This document shows, piece by piece, positions 1-64,000 of a DNA stretch of 64,000 nt (position 1 is its first letter; each line of letters starts with the position of its first letter). The notes under the pieces are model-generated. The model saw only the letters and a list, made by a program, of their open reading frames with translations, made no database searches and was not told the DNA's origin. The DNA is from Marsupella aquatica. Taxonomy: Eukaryota; Plantae; Marchantiophyta. The stretch lies in NCBI GenBank assembly GCA_973895155.1, contig OZ316896.1:16120576-16184575 (forward strand), written 5' to 3'. The translations under genes were made by a program, and so were the position numbers.

Positions 1-92
1 CCGCATCCAATCTTTTCCTTTTTTGTTTTGGACCTCCCTTGTTGCACACTTGAAGCTTCCAAGCTGTTCCTCTTGGTTCCATTGCTTGTGCC

Positions 93-177
93 ACCCCCTA
101 TTTATCAAACACTATTTTGCACATACAATAAGAGACCCCCTATTTATCAAACACTATTTTGCACATACAATAAGAGA
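93..177 (+). repeat. Spacer subrepeat, 2 x 42 bp, with a partial third copy at 213-231; in every unit
   Basis: ACCCCCTATTTATCAAACACTATTTTGCACATACAATAAGAG twice in tandem. Confidence 0.95.
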
Positions 178-609
178 ATTGGTTGTGCCAACCCCTACCT
201 AGAAAACTTTTGATTTTGCAGATACAATAAGCAAAAATTTAAATTTTTAGGGGCTCCGCCCCAAAATCCAACACAACACATCAATTCTAAAAATGTCTCC
301 CATGGGCCGCCCCGCCGCCCACCGCTGGCCAATATCTTCCAAGCTGTTCCTCCTCTGTCCAGTGTCATATTCTCACCCGGGTGGATGGTCTCTGGTGGAA
401 AAGGAAAAATGCCACCTTGGTTGGGGGGGGGGCGATTATTGTAGAAATTTGTGGGTTGCAACAAGGGAGGCCAAGCAAGTGGGGTATAAAGCCCAATAAC
501 ACAAAGGAATAAAATGGGTGGGAGTCTGGTGCAAATAGAGTCTTTTGGGCAGGGAGGGGAGGTCGGGGTGCAGTGGGCAAGGAAGGAGGGAGCGGCGAGG
601 TGTAAGGAA

Positions 610-638
610 TATAATGAGTAGAGTGAGCACCCATGGAC
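610..638 (+). promoter_or_regulatory. 5S upstream promoter elements (TATA-like, GC, C); repeated in every unit
   Basis: TATAAT 610-615, GC 627-628, C638; fits the known plant 5S layout (TATA ~-28, GC ~-12, C -1) if +1 is G639. Confidence 0.75.
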
Positions 639-639
639 G

Positions 640-758
640 TGATGCGGTCATACCAGGGCTACTACACCAGATCCCATCAGAACTCTGCAGTTAAGCGCCT
701 TTGGGCCGGAATAGTACTGGGATGGGTGACCTCCCGGGAAGTCCCGGTGCCGCATCCA
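640..758 (+). rRNA. 5S rRNA: 5S rRNA, copy 1
   Basis: TGATGCGGTCATACCAGGGC...GTGCCGCATCCA; box A AGTTAAGC, loop E TAGTA, box C GGATGGGTGACC, T-run after; start may be G639. Confidence 0.98.
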
Positions 759-759
759 A

Positions 760-778
760 TCTTTTCCTTTTTTGTTTT
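760..778 (+). terminator. Pol III oligo-dT terminator; repeated in every unit
   Basis: TCTTTTCCTTTTTTGTTTT directly after the 5S 3' end. Confidence 0.92.
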
Positions 779-1388
779 GGACCTCCCTTGTTGCACACTT
801 GAAGCTTCCAAGCTGTTCCTCTTGGTTCCATTGCTTGTGCCACCCCCTATTTATCAAACACTATTTTGCACATACAATAAGAGACCCCCTATTTATCAAA
901 CACTATTTTGCACATACAATAAGAGAATTGGTTGTGCCAACCCCTACCTAGAAAACTTTTGATTTTGCAGATACAATAAGCAAAAATTTAAATTTTTAGG
1001 GGCTCCGCCCCAAAATCCAACACAACACATCAATTCTAAAAATGTCTCCCATGGGCCGCCCCGCCGCCCACCGCTGGCCAATATCTTCCAAGCTGTTCCT
1101 CCTCTGTCCAGTGTCATATTCTCACCCGGGTGGATGGTCTCTGGTGGAAAAGGAAAAATGCCACCTTGGTTGGGGGGGGGGCGATTATTGTAGAAATTTG
1201 TGGGTTGCAACAAGGGAGGCCAAGCAAGTGGGGTATAAAGCCCAATAACACAAAGGAATAAAATGGGTGGGAGTCTGGTGCAAATAGAGTCTTTTGGGCA
1301 GGGAGGGGAGGTCGGGGTGCAGTGGGCAAGGAAGGAGGGAGCGGCGAGGTGTAAGGAATATAATGAGTAGAGTGAGCACCCATGGACG

Positions 1389-1507
1389 TGATGCGGTCAT
1401 ACCAGGGCTACTACACCAGATCCCATCAGAACTCTGCAGTTAAGCGCCTTTGGGCCGGAATAGTACTGGGATGGGTGACCTCCCGGGAAGTCCCGGTGCC
1501 GCATCCA
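1389..1507 (+). rRNA. 5S rRNA: 5S rRNA, copy 2
   Basis: Same sequence as copy 1. Confidence 0.97.
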
Positions 1508-2136
1508 ATCTTTTCCTTTTTTGTTTTGGACCTCCCTTGTTGCACACTTGAAGCTTCCAAGCTGTTCCTCTTGGTTCCATTGCTTGTGCCACCCCCTATT
1601 TATCAAACACTATTTTGCACATACAATAAGAGACCCCCTATTTATCAAACACTATTTTGCACATACAATAAGAGAATTGGTTGTGCCAACCCCTACCTAG
1701 AAAACTTTTGATTTTGCAGATACAATAAGCAAAAATTTAAATTTTTAGGGGCTCCGCCCCAAAATCCAACACAACACATCAATTCTAAAAATGTCTCCCA
1801 TGGGCCGCCCCGCCGCCCACCGCTGGCCAATATCTTCCAAGCTGTTCCTCCTCTGTCCAGTGTCATATTCTCACCCGGGTGGATGGTCTCTGGTGGAAAA
1901 GGAAAAATGCCACCTTGGTTGGGGGGGGGCGATTATTGTAGAAATTTGTGGGTTGCAACAAGGGAGGCCAAGCAAGTGGGGTATAAAGCCCAATAACACA
2001 AAGGAATAAAATGGGTGGGAGTCTGGTGCAAATAGAGTCTTTTGGGCAGGGAGGGGAGGTCGGGGTGCAGTGGGCAAGGAAGGAGGGAGCGGCGAGGTGT
2101 AAGGAATATAATGAGTAGAGTGAGCACCCATGGACG

Positions 2137-2255
2137 TGATGCGGTCATACCAGGGCTACTACACCAGATCCCATCAGAACTCTGCAGTTAAGCGCCTTTG
2201 GGCCGGAATGGTTCTGGGATGGGTGACCTCCCGGGAAGTCCCGGTGCCGCATCCA
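2137..2255 (+). rRNA. 5S rRNA: 5S rRNA, copy 3, loop-E variant (A74G, A77T), possibly non-functional
   Basis: GAATGGTTCTGG replaces GAATAGTACTGG (2210, 2213). Confidence 0.9.
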
Positions 2256-2884
2256 ATCTTTTCCTTTTTTGTTTTGGACCTCCCTTGTTGCACACTTGAA
2301 GCTTCCAAGCTGTTCCTCTTGGTTCCATTGCTTGTGCCACCCCCTATTTATCAAACACTATTTTGCACATACAATAAGAGACCCCCTATTTATCAAACAC
2401 TATTTTGCACATACAATAAGAGAATTGGTTGTGCCAACCCCTACCTAGAAAACTTTTGATTTTGCAGATACAATAAGCAAAAATTTAAATTTTTAGGGGC
2501 TCCGCCCCAAAATCCAACACAACACATCAATTCTAAAAATGTCTCCCATGGGCCGCCCCGCCGCCCACCGCTGGCCAATATCTTCCAAGCTGTTCCTCCT
2601 CTGTCCAGTGTCATATTCTCACCCGGGTGGATGGTCTCTGGTGGAAAAGGAAAAATGCCACCTTGGTTGGGGGGGGGCGATTATTGTAGAAATTTGTGGG
2701 TTGCAACAAGGGAGGCCAAGCAAGTGGGGTATAAAGCCCAATAACACAAAGGAATAAAATGGGTGGGAGTCTGGTGCAAATAGAGTCTTTTGGGCAGGGA
2801 GGGGAGGTCGGGGTGCAGTGGGCAAGGAAGGAGGGAGCGGCGAGGTGTAAGGAATATAATGAGTAGAGTGAGCACCCATGGACG

Positions 2885-3003
2885 TGATGCGGTCATACCA
2901 GGGCTACTACACCAGATCCCATCAGAACTCTGCAGTTAAGCGCCTTTGGGCCGGAATAGTACTGGGATGGGTGACCTCCCGGGAAGTCCCGGTGCCGCAT
3001 CCA
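2885..3003 (+). rRNA. 5S rRNA: 5S rRNA, copy 4
   Basis: Same sequence as copy 1. Confidence 0.97.
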
Positions 3004-3633
3004 ATCTTTTCCTTTTTTGTTTTGGACCTCCCTTGTTGCACACTTGAAGCTTCCAAGCTGTTCCTCTTGGTTCCATTGCTTGTGCCACCCCCTATTTATC
3101 AAACACTATTTTGCACATACAATAAGAGACCCCCTATTTATCAAACACTATTTTGCACATACAATAAGAGAATTGGTTGTGCCAACCCCTACCTAGAAAA
3201 CTTTTGATTTTGCAGATACAATAAGCAAAAATTTAAATTTTTAGGGGCTCCGCCCCAAAATCCAACACAACACATCAATTCTAAAAATGTCTCCCATGGG
3301 CCGCCCCGCCGCCCACCGCTGGCCAATATCTTCCAAGCTGTTCCTCCTCTGTCCAGTGTCATATTCTCACCCGGGTGGATGGTCTCTGGTGGAAAAGGAA
3401 AAATGCCACCTTGGTTGGGGGGGGGGCGATTATTGTAGAAATTTGTGGGTTGCAACAAGGGAGGCCAAGCAAGTGGGGTATAAAGCCCAATAACACAAAG
3501 GAATAAAATGGGTGGGAGTCTGGTGCAAATAGAGTCTTTTGGGCAGGGAGGGGAGGTCGGGGTGCAGTGGGCAAGGAAGGAGGGAGCGGCGAGGTGTAAG
3601 GAATATAATGAGTAGAGTGAGCACCCATGGACG

Positions 3634-3752
3634 TGATGCGGTCATACCAGGGCTACTACACCAGATCCCATCAGAACTCTGCAGTTAAGCGCCTTTGGGC
3701 CGGAATAGTACTGGGATGGGTGACCTCCCGGGAAGTCCCGGTGCCGCATCCA
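3634..3752 (+). rRNA. 5S rRNA: 5S rRNA, copy 5
   Basis: Same sequence as copy 1. Confidence 0.97.
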
Positions 3753-4381
3753 ATCTTTTCCTTTTTTGTTTTGGACCTCCCTTGTTGCACACTTGAAGCT
3801 TCCAAGCTGTTCCTCTTGGTTCCATTGCTTGTGCCACCCCCTATTTATCAAACACTATTTTGCACATACAATAAGAGACCCCCTATTTATCAAACACTAT
3901 TTTGCACATACAATAAGAGAATTGGTTGTGCCAACCCCTACCTAGAAAACTTTTGATTTTGCAGATACAATAAGCAAAAATTTAAATTTTTAGGGGCTCC
4001 GCCCCAAAATCCAACACAACACATCAATTCTAAAAATGTCTCCCATGGGCCGCCCCGCCGCCCACCGCTGGCCAATATCTTCCAAGCTGTTCCTCCTCTG
4101 TCCAGTGTCATATTCTCACCCGGGTGGATGGTCTCTGGTGGAAAAGGAAAAATGCCACCTTGGTTGGGGGGGGGCGATTATTGTAGAAATTTGTGGGTTG
4201 CAACAAGGGAGGCCAAGCAAGTGGGGTATAAAGCCCAATAACACAAAGGAATAAAATGGGTGGGAGTCTGGTGCAAATAGAGTCTTTTGGGCAGGGAGGG
4301 GAGGTCGGGGTGCAGTGGGCAAGGAAGGAGGGAGCGGCGAGGTGTAAGGAATATAATGAGTAGAGTGAGCACCCATGGACG

Positions 4382-4500
4382 TGATGCGGTCATACCAGGG
4401 CTACTACACCAGATCCCATCAGAACTCTGCAGTTAAGCGCCTTTGGGCCGGAATGGTTCTGGGATGGGTGACCTCCCGGGAAGTCCCGGTGCCGCATCCA
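4382..4500 (+). rRNA. 5S rRNA: 5S rRNA, copy 6, loop-E variant (A74G, A77T), possibly non-functional
   Basis: GAATGGTTCTGG at 4451-4462, same two changes as copy 3. Confidence 0.9.
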
Positions 4501-5129
4501 ATCTTTTCCTTTTTTGTTTTGGACCTCCCTTGTTGCACACTTGAAGCTTCCAAGCTGTTCCTCTTGGTTCCATTGCTTGTGCCACCCCCTATTTATCAAA
4601 CACTATTTTGCACATACAATAAGAGACCCCCTATTTATCAAACACTATTTTGCACATACAATAAGAGAATTGGTTGTGCCAACCCCTACCTAGAAAACTT
4701 TTGATTTTGCAGATACAATAAGCAAAAATTTAAATTTTTAGGGGCTCCGCCCCAAAATCCAACACAACACATCAATTCTAAAAATGTCTCCCATGGGCCG
4801 CCCCGCCGCCCACCGCTGGCCAATATCTTCCAAGCTGTTCCTCCTCTGTCCAGTGTCATATTCTCACCCGGGTGGATGGTCTCTGGTGGAAAAGGAAAAA
4901 TGCCACCTTGGTTGGGGGGGGGCGATTATTGTAGAAATTTGTGGGTTGCAACAAGGGAGGCCAAGCAAGTGGGGTATAAAGCCCAATAACACAAAGGAAT
5001 AAAATGGGTGGGAGTCTGGTGCAAATAGAGTCTTTTGGGCAGGGAGGGGAGGTCGGGGTGCAGTGGGCAAGGAAGGAGGGAGCGGCGAGGTGTAAGGAAT
5101 ATAATGAGTAGAGTGAGCACCCATGGACG

Positions 5130-5248
5130 TGATGCGGTCATACCAGGGCTACTACACCAGATCCCATCAGAACTCTGCAGTTAAGCGCCTTTGGGCCGGA
5201 ATAGTACTGGGATGGGTGACCTCCCGGGAAGTCCCGGTGCCGCATCCA
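5130..5248 (+). rRNA. 5S rRNA: 5S rRNA, copy 7
   Basis: Same sequence as copy 1. Confidence 0.97.
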
Positions 5249-5877
5249 ATCTTTTCCTTTTTTGTTTTGGACCTCCCTTGTTGCACACTTGAAGCTTCCA
5301 AGCTGTTCCTCTTGGTTCCATTGCTTGTGCCACCCCCTATTTATCAAACACTATTTTGCACATACAATAAGAGACCCCCTATTTATCAAACACTATTTTG
5401 CACATACAATAAGAGAATTGGTTGTGCCAACCCCTACCTAGAAAACTTTTGATTTTGCAGATACAATAAGCAAAAATTTAAATTTTTAGGGGCTCCGCCC
5501 CAAAATCCAACACAACACATCAATTCTAAAAATGTCTCCCATGGGCCGCCCCGCCGCCCACCGCTGGCCAATATCTTCCAAGCTGTTCCTCCTCTGTCCA
5601 GTGTCATATTCTCACCCGGGTGGATGGTCTCTGGTGGAAAAGGAAAAATGCCACCTTGGTTGGGGGGGGGCGATTATTGTAGAAATTTGTGGGTTGCAAC
5701 AAGGGAGGCCAAGCAAGTGGGGTATAAAGCCCAATAACACAAAGGAATAAAATGGGTGGGAGTCTGGTGCAAATAGAGTCTTTTGGGCAGGGAGGGGAGG
5801 TCGGGGTGCAGTGGGCAAGGAAGGAGGGAGCGGCGAGGTGTAAGGAATATAATGAGTAGAGTGAGCACCCATGGACG

Positions 5878-5996
5878 TGATGCGGTCATACCAGGGCTAC
5901 TACACCAGATCCCATCAGAACTCTGCAGTTAAGCGCCTTTGGGCCGGAATAGTACTGGGATGGGTGACCTCCCGGGAAGTCCCGGTGCCGCATCCA
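5878..5996 (+). rRNA. 5S rRNA: 5S rRNA, copy 8
   Basis: Same sequence as copy 1. Confidence 0.97.
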
Positions 5997-6625
5997 ATCT
6001 TTTCCTTTTTTGTTTTGGACCTCCCTTGTTGCACACTTGAAGCTTCCAAGCTGTTCCTCTTGGTTCCATTGCTTGTGCCACCCCCTATTTATCAAACACT
6101 ATTTTGCACATACAATAAGAGACCCCCTATTTATCAAACACTATTTTGCACATACAATAAGAGAATTGGTTGTGCCAACCCCTACCTAGAAAACTTTTGA
6201 TTTTGCAGATACAATAAGCAAAAATTTAAATTTTTAGGGGCTCCGCCCCAAAATCCAACACAACACATCAATTCTAAAAATGTCTCCCATGGGCCGCCCC
6301 GCCGCCCACCGCTGGCCAATATCTTCCAAGCTGTTCCTCCTCTGTCCAGTGTCATATTCTCACCCGGGTGGATGGTCTCTGGTGGAAAAGGAAAAATGCC
6401 ACCTTGGTTGGGGGGGGGCGATTATTGTAGAAATTTGTGGGTTGCAACAAGGGAGGCCAAGCAAGTGGGGTATAAAGCCCAATAACACAAAGGAATAAAA
6501 TGGGTGGGAGTCTGGTGCAAATAGAGTCTTTTGGGCAGGGAGGGGAGGTCGGGGTGCAGTGGGCAAGGAAGGAGGGAGCGGCGAGGTGTAAGGAATATAA
6601 TGAGTAGAGTGAGCACCCATGGACG

Positions 6626-6744
6626 TGATGCGGTCATACCAGGGCTACTACACCAGATCCCATCAGAACTCTGCAGTTAAGCGCCTTTGGGCCGGAATAG
6701 TACTGGGATGGGTGACCTCCCGGGAAGTCCCGGTGCCGCATCCA
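6626..6744 (+). rRNA. 5S rRNA: 5S rRNA, copy 9
   Basis: Same sequence as copy 1. Confidence 0.97.
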
Positions 6745-7373
6745 ATCTTTTCCTTTTTTGTTTTGGACCTCCCTTGTTGCACACTTGAAGCTTCCAAGCT
6801 GTTCCTCTTGGTTCCATTGCTTGTGCCACCCCCTATTTATCAAACACTATTTTGCACATACAATAAGAGACCCCCTATTTATCAAACACTATTTTGCACA
6901 TACAATAAGAGAATTGGTTGTGCCAACCCCTACCTAGAAAACTTTTGATTTTGCAGATACAATAAGCAAAAATTTAAATTTTTAGGGGCTCCGCCCCAAA
7001 ATCCAACACAACACATCAATTCTAAAAATGTCTCCCATGGGCCGCCCCGCCGCCCACCGCTGGCCAATATCTTCCAAGCTGTTCCTCCTCTGTCCAGTGT
7101 CATATTCTCACCCGGGTGGATGGTCTCTGGTGGAAAAGGAAAAATGCCACCTTGGTTGGGGGGGGGCGATTATTGTAGAAATTTGTGGGTTGCAACAAGG
7201 GAGGCCAAGCAAGTGGGGTATAAAGCCCAATAACACAAAGGAATAAAATGGGTGGGAGTCTGGTGCAAATAGAGTCTTTTGGGCAGGGAGGGGAGGTCGG
7301 GGTGCAGTGGGCAAGGAAGGAGGGAGCGGCGAGGTGTAAGGAATATAATGAGTAGAGTGAGCACCCATGGACG

Positions 7374-7492
7374 TGATGCGGTCATACCAGGGCTACTACA
7401 CCAGATCCCATCAGAACTCTGCAGTTAAGCGCCTTTGGGCCGGAATAGTACTGGGATGGGTGACCTCCCGGGAAGTCCCGGTGCCGCATCCA
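7374..7492 (+). rRNA. 5S rRNA: 5S rRNA, copy 10
   Basis: Same sequence as copy 1. Confidence 0.97.
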
Positions 7493-8121
7493 ATCTTTTC
7501 CTTTTTTGTTTTGGACCTCCCTTGTTGCACACTTGAAGCTTCCAAGCTGTTCCTCTTGGTTCCATTGCTTGTGCCACCCCCTATTTATCAAACACTATTT
7601 TGCACATACAATAAGAGACCCCCTATTTATCAAACACTATTTTGCACATACAATAAGAGAATTGGTTGTGCCAACCCCTACCTAGAAAACTTTTGATTTT
7701 GCAGATACAATAAGCAAAAATTTAAATTTTTAGGGGCTCCGCCCCAAAATCCAACACAACACATCAATTCTAAAAATGTCTCCCATGGGCCGCCCCGCCG
7801 CCCACCGCTGGCCAATATCTTCCAAGCTGTTCCTCCTCTGTCCAGTGTCATATTCTCACCCGGGTGGATGGTCTCTGGTGGAAAAGGAAAAATGCCACCT
7901 TGGTTGGGGGGGGGCGATTATTGTAGAAATTTGTGGGTTGCAACAAGGGAGGCCAAGCAAGTGGGGTATAAAGCCCAATAACACAAAGGAATAAAATGGG
8001 TGGGAGTCTGGTGCAAATAGAGTCTTTTGGGCAGGGAGGGGAGGTCGGGGTGCAGTGGGCAAGGAAGGAGGGAGCGGCGAGGTGTAAGGAATATAATGAG
8101 TAGAGTGAGCACCCATGGACG

Positions 8122-8240
8122 TGATGCGGTCATACCAGGGCTACTACACCAGATCCCATCAGAACTCTGCAGTTAAGCGCCTTTGGGCCGGAATAGTACT
8201 GGGATGGGTGACCTCCCGGGAAGTCCCGGTGCCGCATCCA
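8122..8240 (+). rRNA. 5S rRNA: 5S rRNA, copy 11
   Basis: Same sequence as copy 1. Confidence 0.97.
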
Positions 8241-8869
8241 ATCTTTTCCTTTTTTGTTTTGGACCTCCCTTGTTGCACACTTGAAGCTTCCAAGCTGTTC
8301 CTCTTGGTTCCATTGCTTGTGCCACCCCCTATTTATCAAACACTATTTTGCACATACAATAAGAGACCCCCTATTTATCAAACACTATTTTGCACATACA
8401 ATAAGAGAATTGGTTGTGCCAACCCCTACCTAGAAAACTTTTGATTTTGCAGATACAATAAGCAAAAATTTAAATTTTTAGGGGCTCCGCCCCAAAATCC
8501 AACACAACACATCAATTCTAAAAATGTCTCCCATGGGCCGCCCCGCCGCCCACCGCTGGCCAATATCTTCCAAGCTGTTCCTCCTCTGTCCAGTGTCATA
8601 TTCTCACCCGGGTGGATGGTCTCTGGTGGAAAAGGAAAAATGCCACCTTGGTTGGGGGGGGGCGATTATTGTAGAAATTTGTGGGTTGCAACAAGGGAGG
8701 CCAAGCAAGTGGGGTATAAAGCCCAATAACACAAAGGAATAAAATGGGTGGGAGTCTGGTGCAAATAGAGTCTTTTGGGCAGGGAGGGGAGGTCGGGGTG
8801 CAGTGGGCAAGGAAGGAGGGAGCGGCGAGGTGTAAGGAATATAATGAGTAGAGTGAGCACCCATGGACG

Positions 8870-8988
8870 TGATGCGGTCATACCAGGGCTACTACACCAG
8901 ATCCCATCAGAACTCTGCAGTTAAGCGCCTTTGGGCCGGAATAGTACTGGGATGGGTGACCTCCCGGGAAGTCCCGGTGCCGCATCCA
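8870..8988 (+). rRNA. 5S rRNA: 5S rRNA, copy 12
   Basis: Same sequence as copy 1. Confidence 0.97.
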
Positions 8989-9617
8989 ATCTTTTCCTTT
9001 TTTGTTTTGGACCTCCCTTGTTGCACACTTGAAGCTTCCAAGCTGTTCCTCTTGGTTCCATTGCTTGTGCCACCCCCTATTTATCAAACACTATTTTGCA
9101 CATACAATAAGAGACCCCCTATTTATCAAACACTATTTTGCACATACAATAAGAGAATTGGTTGTGCCAACCCCTACCTAGAAAACTTTTGATTTTGCAG
9201 ATACAATAAGCAAAAATTTAAATTTTTAGGGGCTCCGCCCCAAAATCCAACACAACACATCAATTCTAAAAATGTCTCCCATGGGCCGCCCCGCCGCCCA
9301 CCGCTGGCCAATATCTTCCAAGCTGTTCCTCCTCTGTCCAGTGTCATATTCTCACCCGGGTGGATGGTCTCTGGTGGAAAAGGAAAAATGCCACCTTGGT
9401 TGGGGGGGGGCGATTATTGTAGAAATTTGTGGGTTGCAACAAGGGAGGCCAAGCAAGTGGGGTATAAAGCCCAATAACACAAAGGAATAAAATGGGTGGG
9501 AGTCTGGTGCAAATAGAGTCTTTTGGGCAGGGAGGGGAGGTCGGGGTGCAGTGGGCAAGGAAGGAGGGAGCGGCGAGGTGTAAGGAATATAATGAGTAGA
9601 GTGAGCACCCATGGACG

Positions 9618-9736
9618 TGATGCGGTCATACCAGGGCTACTACACCAGATCCCATCAGAACTCTGCAGTTAAGCGCCTTTGGGCCGGAATAGTACTGGGA
9701 TGGGTGACCTCCCGGGAAGTCCCGGTGCCGCATCCA
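9618..9736 (+). rRNA. 5S rRNA: 5S rRNA, copy 13
   Basis: Same sequence as copy 1. Confidence 0.97.
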
Positions 9737-10365
9737 ATCTTTTCCTTTTTTGTTTTGGACCTCCCTTGTTGCACACTTGAAGCTTCCAAGCTGTTCCTCT
9801 TGGTTCCATTGCTTGTGCCACCCCCTATTTATCAAACACTATTTTGCACATACAATAAGAGACCCCCTATTTATCAAACACTATTTTGCACATACAATAA
9901 GAGAATTGGTTGTGCCAACCCCTACCTAGAAAACTTTTGATTTTGCAGATACAATAAGCAAAAATTTAAATTTTTAGGGGCTCCGCCCCAAAATCCAACA
10001 CAACACATCAATTCTAAAAATGTCTCCCATGGGCCGCCCCGCCGCCCACCGCTGGCCAATATCTTCCAAGCTGTTCCTCCTCTGTCCAGTGTCATATTCT
10101 CACCCGGGTGGATGGTCTCTGGTGGAAAAGGAAAAATGCCACCTTGGTTGGGGGGGGGCGATTATTGTAGAAATTTGTGGGTTGCAACAAGGGAGGCCAA
10201 GCAAGTGGGGTATAAAGCCCAATAACACAAAGGAATAAAATGGGTGGGAGTCTGGTGCAAATAGAGTCTTTTGGGCAGGGAGGGGAGGTCGGGGTGCAGT
10301 GGGCAAGGAAGGAGGGAGCGGCGAGGTGTAAGGAATATAATGAGTAGAGTGAGCACCCATGGACG

Positions 10366-10484
10366 TGATGCGGTCATACCAGGGCTACTACACCAGATCC
10401 CATCAGAACTCTGCAGTTAAGCGCCTTTGGGCCGGAATAGTACTGGGATGGGTGACCTCCCGGGAAGTCCCGGTGCCGCATCCA
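10366..10484 (+). rRNA. 5S rRNA: 5S rRNA, copy 14
   Basis: Same sequence as copy 1. Confidence 0.97.
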
Positions 10485-11113
10485 ATCTTTTCCTTTTTTG
10501 TTTTGGACCTCCCTTGTTGCACACTTGAAGCTTCCAAGCTGTTCCTCTTGGTTCCATTGCTTGTGCCACCCCCTATTTATCAAACACTATTTTGCACATA
10601 CAATAAGAGACCCCCTATTTATCAAACACTATTTTGCACATACAATAAGAGAATTGGTTGTGCCAACCCCTACCTAGAAAACTTTTGATTTTGCAGATAC
10701 AATAAGCAAAAATTTAAATTTTTAGGGGCTCCGCCCCAAAATCCAACACAACACATCAATTCTAAAAATGTCTCCCATGGGCCGCCCCGCCGCCCACCGC
10801 TGGCCAATATCTTCCAAGCTGTTCCTCCTCTGTCCAGTGTCATATTCTCACCCGGGTGGATGGTCTCTGGTGGAAAAGGAAAAATGCCACCTTGGTTGGG
10901 GGGGGGCGATTATTGTAGAAATTTGTGGGTTGCAACAAGGGAGGCCAAGCAAGTGGGGTATAAAGCCCAATAACACAAAGGAATAAAATGGGTGGGAGTC
11001 TGGTGCAAATAGAGTCTTTTGGGCAGGGAGGGGAGGTCGGGGTGCAGTGGGCAAGGAAGGAGGGAGCGGCGAGGTGTAAGGAATATAATGAGTAGAGTGA
11101 GCACCCATGGACG

Positions 11114-11232
11114 TGATGCGGTCATACCAGGGCTACTACACCAGATCCCATCAGAACTCTGCAGTTAAGCGCCTTTGGGCCGGAATAGTACTGGGATGGG
11201 TGACCTCCCGGGAAGTCCCGGTGCCGCATCCA
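11114..11232 (+). rRNA. 5S rRNA: 5S rRNA, copy 15
   Basis: Same sequence as copy 1. Confidence 0.97.
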
Positions 11233-11861
11233 ATCTTTTCCTTTTTTGTTTTGGACCTCCCTTGTTGCACACTTGAAGCTTCCAAGCTGTTCCTCTTGGT
11301 TCCATTGCTTGTGCCACCCCCTATTTATCAAACACTATTTTGCACATACAATAAGAGACCCCCTATTTATCAAACACTATTTTGCACATACAATAAGAGA
11401 ATTGGTTGTGCCAACCCCTACCTAGAAAACTTTTGATTTTGCAGATACAATAAGCAAAAATTTAAATTTTTAGGGGCTCCGCCCCAAAATCCAACACAAC
11501 ACATCAATTCTAAAAATGTCTCCCATGGGCCGCCCCGCCGCCCACCGCTGGCCAATATCTTCCAAGCTGTTCCTCCTCTGTCCAGTGTCATATTCTCACC
11601 CGGGTGGATGGTCTCTGGTGGAAAAGGAAAAATGCCACCTTGGTTGGGGGGGGGCGATTATTGTAGAAATTTGTGGGTTGCAACAAGGGAGGCCAAGCAA
11701 GTGGGGTATAAAGCCCAATAACACAAAGGAATAAAATGGGTGGGAGTCTGGTGCAAATAGAGTCTTTTGGGCAGGGAGGGGAGGTCGGGGTGCAGTGGGC
11801 AAGGAAGGAGGGAGCGGCGAGGTGTAAGGAATATAATGAGTAGAGTGAGCACCCATGGACG

Positions 11862-11980
11862 TGATGCGGTCATACCAGGGCTACTACACCAGATCCCATC
11901 AGAACTCTGCAGTTAAGCGCCTTTGGGCCGGAATAGTACTGGGATGGGTGACCTCCCGGGAAGTCCCGGTGCCGCATCCA
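11862..11980 (+). rRNA. 5S rRNA: 5S rRNA, copy 16
   Basis: Same sequence as copy 1. Confidence 0.97.
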
Positions 11981-12609
11981 ATCTTTTCCTTTTTTGTTTT
12001 GGACCTCCCTTGTTGCACACTTGAAGCTTCCAAGCTGTTCCTCTTGGTTCCATTGCTTGTGCCACCCCCTATTTATCAAACACTATTTTGCACATACAAT
12101 AAGAGACCCCCTATTTATCAAACACTATTTTGCACATACAATAAGAGAATTGGTTGTGCCAACCCCTACCTAGAAAACTTTTGATTTTGCAGATACAATA
12201 AGCAAAAATTTAAATTTTTAGGGGCTCCGCCCCAAAATCCAACACAACACATCAATTCTAAAAATGTCTCCCATGGGCCGCCCCGCCGCCCACCGCTGGC
12301 CAATATCTTCCAAGCTGTTCCTCCTCTGTCCAGTGTCATATTCTCACCCGGGTGGATGGTCTCTGGTGGAAAAGGAAAAATGCCACCTTGGTTGGGGGGG
12401 GGCGATTATTGTAGAAATTTGTGGGTTGCAACAAGGGAGGCCAAGCAAGTGGGGTATAAAGCCCAATAACACAAAGGAATAAAATGGGTGGGAGTCTGGT
12501 GCAAATAGAGTCTTTTGGGCAGGGAGGGGAGGTCGGGGTGCAGTGGGCAAGGAAGGAGGGAGCGGCGAGGTGTAAGGAATATAATGAGTAGAGTGAGCAC
12601 CCATGGACG

Positions 12610-12728
12610 TGATGCGGTCATACCAGGGCTACTACACCAGATCCCATCAGAACTCTGCAGTTAAGCGCCTTTGGGCCGGAATAGTACTGGGATGGGTGAC
12701 CTCCCGGGAAGTCCCGGTGCCGCATCCA
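12610..12728 (+). rRNA. 5S rRNA: 5S rRNA, copy 17
   Basis: Same sequence as copy 1. Confidence 0.97.
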
Positions 12729-13357
12729 ATCTTTTCCTTTTTTGTTTTGGACCTCCCTTGTTGCACACTTGAAGCTTCCAAGCTGTTCCTCTTGGTTCCA
12801 TTGCTTGTGCCACCCCCTATTTATCAAACACTATTTTGCACATACAATAAGAGACCCCCTATTTATCAAACACTATTTTGCACATACAATAAGAGAATTG
12901 GTTGTGCCAACCCCTACCTAGAAAACTTTTGATTTTGCAGATACAATAAGCAAAAATTTAAATTTTTAGGGGCTCCGCCCCAAAATCCAACACAACACAT
13001 CAATTCTAAAAATGTCTCCCATGGGCCGCCCCGCCGCCCACCGCTGGCCAATATCTTCCAAGCTGTTCCTCCTCTGTCCAGTGTCATATTCTCACCCGGG
13101 TGGATGGTCTCTGGTGGAAAAGGAAAAATGCCACCTTGGTTGGGGGGGGGCGATTATTGTAGAAATTTGTGGGTTGCAACAAGGGAGGCCAAGCAAGTGG
13201 GGTATAAAGCCCAATAACACAAAGGAATAAAATGGGTGGGAGTCTGGTGCAAATAGAGTCTTTTGGGCAGGGAGGGGAGGTCGGGGTGCAGTGGGCAAGG
13301 AAGGAGGGAGCGGCGAGGTGTAAGGAATATAATGAGTAGAGTGAGCACCCATGGACG

Positions 13358-13476
13358 TGATGCGGTCATACCAGGGCTACTACACCAGATCCCATCAGAA
13401 CTCTGCAGTTAAGCGCCTTTGGGCCGGAATAGTACTGGGATGGGTGACCTCCCGGGAAGTCCCGGTGCCGCATCCA
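13358..13476 (+). rRNA. 5S rRNA: 5S rRNA, copy 18
   Basis: Same sequence as copy 1. Confidence 0.97.
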
Positions 13477-14105
13477 ATCTTTTCCTTTTTTGTTTTGGAC
13501 CTCCCTTGTTGCACACTTGAAGCTTCCAAGCTGTTCCTCTTGGTTCCATTGCTTGTGCCACCCCCTATTTATCAAACACTATTTTGCACATACAATAAGA
13601 GACCCCCTATTTATCAAACACTATTTTGCACATACAATAAGAGAATTGGTTGTGCCAACCCCTACCTAGAAAACTTTTGATTTTGCAGATACAATAAGCA
13701 AAAATTTAAATTTTTAGGGGCTCCGCCCCAAAATCCAACACAACACATCAATTCTAAAAATGTCTCCCATGGGCCGCCCCGCCGCCCACCGCTGGCCAAT
13801 ATCTTCCAAGCTGTTCCTCCTCTGTCCAGTGTCATATTCTCACCCGGGTGGATGGTCTCTGGTGGAAAAGGAAAAATGCCACCTTGGTTGGGGGGGGGCG
13901 ATTATTGTAGAAATTTGTGGGTTGCAACAAGGGAGGCCAAGCAAGTGGGGTATAAAGCCCAATAACACAAAGGAATAAAATGGGTGGGAGTCTGGTGCAA
14001 ATAGAGTCTTTTGGGCAGGGAGGGGAGGTCGGGGTGCAGTGGGCAAGGAAGGAGGGAGCGGCGAGGTGTAAGGAATATAATGAGTAGAGTGAGCACCCAT
14101 GGACG

Positions 14106-14224
14106 TGATGCGGTCATACCAGGGCTACTACACCAGATCCCATCAGAACTCTGCAGTTAAGCGCCTTTGGGCCGGAATAGTACTGGGATGGGTGACCTCC
14201 CGGGAAGTCCCGGTGCCGCATCCA
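14106..14224 (+). rRNA. 5S rRNA: 5S rRNA, copy 19
   Basis: Same sequence as copy 1. Confidence 0.97.
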
Positions 14225-14853
14225 ATCTTTTCCTTTTTTGTTTTGGACCTCCCTTGTTGCACACTTGAAGCTTCCAAGCTGTTCCTCTTGGTTCCATTGC
14301 TTGTGCCACCCCCTATTTATCAAACACTATTTTGCACATACAATAAGAGACCCCCTATTTATCAAACACTATTTTGCACATACAATAAGAGAATTGGTTG
14401 TGCCAACCCCTACCTAGAAAACTTTTGATTTTGCAGATACAATAAGCAAAAATTTAAATTTTTAGGGGCTCCGCCCCAAAATCCAACACAACACATCAAT
14501 TCTAAAAATGTCTCCCATGGGCCGCCCCGCCGCCCACCGCTGGCCAATATCTTCCAAGCTGTTCCTCCTCTGTCCAGTGTCATATTCTCACCCGGGTGGA
14601 TGGTCTCTGGTGGAAAAGGAAAAATGCCACCTTGGTTGGGGGGGGGCGATTATTGTAGAAATTTGTGGGTTGCAACAAGGGAGGCCAAGCAAGTGGGGTA
14701 TAAAGCCCAATAACACAAAGGAATAAAATGGGTGGGAGTCTGGTGCAAATAGAGTCTTTTGGGCAGGGAGGGGAGGTCGGGGTGCAGTGGGCAAGGAAGG
14801 AGGGAGCGGCGAGGTGTAAGGAATATAATGAGTAGAGTGAGCACCCATGGACG

Positions 14854-14972
14854 TGATGCGGTCATACCAGGGCTACTACACCAGATCCCATCAGAACTCT
14901 GCAGTTAAGCGCCTTTGGGCCGGAATAGTACTGGGATGGGTGACCTCCCGGGAAGTCCCGGTGCCGCATCCA
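14854..14972 (+). rRNA. 5S rRNA: 5S rRNA, copy 20
   Basis: Same sequence as copy 1. Confidence 0.97.
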
Positions 14973-15601
14973 ATCTTTTCCTTTTTTGTTTTGGACCTCC
15001 CTTGTTGCACACTTGAAGCTTCCAAGCTGTTCCTCTTGGTTCCATTGCTTGTGCCACCCCCTATTTATCAAACACTATTTTGCACATACAATAAGAGACC
15101 CCCTATTTATCAAACACTATTTTGCACATACAATAAGAGAATTGGTTGTGCCAACCCCTACCTAGAAAACTTTTGATTTTGCAGATACAATAAGCAAAAA
15201 TTTAAATTTTTAGGGGCTCCGCCCCAAAATCCAACACAACACATCAATTCTAAAAATGTCTCCCATGGGCCGCCCCGCCGCCCACCGCTGGCCAATATCT
15301 TCCAAGCTGTTCCTCCTCTGTCCAGTGTCATATTCTCACCCGGGTGGATGGTCTCTGGTGGAAAAGGAAAAATGCCACCTTGGTTGGGGGGGGGCGATTA
15401 TTGTAGAAATTTGTGGGTTGCAACAAGGGAGGCCAAGCAAGTGGGGTATAAAGCCCAATAACACAAAGGAATAAAATGGGTGGGAGTCTGGTGCAAATAG
15501 AGTCTTTTGGGCAGGGAGGGGAGGTCGGGGTGCAGTGGGCAAGGAAGGAGGGAGCGGCGAGGTGTAAGGAATATAATGAGTAGAGTGAGCACCCATGGAC
15601 G

Positions 15602-15720
15602 TGATGCGGTCATACCAGGGCTACTACACCAGATCCCATCAGAACTCTGCAGTTAAGCGCCTTTGGGCCGGAATAGTACTGGGATGGGTGACCTCCCGGG
15701 AAGTCCCGGTGCCGCATCCA
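15602..15720 (+). rRNA. 5S rRNA: 5S rRNA, copy 21
   Basis: Same sequence as copy 1. Confidence 0.97.
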
Positions 15721-16349
15721 ATCTTTTCCTTTTTTGTTTTGGACCTCCCTTGTTGCACACTTGAAGCTTCCAAGCTGTTCCTCTTGGTTCCATTGCTTGT
15801 GCCACCCCCTATTTATCAAACACTATTTTGCACATACAATAAGAGACCCCCTATTTATCAAACACTATTTTGCACATACAATAAGAGAATTGGTTGTGCC
15901 AACCCCTACCTAGAAAACTTTTGATTTTGCAGATACAATAAGCAAAAATTTAAATTTTTAGGGGCTCCGCCCCAAAATCCAACACAACACATCAATTCTA
16001 AAAATGTCTCCCATGGGCCGCCCCGCCGCCCACCGCTGGCCAATATCTTCCAAGCTGTTCCTCCTCTGTCCAGTGTCATATTCTCACCCGGGTGGATGGT
16101 CTCTGGTGGAAAAGGAAAAATGCCACCTTGGTTGGGGGGGGGCGATTATTGTAGAAATTTGTGGGTTGCAACAAGGGAGGCCAAGCAAGTGGGGTATAAA
16201 GCCCAATAACACAAAGGAATAAAATGGGTGGGAGTCTGGTGCAAATAGAGTCTTTTGGGCAGGGAGGGGAGGTCGGGGTGCAGTGGGCAAGGAAGGAGGG
16301 AGCGGCGAGGTGTAAGGAATATAATGAGTAGAGTGAGCACCCATGGACG

Positions 16350-16468
16350 TGATGCGGTCATACCAGGGCTACTACACCAGATCCCATCAGAACTCTGCAG
16401 TTAAGCGCCTTTGGGCCGGAATAGTACTGGGATGGGTGACCTCCCGGGAAGTCCCGGTGCCGCATCCA
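16350..16468 (+). rRNA. 5S rRNA: 5S rRNA, copy 22
   Basis: Same sequence as copy 1. Confidence 0.97.
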
Positions 16469-17097
16469 ATCTTTTCCTTTTTTGTTTTGGACCTCCCTTG
16501 TTGCACACTTGAAGCTTCCAAGCTGTTCCTCTTGGTTCCATTGCTTGTGCCACCCCCTATTTATCAAACACTATTTTGCACATACAATAAGAGACCCCCT
16601 ATTTATCAAACACTATTTTGCACATACAATAAGAGAATTGGTTGTGCCAACCCCTACCTAGAAAACTTTTGATTTTGCAGATACAATAAGCAAAAATTTA
16701 AATTTTTAGGGGCTCCGCCCCAAAATCCAACACAACACATCAATTCTAAAAATGTCTCCCATGGGCCGCCCCGCCGCCCACCGCTGGCCAATATCTTCCA
16801 AGCTGTTCCTCCTCTGTCCAGTGTCATATTCTCACCCGGGTGGATGGTCTCTGGTGGAAAAGGAAAAATGCCACCTTGGTTGGGGGGGGGCGATTATTGT
16901 AGAAATTTGTGGGTTGCAACAAGGGAGGCCAAGCAAGTGGGGTATAAAGCCCAATAACACAAAGGAATAAAATGGGTGGGAGTCTGGTGCAAATAGAGTC
17001 TTTTGGGCAGGGAGGGGAGGTCGGGGTGCAGTGGGCAAGGAAGGAGGGAGCGGCGAGGTGTAAGGAATATAATGAGTAGAGTGAGCACCCATGGACG

Positions 17098-17216
17098 TGA
17101 TGCGGTCATACCAGGGCTACTACACCAGATCCCATCAGAACTCTGCAGTTAAGCGCCTTTGGGCCGGAATAGTACTGGGATGGGTGACCTCCCGGGAAGT
17201 CCCGGTGCCGCATCCA
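17098..17216 (+). rRNA. 5S rRNA: 5S rRNA, copy 23
   Basis: Same sequence as copy 1. Confidence 0.97.
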
Positions 17217-17845
17217 ATCTTTTCCTTTTTTGTTTTGGACCTCCCTTGTTGCACACTTGAAGCTTCCAAGCTGTTCCTCTTGGTTCCATTGCTTGTGCCA
17301 CCCCCTATTTATCAAACACTATTTTGCACATACAATAAGAGACCCCCTATTTATCAAACACTATTTTGCACATACAATAAGAGAATTGGTTGTGCCAACC
17401 CCTACCTAGAAAACTTTTGATTTTGCAGATACAATAAGCAAAAATTTAAATTTTTAGGGGCTCCGCCCCAAAATCCAACACAACACATCAATTCTAAAAA
17501 TGTCTCCCATGGGCCGCCCCGCCGCCCACCGCTGGCCAATATCTTCCAAGCTGTTCCTCCTCTGTCCAGTGTCATATTCTCACCCGGGTGGATGGTCTCT
17601 GGTGGAAAAGGAAAAATGCCACCTTGGTTGGGGGGGGGCGATTATTGTAGAAATTTGTGGGTTGCAACAAGGGAGGCCAAGCAAGTGGGGTATAAAGCCC
17701 AATAACACAAAGGAATAAAATGGGTGGGAGTCTGGTGCAAATAGAGTCTTTTGGGCAGGGAGGGGAGGTCGGGGTGCAGTGGGCAAGGAAGGAGGGAGCG
17801 GCGAGGTGTAAGGAATATAATGAGTAGAGTGAGCACCCATGGACG

Positions 17846-17964
17846 TGATGCGGTCATACCAGGGCTACTACACCAGATCCCATCAGAACTCTGCAGTTAA
17901 GCGCCTTTGGGCCGGAATAGTACTGGGATGGGTGACCTCCCGGGAAGTCCCGGTGCCGCATCCA
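17846..17964 (+). rRNA. 5S rRNA: 5S rRNA, copy 24
   Basis: Same sequence as copy 1. Confidence 0.97.
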
Positions 17965-18593
17965 ATCTTTTCCTTTTTTGTTTTGGACCTCCCTTGTTGC
18001 ACACTTGAAGCTTCCAAGCTGTTCCTCTTGGTTCCATTGCTTGTGCCACCCCCTATTTATCAAACACTATTTTGCACATACAATAAGAGACCCCCTATTT
18101 ATCAAACACTATTTTGCACATACAATAAGAGAATTGGTTGTGCCAACCCCTACCTAGAAAACTTTTGATTTTGCAGATACAATAAGCAAAAATTTAAATT
18201 TTTAGGGGCTCCGCCCCAAAATCCAACACAACACATCAATTCTAAAAATGTCTCCCATGGGCCGCCCCGCCGCCCACCGCTGGCCAATATCTTCCAAGCT
18301 GTTCCTCCTCTGTCCAGTGTCATATTCTCACCCGGGTGGATGGTCTCTGGTGGAAAAGGAAAAATGCCACCTTGGTTGGGGGGGGGCGATTATTGTAGAA
18401 ATTTGTGGGTTGCAACAAGGGAGGCCAAGCAAGTGGGGTATAAAGCCCAATAACACAAAGGAATAAAATGGGTGGGAGTCTGGTGCAAATAGAGTCTTTT
18501 GGGCAGGGAGGGGAGGTCGGGGTGCAGTGGGCAAGGAAGGAGGGAGCGGCGAGGTGTAAGGAATATAATGAGTAGAGTGAGCACCCATGGACG

Positions 18594-18712
18594 TGATGCG
18601 GTCATACCAGGGCTACTACACCAGATCCCATCAGAACTCTGCAGTTAAGCGCCTTTGGGCCGGAATAGTACTGGGATGGGTGACCTCCCGGGAAGTCCCG
18701 GTGCCGCATCCA
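18594..18712 (+). rRNA. 5S rRNA: 5S rRNA, copy 25
   Basis: Same sequence as copy 1. Confidence 0.97.
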
Positions 18713-19341
18713 ATCTTTTCCTTTTTTGTTTTGGACCTCCCTTGTTGCACACTTGAAGCTTCCAAGCTGTTCCTCTTGGTTCCATTGCTTGTGCCACCCC
18801 CTATTTATCAAACACTATTTTGCACATACAATAAGAGACCCCCTATTTATCAAACACTATTTTGCACATACAATAAGAGAATTGGTTGTGCCAACCCCTA
18901 CCTAGAAAACTTTTGATTTTGCAGATACAATAAGCAAAAATTTAAATTTTTAGGGGCTCCGCCCCAAAATCCAACACAACACATCAATTCTAAAAATGTC
19001 TCCCATGGGCCGCCCCGCCGCCCACCGCTGGCCAATATCTTCCAAGCTGTTCCTCCTCTGTCCAGTGTCATATTCTCACCCGGGTGGATGGTCTCTGGTG
19101 GAAAAGGAAAAATGCCACCTTGGTTGGGGGGGGGCGATTATTGTAGAAATTTGTGGGTTGCAACAAGGGAGGCCAAGCAAGTGGGGTATAAAGCCCAATA
19201 ACACAAAGGAATAAAATGGGTGGGAGTCTGGTGCAAATAGAGTCTTTTGGGCAGGGAGGGGAGGTCGGGGTGCAGTGGGCAAGGAAGGAGGGAGCGGCGA
19301 GGTGTAAGGAATATAATGAGTAGAGTGAGCACCCATGGACG

Positions 19342-19460
19342 TGATGCGGTCATACCAGGGCTACTACACCAGATCCCATCAGAACTCTGCAGTTAAGCGC
19401 CTTTGGGCCGGAATAGTACTGGGATGGGTGACCTCCCGGGAAGTCCCGGTGCCGCATCCA
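19342..19460 (+). rRNA. 5S rRNA: 5S rRNA, copy 26
   Basis: Same sequence as copy 1. Confidence 0.97.
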
Positions 19461-20089
19461 ATCTTTTCCTTTTTTGTTTTGGACCTCCCTTGTTGCACAC
19501 TTGAAGCTTCCAAGCTGTTCCTCTTGGTTCCATTGCTTGTGCCACCCCCTATTTATCAAACACTATTTTGCACATACAATAAGAGACCCCCTATTTATCA
19601 AACACTATTTTGCACATACAATAAGAGAATTGGTTGTGCCAACCCCTACCTAGAAAACTTTTGATTTTGCAGATACAATAAGCAAAAATTTAAATTTTTA
19701 GGGGCTCCGCCCCAAAATCCAACACAACACATCAATTCTAAAAATGTCTCCCATGGGCCGCCCCGCCGCCCACCGCTGGCCAATATCTTCCAAGCTGTTC
19801 CTCCTCTGTCCAGTGTCATATTCTCACCCGGGTGGATGGTCTCTGGTGGAAAAGGAAAAATGCCACCTTGGTTGGGGGGGGGCGATTATTGTAGAAATTT
19901 GTGGGTTGCAACAAGGGAGGCCAAGCAAGTGGGGTATAAAGCCCAATAACACAAAGGAATAAAATGGGTGGGAGTCTGGTGCAAATAGAGTCTTTTGGGC
20001 AGGGAGGGGAGGTCGGGGTGCAGTGGGCAAGGAAGGAGGGAGCGGCGAGGTGTAAGGAATATAATGAGTAGAGTGAGCACCCATGGACG

Positions 20090-20208
20090 TGATGCGGTCA
20101 TACCAGGGCTACTACACCAGATCCCATCAGAACTCTGCAGTTAAGCGCCTTTGGGCCGGAATAGTACTGGGATGGGTGACCTCCCGGGAAGTCCCGGTGC
20201 CGCATCCA
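20090..20208 (+). rRNA. 5S rRNA: 5S rRNA, copy 27
   Basis: Same sequence as copy 1. Confidence 0.97.
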
Positions 20209-20837
20209 ATCTTTTCCTTTTTTGTTTTGGACCTCCCTTGTTGCACACTTGAAGCTTCCAAGCTGTTCCTCTTGGTTCCATTGCTTGTGCCACCCCCTAT
20301 TTATCAAACACTATTTTGCACATACAATAAGAGACCCCCTATTTATCAAACACTATTTTGCACATACAATAAGAGAATTGGTTGTGCCAACCCCTACCTA
20401 GAAAACTTTTGATTTTGCAGATACAATAAGCAAAAATTTAAATTTTTAGGGGCTCCGCCCCAAAATCCAACACAACACATCAATTCTAAAAATGTCTCCC
20501 ATGGGCCGCCCCGCCGCCCACCGCTGGCCAATATCTTCCAAGCTGTTCCTCCTCTGTCCAGTGTCATATTCTCACCCGGGTGGATGGTCTCTGGTGGAAA
20601 AGGAAAAATGCCACCTTGGTTGGGGGGGGGCGATTATTGTAGAAATTTGTGGGTTGCAACAAGGGAGGCCAAGCAAGTGGGGTATAAAGCCCAATAACAC
20701 AAAGGAATAAAATGGGTGGGAGTCTGGTGCAAATAGAGTCTTTTGGGCAGGGAGGGGAGGTCGGGGTGCAGTGGGCAAGGAAGGAGGGAGCGGCGAGGTG
20801 TAAGGAATATAATGAGTAGAGTGAGCACCCATGGACG

Positions 20838-20956
20838 TGATGCGGTCATACCAGGGCTACTACACCAGATCCCATCAGAACTCTGCAGTTAAGCGCCTTT
20901 GGGCCGGAATAGTACTGGGATGGGTGACCTCCCGGGAAGTCCCGGTGCCGCATCCA
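20838..20956 (+). rRNA. 5S rRNA: 5S rRNA, copy 28
   Basis: Same sequence as copy 1. Confidence 0.97.
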
Positions 20957-21585
20957 ATCTTTTCCTTTTTTGTTTTGGACCTCCCTTGTTGCACACTTGA
21001 AGCTTCCAAGCTGTTCCTCTTGGTTCCATTGCTTGTGCCACCCCCTATTTATCAAACACTATTTTGCACATACAATAAGAGACCCCCTATTTATCAAACA
21101 CTATTTTGCACATACAATAAGAGAATTGGTTGTGCCAACCCCTACCTAGAAAACTTTTGATTTTGCAGATACAATAAGCAAAAATTTAAATTTTTAGGGG
21201 CTCCGCCCCAAAATCCAACACAACACATCAATTCTAAAAATGTCTCCCATGGGCCGCCCCGCCGCCCACCGCTGGCCAATATCTTCCAAGCTGTTCCTCC
21301 TCTGTCCAGTGTCATATTCTCACCCGGGTGGATGGTCTCTGGTGGAAAAGGAAAAATGCCACCTTGGTTGGGGGGGGGCGATTATTGTAGAAATTTGTGG
21401 GTTGCAACAAGGGAGGCCAAGCAAGTGGGGTATAAAGCCCAATAACACAAAGGAATAAAATGGGTGGGAGTCTGGTGCAAATAGAGTCTTTTGGGCAGGG
21501 AGGGGAGGTCGGGGTGCAGTGGGCAAGGAAGGAGGGAGCGGCGAGGTGTAAGGAATATAATGAGTAGAGTGAGCACCCATGGACG

Positions 21586-21704
21586 TGATGCGGTCATACC
21601 AGGGCTACTACACCAGATCCCATCAGAACTCTGCAGTTAAGCGCCTTTGGGCCGGAATAGTACTGGGATGGGTGACCTCCCGGGAAGTCCCGGTGCCGCA
21701 TCCA
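21586..21704 (+). rRNA. 5S rRNA: 5S rRNA, copy 29
   Basis: Same sequence as copy 1. Confidence 0.97.
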
Positions 21705-22333
21705 ATCTTTTCCTTTTTTGTTTTGGACCTCCCTTGTTGCACACTTGAAGCTTCCAAGCTGTTCCTCTTGGTTCCATTGCTTGTGCCACCCCCTATTTAT
21801 CAAACACTATTTTGCACATACAATAAGAGACCCCCTATTTATCAAACACTATTTTGCACATACAATAAGAGAATTGGTTGTGCCAACCCCTACCTAGAAA
21901 ACTTTTGATTTTGCAGATACAATAAGCAAAAATTTAAATTTTTAGGGGCTCCGCCCCAAAATCCAACACAACACATCAATTCTAAAAATGTCTCCCATGG
22001 GCCGCCCCGCCGCCCACCGCTGGCCAATATCTTCCAAGCTGTTCCTCCTCTGTCCAGTGTCATATTCTCACCCGGGTGGATGGTCTCTGGTGGAAAAGGA
22101 AAAATGCCACCTTGGTTGGGGGGGGGCGATTATTGTAGAAATTTGTGGGTTGCAACAAGGGAGGCCAAGCAAGTGGGGTATAAAGCCCAATAACACAAAG
22201 GAATAAAATGGGTGGGAGTCTGGTGCAAATAGAGTCTTTTGGGCAGGGAGGGGAGGTCGGGGTGCAGTGGGCAAGGAAGGAGGGAGCGGCGAGGTGTAAG
22301 GAATATAATGAGTAGAGTGAGCACCCATGGACG

Positions 22334-22452
22334 TGATGCGGTCATACCAGGGCTACTACACCAGATCCCATCAGAACTCTGCAGTTAAGCGCCTTTGGGC
22401 CGGAATAGTACTGGGATGGGTGACCTCCCGGGAAGTCCCGGTGCCGCATCCA
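22334..22452 (+). rRNA. 5S rRNA: 5S rRNA, copy 30
   Basis: Same sequence as copy 1. Confidence 0.97.
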
Positions 22453-23081
22453 ATCTTTTCCTTTTTTGTTTTGGACCTCCCTTGTTGCACACTTGAAGCT
22501 TCCAAGCTGTTCCTCTTGGTTCCATTGCTTGTGCCACCCCCTATTTATCAAACACTATTTTGCACATACAATAAGAGACCCCCTATTTATCAAACACTAT
22601 TTTGCACATACAATAAGAGAATTGGTTGTGCCAACCCCTACCTAGAAAACTTTTGATTTTGCAGATACAATAAGCAAAAATTTAAATTTTTAGGGGCTCC
22701 GCCCCAAAATCCAACACAACACATCAATTCTAAAAATGTCTCCCATGGGCCGCCCCGCCGCCCACCGCTGGCCAATATCTTCCAAGCTGTTCCTCCTCTG
22801 TCCAGTGTCATATTCTCACCCGGGTGGATGGTCTCTGGTGGAAAAGGAAAAATGCCACCTTGGTTGGGGGGGGGCGATTATTGTAGAAATTTGTGGGTTG
22901 CAACAAGGGAGGCCAAGCAAGTGGGGTATAAAGCCCAATAACACAAAGGAATAAAATGGGTGGGAGTCTGGTGCAAATAGAGTCTTTTGGGCAGGGAGGG
23001 GAGGTCGGGGTGCAGTGGGCAAGGAAGGAGGGAGCGGCGAGGTGTAAGGAATATAATGAGTAGAGTGAGCACCCATGGACG

Positions 23082-23200
23082 TGATGCGGTCATACCAGGG
23101 CTACTACACCAGATCCCATCAGAACTCTGCAGTTAAGCGCCTTTGGGCCGGAATAGTACTGGGATGGGTGACCTCCCGGGAAGTCCCGGTGCCGCATCCA
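23082..23200 (+). rRNA. 5S rRNA: 5S rRNA, copy 31
   Basis: Same sequence as copy 1. Confidence 0.97.
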
Positions 23201-23829
23201 ATCTTTTCCTTTTTTGTTTTGGACCTCCCTTGTTGCACACTTGAAGCTTCCAAGCTGTTCCTCTTGGTTCCATTGCTTGTGCCACCCCCTATTTATCAAA
23301 CACTATTTTGCACATACAATAAGAGACCCCCTATTTATCAAACACTATTTTGCACATACAATAAGAGAATTGGTTGTGCCAACCCCTACCTAGAAAACTT
23401 TTGATTTTGCAGATACAATAAGCAAAAATTTAAATTTTTAGGGGCTCCGCCCCAAAATCCAACACAACACATCAATTCTAAAAATGTCTCCCATGGGCCG
23501 CCCCGCCGCCCACCGCTGGCCAATATCTTCCAAGCTGTTCCTCCTCTGTCCAGTGTCATATTCTCACCCGGGTGGATGGTCTCTGGTGGAAAAGGAAAAA
23601 TGCCACCTTGGTTGGGGGGGGGCGATTATTGTAGAAATTTGTGGGTTGCAACAAGGGAGGCCAAGCAAGTGGGGTATAAAGCCCAATAACACAAAGGAAT
23701 AAAATGGGTGGGAGTCTGGTGCAAATAGAGTCTTTTGGGCAGGGAGGGGAGGTCGGGGTGCAGTGGGCAAGGAAGGAGGGAGCGGCGAGGTGTAAGGAAT
23801 ATAATGAGTAGAGTGAGCACCCATGGACG

Positions 23830-23948
23830 TGATGCGGTCATACCAGGGCTACTACACCAGATCCCATCAGAACTCTGCAGTTAAGCGCCTTTGGGCCGGA
23901 ATAGTACTGGGATGGGTGACCTCCCGGGAAGTCCCGGTGCCGCATCCA
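23830..23948 (+). rRNA. 5S rRNA: 5S rRNA, copy 32
   Basis: Same sequence as copy 1. Confidence 0.97.
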
Positions 23949-24577
23949 ATCTTTTCCTTTTTTGTTTTGGACCTCCCTTGTTGCACACTTGAAGCTTCCA
24001 AGCTGTTCCTCTTGGTTCCATTGCTTGTGCCACCCCCTATTTATCAAACACTATTTTGCACATACAATAAGAGACCCCCTATTTATCAAACACTATTTTG
24101 CACATACAATAAGAGAATTGGTTGTGCCAACCCCTACCTAGAAAACTTTTGATTTTGCAGATACAATAAGCAAAAATTTAAATTTTTAGGGGCTCCGCCC
24201 CAAAATCCAACACAACACATCAATTCTAAAAATGTCTCCCATGGGCCGCCCCGCCGCCCACCGCTGGCCAATATCTTCCAAGCTGTTCCTCCTCTGTCCA
24301 GTGTCATATTCTCACCCGGGTGGATGGTCTCTGGTGGAAAAGGAAAAATGCCACCTTGGTTGGGGGGGGGCGATTATTGTAGAAATTTGTGGGTTGCAAC
24401 AAGGGAGGCCAAGCAAGTGGGGTATAAAGCCCAATAACACAAAGGAATAAAATGGGTGGGAGTCTGGTGCAAATAGAGTCTTTTGGGCAGGGAGGGGAGG
24501 TCGGGGTGCAGTGGGCAAGGAAGGAGGGAGCGGCGAGGTGTAAGGAATATAATGAGTAGAGTGAGCACCCATGGACG

Positions 24578-24696
24578 TGATGCGGTCATACCAGGGCTAC
24601 TACACCAGATCCCATCAGAACTCTGCAGTTAAGCGCCTTTGGGCCGGAATAGTACTGGGATGGGTGACCTCCCGGGAAGTCCCGGTGCCGCATCCA
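24578..24696 (+). rRNA. 5S rRNA: 5S rRNA, copy 33
   Basis: Same sequence as copy 1. Confidence 0.97.
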
Positions 24697-25325
24697 ATCT
24701 TTTCCTTTTTTGTTTTGGACCTCCCTTGTTGCACACTTGAAGCTTCCAAGCTGTTCCTCTTGGTTCCATTGCTTGTGCCACCCCCTATTTATCAAACACT
24801 ATTTTGCACATACAATAAGAGACCCCCTATTTATCAAACACTATTTTGCACATACAATAAGAGAATTGGTTGTGCCAACCCCTACCTAGAAAACTTTTGA
24901 TTTTGCAGATACAATAAGCAAAAATTTAAATTTTTAGGGGCTCCGCCCCAAAATCCAACACAACACATCAATTCTAAAAATGTCTCCCATGGGCCGCCCC
25001 GCCGCCCACCGCTGGCCAATATCTTCCAAGCTGTTCCTCCTCTGTCCAGTGTCATATTCTCACCCGGGTGGATGGTCTCTGGTGGAAAAGGAAAAATGCC
25101 ACCTTGGTTGGGGGGGGGCGATTATTGTAGAAATTTGTGGGTTGCAACAAGGGAGGCCAAGCAAGTGGGGTATAAAGCCCAATAACACAAAGGAATAAAA
25201 TGGGTGGGAGTCTGGTGCAAATAGAGTCTTTTGGGCAGGGAGGGGAGGTCGGGGTGCAGTGGGCAAGGAAGGAGGGAGCGGCGAGGTGTAAGGAATATAA
25301 TGAGTAGAGTGAGCACCCATGGACG

Positions 25326-25444
25326 TGATGCGGTCATACCAGGGCTACTACACCAGATCCCATCAGAACTCTGCAGTTAAGCGCCTTTGGGCCGGAATAG
25401 TACTGGGATGGGTGACCTCCCGGGAAGTCCCGGTGCCGCATCCA
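25326..25444 (+). rRNA. 5S rRNA: 5S rRNA, copy 34
   Basis: Same sequence as copy 1. Confidence 0.97.
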
Positions 25445-26073
25445 ATCTTTTCCTTTTTTGTTTTGGACCTCCCTTGTTGCACACTTGAAGCTTCCAAGCT
25501 GTTCCTCTTGGTTCCATTGCTTGTGCCACCCCCTATTTATCAAACACTATTTTGCACATACAATAAGAGACCCCCTATTTATCAAACACTATTTTGCACA
25601 TACAATAAGAGAATTGGTTGTGCCAACCCCTACCTAGAAAACTTTTGATTTTGCAGATACAATAAGCAAAAATTTAAATTTTTAGGGGCTCCGCCCCAAA
25701 ATCCAACACAACACATCAATTCTAAAAATGTCTCCCATGGGCCGCCCCGCCGCCCACCGCTGGCCAATATCTTCCAAGCTGTTCCTCCTCTGTCCAGTGT
25801 CATATTCTCACCCGGGTGGATGGTCTCTGGTGGAAAAGGAAAAATGCCACCTTGGTTGGGGGGGGGCGATTATTGTAGAAATTTGTGGGTTGCAACAAGG
25901 GAGGCCAAGCAAGTGGGGTATAAAGCCCAATAACACAAAGGAATAAAATGGGTGGGAGTCTGGTGCAAATAGAGTCTTTTGGGCAGGGAGGGGAGGTCGG
26001 GGTGCAGTGGGCAAGGAAGGAGGGAGCGGCGAGGTGTAAGGAATATAATGAGTAGAGTGAGCACCCATGGACG

Positions 26074-26192
26074 TGATGCGGTCATACCAGGGCTACTACA
26101 CCAGATCCCATCAGAACTCTGCAGTTAAGCGCCTTTGGGCCGGAATAGTACTGGGATGGGTGACCTCCCGGGAAGTCCCGGTGCCGCATCCA
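26074..26192 (+). rRNA. 5S rRNA: 5S rRNA, copy 35
   Basis: Same sequence as copy 1. Confidence 0.97.
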
Positions 26193-26821
26193 ATCTTTTC
26201 CTTTTTTGTTTTGGACCTCCCTTGTTGCACACTTGAAGCTTCCAAGCTGTTCCTCTTGGTTCCATTGCTTGTGCCACCCCCTATTTATCAAACACTATTT
26301 TGCACATACAATAAGAGACCCCCTATTTATCAAACACTATTTTGCACATACAATAAGAGAATTGGTTGTGCCAACCCCTACCTAGAAAACTTTTGATTTT
26401 GCAGATACAATAAGCAAAAATTTAAATTTTTAGGGGCTCCGCCCCAAAATCCAACACAACACATCAATTCTAAAAATGTCTCCCATGGGCCGCCCCGCCG
26501 CCCACCGCTGGCCAATATCTTCCAAGCTGTTCCTCCTCTGTCCAGTGTCATATTCTCACCCGGGTGGATGGTCTCTGGTGGAAAAGGAAAAATGCCACCT
26601 TGGTTGGGGGGGGGCGATTATTGTAGAAATTTGTGGGTTGCAACAAGGGAGGCCAAGCAAGTGGGGTATAAAGCCCAATAACACAAAGGAATAAAATGGG
26701 TGGGAGTCTGGTGCAAATAGAGTCTTTTGGGCAGGGAGGGGAGGTCGGGGTGCAGTGGGCAAGGAAGGAGGGAGCGGCGAGGTGTAAGGAATATAATGAG
26801 TAGAGTGAGCACCCATGGACG

Positions 26822-26940
26822 TGATGCGGTCATACCAGGGCTACTACACCAGATCCCATCAGAACTCTGCAGTTAAGCGCCTTTGGGCCGGAATAGTACT
26901 GGGATGGGTGACCTCCCGGGAAGTCCCGGTGCCGCATCCA
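26822..26940 (+). rRNA. 5S rRNA: 5S rRNA, copy 36
   Basis: Same sequence as copy 1. Confidence 0.97.
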
Positions 26941-27569
26941 ATCTTTTCCTTTTTTGTTTTGGACCTCCCTTGTTGCACACTTGAAGCTTCCAAGCTGTTC
27001 CTCTTGGTTCCATTGCTTGTGCCACCCCCTATTTATCAAACACTATTTTGCACATACAATAAGAGACCCCCTATTTATCAAACACTATTTTGCACATACA
27101 ATAAGAGAATTGGTTGTGCCAACCCCTACCTAGAAAACTTTTGATTTTGCAGATACAATAAGCAAAAATTTAAATTTTTAGGGGCTCCGCCCCAAAATCC
27201 AACACAACACATCAATTCTAAAAATGTCTCCCATGGGCCGCCCCGCCGCCCACCGCTGGCCAATATCTTCCAAGCTGTTCCTCCTCTGTCCAGTGTCATA
27301 TTCTCACCCGGGTGGATGGTCTCTGGTGGAAAAGGAAAAATGCCACCTTGGTTGGGGGGGGGCGATTATTGTAGAAATTTGTGGGTTGCAACAAGGGAGG
27401 CCAAGCAAGTGGGGTATAAAGCCCAATAACACAAAGGAATAAAATGGGTGGGAGTCTGGTGCAAATAGAGTCTTTTGGGCAGGGAGGGGAGGTCGGGGTG
27501 CAGTGGGCAAGGAAGGAGGGAGCGGCGAGGTGTAAGGAATATAATGAGTAGAGTGAGCACCCATGGACG

Positions 27570-27688
27570 TGATGCGGTCATACCAGGGCTACTACACCAG
27601 ATCCCATCAGAACTCTGCAGTTAAGCGCCTTTGGGCCGGAATAGTACTGGGATGGGTGACCTCCCGGGAAGTCCCGGTGCCGCATCCA
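27570..27688 (+). rRNA. 5S rRNA: 5S rRNA, copy 37 (last in array)
   Basis: Same sequence as copy 1. Confidence 0.97.
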
Positions 27689-27967
27689 ATCTTTTCCTTT
27701 TTTGTTTTGGACCTCCCTTGTTGCACACTTGAAGCTTCCAAGCTGTTCCTCTTGGTTCCATTGCTTGTGCCACCCCCTATTTATCAAACACTATTTTGCA
27801 CATACAATAAGAGACCCCCTATTTATCAAACACTATTTTGCACATACAATAAGAGAATTGGTTGTGCCAACCCCTACCTAGAAAACTTTTGATTTTGCAG
27901 ATACAATAAGCAAAAATTTAAATTTTTAGGGGCTCCGCCCCAAAATCCAACACAACACATCAATTCT

Positions 27968-28178
27968 AAAAATGTCTCCCATGGGCCGCCCCGCCGCCCA
28001 CCGCTGGCCAATGGGCACTATTTCCGTGTGCGCCCTTGCTTGGAGTCTCTGTCCCTGCGGGGAAGCCGTGAGGACGCGATTGGGGCGGTCACCCATCCTG
28101 TGGGTGAGTCCTGGTCTGGGTGCTTAACGATGGAGTTTGTATGTGGACTGTGGTGGGCAGATTACTTATCCGGTTCTG
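27968..28178 (-). ncRNA. Candidate 5S-promoter-derived Pol III RNA (SINE3/Cassandra-like head, or a divergent inverted 5S pseudogene)
   Basis: Minus strand AACTC-N4-GTTAAGC-N23-GGATGGGTGACCGCCC matches 5S boxes A and C at identical spacing; first T5 run at 27972-27968; several stems; ends are inferred. Confidence 0.55.
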
Positions 28179-28688
28179 TTTAAATTTGTTGGGTGTTGTT
28201 ATATGTAAAAGTTGGTATATGTGGAGGATGTACATTCCGATGATAGGGCCTTTTCCTTGTGTGACGGTTAACGGGAGATTCTTTAAGGGGTTTGGTTGTC
28301 AGGATGAATCGGTGTGGAATGTGTGTGTGAGCTTATTTGTTTGGAGTTTTACTTGAGGGTTTTCTTTGAATGTGGGAGTTGTTTTGAAGTGAATGTGTTT
28401 TCCTATTCTGCTAGGATTTACACTTTAAACGTTGCCCATTGTGCATTTGAATCTGGATGGAGTAGGGTTATCCGGTCTGCCCGAGCTGGTTTCTTTCACG
28501 ACCTCTGTTTGTGTCGTTTGTTAGATTGGATCCTCAGAGTGTTCTCCGTCATTTTCCCGACTTTGCTAGTATGGCCTTATTCAGTGAATTTCATTTGTGG
28601 CTTCCTTCTTCGGAACCCTGTGTTGTGTATACTACTTTTAAGAATAGTGGTAGAATTAGGCTGAAAGGAAACTTGATGGGAGACAGAC

Positions 28689-29658
28689 AATAGTAGTCTC
28701 TATGATGAGTTTCGCATTGACCATTTCCGAGGACTCGCAGGATACTGGGCTATGAAAGCAGGTGAAGAAACGGGTCTAAATGGAACTTGGAAGGTTGGTC
28801 CAAGACAAGCCTTCTTTGACGCCGTCCAGAAGGCTGTTGGGAAGATAGACATCATTGCAGAGGATTTGGGTGTCATAACATCAGATGTTGTGGAATTGAG
28901 GAAGGCCATTAAAGCTCCTGGGATGGCGGTACTTCAATTTGCGTTTGGAAGTGATCCACAAAATCCACATCTGCCACACAACCATGAGATTGAACAAGTT
29001 GTATATCCGGGGACCCATGACAATGATACGGTGCGAGGCTGGTGGTTGAAGCTACCGGAGGATGAAAAGGAGACTGTGCGAGCATATCTTCGATTAAAGG
29101 GTACTGAGCAAGACATTTCATGGGATTTTATAAGGGCAACTTTTAGTTCAGTGGCACGCACAGCCATTATTCCCATGCAGGATGTACTGAGTCTGGACAA
29201 CTCTGCTCGAATGAACACCCCAGCCGTGCAGGCTGGCAATTGGGGTTGGAGAGTGGGCGAATCTGGTGTGTTTACAAAGCTTGACAAAGAAAGAGATCAA
29301 TTGCGAGCTTTGCTTAAGTAGTACAATCGGATGCCACGGAGGACTTACTGCCCTATATAGACCTGTGGTGCAAAATGAGTCGTTAATAATAGTTTCTGAC
29401 CACAAGGCTAAGGAAAATTTTGATTGATTTGTTCTGGAGTTCAATTCTTCTGAAGAAGGGCATGACTTTCACCAATGAAGATGTACACGGCTCCGAATTG
29501 ACTTCAGCTAGTGACTTCCAGAGCTTGTAGAGAAATTTTGAAATGTATACAGATTTATTTCACTGCTCATTAAGAGAGGCAATAATGTACTGTCCATGGT
29601 AGTCAAATGAAAAAAATAAAAATAAAAATAAAAATAAAATAAAAAATAGTAGTCTCTA
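28689..29658 (+). pseudogene. DPE1: 5'-truncated processed pseudogene of 4-alpha-glucanotransferase (disproportionating enzyme, GH77); coding remnant ~28698-29321
   Basis: LYDEFRIDHFRG, IIAEDLG, YPGTHDNDT, IIPMQDVL, RMNTP and NWGWR motifs with no introns; in-frame TGA at 28674 and no N-terminal half; (AAAAAT)n tail 29610-29646; AATAGTAGTCTCTA at 28689-28702 and 29645-29658. Confidence 0.9.
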
Positions 29659-31770
29659 GTAGCACTTGAAAAAGGTGGTGCTAAATGTGGAAGTGAAATC
29701 CAGAAAATTGTTAACATGTGCCATTTGGATTTGTTACCAGGAGTGAAGTTATGTGTTTGAAAACTTGACGAAACAACAGCAGTAGCATGTGTACTATGAT
29801 TCCTTTGCGTTTGCTTGCATTGCGCTGTACACCGAGCTAATGAAAGACCCGTGGAAGGCTTTATTCTTCAGGCGCTTGGACTCTGATTTTGTTTGGATGT
29901 AATTTCACGGAACAGCACCGATGATACTGTGTTGCATTTTGACAGCAGGACTTGTCAGTGGTGGGTAGCATGGCTTTTTCTTGTGCTCCTGTGTTTCATG
30001 CTAATCGCGTGGACATCTTTTGAAGTTTTTCCACATGGTTATGAATATTGGAAACTTATATTTTCGTTTCGTAAAATATGTGTGGTCAAGTTGCAGAAGG
30101 GGCGCGGACTCTGCGGTCAGTTTTTGGAAAAAAATTCAGTTTCACATTGCAGTGCCTTTTTAAGAACATCTCTTGCAGTAGAAGCTTTGTGTACGATAGC
30201 ACAATTTGATCTTCTCTGCACTTTCAGGTTATTGTGTACGATTGCCAGAATACCCAGTGGCATATATGTCAGGTCTTTTAATCTTGGACAAGTGTTCATA
30301 CATTATTAGTGAGTTTGTTTGTGCTACTGTGGCTTTCGCTGCGCTCTCTGCATGCATCGCCATATCCGAGACAAGTTTACTAAGGAATATGTTGTCGTTC
30401 TGTTGGATGTTGACTTTTGCAGGTCTGTGAATTTGAAGTTCATCCCTGAACAAATATTTGTATCTAAACAGGTTTGTGATGATGTCTCTGTTGATGCATC
30501 TGGGACTACTTTTCCTGTTTGCTAAATACAAGTGGTGCAAGTTAGTAATGTGTTTCTCAGTGTTCAATCAATTATTCGTCTCTCATAATCAAACTCTAAT
30601 ATTCATGCCAATGAAGTCATGGACGGACTTTATTCTTTCGTAAGTGGAATCTTACAGAGGGTTCTTCTTTAAAACACGATGGGGGGACTATTCAAAACAT
30701 TGGTTTTTTTCTTTTGAATTTCCTTTCCATTCGGTGGTTCCACTCCTGCATAGTGTTCTTAAAGGTAGCTATAATAGTTATCTTTTGTTGTCCACCAGTG
30801 CAATGATATTTCCCTGCGGAGTTTTCCCCTCCCTTCTTGCACCTATTGCCCTGTATTGCTTTTTTGGATGGGATATATTTAAGTTTTTTTGCCCTTACAT
30901 TACTACTCAAAACAGTTTATATATTTTATGTTTTTAAATGGATGTCCACTATTTGAGATTTTGAAGGGTACTTTCCAATTATGACGTCCATCTCATAGCT
31001 GAAGTACAATCAGAATCAAATTAAATTTCAAGTCAAGCATCGAAGGAATCACATGCAAATTGACAATCAATATTCTCCAATCCAGGCATGACCTTCAAAG
31101 TATTCAGGAGTTCGTTTTATAAGGTAATTTGGGAGAAAACTAATGGACAGGGGTAACAGTGCATTGAGCGGGAAGACTTTGTTCTCTGGTAAATCAGGTG
31201 TGGCTATTAAAGGCTTTGACGGTCTTTAATTCAATGCCATTCAACATCCAATTCCTCAGGTCACTTCGCTACATATATCGTACAGTACATTCAATTGGAA
31301 AAACACATCCATTTCTTGAAGTACTCTAGTTAAATGTTAAACTGTTGACTTCTGTAGAAAGTGTTCACTGAACTTGAAGTGCGCACTGTGCAACTTTTAT
31401 TCAGAAGTGCAGTGATGCTCCAGTCTGCTTGAGAAGATCTTGATAGTCATCACTGCATGAACATTCAACTTCATTAACACATAGAGGATAGTAAGTACGA
31501 GGATACAATCAACCAATCAGTCTTGCTTGTAAACCTTCACGGCATCTGAACCAACAACGTCCTAGATCAACACCTTAATTAATTGGTCAGTTTGGTGAAA
31601 ATGTTTAGGGCCATTTCGCAGAGAATTGAACTGTGTGTTTTGTTCAGTCGAGAGTAGTTCATTGGCGGGTGTACAAGCAGATTCTCAGTAGAGTTCTTAC
31701 AGTGCATCGGCATCAAGAACTACTCTTGACACAGAAAAGAATTTACGCTGCCGTAATGCGCTATTTCGCG

Positions 31771-31938
31771 TTACCTCCTGCATCTCAACTCAAACTAGCA
31801 ACGACTTGCGATAGCATTTGCTTTCATTGGAGCTCAAGACTTGTAAAACTGTCCTTACCTCCTGCATCTCAACTCAAACTAGCAACGACTTGCGATAGCC
31901 TTTGCTTTCATTGGAGCTCAAGACTTGTAAAACTGTCC
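31771..31938. repeat. Tandem duplication, 2 x 84 bp
   Basis: TTACCTCCTGCATCTC...GTAAAACTGTCC twice, one mismatch seen. Confidence 0.95.
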
Positions 31939-32001
31939 TCTTATGAAAAGTCTGCAACGCGAAACGCGCCACCATATCATTTCCTACATAGACACAAAGT
32001 G

Positions 32002-32206
32002 AAGTCAGTAGTGATCTCTGGACATCCTCGATCCAGTTCCAAAGCCGGCCAGGGCTTAGTTTAGACCCATCGAGAAACAAAAAATTCACAAACAAAGTCA
32101 GTAGTGACCTCTGGACATCCTCGATCCAGTCCAAAGCCGGCCGGCGCTCAATTTCAACCCGCCGAGAAACAAAAAACTCACAAACAAAGTCAGTAGTGAC
32201 CTCTGG
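32002..32206. repeat. Tandem repeat, ~2.2 x 92-93 bp
   Basis: AAGTCAGTAGTGA(T/C)CTCTGG at 32002, 32095 and 32187. Confidence 0.9.
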
Positions 32207-32380
32207 TCATCGTTGTTATTTTGAGCAGGATCTGAACATCGATTGTGGATGTAAGCCCGATCAGAACGCTGTTCAACTTTAAAGACTTCTGTTAACCTTT
32301 CGAGGCAAAAGCAGACTGATTATAACTGCCATCTACTTGGAGACAGTGTAAAATTCTCACACTTAGAGAACCTACACTCT

Positions 32381-35155
32381 TTTTTTTCCAAACAGGAAAA
32401 GGGGACGAGCGCCACCCGGGGAAGGAGTAAACTCACAGCCGGCCCCAACCACCAAACCACCGCCCAGATCAGGCCATGGAATTTTGAATCACCAATTGGC
32501 AGCCCTCTCAAATTCCAGAGGCCGGTTCTCCTACTCTTCCTATGTCTATACTGCCTTTGCTTGTAGCCTAACCAAGCAGAGTTATCATCCGTAACGTGCT
32601 GCTGCACCCTAGACCCACACTCATCCTGATGCTGAAACACGAAGGTGTAGTTCCTCATATTTCTATAGTCTTCAATTCCCTGCAGCTGCCCATGCATGGT
32701 GGCCCCGTGACCCTTCCATCGTCATCATGGTTGGCGCTACAAGAGATAGGACTGTCAGTCTGCTCCCAAGGAAGCAGCACCACCTTCAGTTGTTCAAGCG
32801 CAGCGTGCAACTGATGATTGCCAGGAATTGTACGTCCAGCTGAATTGTACGTCCAGGATGGATTTTACGTGGGATTCTGTTTGTCTGAGAGCCACCCATC
32901 AGGGGAGTCTCCCAAGAAAGTGTGAGTAGGTGGCAGGGTTTTTCTCCTTCCAGATGTTGGAGCACATTTATATAAACCCTAAACCCTAAGCACATTTACA
33001 TCAGAAAAGTCAGAGTCCCGGTTTCTGCTTGTGTTTGAGGATAGCCCTTTCCCCTCTTTTACTCCCCTTCATTGGGTTCATTTGCTTTGGGATTCCCAGT
33101 TTGGCCTTCTTTTTTCCCTTGGGCAGTGTGATATATGATAGCACCTGTGATAGATGGCCTCATACAGAAGAAGGGTAGGGTGACGAGAGGGCAGGGAGCC
33201 TTGCTCAAGCTGCTACACCTCTCTCCATGTAGCCGTCACTTCACTAGAACTTTATTACAACTAAAACATAGGTGTTCAGTATGCTCAAAGCAAGATTTGG
33301 ACTTCACTAGAACTTTATTATAACTAAAAAATAGGTGTTCGGTTTGCTAAAAGCAACAATTGCACCGTGACTAAATCCTGTCACATTGCCCCTACCATTA
33401 GTGCAGAAACTATGACTTAGTAGTTGCCACAAAAAGAACCTAGTCTCACCTTAGGCAACTACCAGCCTCCCCATAGTTTCTTCCACAGTTGGTTCCAGCC
33501 CTTAGGGCTTTGCTCAATTGCCCCCATCTTCTGTTTAGCTTGGTACCATCTTTACCCAATGGCAAGGTGCAGTTAACCTACAATCTATTGAGAAATTTCC
33601 CCTTATTCCGTCCTTTCCAATCTCATGCCACCCTTCACACTCCTGAACTTGACAGTCATTGAGATCCTAAAATTGCTTCAGCTAGAATCTGGTAAATTCC
33701 AGCCTTGTTTGTATGTTGCTCCTAACCCATTGACGAATGTCCTCCTCTGCGAGCCAGCCATCCCGTGTAGACCACAGGTTAGTGATCTTTGTAATTCGAG
33801 GGTTTGCCATGAACCGTCTCAGTGCCATCCCCTCTTGGTCATCCACCTAATTGTTCCTAGAGTAAAGTAGTACAGTCTGTTCAATGGTGAGGTTAGAAGG
33901 GAGGTTACCCATGAGCTTACAGATTCCGAAGTTGAATCTCAGGCACTGGCTCTTATTCGACCAACCCCTCAATAGGCCTCCCAGGGTGGGGGATCCTTTA
34001 ATGACCAGCTTGTCGCTAAGTAGCAACACCTCAGTTGGAGACCACCAATGTATTTCTTTTTTCCAGGTCCCGCCCTCAGTCCCTTTTTGATGAGTTCTTG
34101 TGCCATCTTCACCCACTCACAATTCTATCCAATGATCCAATGTGTCTCATCTTCAGCGATTGTGCTTGCTTACCAACGGGAAGAATCCCCAGACCACCAA
34201 CTCCTTTTGGGGCAGCAGTCCTGCCAAGCAATTAAAGCTTGTTTGTGGCCCTTAGAGGGCAAATGTCCCCTTAGGAACCTTCTCATAACTTCTCAAGCTC
34301 CAGGTATCCGGTCTGGTGGAGCTCAAGCAACAGTAAATGGTAGGTGGGAATGGCTCGCAGAACATGTTTCAGCAGGATGGCCCTCCCTGTCACAGCGAGG
34401 CTCCTCTTAGACCAGTGGCATAGCTGCTTTCTCAGTAGTACCAACTAGACAGCCAGCTTCGTGAGAAGGATGAACCTTATATATATGATTGGCCGGGCAT
34501 CCCGGATAATTGGAAATCTGTCTTGCTTCCACAATACGACATCTATCCGGCCTCCTGCATCCACCTAGGGTAATCCCTGTCCTCCAAAAAGAGAGGACTG
34601 ATCTTGCCCGTCTTCCAGATTCTTCTTGATGAGGGCCATCAGAAGTTGGGTTGTAAAGAGGGAAAATGAGAGAAGAGAGAGGGCAGCCTTGTTTCACCCC
34701 CTACCCAATCGAATGGGCTGCGTGAATCTTTTGTTGATGTGCACTTTTATATTAGTGTATGTCTCCCACCAGCCTTATGACCAGGGTAATCACTTAGTTT
34801 GTTGTCAAAGTCCATTGCTTTCAAGACTGCCCATAGAAACGAGTGTGCTATATATCCAATAATATGCTTTTGTGAATACCAACTTCAAAAAAATGAGTTG
34901 TTCCTTGTTAAGTTTTGCTGGCTCTTGTCCCAACTTGAATGTCATCAAGTTGTCCAGTACTTATCTCCTTTCCAGAAATGTAATTTTCTGGTGGTCTACC
35001 TTCTTAATACGATTGGCTAAAATCCTACCAATTAACTTCTCAGTCAGTGTAAGCAGTCAATGTAAGTCAGTCTGTGGTCGCCAATTACTGAGGTCCGGGC
35101 TGAGGTCCAGTACCTCCTGATTCTTTGGTACCAACTTCATTACTCCGGCCAATTT
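32381..35155 (-). mobile_element. Decayed, 5'-truncated L1-type LINE (RT plus C-terminal zinc-binding region, many stops and frameshifts)
   Basis: Minus-strand GVMKLVPK..NWRP, KLIGRILANRIK, KLGQE..FLKLVFTKAY, KQGCPLSSLIF, TEHLFF; T8 at 32380-32387; candidate TSD GAG(A/T)ACCTACACT at 32366 and 35156. Confidence 0.8.
33238..33355. repeat. Degenerate tandem duplication, ~63-bp period, inside the LINE
   Basis: ACTTCACTAGAACTTTATTA(C/T)AACTAAAA at 33238 and 33301. Confidence 0.9.
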
Positions 35156-38100
35156 GAGTACCTACACTATGTTCTCCACTAGCAAAATTGATTTACAAAG
35201 GGGTTTCATTGGTAAATTTTGTTGTTGGGTAAAGTCTTTTATGGTTGCTGGCATGGCAAGTATATGTATCCCACTGTCAAAGAACAAAAAGAATATAACC
35301 TGGAGATAGGATCAAAAACCAAGGCAAGAGATCCAAAGGGGAGAAAACCCAGAAAGACTAAGGGTGAGAAAACCTAAAACTGAGTGTTTGATGGTTGCAG
35401 CAAGTTTAGAGAGATGTTGTCGATGTGGCTTGAGGGCAGGCAACTGAAGGGAAAGTTGGGTACAAATTGAGTATAGGTGCCCGGTGGTTGATCCGGGAAG
35501 GGTGAAGGTGGTCTGCCCTGCCCTGCCCCGCACCACCCCGCCCCCATACTCTGCCTCCCATGCTTTCTTCCTTGCCCACCCACCCACATTCCAACACAAC
35601 TCAAGTGCCTGGCAAGGAGGCCAAGAAGGGGACAAAGATGTGAGGACAAAGTCCAATGGTGGATGGACGGAGGGGGAACAAACGGGAGGAAGAAGGGAGA
35701 AGGGCAAGGGAGAGGAAGGGGGAGGTGGAGTGGGGTGGAAGATTTGAAAGGGGTGAAAAATAAAAATTGCACGGGACAAGCAACAACAAGGTTAGAGGAG
35801 GTGAGAACAGAAATTTTAAAAACCAAAACTAAATGACTTCTCTGCCCAGGCGTTAGAGTTTTTGATGTCGCTTTGAAATCCTATTCATCCTGACCCAGTC
35901 ACAAGACCCCAACCTAGGGTCTCCTCCCCCACCCAACCATCTTCACACATCCCTCTCTTTGAAATCCTTGATGTGCTCTTGAGCGTGAAGAATGTCTGCG
36001 CTCACACTGTCTCTTTAGAATCCTAGATGTGGTCTTGGGGTTCAAAAATTTCTATTCATACTTTGCAGGTACAAGAGTTGTCATGACTTTTTCCGAAGTA
36101 CGAGAAAGTCATGACTGGTGCCATCTCTTTAGAATCTGGGATGTGCTCTCTGCCACGGGTTTCCAATATTTGCATCATATGTTGACCTATATGCTTGAAC
36201 AAAATGCCTCCAGGATGGACCAGCACAACCAGATGGAGTGCAAAATAAACTTTTTTGTAATCAGATAGCACTCCTTCATAAAACAATCCATAATTTTGAT
36301 GTGAATTAGGCGAGTCAACACAACTTACCAAAGGAATCAGCACTGTTTAGGTTAGATTGATATATTAGGATATGGGGTCACATCGTCCCCCACCCTAATC
36401 AGGGTTTTGTAAAGTATATAAACTTACTCCCCTTTTAGTTTAGTTGAGGGAGACTTACGGGTTAATCCCAGTTGCACAGTAAAGAATGGTGAGTTAGTTG
36501 CGATCTCCCCTTCAAGTGTTTATGAGTAGGTTGAATACATAATGTACAGTCAGTGAGTGAGTGAAGAGTCGACCAAGACTAGAGTTCACAACCCTTAGGG
36601 AATTCCTTCCCTTGCTGATTTGGTCCGGGTAAGGGTTAGCATGGGAGGTTTTTCATTTTTGAGTGAGATTGATTCCTGATTAAGTAATTGGAGTAAGTGT
36701 TGAAGAAGCTAAGGTCCAAGGACAACAGGAGAGGTATATGCTTGATGACACCCTTGGCAAAATGTTTTTACATGATAGGAACCTATGAAACTTGTCCTAC
36801 CAAATAGGACCTCTCTGACACATTTCTGTTAGAAGTTCTTGTAGTAGACAGTCCTTTTGCATGATATTGTGATCAACAACAAATACTGTGAAGTTTGTGG
36901 CCAAACCTTGGACGGTTGAACAATGCGGCTTAGAACATTCCATAGAATAGTGGCAGCTGCCGCCCAAACTGCAATAACTTAAGTGAAGACAAATGTCATA
37001 ATTTTTACCATAATTATTGCAGTTTTCATTAGGTTCACTTACACAAGTTTTTGCATGGGATTTTGACAATGTTTTTGTCATATTTTGATGTGCAATTGTC
37101 ACTCCATGCATACCAGAAGAGAGGAGGAGACATGCATATGCAATTGCAAAGGGTAGGAGCCTGAGATTTACCGCACTTGTGAGGAAGACAACTCTAGGCT
37201 CAGGTAACTGGTTTTAGTGGAGAAAATTGCAAGTCCTTAGGTCGTTTTCTGAAGTTGAGATCGGGCAGGCTACAGTGTCAGTTCAATGCAATGGGTGCAC
37301 AGTGGACGGCTCCTAATAGAGCCGATGGGCATAGGATACGTGAATGTTGAATTGGTCAGATTAGATGAGTCTGGCCTTCAAGTATTCAAATGCAGCTGTG
37401 AATTCTTTTGCAGGAATAAGCACTTGACATAGGTGACAATGGGTACAAGTCAATTAGGATTTGTCGTATGATCACTTGTTGCAGACTAGGCAGAGGCTAG
37501 GAGGAGGCTAGCAAACATGAGTAATTGTAGTTTTGAAAATTTTAAAGGCTGCAATGTTGTTGTACTCCACAATTAGGATTTGGGAACCGGGTCGGGAATG
37601 TTGGAAATTTTGGAAATCTGCCATCCTCAAGTGTATAAAGGTCTATGTGTGTGTTACAATGTGCATTCAATAGTTTTACCTTGGCAAATCCTTGCATGCA
37701 TGGAGTTGTATTTCATTTGTGTTTGCTGGGCAGGCTATCAACTATATTCCATTTCTATTGCCAAGGTTCTACCATGGTTTAGCAGCAAGTTGTGATAAGG
37801 TCTACCGTTGGCCCTACGTACGTCAATAGGGTCTGCTATGGCATGGTTGCTTCCAACCATCCAAGTGTTGAACAGAAGACATTAACCATATTGTTTTCAC
37901 TTAAGTTTTCACAGTTCAAGTGGCAGTGGCAACTATTCCTCAAAATTCCTGAACCGTGTAGTTTGACAGTCCAGTTCATGCTGTCTTCCACTAGCCAAAC
38001 CTAAATTTCGCAACTGAAGGCCGGGACTGAAGGATGAACTGATGAACCTCAACTCCTTTTAGTATGCCCTTGCTCCACATTTTTAGTGTTTCCAAGCAAC

Positions 38101-41100
38101 TAAGGTGAACTAAGGTGGCCGACTACACAGTTTGGTTCCACACAAGAACTGACTGTATGGCTCATTAAGAGGGGTCCAAATTGGTAAGAAAAGTTTTGTA
38201 GGGTCCCATCAGGTAAAAAGGTTCTGCCATGGGTCCTATCAAGCATATACACCTTGACGAAGAGAGGGCAGATGAGAGAAAGATCAGGCAGAGCACCAAT
38301 CCTGGATCACCCTTTTCCGAACATCGGGACACCCAGGAGTACTTTCCGTCCCAGGGTCTTTGTGCATCAAGGACTCAGCTGTTGTGTTGTCTGGAGGAGT
38401 ATTAGTCCAGGCTAGTGCCAACCTAAGTACTACAGGCACAACCGGGGATTACGATCAAGCTTGGCCTCCCCAAGAGGTGTGATTGGGTATAAGTGTTTGT
38501 TTGGTTTACAGGCTTTGAATGATTTTGCAGACAAAGGTTAGGCTATGCAAGTGATTAGACATTTGCTGTATCAAATTCCCTGTCTCCTGATTCAGAAGTC
38601 ATGGCATCAAATATTTATTCAGCTCCAACTTACAATGACACAAAAGTGTGACAGCAAACTAAGGGCCAATGAGAGGAATGGGGCAGAAATTCTGAATTGA
38701 AATGGGACTACTATAGTATCATCCTGGATCATTCAATAATTAAGTAATTATTTAAAAAAAATATTTCAAATATTTTGGGGTGTTTGTGAAACTTCTAAAG
38801 AACTTTATTGTAAAAAATTTAGAAATATGCTAGGGGTGGCAGTTTCCACTTTTGCTTTTGTCTCGGGGATGTGATCAGGGCCAGTCATTGGGGATAAAGT
38901 TCTGCTGTTCACTTTACAAAACATTGGGGGCACTTTCACCTAACCTGTTCCCAATCCTACATGGCATGGAGTGGGGCCCAATTTTATGTGGAGCACATTT
39001 TTGTCCCATATTTTAGACCACTTCCCTTGGAGGTTTCTTGTTCTGGCCCCTTGGTCCATTCCTATTTTGAGTCAATTGCATAAAAAGTGGACCCACAAGT
39101 CCCTCCATAAGATCTGTTGGTGTTAGAGCGAGAAGGACTAGCCAAAGAATACCGTGACATTTAGGTGAAGTGGGTCCCCAACCTCTGTTAGCAAATCACT
39201 CTAACACCCACTGGCCGCACTGAGCTTTAGAAGACCTTGGGGCCATAAAGGGATTCCAAAAGGCTTTCAGCCCCATGACACTATATTTACTGTGTAAAAT
39301 GGCCCTCCAGTTTGCTTTTGGTGAAAAAATATCACAAGTGCCACTAATGTCTTGTAAAGTACTCCTAAGCATCATCATGGTATAAACACAAACACAGACG
39401 TTCTACACTGATTACCATAATTAATCTCACACACAGTATTTGGGAACAAAGGTTTTTCAAAGCTGTCACCATAATTAATGTGTGTGAAACTATATAAGAA
39501 GTGAGACTAAATACATGTTATTCTAAATTAGAGTAAGTGAGATTATTTTTGGTCACACTCAAATAGTGTGTAATGAACACATATTATGTATATAGCTTAT
39601 GAAAAGTACAAATATTTCTAGTAGTAAGTTATATTTGCAATGGCATATAAAATTAAAAATGGATGTCAATTGAAAGTCAGATTTTATTCAAGTATGATGA
39701 AATGAAAACCAGGTTATAAATACAATCAAAATCAAATTAGAACCAATGACAATAGACTGAACTCTTTACTTGTATTAAATATTTATATTTTGTCAGATTT
39801 GTACTCACATCCTTATTAGTGTGTGTGATATTATTTATGCAGGGAGACTATATAAGGTATGATACTAATTAGGGTAAACAGTGTAGTTATGATATCCTTA
39901 AAATAATATAAAAAAGTGAAGATTCCAATTAAAAAAGATGAAAACAGGAATACTGGACTCAGGGGCTCGGACAGCTAGGCACAGTAGTCTTACAGTGCCT
40001 TTATGGCTTATCCGGGGGGTACTCTCCCCCAGTCCCCCGGAATAGTGATATTGCCTCAGTGGTCAGAGGTTCTTATCTGGGATTTCATGGATCCTCCGTC
40101 CCCATTTATTTTATAATCCTTCAATCGCCGTTCTTGCAGTGTGGCCACACTTTTGTGTGGATTTCGATCTGCTCCCCCATAACGGCCTATAAAGTCGACA
40201 GCCAGAAGCCTAGTTCCTGCAGCTGGAATTCGTGAGTGACGTTGTGTTTTCACATTTCTTTTGGATATTTCTTTGCCTCGAAAGATTTCAAGGAATTCTA
40301 TTGGATATCTCGAGATGAGGAGAAAGGTTTGTGTTCCACATTCATCTGGAAAGAAGAACGCCACTGTACGTGAACTGACAGGTTATGCCTCAGTGGTCAG
40401 AAATCGAAAGTCTTATCTGCCTCCGTCACCATTCTTCTGGTGCCACACTTCTGTGATCCTGTCCGGTTGGGCTTCTGCCTCCCTAACGGCTATAAAGTCC
40501 ATGTTGCGGCTGATGCTTGTCGCTTAACCCGAATAGGAGTTCTTGACTCTTTGCAGCTCCACACTTCCGACCATATCTACCTGTTGGTCAGCTATTTCGT
40601 AGCAGCAGCTAGTACTGAGATTAGAGTTCCACATTCATGGTAGAGATTTCGGTCCGAAGAGTAAGCGCTGTATTCCAACGGCTTAGTTCCTGACCAAGAT
40701 TCCTGGAGGTACGTAAATCGACGTGATTTGTGCTTGAATTCTACTCTCGTTCCTTTCATGGAGACGAAGAGGGAGCGAGCAGGGCTCAGCTTTGAACTTT
40801 TGCTTTGAAACAGTAGAAGCACAACCCGACAATGTGAATTGAATTGCACAATTTGGTGGAGAGTTGTTCGTGACTGGAGCAAGGTTATAATGAGTTTTTG
40901 TTTAATTCGTGCATGCTTCGAATAAGGCTTGATAGAGGTCTGGTGCAATGTTAACTGATGCTGAGCTGAGGCGACTCGGACTTCGCTGCGTAGGGCCATA
41001 GTCATGCAGTTGCTGACGAGTATGAGACATAGGAGACGGAACGAAAGTTCATCTAACTGTTACTTAGACGCGCAACTTGGCCATAGACAGTCTGCAATCG

Positions 41101-41295
41101 TTCAGTCCTCGTGAGCAGCATTGAACGCGTTTCTGTACTTGTGTATTCTGAATGCTTGGCCGTAAATTTCGTGCAGCTCGAAAAAGGAGCGGGTGATCGA
41201 GTCCGATCACAGAGAGTGGTGTCGACCAACGATCAGGGTGTGACCTCGCACCTTGACAATTTACTTAGTTGACGACACTTCACTTAGTTCGTGAA

Positions 41296-41763
41296 ATGGA
41301 AGGAGGCTCTACAGGCGGAAAGTTTCTAGTACTGTTGTTGGTCCTATGGCTGTTTATCCTAGACGTCGTCCTGCTGGCAGTGGGAGCTGACGCTTTCAAC
41401 AGGTTCGTCGATGGCACACTCACAGGGGCGAACGGCATCACCGAGTTCGTGGTCCTCTTTGCTCTGATCGAAGGAACGTTCCTCGCCGCCGCTGTGGTTT
41501 TGGGGCTGTCCCACGCCTTTCACTACCACTCCGGCAGTGTTGGCCCTGCTTTCGCCACCGCGGTGATCGCCTGGGGAGTCGATATCCTGGCTTTGGGACT
41601 CGCCGCCAAGGAGATCCACATCGGAGGAGTGGGGCCGAGAGAGAAAGCGATCGAGGCTTTTATCATTATCATTGCCTTCTTTGAGACGGTGTATGTTCTC
41701 ATTCTTGCATCAGGGCTGCATGTTCCCAAATCCGGAGTCGCATACGCAGGCTCGCAGGCCTAG
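41296..41763 (+). CDS. AWPM-19-like (PM19) membrane protein, 155 aa, single exon
   Basis: ATG at 41296; four hydrophobic segments; GANGITEFVVLFALIEG and AWGVDILALGLAAKEIHIGG resemble AWPM-19 family motifs (GNxATxFFxxFAL, AWxxTxLAxGLACKEI). Confidence 0.85.
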   Translation: MEGGSTGGKFLVLLLVLWLFILDVVLLAVGADAFNRFVDGTLTGANGITEFVVLFALIEGTFLAAAVVLGLSHAFHYHSGSVGPAFATAVIAWGVDILALGLAAKEIHIGGVGPREKAIEAFIIIIAFFETVYVLILASGLHVPKSGVAYAGSQA

Positions 41764-42529
41764 CTAGAGACATGATTACACTTACTTAGCTACTAGGATT
41801 TGTCTCGAGAACGAATGGTGTTCAATAGGCTCGCACTGGAAGTTTTAGTGGCCAGTCTGAGTTTGATTTGATCATGGGATGCTCTCCACTTACCGCTGTG
41901 GAGTGGTGTAACAATGGGCATTGGGTACGGGATTGGGATGATGCCGTTCCTCATGCACTTGTGTTTAGGACTTCCGGGCTATTTAGGATTTAGCTTGGTC
42001 TTCTCCCTCTTTATTGGGTCTCTTGCCTTTGGGATCTTGTCTCCCTACTTGGGGCATTCTGTTCCTTTGCAGTTTTATATATATGATGATTGAGAATGCT
42101 AGACTTCTTTGAATATAACTGTGACACTGTCACCCGGTGCCTCGTATTTTTCAGTCTGCGATTATGCACCTCTTAGCTCTGCCGCTACGTGAGCCACAAC
42201 CCCTGTAACACCCCCCATTGCTTTGCAACTCTGAGTTACGCCTTCCAGTCTATCAGCCCCATTCCTTTACTACCCTTACTTATGCACCTCCTCTACTCAC
42301 AAGCCCCTGTTACCATCTCACACCACTCCTTACCAGTACCGGTGGTCCCCCCCTTGTTATTCAGGGATCACTGCTTTGGAATAAAGTTCGTGGTAACCTC
42401 CGAAGTCCATAGCAAAACCGACAATGGGACGAGGTTCGCCATCTAATTGAGTTCCAGACTTCCAGTCAAATTTGCCCGCTGTCTAATTAATGCATTGAGA
42501 TTGACAGAGGTCCTGCTGGCCGGCGCCAA

Positions 42530-42694
42530 CCTACATTGGGTTTTTGTCTTGTCTTCGCTTCTCTCTCGATCAGGCAATCCTTTCTCTCCTCCGTTTTCAA
42601 CGCTATGTCCACCCTACATTGGGTTTTTGTCTTCTCTTCCCTGCTCTCTCATTGGCAATCCTTTCTCTTCTCCGTTTTCAACGCTATGTCCACC
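42530..42694. repeat. Tandem duplication, 2 x ~83 bp
   Basis: CCTACATTGGGTTTTTGTCTT...CGTTTTCAACGCTATGTCCACC twice. Confidence 0.92.
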
Positions 42695-43389
42695 CGAATG
42701 ACCTATTGGCGGAAACCTCAGTCACGACCTTTTCGTGAAATAAAGTTGCCTGATGCGTGAAGATTGTTGTCTTTCTATTTTTGAGTAGTCTACAGTGGGA
42801 TAAGGGCTTTATGGAACCTTATCCCCCACTTTTATTGAAAACAATATAATAAATATATGAAAACTTATGATTTTTTGTGTAATGAAAATGTGTACAGTGG
42901 GTAATAGTAAACCCTACAAATTTTCGAGCTATACACTTACTTTTTAGGCTTTATTGCCCAGAATGTCCTGATAAGAATGCATTTCTAGTACTATTACTAA
43001 CTCTATATAATACATCACATGTATTCTTCAAAACCCATGAATCTAGACACATGAATCTAGAGATATATGAGACAAAAATTACTTTTTCTTTTGACACACA
43101 GTTATGAATGATCTCAGTTTGAGTGATTCCCGGGTGCCCTAAAAGTGTGGCTTTTATACCGTTTGTTTCGTTACACACTATTGGAACCTTCATTTGAGGA
43201 ATACTTTCTTGTCCATTAACAAAGCTCACTTCATAATTGACGAATGTTACTTAGTGTCTTGGTTATAAGATCATGTTCCATAATGTCTCGTAAAACTTGG
43301 GCTAAAACCCTAAAACAATATCCAAACAAATTTTGAAATTCCCAAGTAAAGAGTTAGAAGCAGCTTATAGATTGGAGGGAAGACTGCCT

Positions 43390-43545
43390 TCACAAATTAA
43401 GGACTTCTCGACTGCATCTCTCCTTTTAGAATTAAAGGACCTGCTCTACTACCCTGAAACATACGTGTCACAAATTAAGGACTTCTCGACTGCATCTCTC
43501 CTTTTAGAATTGGAGTACCGGCTCTGAGTCGCTACTACCCTGAAA
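43390..43545. repeat. Tandem duplication, ~78-bp period
   Basis: TCACAAATTAAGGACTTCTCGACTGCATCTCTCCTTTTAGAATT at 43390 and 43468. Confidence 0.92.
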
Positions 43546-46500
43546 TATATGTATGTGACATGAAACAGAGTTGCTGTTTTGTTTTCAAAGGACTTCTTTA
43601 GGGAAATAGATCCTGCGAGTCGAGAAACGTGCAGAAAGATGATTTTAGGGACAAGCTGGAGGGTTTGGCTTCTTGAAATTAGAAAATGAACAGGCCAGTC
43701 TCTCCAGCTGGGGTTGCATGTGAACAAGTTTTCAGTGTTGCCAACCAACTCATGGTGGGGCACCGTAACAATAAGTTTGAACAATCATCAATCGTCTAGC
43801 AGAGACCGGGCTTAAGAGTCGAGTTTTATTCTATGGTCCTGATTGACAGACGGCCCTAACAACAAACTGTTTTAATGATAGACCTCTTCAGCATATCAAA
43901 GGACTCATGTCCTGAGAAACTTTTGTGTAATTTGCACAGAACTCTTGAAAGCCTGGCGGCAGCACAGCGAGTTGCTCTTGGTTATGCCCAAACCACAGCA
44001 CAGGTAAAATGCCTTCCAGTAGGCAGTGCTGGTGTGAAAGTGAATTTGTGGAGACAGCGTCATAGATGGGCTGCTCGTCACTTGTGTAACTACCTATCGA
44101 CTTTCGGCAGACAGTCCATCGCCCTTTGGAGAGTTGTAAACTTTTCAGCCTCAAGGGTTGTGCACCAACTTATCTATCCGCTATCAGCAAAGTTTTTTTT
44201 TGTAAGGATCACTTAGCAGAAATTACTCTTGGCAGGGCTAACAGGGTCAGATGTATGTTAATTGCAAAGTACATGGAGGCTCGTCGTTCACCCGAGCTAG
44301 CAAAGTCTGTTCAACACCTGTTCATAAACACCTAAACCCTACACCCTTGCACCCCTTGCACCCCTCCGCAAATAAAAGAAAACTCCACTCGTGCCCCATG
44401 CTTCCCTCCCTCACTGCCTCACGACATGACACCCACCTCCATTATGGTCCATCATCACCTCCTCACCCTGTGCCCCAACCTTGAAACTGTGTTGAAATAG
44501 TGATTTTGATACACAGCACAACACCTCCGACTTCTTCCTAGCACATCTGAGTGTCTAATTTTGTTCAGTTGTTTGTGAGACCTTGCCCTGTGCGTTCGGG
44601 GTGCCGTTCCAGTCCTTCCTTCTCTGTCTAGATTCAAGCGATAGATCTCACACATTGCCGAAGTTCTAAAAATCTTCATTCGAAATCATTATATTTTGTG
44701 GACTTGAGTTACGATCTGAGAGCCATAGTTGGACGATACCTCTGACTTTACAGGCTGTGTGAGAGAGACCAAGCTTCTCAGCAGGACCAAGCTTCGAACT
44801 CACCGACCTCAAATCCGTCCCTAATACGCTACCTTTTTCAAATGCCAATGACATATACTCCTTCTAGTTATCACCAAAATGGTGGAGAACACGAAAGTGG
44901 GCCCAGCACAAGTACTGCACCAATGTCAAGAGAACATGGAAGTGTACCGAGCACAACTACTACACCAATCTCAACTGCATCCGGATCGGTGGCGGCGTTA
45001 GGCTCGCAGACCAGTTTGTCACTTTTAGGGAAGTTCTGAAGGAGGTGCGCGATCCGGCTTCAAGATTCCATCTCGCCACTCTCCCTGTAGCTATTCAGTG
45101 CTTGGAGCCGTCAGGCGAAACTCTAGCTGCTGGTAAGAATTGATTTACGCTTAATTGCTTGACTTGAGTTTCGGACTATGTATATCGATGCAGCTGTACT
45201 GAATTAATGATCAATTGCAATTTGAAGTGTAGCAAAGGAAGACGATACAATATATTTGCCAACAGGTGTCTATAAAACCAGGTGTCTGAAGCGATCTGCA
45301 GTTGAAAACAGGCGAGAACCAGCAAAAGTGTCAGAGTAATAGTTCAAGCATTCAGGTTAGAAATTGGTCTATCAACATATATTGAAGTCAAGCAAGCAGT
45401 GTTGTGACACTCTCAGTTATGATTTACCAGTGAGAAATGATTGGGTGTCCTCAATGCCGTCTTAAGTTCAATGAAGCTCGTCCATTGAAGGTCAAGGAGA
45501 CGTTTGGATTGGATTTGTCTCATGGACCTGGTCGACTTTTCTTGCATCAACTTTTTGTTCGGAAGGAATAGTCGAGCCTTCTGCCCAGTTTGCTACTGAC
45601 ACGGTCTGCATCTCACTCGTACACAAGTTCTTCTTTGAATTATGTGTCGTCAATTTGTTTCTCACTAGAGGTCTAGTTCGGACAATTCCCATTGCAAGCA
45701 ACTGCAGGCTACGCAGTTTCTTTCTTTAATCAGCAATCCAGCTTAGCAGGTTTGAAGGACACTATAATCTCGAGTGATTCACGCCCTGTGAATATATCCT
45801 TCTATATGCCTCAGCCTTTCCAGCCCATTAATCAGTGACCAAGGCAGGGGCAGGGATGTCTCTTCGAAGAGAATCGTTATATTCTGGAAGTAAAGCTCTT
45901 CAACCCGGCAAGCAATATTGATTTTACTTAGTGGGACCCAAACGAGATGGATATTTCAGAGCACATTCAATATTATGGATTTTACAGTTGGCTTAGAGAT
46001 GAACACGAACACCTAGAGTGCTGCTTTGCTGGCATGCTCTGCTGAAGTGTGATCATTGGAATCCATGAGATTTCTTTGTAGTAGGGAAGCATTGGGAGAG
46101 CCGATCAACATGCGGCTTCGTCCAAGGTCGTCCAAGAAAATGGAGAAGACCAATACTCTAGCTATAAACAAGCGACATCAATTGCCGCAAGGTACAATTG
46201 GAAACTGGACAATGATTTCTTGATATGTAAATCAAAGGTCCCCCTTACAATCAAAGGTTATAGCCTGTTCTTCGCAGCTGTGCAGCTAATTCAAACAGTT
46301 TTATGTCAGCTTACCAGAGCAGATTAGTGTACGTCGAACTTCGATAACAAAAACTTGTACTAATGACGTCAAATTACACCTTGTCGAAGATCATGTGGCT
46401 TGCCAACTGGCTTTTGAGGTGGCTGCCCAGAATTTATAAACAAATTGATTGACAAAAAGGGGAGAGGGAGAGCTCGACCAGCTCGACCAGCTCGACTGCG

Positions 46501-49500
46501 AAGTGAATTTCAATGTTAGGAGAGTGCGTGGATAACGTAAGGCGAGACATTGATGGAACTGTCAACCATTCGGGCAACCATTTGGAGGCTGTTGTCTTCT
46601 GTGCAATCTGAAACCAGCCCCAAGGCCCAGCAAGCCACTCGATCGACAACTGCCTCAGGTGCGACATTCGTACAATTACGCCCTTAGTGCTCTTCTGAGT
46701 AGGCATTGAAGTTGTTTTTTGGGTGCTACCTGGCCATTTGAGTTCTCTTGTGGTAGCTCCTTTGTTTGGGTAGATGTCAGTCTGAAGCCACTGTATTGCT
46801 GTATTAAGTACTGACTATGTCTCTTCCGCCCTACGTCGCTTCTGAGTTTATTAGGAAATTAAAGAAAACCAACGCTTATTCCCCTAAAGTGAATTTTGCT
46901 CTTTGTTTTCTTTGAAAATTTTATTTGTGGCTCTTCATAATCTTCAACGATTAATGAAGATAAGTTATAAGTTTTATTGAATATATGATTATGATTATCA
47001 GCCTCAGGCAAACAAGTTATATCACTCCAACAAGGGACGAAGGTTTGAATCCAATTTTGTTTGCTCTGGCATGAAAGAAAGTCTCGTTCATAAAGAGAAA
47101 CATTGCAGGTACAGTCTGCGCGCTTAGCACCAAGAACAGAGTCCAGGCATCTTCAACGCAACAAAGATGAGCTCAACTCAGCGAAGTAACCAATCAACCG
47201 GCGGGAACGAGAGAAAAATTCCAAGTTGAACCAACTAAGCAGAGGAAAGTAACGAACTGCAAGCGTAAATCCAATTGAGGGATTCCTTAATGTTGACGCA
47301 GAACACTTACAAGAAGCTGAACAGCACAGCCCTTACATCTAGGAACACGCAGTAGCGGAAGTCTTAGAAGCTGCACCTGCATTACCAATCCAAGTGGAGG
47401 AGTGCTCCACATGCGATGAATTTGAAGCTTAAACCGTTTGCGTGCATTATCTCTGTGAAGACGACATCTTCTTGTTCTTTTTGGATTTTAACAGGGAAAG
47501 AAAATCAATGAGTGAGCCAACATTTGGTTTCACCCGTCAGGCTTCAAATCAATGATCAATCAATTTGGGTTCACCCATCAGGTTTTGACAAGATTGCCAA
47601 CAAAAGCATCTAAACTCCCATCAAAACCGTTGGCTTTCACTAGCAATATAAATTCACAGGTGGTAAGAAGTCAAAACGGCAATGGCTTTAGTGAGGCCCA
47701 GTGCTCAGGTCAAGTGGCCTCAGGAAAGCCTCATTCTCCCCCATTCGCCTGTAGTTCTACCCTGTAAAGCAGTGGGTCGCCAGTATTCTACCTACACCCC
47801 TCACTGCCACTAGGGTTAGCATCTAATCAGTGTGAGTGTGAAACTAGACGTGTTACTAACAATAAGAGGGAATAGGGCCCCTCTATAGCGTAACAAAATG
47901 ACGTAAATTATATGGAGCATCCATTAACCTCCGAATAGAGCTCTGGTCTCGGAGGTATGGCAATCAGCAAGCTCACCCCACCTTGCTGGAATGGTCGGGG
48001 TCGGGGGTACAATGTCGAGGTCACATAGAGCTCTAGAAGAGCAATTGTTTTGCTTGAAATTTATTTGAGATTTTATAAATATGGACCTGTGCACATTCGC
48101 TTGCACGGATTTTTGTTATTTCAGTAAATTGTTTGCAGGACAGCCAAGTGATTGAATTCGTGTCCCGTTATTGTCTTCCACCAGATGTGAAAGGACAGAG
48201 GTTAGTGCTGCGCCCTGTGTGAAGGTGGTTGAAGTGACTAGTTGCCGTTCACCTCGAGGTTCCATTGGTATTGACATCTGAATACCATATTCCAAAACTC
48301 CAAACTCTTCTGTGTATGTCATGTAAGGCTTACAGTCTACATTTCAGTCCACCATTTGCAATTGAGAGCACCGGAGCCAATAAAAAGTCTTGAAGTCCGT
48401 CGCTTTTGTCTGCATTTTACACTTTTTTGAGAGGCTTGAGCGCAAAAGCTTTTCCAATGGCGAGGCCAGAGGTGATGTCCAGCAGAGCATCAGGGCAGCC
48501 AATTTTTCGTGGCAACAATATGCCAATCACCTCCCCAGAAAACAGTGTTCCATTCGCCATCATCGAATGCACTATGGGGGAGTATTAGCTATCAAGTACT
48601 AAACAAGAGTCAGAAAGTACTGTATAATTGACAGACAATACTCCATGACCAGACCTATGCCTGGCTGTGCAGTAAAGTAGTCGTCACCTTGGCAATGTTG
48701 AAAGGACAAGAAAAATATGGTCTGGTTCAGGGATAATCTGCTGATCAATGTGATTGTTTTGTCGTCCGACACAGAAGAGTCTGTAAAATATCGATGCCTC
48801 CACTTTGCAACATGTGGGTGAGGACAGCTCATCGAAGGCTAATATTACAATTGCTGTTCCAGCACAATGTCTCACAGAGGCAATGCAGAGTCACAAAATT
48901 TTCTTTTTAGTCACAAAATTGGATTTAAAAGACCATAATGTTATTGAACAAACCTTAGAATCAATAAAATGATATTATGCCTTGTCGCATGTGCAGTTGT
49001 CATTTTCAGTCAACTGAGACTCTCGAGTGCAGGGAGCTAGATCTCAATCTGGAGTAACCCTGTTAACACCAAAGTTATCTGGGCGATATAGGTTTTCCAT
49101 AACCCCAAACCCCGTTGGCGCATTGTTTGTTTGCATTAGTGTCAGCCCAATGAGGTTGCCCAAGTGGCTCTAAGCTACTGGGTTTGGTCCAAACTGTATT
49201 CGCATAACAAGCCAGGTAATGGTTGGAATGCTCTAACCTGTTCTTTTCATCACTCGTGAAGAAAAAAACAATTGTTTTAAATGCACGAATTTCTTTTATT
49301 TAAGTGACACTACTTTGTGAGTACACCTGACAATTTGCTTCCCCGGAATTGGTTGAGGAATACTAATTGCGGTGGACAAGGTGCCCTGGATTTGTCAGGG
49401 TTCGCTGGTCCTGTTGGGTGGTACCTGCTTTGGTCCGTATATTGTCTACCTTTCAGAATTTTCAGTTTCTGGTGAAGCAAAATTTTGGTTACACTCATGG

Positions 49501-52500
49501 ATTAGTGTGGCCTAAACAGAACTTTAAAACTTTAAATCACTTAAAACACTAAAAAAAAAACTTGCATAATGGAAATAGGATGGTGTACCAGGTACTGCAT
49601 GCAAATCCGTGGCCCTCTCATGCATGGAGTTTTGAAGATAAGCCCTAGTATTCCCCATATTATTATGAGTAACACTAATTCCCATTCACACTAATTAGAT
49701 GCTAACACTAGTAGCAATGAAGGGCGTAATTTCAACCTGGTCAAGTTTGTCAGTTGACTACAGGTGAGTTTGGGATCACCAGCTAGCCTTACCACTTGGA
49801 ACCTCATCTTGCCACCGGCACTCCCTTGGCAACGTAACAGAAAATGGCACCTGAGATATCACTGTGCCAAAAGACAAAACCAAACGGGAGTCATGGTCCC
49901 TAGGGCAAAGCAACCCCATAAAGTGATAGGAAAATGGCATCAAGAAGACCAAAGAGGTCCAACAACCCAAGGTGTCACCAACAACAACAAAGGAACAATA
50001 AATAAGGAACCAACTAACATTAACACAAGGAAGCCCAAAAGACAAACGTCCTACTGGGCAGGAACAAGGCTTAAGAGACAAAAAGGCTTAAAACAAAGGA
50101 AAAGGGGCTACAACTTTAATGATCTTGGTCAAAGCGATGGACTCTCCTTTGAAAAGTCAAAGTTGGATGGCTTCACTCATTCACCAGTCAAACTCTTGGT
50201 ACTTTAGAGGGTCAAAGGAATCAACCTCTAGAAAGTGAAGAGTGAATCCTTTTGGAATTTGGGGGTATTCAACTGCAGAATGAAACACGTGAATCCTTTT
50301 CGGTGGCATCTCCACATAGGATAGATTACTTGCAGTGAACGACATGAGAGCTATATTAAGTTTTTCCAGAAGCAAATTGAGTAAAATAAGACAGCATCCA
50401 ATCAATCAATGACTCGAACAAAAATCCCAGTTGAATGGATCATCCGTTTCTTTCCTTCTATGTGGAGTGAGATACGCATGGCAGTCAAATCCAAGTACCA
50501 GCAATTTTTTTAACTTTAATTCGTAATGAAGACGAAGAGAAAGAAGTACCATCAGTCCATCACCATCATGGAGGTGCACCCTACCTTTTCCGATATCCCT
50601 ATTCAAGGGGTTTAATGAGACTTGTGGCCAGTTGCAGGACGGTGGTCTAGGGTGAGACAAAAAAATACAAACAAATGATTTGGTGTTGCAGGGAGTTAAA
50701 ACGGCTCACATCATGGCCCTTCTATCAGAAAAAACTTACTGGGTCTTCAGGACTTGCCGAGGCAACTATAGTACACTGGCTATCAGAAATAGTGTGAAAA
50801 TATAATTAGTGTGACACCAAAATCAGAGTGACTCGCACAAAATTGTGTGAACATTTTTTTCCAACTCGAATCACACTAATTAAGTATGGGAAGTCACATT
50901 TTATTTTGTATTGAGAGTCAGCTTGAGTCTAAGTTACATGCCTCTATTCTCAGTGTGCAGTATTCAAGGCAAACACCAGCCTAAAGCCCTCCCACATTGT
51001 GCACTCTCAATGTTGCAGGGTTTGAGAAATTGTTGACGTTGCTCTTCATGTTTCTTCCCCTTTTTTCTGGCTTCTACTTCATAGCCTGCAGCAGCAAGCC
51101 TCCCAAAGCTCGCTGCCTCCCAAAACCCTGACCACCCCAACCAAGACTGCGACAGAAAGTTGGATGGGAGAAGAGAAGGGTGGGGGGGGGGGGGGGCGGG
51201 GCGGGGATTGCCCACTACCCAGACCCTCCCTGGCTTGGATCTCAAGGTTGAATATTACAGGTGGGATTTGTGTTCCATCAAAGCTGGCACAGCCCAGTAG
51301 GAGCATGGGGGACACAGGTCTTACCTTTGGATCGCCTGGCCGCTTATGAAACAAAACTGTACCCCAAGTGTTATAAATGTACACTGCCAAAGAACAAAAG
51401 GTGCCTCATGGAAAAGCAGGAGACCCAATAAAGATGGGGGTGGGGGGATAGTAAACCCAGGAAGACCATAAAACCAAAAGTGGAGTACATTAACAACACT
51501 TTGTCAAATAGAACATTTATCCACCAAATTTATTTATCAGGGTGCCAGAGGACACAAAGGCCAAACAGGGAGACAGGGCCCCAACGGCAAAGCAGCCCAA
51601 TAAAAGGGAGGGAAGAGGAAAAGGTAAGATTCATGAAAGGACAAGGGGTGGAGTTGGGCAGGGCGATTGAACAAGCATGACAGCAATGCTCGAGGCTCAT
51701 GCCTTTTGTCTTGAATTGAAGTACAGTATCCAAAGTGAGCATATCAATATCTGTGGTCCAAATTAACTCCCCCAGTTTGACTTGTCTGGGCAGAGTCAGA
51801 CTCAATGGTCTAAGATTCTCCTGGTCTTCATTCCCTATTAGAATTTCTTGCCGACATCCCACTCCAATTTTTCTCGACAATAAGGACATTCCTCTTCCAT
51901 TCCGTCCAAACTCTCCATTTGTGGCTTCGCAAGAGGATCCTCTTCAGTGTCCGCTTCTCCGAAGTCTAGTGAGTAATCCATTTGTTCCAAGCCGGAAAAT
52001 AATTTTACGAATCGAGAATGAAAGTGAGTCCATGAATTCCATACCAGTTTAGGAAGACTTTTTAGCGATACTCCTTTTCCAATTTTGTAGTGACAACCAC
52101 GGTGAGTTGTAAATTGTGAGGCAGTGTGCTGCCTTCTGGTTCCCTAAAGGCTGGGCGACACACCATGCCCACATGATTTACGGAAAGAATCCACAGAGCA
52201 AGGTTTTAGGAGGTGATTGCGGGGAGGCTCATTGGACATCAGTTGAAGGACATCACAAAACTGGCAATCCAGGTTAGAACCTGGACCGTTGACTTAGAAA
52301 CACATCAAAGAACATGTCCACGATTGACTACATATCTTCGCTTGGTTCTTACGCTTCGTAATCTACACTGCACCATCCCAGCTAGCTACAGTAGCTTACT
52401 CGACCCTCAGTCAGCCTGTATTGAACCTGCATAGGCTGCAGAAAGTGAAATTGGCAAAACTCCCACTCTGAACTTAAAATAGAAGGAAAAAAGTCCACGG

Positions 52501-53138
52501 GCTCCAAGATCGACCATCCCGAGGCCTATTAACAAGGGATCAACTAACGCCATCTCTAAACCACCTGATGAACAAGTTGAGAATATTTTCAATTCATAGA
52601 GATCTAGGCCATATAATATCCTGAACGAAACGGTAATACAATGAAGACATCTGAGGCACATCAGCAGCATACAGGCCCCACCGCACAGTTCTAGTGTTTT
52701 ATTGTAGCCAGCATCATGAAGCTCTCCCCCCTTGCAGACCAGCAAAGCCCGACATGGTCAGAGAGTTTCCGGAGTCACAGTAGCAGTAATATCATACCGA
52801 GAGACCACTCGCCTCTCGAATCCCAAAATTGTCAGACTCCACATTTTGAGAGGCACCATTCTGAAATTATGCACCAACCAGTTGTAGCAGAGCCACGAAA
52901 GTAGACATAATTCTAGACAGAAACAGATGGAGCACAGGTTGCAAGCGGATGATGGTGGAGGTCCAGCTCTTGACCCTCAGTTTCGTAGTAGGGTAACAAA
53001 TATACAACAGTTCGTGCTGTTGATCTGACCTGACCTACTCCAAGTTCGTCTGTCTTCCCGGCACAAAGCGGCAATCCACAACGCCAAGTTCATGCGGACA
53101 GAACAACACAGCTTCTTGAGCTTTTCGTAATTTCTCCG

Positions 53139-55067
53139 TCATGACTTCGAGACTATTAGCTCAGGTGACTCTAGTTCTTCCGTCGTAGAAGCAATCGGAA
53201 TCTCGTCGTCCTGGTCAGTGAAGTGATACTTCTCACCTATCGTTCGCAGCATGTGGAAGACCTCATACATCGAGGGCCGCTCCTTGGGTCGAGGAACCAC
53301 ACAGGAGGCAGCGATCTTAAGAAACTGCATCAGCTCGTCGTCTTGATCTGTCCCTGTCAACAGTGATGTATCAATGGCATTAGATACGTAACCCGTACTG
53401 GTAAGGTGCCAAACCCACTCGGCCAGGTTCCCCTTGAAGTTGTCGGCTGAGACATCCACAGCTTTCTTCCCAGTGATGAGCTCCAGGAGGACCACACCAA
53501 AACTATACACATCACCTTTCACGGTCGCCACCAAGGTGCGCACGTACTCTGGGGCTACGTAGCCCACGTCTCCGAAATCCCCATTGATGAAGGTGCTGAT
53601 GTGAGTGTCCACCGGGTTCATCAGACGAGCCAGACCAAAGTCTGAGATCTTGGTCTCGAACTCCTCGTCCAGCAGCAGGCTAGCTGGGCTGATATTTCTG
53701 TGGATGACCCGGGGGTTACAACTGTGGTGAAGCCAGGCTAGGCCTCTGGCTCCACCAATAGCTATCCTCAACCGAGTTTGCCAATCTAATTTCTTCAGCT
53801 CTTCAGGCTTCTCCAAAATCCCAGTATCACCTGGTATTGTGACGACCTGTGATGCTGAAATTGGATCCTTGCCTGCCTTGAAGCCGCCACGAAGGTGGTC
53901 CTGCAGGCTCCCGTTGGGCATGTGTTTGTAAACTAGCAGCCTTTCTGGTCCGGCAATACAATATCCCAGAAGAGGAACTAGGTTCCTGTGTTTCAGTTGG
54001 CCCAACGTCTCCATCTCGGCCCGGAACTGTCGGTCCGAATGTGGCGTCACTTGCAGCCTCTTGATTGCCATAACCGAACCATCTGGAAGGGTACCCTTGT
54101 AGACGGTTCCTGTCCTCCCGGAGGCTATGACATTACTCGAGCTGAAGTCGTCAGTAGCAGCCATCAGATCAGAAAGCTTAATCTTTACGAGAGGCTTTTC
54201 GAACATAGATACAATAATGGATTTGGGTGCTTTGATTCGCTTGACCCAGCGGTTTTCATCCCTGTGACCACGGTATCCGAGAGGCCGTGACAGTAGTAAC
54301 CACCACACAGCAGCACCAACCACAATCAAGACCGCAACGACGGCCCCAATCGCCACCCCCACGATCAACCCCGTGTTATTTTTGGACCCTCCACTCGAGG
54401 AACATCCATATTTACTGTTCAAGGGGAAGCCACAGAGACTTGGATTCTCACCATAGGACAGCGAATTGTTGATCTTCTCGCCGAGGTAGAGTGGAATATC
54501 GCCCGCCAGGTTGTTGTTGGACACGTTGAATTCGGTCAGACGAGGCAAGTCCCCAAGAGTGGCCGGAATTGCGCCACTCAAGTGATTGTCTTGTAGAAAG
54601 AGGTAATTCAAGAATTGGCAAGTGCCCAAGTTGTCTGGAATGCTATTGGAGAACGTGTTATCGTTCAAGTTCAGTTTAACCATATTGGGGACGTCTTTAC
54701 AGAGAGTTGGAGAAATGGGTCCGGAGAAATCGTTATGGGATAAGTCCAAAACTTGAAGCGACGAGCACTTACTCAGGCCTGATGGAAACGATCCCCCGAG
54801 AGAAAAGTATGGTAGTATCAACGAATAGACATTATTGTCCTTGTCGTGCACACAAGTAACGCCAGCAAAACTGCAGATCGCGGCATCGGTTGTGTTGCCG
54901 AATGTCCACCCAGAAAGGGAGCCAGCCGGGTCGCTCACAGAATTCTTGAATTCTCGCAGACAGTCAGCATCCCCTTGGCCATTCACCACCGTGAAGGTAG
55001 GATCAACCCACGAAAACACCACCACCGGCACCAGCAACACCAATACACTAGACAGCCCAGATGACAT
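53139..55067 (-). CDS. BIR1-like: BIR1-like LRR receptor-like kinase (LRR-X), single exon, ~642 aa; in-frame ATGs upstream at 55118, 55133 and 55160
   Basis: Signal-like N-terminus, LRRNT (W..ICSFAGVTC), ~5 LRRs, TM helix, VSMFEKPLVKIKLSDLMAAT, HRNIS..LLLD..KISDFGLARLMNPVDTHISTFINGDFGDVGYVAPEY, all typical of BIR proteins. Confidence 0.92.
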   Translation of the reverse strand: MSSGLSSVLVLLVPVVVFSWVDPTFTVVNGQGDADCLREFKNSVSDPAGSLSGWTFGNTTDAAICSFAGVTCVHDKDNNVYSLILPYFSLGGSFPSGLSKCSSLQVLDLSHNDFSGPISPTLCKDVPNMVKLNLNDNTFSNSIPDNLGTCQFLNYLFLQDNHLSGAIPATLGDLPRLTEFNVSNNNLAGDIPLYLGEKINNSLSYGENPSLCGFPLNSKYGCSSSGGSKNNTGLIVGVAIGAVVAVLIVVGAAVWWLLLSRPLGYRGHRDENRWVKRIKAPKSIIVSMFEKPLVKIKLSDLMAATDDFSSSNVIASGRTGTVYKGTLPDGSVMAIKRLQVTPHSDRQFRAEMETLGQLKHRNLVPLLGYCIAGPERLLVYKHMPNGSLQDHLRGGFKAGKDPISASQVVTIPGDTGILEKPEELKKLDWQTRLRIAIGGARGLAWLHHSCNPRVIHRNISPASLLLDEEFETKISDFGLARLMNPVDTHISTFINGDFGDVGYVAPEYVRTLVATVKGDVYSFGVVLLELITGKKAVDVSADNFKGNLAEWVWHLTSTGYVSNAIDTSLLTGTDQDDELMQFLKIAASCVVPRPKERPSMYEVFHMLRTIGEKYHFTDQDDEIPIASTTEELESPELIVSKS

Positions 55068-56481
55068 GTCTCCTCTGCTCCTTCGTCTTCTTACCCCACA
55101 CTTGGCATTTTGTGGCATTGCGTCCTCCTGCATAATCAGAGAAAGTCTAGAGCATTTCATCAGCTCTATTCTGCGTTGACAGGCAATGGCGATTCCCACT
55201 CAGAGAGAAGCGCTTGCCTTGTCGAGTAGCACCTCTCCAGCAGAAGAACAGTGCAAGGCAGGTCCTCCCCACAGTAAATGGAGTCCTTGCCTGCCGTGCC
55301 TACGTATGGCACTCAGGCATCATTCTAGATCATCCTCACCCTTGCCTTGCTCCTCTGGTCACCCGGATGCTGAGCTACCGCTCAAAGTCAATCGATCCTG
55401 GAGTTGCTGAGGGTATCAAATTGATCAGACATGTCCAGCTTGAAGAGTCGAACACAACCATCCAAGGGACCCAGCCACTTTCCTGCTGCAACCTTTCAAG
55501 TCTTTCTCTAAGCAGCATGGCGCCGAACCCATTGGAATAGCCAGAGATTGAACCTAGTGCCCTGCCAGCAGACAACAAACCCAGTACTACAGCTGACTGG
55601 AATTGCTGCAGAACAAGTCAGCAAAAAAACACAAGGAAAGCTCCAGTACCGCGCGCATCGACCAAATCCTTGCTTGGCAGCACACCAGCCACCGCCCCCA
55701 AAGTTCCCCTCCCTCCCTGCTTACTCCTCAAACTACCTCCTCTGCTTTTCCTCTCTTGCTGCTAGCTCCGAGAGAGGCAGAGATGGGCCTCACCACCCAC
55801 CCCACTACAAAAACAAATCCCGGCGAGCAAGTCGACCACCACAACCAAGATGTCCTTCGGTATGACTCCACTTCAATGCTCCCTCCCTCCTCAGACCAAA
55901 AGGAGCCGTACAGTAGCTCAGTCTCTCCGTCCCTACCTTCCTGACGATCCCCTACCTATATCACTCAACAAAGTAGTACAGTAGAGAGTACTTCGCATAT
56001 GTGCGTGCTTGCTTCTTCAGTGGCTGCCCACACCACTCCCCGTAACAGGTCGTAAACTCCTCGAACAGAAAAAGGAGAGCGTCAAAGCGAGCAAGTAAAC
56101 ACGCACTCACTCCACAGGGAAGGACGAGCCACTCAGCGAACACGAAGACCGCCCCGCCCCACCCCACCTCCGTGTAAATGAGCAACTGCAGGATATCCTT
56201 CCTGCTATCTCCTTTCGATCGCCCGAACTAAAAATGAAGCAGCAGACAAGTACGTGGAGCGACAACAGTACTCTGCCTCTTCGCCAACGTCATTAGACAG
56301 ATCTGATTGAAAGCAAGCAAGGCAAACGTATCTGGGAGTCAAAATGTGAGCTGCTTCAATCTCCCAGCACTCCTTGCGGTCGGCCTATCTCGTTAGTTGG
56401 CTTGACAGATACAATGGCCAAAACAGGAAAGCAAATGCTCACGAGCGATCGAAGGCCTCTCTCCCTGTCCCTATATCGTAT

Positions 56482-56507
56482 CTCCTCCTCCTCCTCCTCC
56501 TCCTCCT
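56482..56507. repeat. (CTC)8 microsatellite upstream of the BIR-like gene
   Basis: Read directly from the sequence. Confidence 0.95.
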
Positions 56508-59500
56508 GCTGGCAAAGCAACAAAACCCCGCACAACTACTTGTTTCTTCGGCTGATTGAGGCGGGCTACCTAGCTCGATTCTGCCAAATGTACACAAGTC
56601 GACGACAATGCTCTTGCTATGAAGACGACTCCTCCATCTCCATCTCCATCTTCTCCTGCTTCGAAAGCGCCACTTGATGAAGAGCTCCTCGACCTCCCGA
56701 CTGCACTGTAGAGTCTACAGTGAAAGGTTCCTTCCACAGTTCCGCAACACGAGGGTCTTCCGGTGGGAGAGGCAGTGTAGACTGTGGAAGCGAGAGAGGA
56801 AGAGAGACTGCCTGCAATCACTCCACTCCCTCAGGTCCAGGGCTGCCCCAGTGTGGTCTGCCTGAAAGAACATAAAATAGAAGAAGTAAGCTTCCCTCTC
56901 TCTGGCCTTGGGACTGCTCATGTCTGGCCTTACAGTACATCGCCCCTGCCGATGAACAGATTTCATAAGTGCAAACCTTGACTTAGGGCACTCTTGCAAG
57001 GAACGAAGGTTACTACTGGTGGGTAACCATATCTCTGTTAAGGTGTCTCAAATCTCTCCTTTCTGCCTCCGGTTGCGGCCAAAGACAAATTCTCGAGGAA
57101 AGAAGTGATGAACACAAAAATGCTTGTCTGCAGACTATTGACCACTGATTGAAACTAATAGTTTTGTCTAAACTGTTGGCCCCAACTTATTGCAAGGCAA
57201 ACCATTCGTCCCTCTTTTCTCCATCAGTTTGGCCCTGTTTTTGCACTTTTACGTGCAATGAGGTCTCCATCAGACATGAATTATATAGGAGCAAACCCTT
57301 ATAGAGCTTATTGTACACTTATGTGTAAGAGAATAAATTAAGTGGATCTCTTATGTATAAGTTTAGACAGTTTGTAGAGTAAATGTTGCAGTTATGAGAT
57401 AGTGTTTAGGGCAGGGATGTACAAATCCAAGGGAAGGCACGAGAATCTGCCTGACCAGGGGAGCAGTCTCTCAAGTGTGATAGAGACACAATGTCTATGC
57501 AACTGTTGAGGCACTGTAACTACTATTAACAGTGTAGTGCTTGATGACATTGTGCAAATCTTTTGCATGGTTGAAATTTATAGATGCTGGTAGACGAATG
57601 GATTCAACCTATTTTCTCTCAAAACCAGCATAGATCTCACATGCGTCTTGGGGTATTGCGCTATCCTTGTATGAGAACCTAATTACACAACAATATCCAA
57701 ATGTTTACAGAAAAAAAGCATTGCAAACAAATTTCTTTTTCGTCTGGGCATTCACACTCGTGGCGTCCGTCCACGCAAAGCCATGAAGGATTTGCAAAAT
57801 GCTGTGCAAAAGGAGGTAATCTGCATTGTTGCACAGTGTCACCCAGCCCAAAGGCACACTGTCTCTCCCCCTTTCATGGCCCCTGGTCCAAAACCCACCG
57901 ATAAGTGCAAAGTGAGAGAAAACGCAATTACCACAAAGCAATAGCAATCACATATAAATGCAAGGCCCAGGCTTCTTCCCAAGGCTGTGCACTTAGAGAG
58001 ATGCTACAGGTCGGTTCGGTAATCTGGTCTACGGGCAAAAAACAGTTTCCGAGCTCGTCCTCTACGAGAACCAGTTACTGTACTCTCCCGCTCTCTCGGT
58101 GATAACTTTTTACTGCTCGACCGAGAGGCTGTGTACTGTACAGTTCCTACGGCGGTCAGTCTGGCAGTCCACACTGACCAGAGTCAGAGATGGAGGGCGC
58201 TCTCTGACCGTCGATCTGAGGCCTCTTGTGGGACTCCCAGGGTCCTCTTCCCTGCGCCGTCCCTCACTAGAGAATTTATTGGCGTAGCGGGAAACAAGGA
58301 CTGTTCGGGAGCCCCCGCCTCCGTATTCGAGGACTTTGCATAGTATAATGACGATTAATGTATTAGAAAGGGGAAAAAATGATATTTTACTAAAATACTA
58401 ATAATAAAAGTAATTTTTTACTAAAATAAATAAAACAAAGTACAAGTGAAGAAAAGTAATGTCACACAGGAGTAAAATAAGAGAGAAAGGATTTACCAGT
58501 GCAGTGGTGTGATGAGCTAATAGTTCACATCTATGACAATAATGTGACGAATTAAGGGTTAAGATCTAGTGTCCTTACTAAATCTGCAAGTGGTTGTACA
58601 ATAGACAACCACACTTAGCAAAAACATTTGAATGAATGAAACATTTTGACCAAAATGAAAAAGAGTTGGTAATAGGAAGGAAAAGTATAGACGAAAGATT
58701 TTCAAAACGGTTCATCCAAAGAGATTTTTGAGCCTGAGCCCTAGCCCTGGAAATCCTAATTGAAGTTGGCCAGACTGCCACACATCTAGGGCAACATGAA
58801 AGTTCCCTCCCTCACATCTGTTTAGGAACCTTTGTTATGTCCATTTTCAGGCCTAAAAGGCTGTCACCGATGCAAGACAGTCCTACTATTTCTTGATTGA
58901 TCAATGACAGCCTCAAACACAGCTCCAAAAGGGTGCGGATTCTGTTTGGACCTGAGTGTACAACTGGGAAGGAATTGTAAAGACTAAATATAATTATGGA
59001 GCACTAACCCCACCGAACAACTTCTACCACTGGGTGGCCTAAGGTTTTCCCTGTTATGAAAAATTCAAATATATATAGTATATAGTACGTCAATCACTAC
59101 ACAATCCTTTTTCATCCTACCACATGACTCTAAGACAAACTGGCTCGTGACTCCTTATTTTTCCATTCATAACCAAATTGTTTTCAGTTTTGTTCACAAT
59201 GGCCTAGCCCCAACTAAGGACAACCCTACTCTACAGTAACGATAACGTCCTTTGGTGAAAACACTATTGATTGGATTAAAATTCAACAAAACTGGACATA
59301 ACAATAAAGGGGTCAAACAAAATACAACGAAGGGAAAGCAAAAAGAGGTCAAAAGAGGATAAACACTAAAAGAAGAGCCAAAGAGAACCCCGAAAATCTA
59401 GAAAGAGACTTGAAAAGATACAAAATGCAAAAAAATCGTCAACAATATTGACGAGTGGTTTGTGAGAAATTGGATCTCAGCAGTATCTCAGTGTCACTCT

Positions 59501-60895
59501 TGGGCTCCACCATTTTTCTTACTCCAAACCTTTTTGTGGTCAACGAGGAAAATGACGCTGCACCCACTTTGTGACGATCACTTGTGTGAAGTATACTGAA
59601 GTAGCGGAGGGGGCGGCTCTACAGTGGGCTTCCAGTATGTAAGAAAGATGATCTCATCTAAAACATCATCGGTGGTCAAATCTCATTTCGCTTCTGCAAA
59701 GCAGCCTCTAATAATAGTGCACCGAATTCCACTCTCACAATAATTTTATTTTGTTTTGTTTTCATATCTAGGATGGACCATTCGTCCCATGAATTCAAAG
59801 ATCACCCCAGCCAAAAGAAGCAGAATGCAGAGAGAATCTACCCATGGGGCCAGGGAAAATAGGGCACTTTGGGACAAACCTCAGGCCTCAGTGGGTTCAG
59901 GGTTAGTCTTGCTCGGGTTTTGGGACCAAGTTATCCATTACAATTTGTGGGGAAACAACTTTGACCCGTCCCATAAGGTAAAGGTTACAACCTCATAGCA
60001 TATATCATTTTTTGGTTCCCTCTCGTATGTTGCAACCCTGAATGCAGCAGTCACTGCCACAACCGGCCCAAAAGCCCATGCCAGCTCATGTGCCATCAAT
60101 TGTAGTTTTCCGGATTACTGCATTTGCTGATACCAGGAATTTGTGCCTAAACTTACCAGAAAAATGTTAAGGTCATTGGTATTGAGCCGACAAGCTTCCC
60201 TTATGGGAGTTGAAGTTTGGCGCCCACAGGTTTTATGGGAGGTTCCCACCACCCTGAATTACTGGAAGATGTTTCTTAGTAGAAATGTAGCCAGGGGTGT
60301 ATTAGAGCATTTCCAACCTTATTAGGTTTTGGGTAAATGTACAGTCTCACATCTTAATCTTTTTAGCACACTTTGCATAGCAATCATGGCCGACTGAAAC
60401 TCAGACCCAACTGGACAATTTTCCTAAACAGTAGAGAACAAAAACAACCATTGTACAGGTAGATTCTAATTTTAAGAACCCAACAATGAACCTAGTAGAA
60501 AGTCAACTACTTTATATTGTTCTATAAGATCCAGTAACCTCAAACCCAATTACCCAAACAAACTACAATAAATGGGTTGGATCTGGAGATATTTGTCTGA
60601 TGGGACCCCAAAGTGAAAAGTGTTATTTGATGGGAACCCTAAAGTTTTGGGTACTTTGATTCAAGATCATTCTATCAAGGTCAATCAATGGTTTCCATCG
60701 CTCAGGGGACCTATCAAGTAACAATTTTCATTTTGGGGTCCCGTCAAATAAATACCTCATTGGACCTGATTTTTGCACTTTTTCAGGATTTATGGTCAAA
60801 ATCTAGTTACAGAGTAACCAAATCCAATACTAGGTTAGAGATTCTCCAATGTACTTCATTCTTTTGTGCAAAAGCTCCTAGGTCATGGACCTGGC

Positions 60896-61000
60896 GATTG
60901 TGTGGTTGCTTAATGCTCTCTGATATTATATACAGTGTAGTGCTGTTCAAAGAGCCCGACCTTGTGATTGTGTGATTGCTTAGTGCTCTCTGATGTTATA
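60896..61000. repeat. Degenerate duplication, ~70-bp period
   Basis: GATTGTGTG(G/A)TTGCTTA(A/G)TGCTCTCTGAT(A/G)TTATA at 60896 and 60966. Confidence 0.85.
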
Positions 61001-64000
61001 TTTGTAGGGCTGTTCACTTAGCGGTTCAACAGGCAATATGGTTGTTCACCCTAAATTTATTGAAGGCAAAAAGAAATTGGAGATTTGAACGATTGACAGA
61101 AAGTGGAAGTGCTGTGTCAGGAAATCCTAATTTTTATCACCCTCTCATTGAGTGATCTTCGTTGGCAGTTGGTTACTGAAAGTCTGACAAAAAATATTGA
61201 GGGCCGCCAACAGAAAAAGCATCATTATGCCCCATCAGTCCAAAATAGTTCTTTTTGTATATAGTAAAGTCTTGTTTACTTAGAGGGCATTGTGTGCCAT
61301 AATGGCCACAAAATAGAGAGCTAGGGGCTCGAGTTTTGAGGGGCTATTATTGCCCATTATGCTAAAGCACCTTAATAAACCTAAAGACCCTACGTGAATT
61401 TTATTTTACTAATCTTATTAAAAGTGAAGTAGGATTTTGCACGCTTCTCCATTGATGCCTTAAAAATTAGAAAAAGAGACTTCACTGAGGGCATTAAGGT
61501 ACAAATAACCACCAAGGCCCAGTCCACCAGAGTCAAGATAGAAGGCATTCTTCTCCATGAATCACGTAGGGCTCTACGAAATAAAATGCATCAAGGCTCA
61601 GTCCACCAGAGTTTAGATAGAATGCTTTCCTATAAATACCCTGAAAACTGCAACCAGAAAAATCACAAGTTTAATGCCCAGTCCCTCCCAGTCGGCATAG
61701 ATGGAGGAAAATGACAAAGGAAGACAAAAATATAGGTTGAAAAAGGCAGCAATGACGTCTCATGCAAACACTGTACCCCCGTCGTCAAGAGACAACACAA
61801 ACAGTGAAAGTAGAATCATGTCGTCAGAATGCAATCGAATCCTATCAATTTTGAAGTTGCCCTAACAAGCAGGTTGGATGTACCTTACTACAGAACCTTA
61901 TCCAATTTATTCTAAGGCCCAGTGAGGGGCGCCGATTCCAGACGAAATGGGGAGGGGGTGTCGAATTTAAATCCTAGAGCGGTCCAGGTGACTGAATTTG
62001 AATGTGGGAATGAAAATACCAGAGCCGTTTCTACTGTAGATCAGTACCTATCTTTCGTAATTCTCGAGACCTACAGGAAGCCTTGCAGATGCCAATCTAT
62101 GATTGTTATATATGACCCATCCGTCTGGAAATCTTCGCAATCAAATATTTTGAGATACACACAATCTGTTCCAAACCTCAGCCTCCAGAATGATGTCCCT
62201 ACCGAAAGGCAAAGGAATCTTATTGCTTGAGATCAATGTCTCTCCTTGTGATCCTAAATCTTGAGGTTGATGAGTTGTTTAGGAAGACACGAAGCACATA
62301 TCGACCTGAGCTCCAAACAATCATGAGCTGATTCTCTCCGCTGGTCAAACTGTTACGAAATCATTCTTCATGACATCATTCTCTGTTCCAGCTGTCCATA
62401 TTGCCAGTCCTAAGGTTGAGATTGAGAAGCCAAAGCTCTGGAGAGTGGAGATTAAAGGTTTTCTGACAATTTTTTAATTAAGATCATGTCATTCTCCCAT
62501 CTGTAGTGGTTATCTTGGAATCAGTCTCCACGAGATAGTTCTACTACTCATTCAAAAGCTGCACTCCTGTCCACACACATTCTAGGTATTTTAATAGACC
62601 CCCAAACAAGAGTTCCTTGCTTATTCAATAGACTCCCAAACAAGAGTTTCCTGGTTGATCAACCCCCCCAAGTCCATTTGTTACCCAATCGGCTTTGTGA
62701 CACTTTCTTAAGGATAGTTCCTGTGAGGAGCACTACTGGGAGACTTTACCACAGTAAACCCTAATTTTCTATGATACAAGCCCGTGGCCCCGCCCGTGGT
62801 AAGCTGTAACTGTGTTGAGATAGCAGTGCGCCCACAATCAGCGTGTCATAAGTATGGCACCAGAATGCTAAGTATGGCACCAGATGCAGTCGTGGGTACT
62901 TTTGTGTTTAAAGACAGAACTAGTATGGTCTTCAGTAGTTTAGGGGTTAGGTCTTCAGTAGTCTGTCCAATTTGGAATTGAGGATCTTATTTAGCCAGGA
63001 AGCAATAACTTTGTTAAGGAAAGTTTGCTGGCTGGGAAGCACTCCACTTCTGTGGTTATTTTTTAATACAATTAGGCTATCTGCCGAGTACATGTGCTTT
63101 GTGTGACAGATTAGTCTCCCACAATCACTTCAAATAGTTTGCATAAGCAACTTTGGTATGATATTGTATATTGAAATCAGATAATTTAGAGAGCTGTAGT
63201 CTACATAGATGGGTTGATAATGTGGAAGGTACTGAGGACTGACCACTTTGGTGTTACAAATCCCTAGAGCAGAATGTGCAAGGAAAAGACATTGGTGTGC
63301 ACATTTATGTGGATTGATGTTTATTGGTATGGAATGCAAATGGTATTCTAACAACTGGATAAAGAATTTGATCTCACTCTTTGCCAAATTGACCCTGGCA
63401 TTAAGCATTGGCAATTGCTGTATTTTCAGTGGACAAACTTGGAAAGTAGGAACAAACCAACTTTGGATGGCCCTACCTCAAACTAACTCTAAGCTAGGGG
63501 GTCCACTAACTAATTGTGAAGACAAAGGCCCATGTTTTGGATTGCTTATATAAATATTAAATTTTACAAAGGCACTTCAATAGTCACAAGCAAACAACTT
63601 GGGCATATGCAAAACCATTCTCCGCTTTTCCTCACATTCAATGAACCTTGTTTGCACACTGATATTGTCCTCTCCGACAACTGAAATCCCTAAGTCACAA
63701 CACTATAATGCCACCCAGATAGCATGTGAAGGCTGACCAAAAGACACTCAGCCTCCCAATAACCTCCACTATGACATATTCCCCCAAACCTTATGACTGA
63801 CAAAAGTTGTTGTGACAAAATGTGAAGCAATGAATATGATCTGGATTGCATTTTGTGAGGAGAATTTAAGTAAGAACATTTGAAGACATTACACATATTG
63901 TCTTCACATAATTTCTGAGATCCTCGATAGCGGCAGTCTCAGCCAGCCCTAAACCAAGTGGTTGACTGTTTGGTCAAGTTGCTTGCACCCATGGAAGCGG

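Follow-up and report, generated by a model that had tools for sequence, protein, structure and literature searches.

An inverted pair of 5S promoter boxes at the edge of a 5S rDNA array in the liverwort Marsupella aquatica: a candidate type-1 Pol III promoter

Introduction

Transcription factor TFIIIA is described as binding most strongly to box C and the intermediate element, from where it recruits TFIIIC, TFIIIB, and Pol III, and for yeast and mammals a barrier role in chromatin is described for TFIIIC-bound sites and tRNA genes (PMC12409998). The 5S-promoter borrowers that we found in print are all retroelements, namely Cassandra, Ajax, and SINE3. Cassandra, a terminal-repeat element of the TRIMp3 type, is reported from ferns and angiosperms (10.1101/2023.07.14.548913, PMC10886601), and Ajax, a TRIMp3 of nemerteans, and SINE3, which occurs in animals, are reported to hold the promoter part of 5S only (PMC10886601, PMC10946416). 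According to one review, SINEs derived from 5S are not known from plants (PMC10946416). A 2019 paper reported that, in every bryophyte examined, the 5S genes are linked to 35S rDNA (PMC6739443). Our literature search, made mostly in open-access papers, returned no liverwort precedent for the locus described here, no non-transposon plant RNA with a 5S promoter, and no liverwort report of a separate 5S array.

Here we describe an element of M. aquatica that lies against such a separate array, faces into it, and keeps the two boxes of the 5S promoter. A previous sequence-only reading had presented it as a new structured Pol III RNA of about 205 nt, with a factor-bound boundary or an antisense source for the array as a side idea; it is this side idea that now ranks first among the readings that we consider for the element.

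Results

The 5S array and its surroundings

The window, i.e., the whole stretch of 64,000 nt that was analysed (contig OZ316896.1, positions 16,120,576 to 16,184,575 of the forward strand), carries a stand-alone 5S rDNA tandem array on its plus strand at 640 to 28012, composed of a 748-bp unit with 37 genes in the window (37 Rfam RF00001 matches and a phase check). The array begins before the window, contains no 35S sequence, and its 37 genes are nearly identical; 35S-linked 5S copies may exist elsewhere in the genome. The last gene is situated at 27570 to 27688 on the plus strand (Rfam), with a TATAA at -30. Two genes, at 2137-2255 and 4382-4500, carry the same pair of substitutions (gene positions 74 and 77) and have a lower Rfam score (99.1 vs. 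106.7 bits), and the units at 640 and 2885 measure 749 bp; the region looks like a duplicated three-unit block. All array genes start with T (TGATGC..., e.g., at 27570) and not with a purine, and the true 5S start may be one base downstream of the annotated start.

On the other side, the element is followed by a 5'-truncated, intronless retrocopy of a 4-alpha-glucanotransferase gene (DPE1-type; PF02446, E 4e-64) at 28703-29644 on the plus strand, which bears an A-rich tail and a 14-bp target-site duplication (28689-28702 and 29645-29658). This retrocopy is a lineage-specific neighbour and not part of the element. Contig loose ends at 28759, 28792, and 28941 resemble, by eye, intron ends of its parent gene, and its stop codon at 29319-29321 differs from the run contig in all four runs. 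Two proteins of the window had their best named match in Calypogeia fissa (69% and 84%), with a Marchantia match of 71% for the kinase, which places the host among the leafy liverworts. Inverted-repeat pairs in 36734-38250 and 47793-49728 (83 nt with a nested 48-nt pair, and 50 nt; 1.4-1.8 kb apart) both resemble decayed non-autonomous DNA transposons.

Promoter boxes and organization of the element

Compared with the last array gene, the minus strand just outside the array holds AACTC at 28137-28133 (5/5), the box A core GTTAAGC at 28128-28122 (7/7), and the box C core GGATGGGTGACC at 28098-28087 (12/12). The gap from box A to box C is 23 nt, as in the array 5S, so that the net spacing is the same, and 4 of the 23 gap bases match; a single mismatch to the array 5S adjoins box C. 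These counts reproduce those of the sequence-only reading, and the ATATAA at 28204-28199 and the first downstream T5 at 27972-27968 are likewise present as it had claimed. Outside the array, the two-box pattern occurs once in the window, against a chance expectation of about 1.6e-7 matches over both strands of the non-array sequence (72 kb). The match to the promoter is real rather than random.

Once the array spacer at 27968-28012 is removed, the element proper extends on the minus strand from 28013 to about 28203. It begins with a TATAA (28199-28203), whose distance is 32 nt to the predicted start and 75 nt to box A (30 nt and 80 nt in the array genes). The 5' body (28138-28171), counted from the predicted start GGATAA at 28171-28166, has no significant similarity to 5S positions 1-41. 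It is followed by the box A core with its AACTC (28122-28137) and by the box C block (28083-28112), the latter including a hairpin TCACCCA/TGGGTGA at 28107-28089. The 3' part (28013-28082) is unique to the window copy, alignable neither to 5S nor to the second copy described below, and contains a predicted hairpin between 28035-28030 and 28018-28013. We found no T run of its own that would end a short RNA from the element before the array T5 is reached. The segment 28013-28045 was also tried as a decayed 5S 3' end with terminator in array orientation, and this was rejected (p 0.74-0.95).

Outside the boxes, five anchored alignments placed the element at the level of shuffled sequence (p 0.17-0.65), with no significant residual 5S similarity in the 5' body, the inter-box part, the 3' part, or the upstream flank. 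An Rfam search of 27700-29000 at E up to 10 gave three matches of E 3-8, all lying off the element; the check that had been proposed thus placed no known family on it and, in contrast to the 119-nt body of the 5S rRNA gene (RF00001), returned no match to the 5S covariance model. Identity to the array 5S amounts to 19/19 in the boxes and 34/100 elsewhere in the element (Fisher p 2e-8). Since the boxes are complete while the remainder aligns no better than shuffles, decay was not uniform; even at 70% identity, uniform decay would leave 19/19 with a probability of 1e-3. Uniform decay against 5S, which the sequence-only reading had named as the mark of an ordinary pseudogene, is therefore rejected on the comparison with the array 5S, and promoter-only retention, which it had proposed, is borne out. 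The comparison indicates that, at some past time, only the promoter part of 5S was retained.

These figures bear directly on the possibility of a functionless inverted 5S pseudogene, in which the boxes would have survived by chance, by the reader's own selection, or through conversion patches from the array. The array edge does place conversion donors close by, most of the element has decayed, constraint relative to distant flank is not significant, and no 5S fold was found by Rfam. Nevertheless, uniform decay is improbable as calculated above, conversion would have had to strike just the 7- and 12-nt boxes, the mismatch beside box C indicates that the block was not freshly converted from the array, and a kept hairpin arm that is not of 5S origin would be left unexplained. 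We consider such a pseudogene quite unlikely.

The proposed 205-nt RNA

The sequence-only reading had joined 27968-28205 into one unit of about 205 nt, with four stems, two of them pseudoknotted. In fact, the 748-bp array repeat continues without a difference to 28012, and the plus-strand array spacer at 27968-28012, taken as the 3' end of the element, is identical to the copy 748 bp upstream and present 38 times in the window. The last 45 nt of the supposed unit are array spacer, so that the T5 (27972-27968, minus strand) and both pseudoknot-stem partners (27986-27992 and 27994-28002), which it supplies, belong to every array spacer. All four stems can be drawn, but both pseudoknot partners are spacer, and a stem of at least 9 pairs between element and spacer arose in 38% of 300 shuffles. 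Folding energy gave z values of 0.28 for the 205 nt, 0.16 for 28013-28172, and 0.21 for 28042-28171, with five sub-ranges spanning -0.86 to 0.58; the test has little power, given that the real 5S gene reached only -1.21. A 7-bp hairpin like TCACCCA/TGGGTGA is uncommon, appearing in 2.9% of 2000 shuffles.

In favour of a 205-nt transcript, Pol III starting from 28171 would first meet a T5 at 27972-27968, and read-through of such length may exist in this lineage. The structured RNA itself lacks support: 45 nt at its 3' end are spacer, the second copy ends differently and cannot be aligned beyond box C, and the 5' body differs at about twice the rate of the flank. A pseudoknotted RNA running from 28172 to 27968 as a designed unit is accordingly very improbable, and as a conserved structure it is largely refuted.

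A diverged second copy in public runs

Contigs of five public runs (X1 to X5) were compared with the window; two of these runs, X2 and X4, are not independent, as the assembly may have been built from them. The stretch is present in four of the five runs. A single contig spans 27983-28726 in X1 (744 nt) and 27990-28726 in X2 (737 nt), with zero differences in both; as these contigs are unbroken, there is no near-identical copy elsewhere in those runs. Their array side of the junction comprises 30 (X1) and 23 (X2) letters, where our bridging rule needs 31.

X1 also contains a second copy, known from difference tables and a 30-letter loose end. Its alignment covers 28083-28686, where it shows 93 substitutions plus 16 gap letters; the retrocopy site is empty (joint 28686-29669), and the copy continues past 29684. 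X3 holds both types, the second one only at 28533-28686 and beyond 29684; X5 holds the second type only (28218-28643), and X2 and X4 the window type only. The ratio of window type to second type differs between X1 and X3, contig depths not being taken as copy numbers. The second copy is probably an orthologue that a relative contributes to mixed samples; it may alternatively be a paralogue. The copy-number check suggested earlier thus yielded one diverged, colinear second copy in the contigs of the five runs and no dispersed copies, which goes against the SINE-like status that had been considered.

The distribution of changes along the second copy is uneven. The box C block (28083-28112) shows at most 2 substitutions in 30 nt and no gap, a count obtained by subtraction: of the 93 differences, 91 are assigned to positions away from the alignment ends, and none of the 16 gap letters falls in the block. 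The adjoining 28113-28196 is changed at 24 of 84 positions, compared with 59 of 439 in the flank (p 0.001). Consequently, the block stands out from the adjoining zone (Fisher p 0.02, or 0.004 if it holds 1 change) but not significantly from the distant flank (2/30 vs. 59/439, p 0.40, or 0.16 if 1 change). The second copy keeps 6/7 of the box A core, 4/5 of AACTC, and GGATAA unchanged. The 5' body differs at 10 of its 34 positions, i.e., 29% vs. 15% in the flank (p 0.008), and around the TATA (28197-28217) up to 8 of 21 positions differ, again by subtraction. Nothing aligns 3' of box C, where 70 nt are loose. The first 8 visible letters of the loose end equal, by eye, a 5S 3'-flank variant in X1 (loose end 27689), which suggests that the second copy also abuts an array, closer than the window copy does.

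Two further contig types were observed near the junction. At 28008, contigs of X1 and X3 depart from the spacer into other sequence (a loose end), which may reflect a different array variant or a further array junction, 4 nt away from that of the element. In X3, a contig of depth 13 runs from array spacer directly into 28445-28450, so that the whole element is skipped, with a side of only 25 letters; it is possibly a deletion haplotype, or an artefact.

The second copy also bears on a more modest RNA, namely a short structured transcript of about 115-130 nt that would span 28171 to about 28042, pair at its ends, include the box C hairpin, and be trimmed from a read-through product. In the fold of 28013-28171, the partner of the predicted start is 28043-28042, and pair probabilities reach 0.77-0.82 in a stem 28161-28155/28055-28048. 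First-last pairing of 28171-28042 occurred in 1.3% of 300 shuffles, although the end was chosen post hoc. The hairpin is kept in the second copy, and a 5-mer in its loose end would, by eye, restore the two changed pairs at 28161-28160. On the other hand, the whole-fold z is about 0, no Rfam family or own T run was found, the 5' body is the fast-changing part (29% vs. 15%, p 0.008), and the 3' parts cannot be aligned. This short RNA thus appears improbable.

Strand-biased differences near the predicted start

Active tRNA genes are reported to show raised divergence near the start and an excess of non-template C-to-T changes (PMC6130373). In 28113-28196, C/T differences on the minus (non-template) strand affect 8 of 42 sites; for the flank, as covered in X5, the count is 6 of 188 (p 0.0009), so that the excess is about six-fold, while opposite-strand differences are not raised (2/42 vs. 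15/238, p 1.0). The within-zone binomial gives p 0.11, or 0.023 with the subtracted positions. The test was devised after seeing the data and relies on 10 unpolarised transitions in an alignment of about 70% identity. The excess fits transcription-associated mutation and would serve as a lead, not as proof.

Comparison with 5S-derived retroelements

A dead 5S-promoter retroelement, either a solo LTR of Cassandra or Ajax type or a SINE3-like head, would explain part of these data. According to this explanation, the boxes were shaped while the family was active, insertion preceded the lineage split, and the 3' end was later cut by the array. The element shares with Cassandra the kept 5S boxes, the freedom of the sequence between and beside them to change, and a plant host (10.1101/2023.07.14.548913, PMC10886601), and kept boxes with a variable inter-box sequence are the reported Cassandra signature (10.1101/2023.07.14.548913). 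With Ajax (PMC10886601) and SINE3 (PMC10946416), it shares the retention of the promoter part only. Moreover, 19 unchanged box bases fit neutral decay of about 7% per lineage (0.925^19 = 0.23, hand calculation).

Other features differ. As described, the Cassandra 5S core of about 70 bp varies in short motifs (MotIE, MotC) only; our element has no such core, as just 4 of the 23 inter-box bases match. Cassandra has two LTRs, whereas the element is a single box pair outside the array, which may be a solo LTR; no second box pair or repeat of 28013-28703 occurs in the rest of the window. Cassandra also carries a methionine PBS and a PPT. As the sequence-only reading had observed, there is no LTR pair in the window and no PBS-like motif in 28013-36000 (four motifs), and no PPT was seen by eye. 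No transposon domain was detected in 3 longer frames and in 71 short frames of 28013-41200 lying clear of the retrocopy, a scan in which sub-cut-off IL28A and DUF2846 matches were dropped as noise. Of the two flanks that a target-site duplication would need, one is gone, spacer having taken the place of the array-side end at 28012.

Copy number also separates the element from these families. Cassandra is a dispersed multicopy family, and Ajax and SINE3 are described as multicopy animal retroelements, whereas the element is low-copy and lies against an array: a single other copy at 80% identity or more was found in the contigs of the five runs, colinear through the flank, in a comparison that could miss older or shorter copies. 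SINE3 further has a LINE-related or A-rich tail, a duplication, and many copies; the element has no A tail in 28082-28013, and its 3' ends differ between copies. Finally, a low-copy element is unlikely to land beside a 5S array by chance. A retroelement origin is therefore an unlikely account, yet one to be reckoned with.

In two metagenome scans, the exact 21-mer returned 0 loci and the two-box pattern 20 loci, none of them a homologue. Fifteen of the 20 carry Rfam 5S matches of other eukaryotes, one (L007) looks by eye like a decayed 5S, and one (L008) matches by chance, upstream of a bacterial gene. The other three (L003, L005, L020; match at about 1501) all come from a single other sample and represent a repeated element in which boxes A and C of 5S persist; this element has little further 5S similarity and no Rfam 5S match, is SINE3-like, and is unrelated to ours. 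In four loci (L002, L014, L015, L019), a eukaryote tandem repeat links 5S rRNA, a tRNA, and U1, U2, and U5 snRNA genes.

Discussion

Our preferred reading, which we hold tentatively and at somewhat less than even confidence, is that an inverted 5S copy was born at the array edge and kept as a type-1 Pol III promoter aimed into the array. It is based on two boxes spaced as in 5S, a TATAA at a distance that suits Pol III, a body whose similarity to 5S is at chance level, contact with the array, and the box C block that the second copy keeps. Judging from position and orientation, an inversion at the array edge would have created a backward 5S copy, which then would have escaped homogenisation and lost its rRNA body. 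Known type-1 promoter biochemistry predicts that TFIIIA on box C would recruit TFIIIC and TFIIIB. Pol III would then start near 28171 and read towards the array to the first T run on offer, here at 27972, and the 3' end of the RNA would be whatever array turnover leaves. The relevant output would be factor binding or convergent transcription at the border, acting as a chromatin barrier or as antisense read-in, rather than an RNA fold. Against this reading stand the box C block, which is not significantly better kept than distant flank (p 0.40), the single changes in both the box A core and AACTC, and the up to 8 of 21 positions changed around the TATA in the second copy. In addition, only two copies are compared, and the promoter of a mobile element that is now decaying would look similar.

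Two described systems come close to a promoter of this kind. Minor 5S genes and the 5S-210 read-through share with the element a 5S ancestry, a TATA about 28-32 nt upstream, and read-through to a T run (PMC5887818). The minor genes are reported to keep a 120-nt body with few changes in array orientation (PMC5887818), whereas the body of the element is at chance similarity and inverted. ETC sites and tRNA barriers, in turn, use Pol III promoter boxes as DNA elements with barrier or insulator activity (PMC12409998). The ETC sites described there, from yeast and mammals, consist of B-box (type 2) motifs, in contrast to the type-1 boxes needing TFIIIA found here; they serve as a model for a barrier role that the element may have.

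A stronger version of the preferred reading is that the host keeps the element as a TFIIIA-dependent "cap" of the array, conserved in related leafy liverworts, that sets a chromatin border or seeds antisense control, possibly acting through a short RNA with paired ends. We regard this version as unlikely. If true, the cap would represent a type-1 counterpart of ETC and tRNA barriers and a non-transposon 5S-promoter gene in plants. Such a low-copy, array-anchored case would show a host re-using the type-1 promoter and would open the bounding of 5S arrays to direct tests. If the element is a mere relic, it would still offer a clean example of what escapes homogenisation at the edge of an array.
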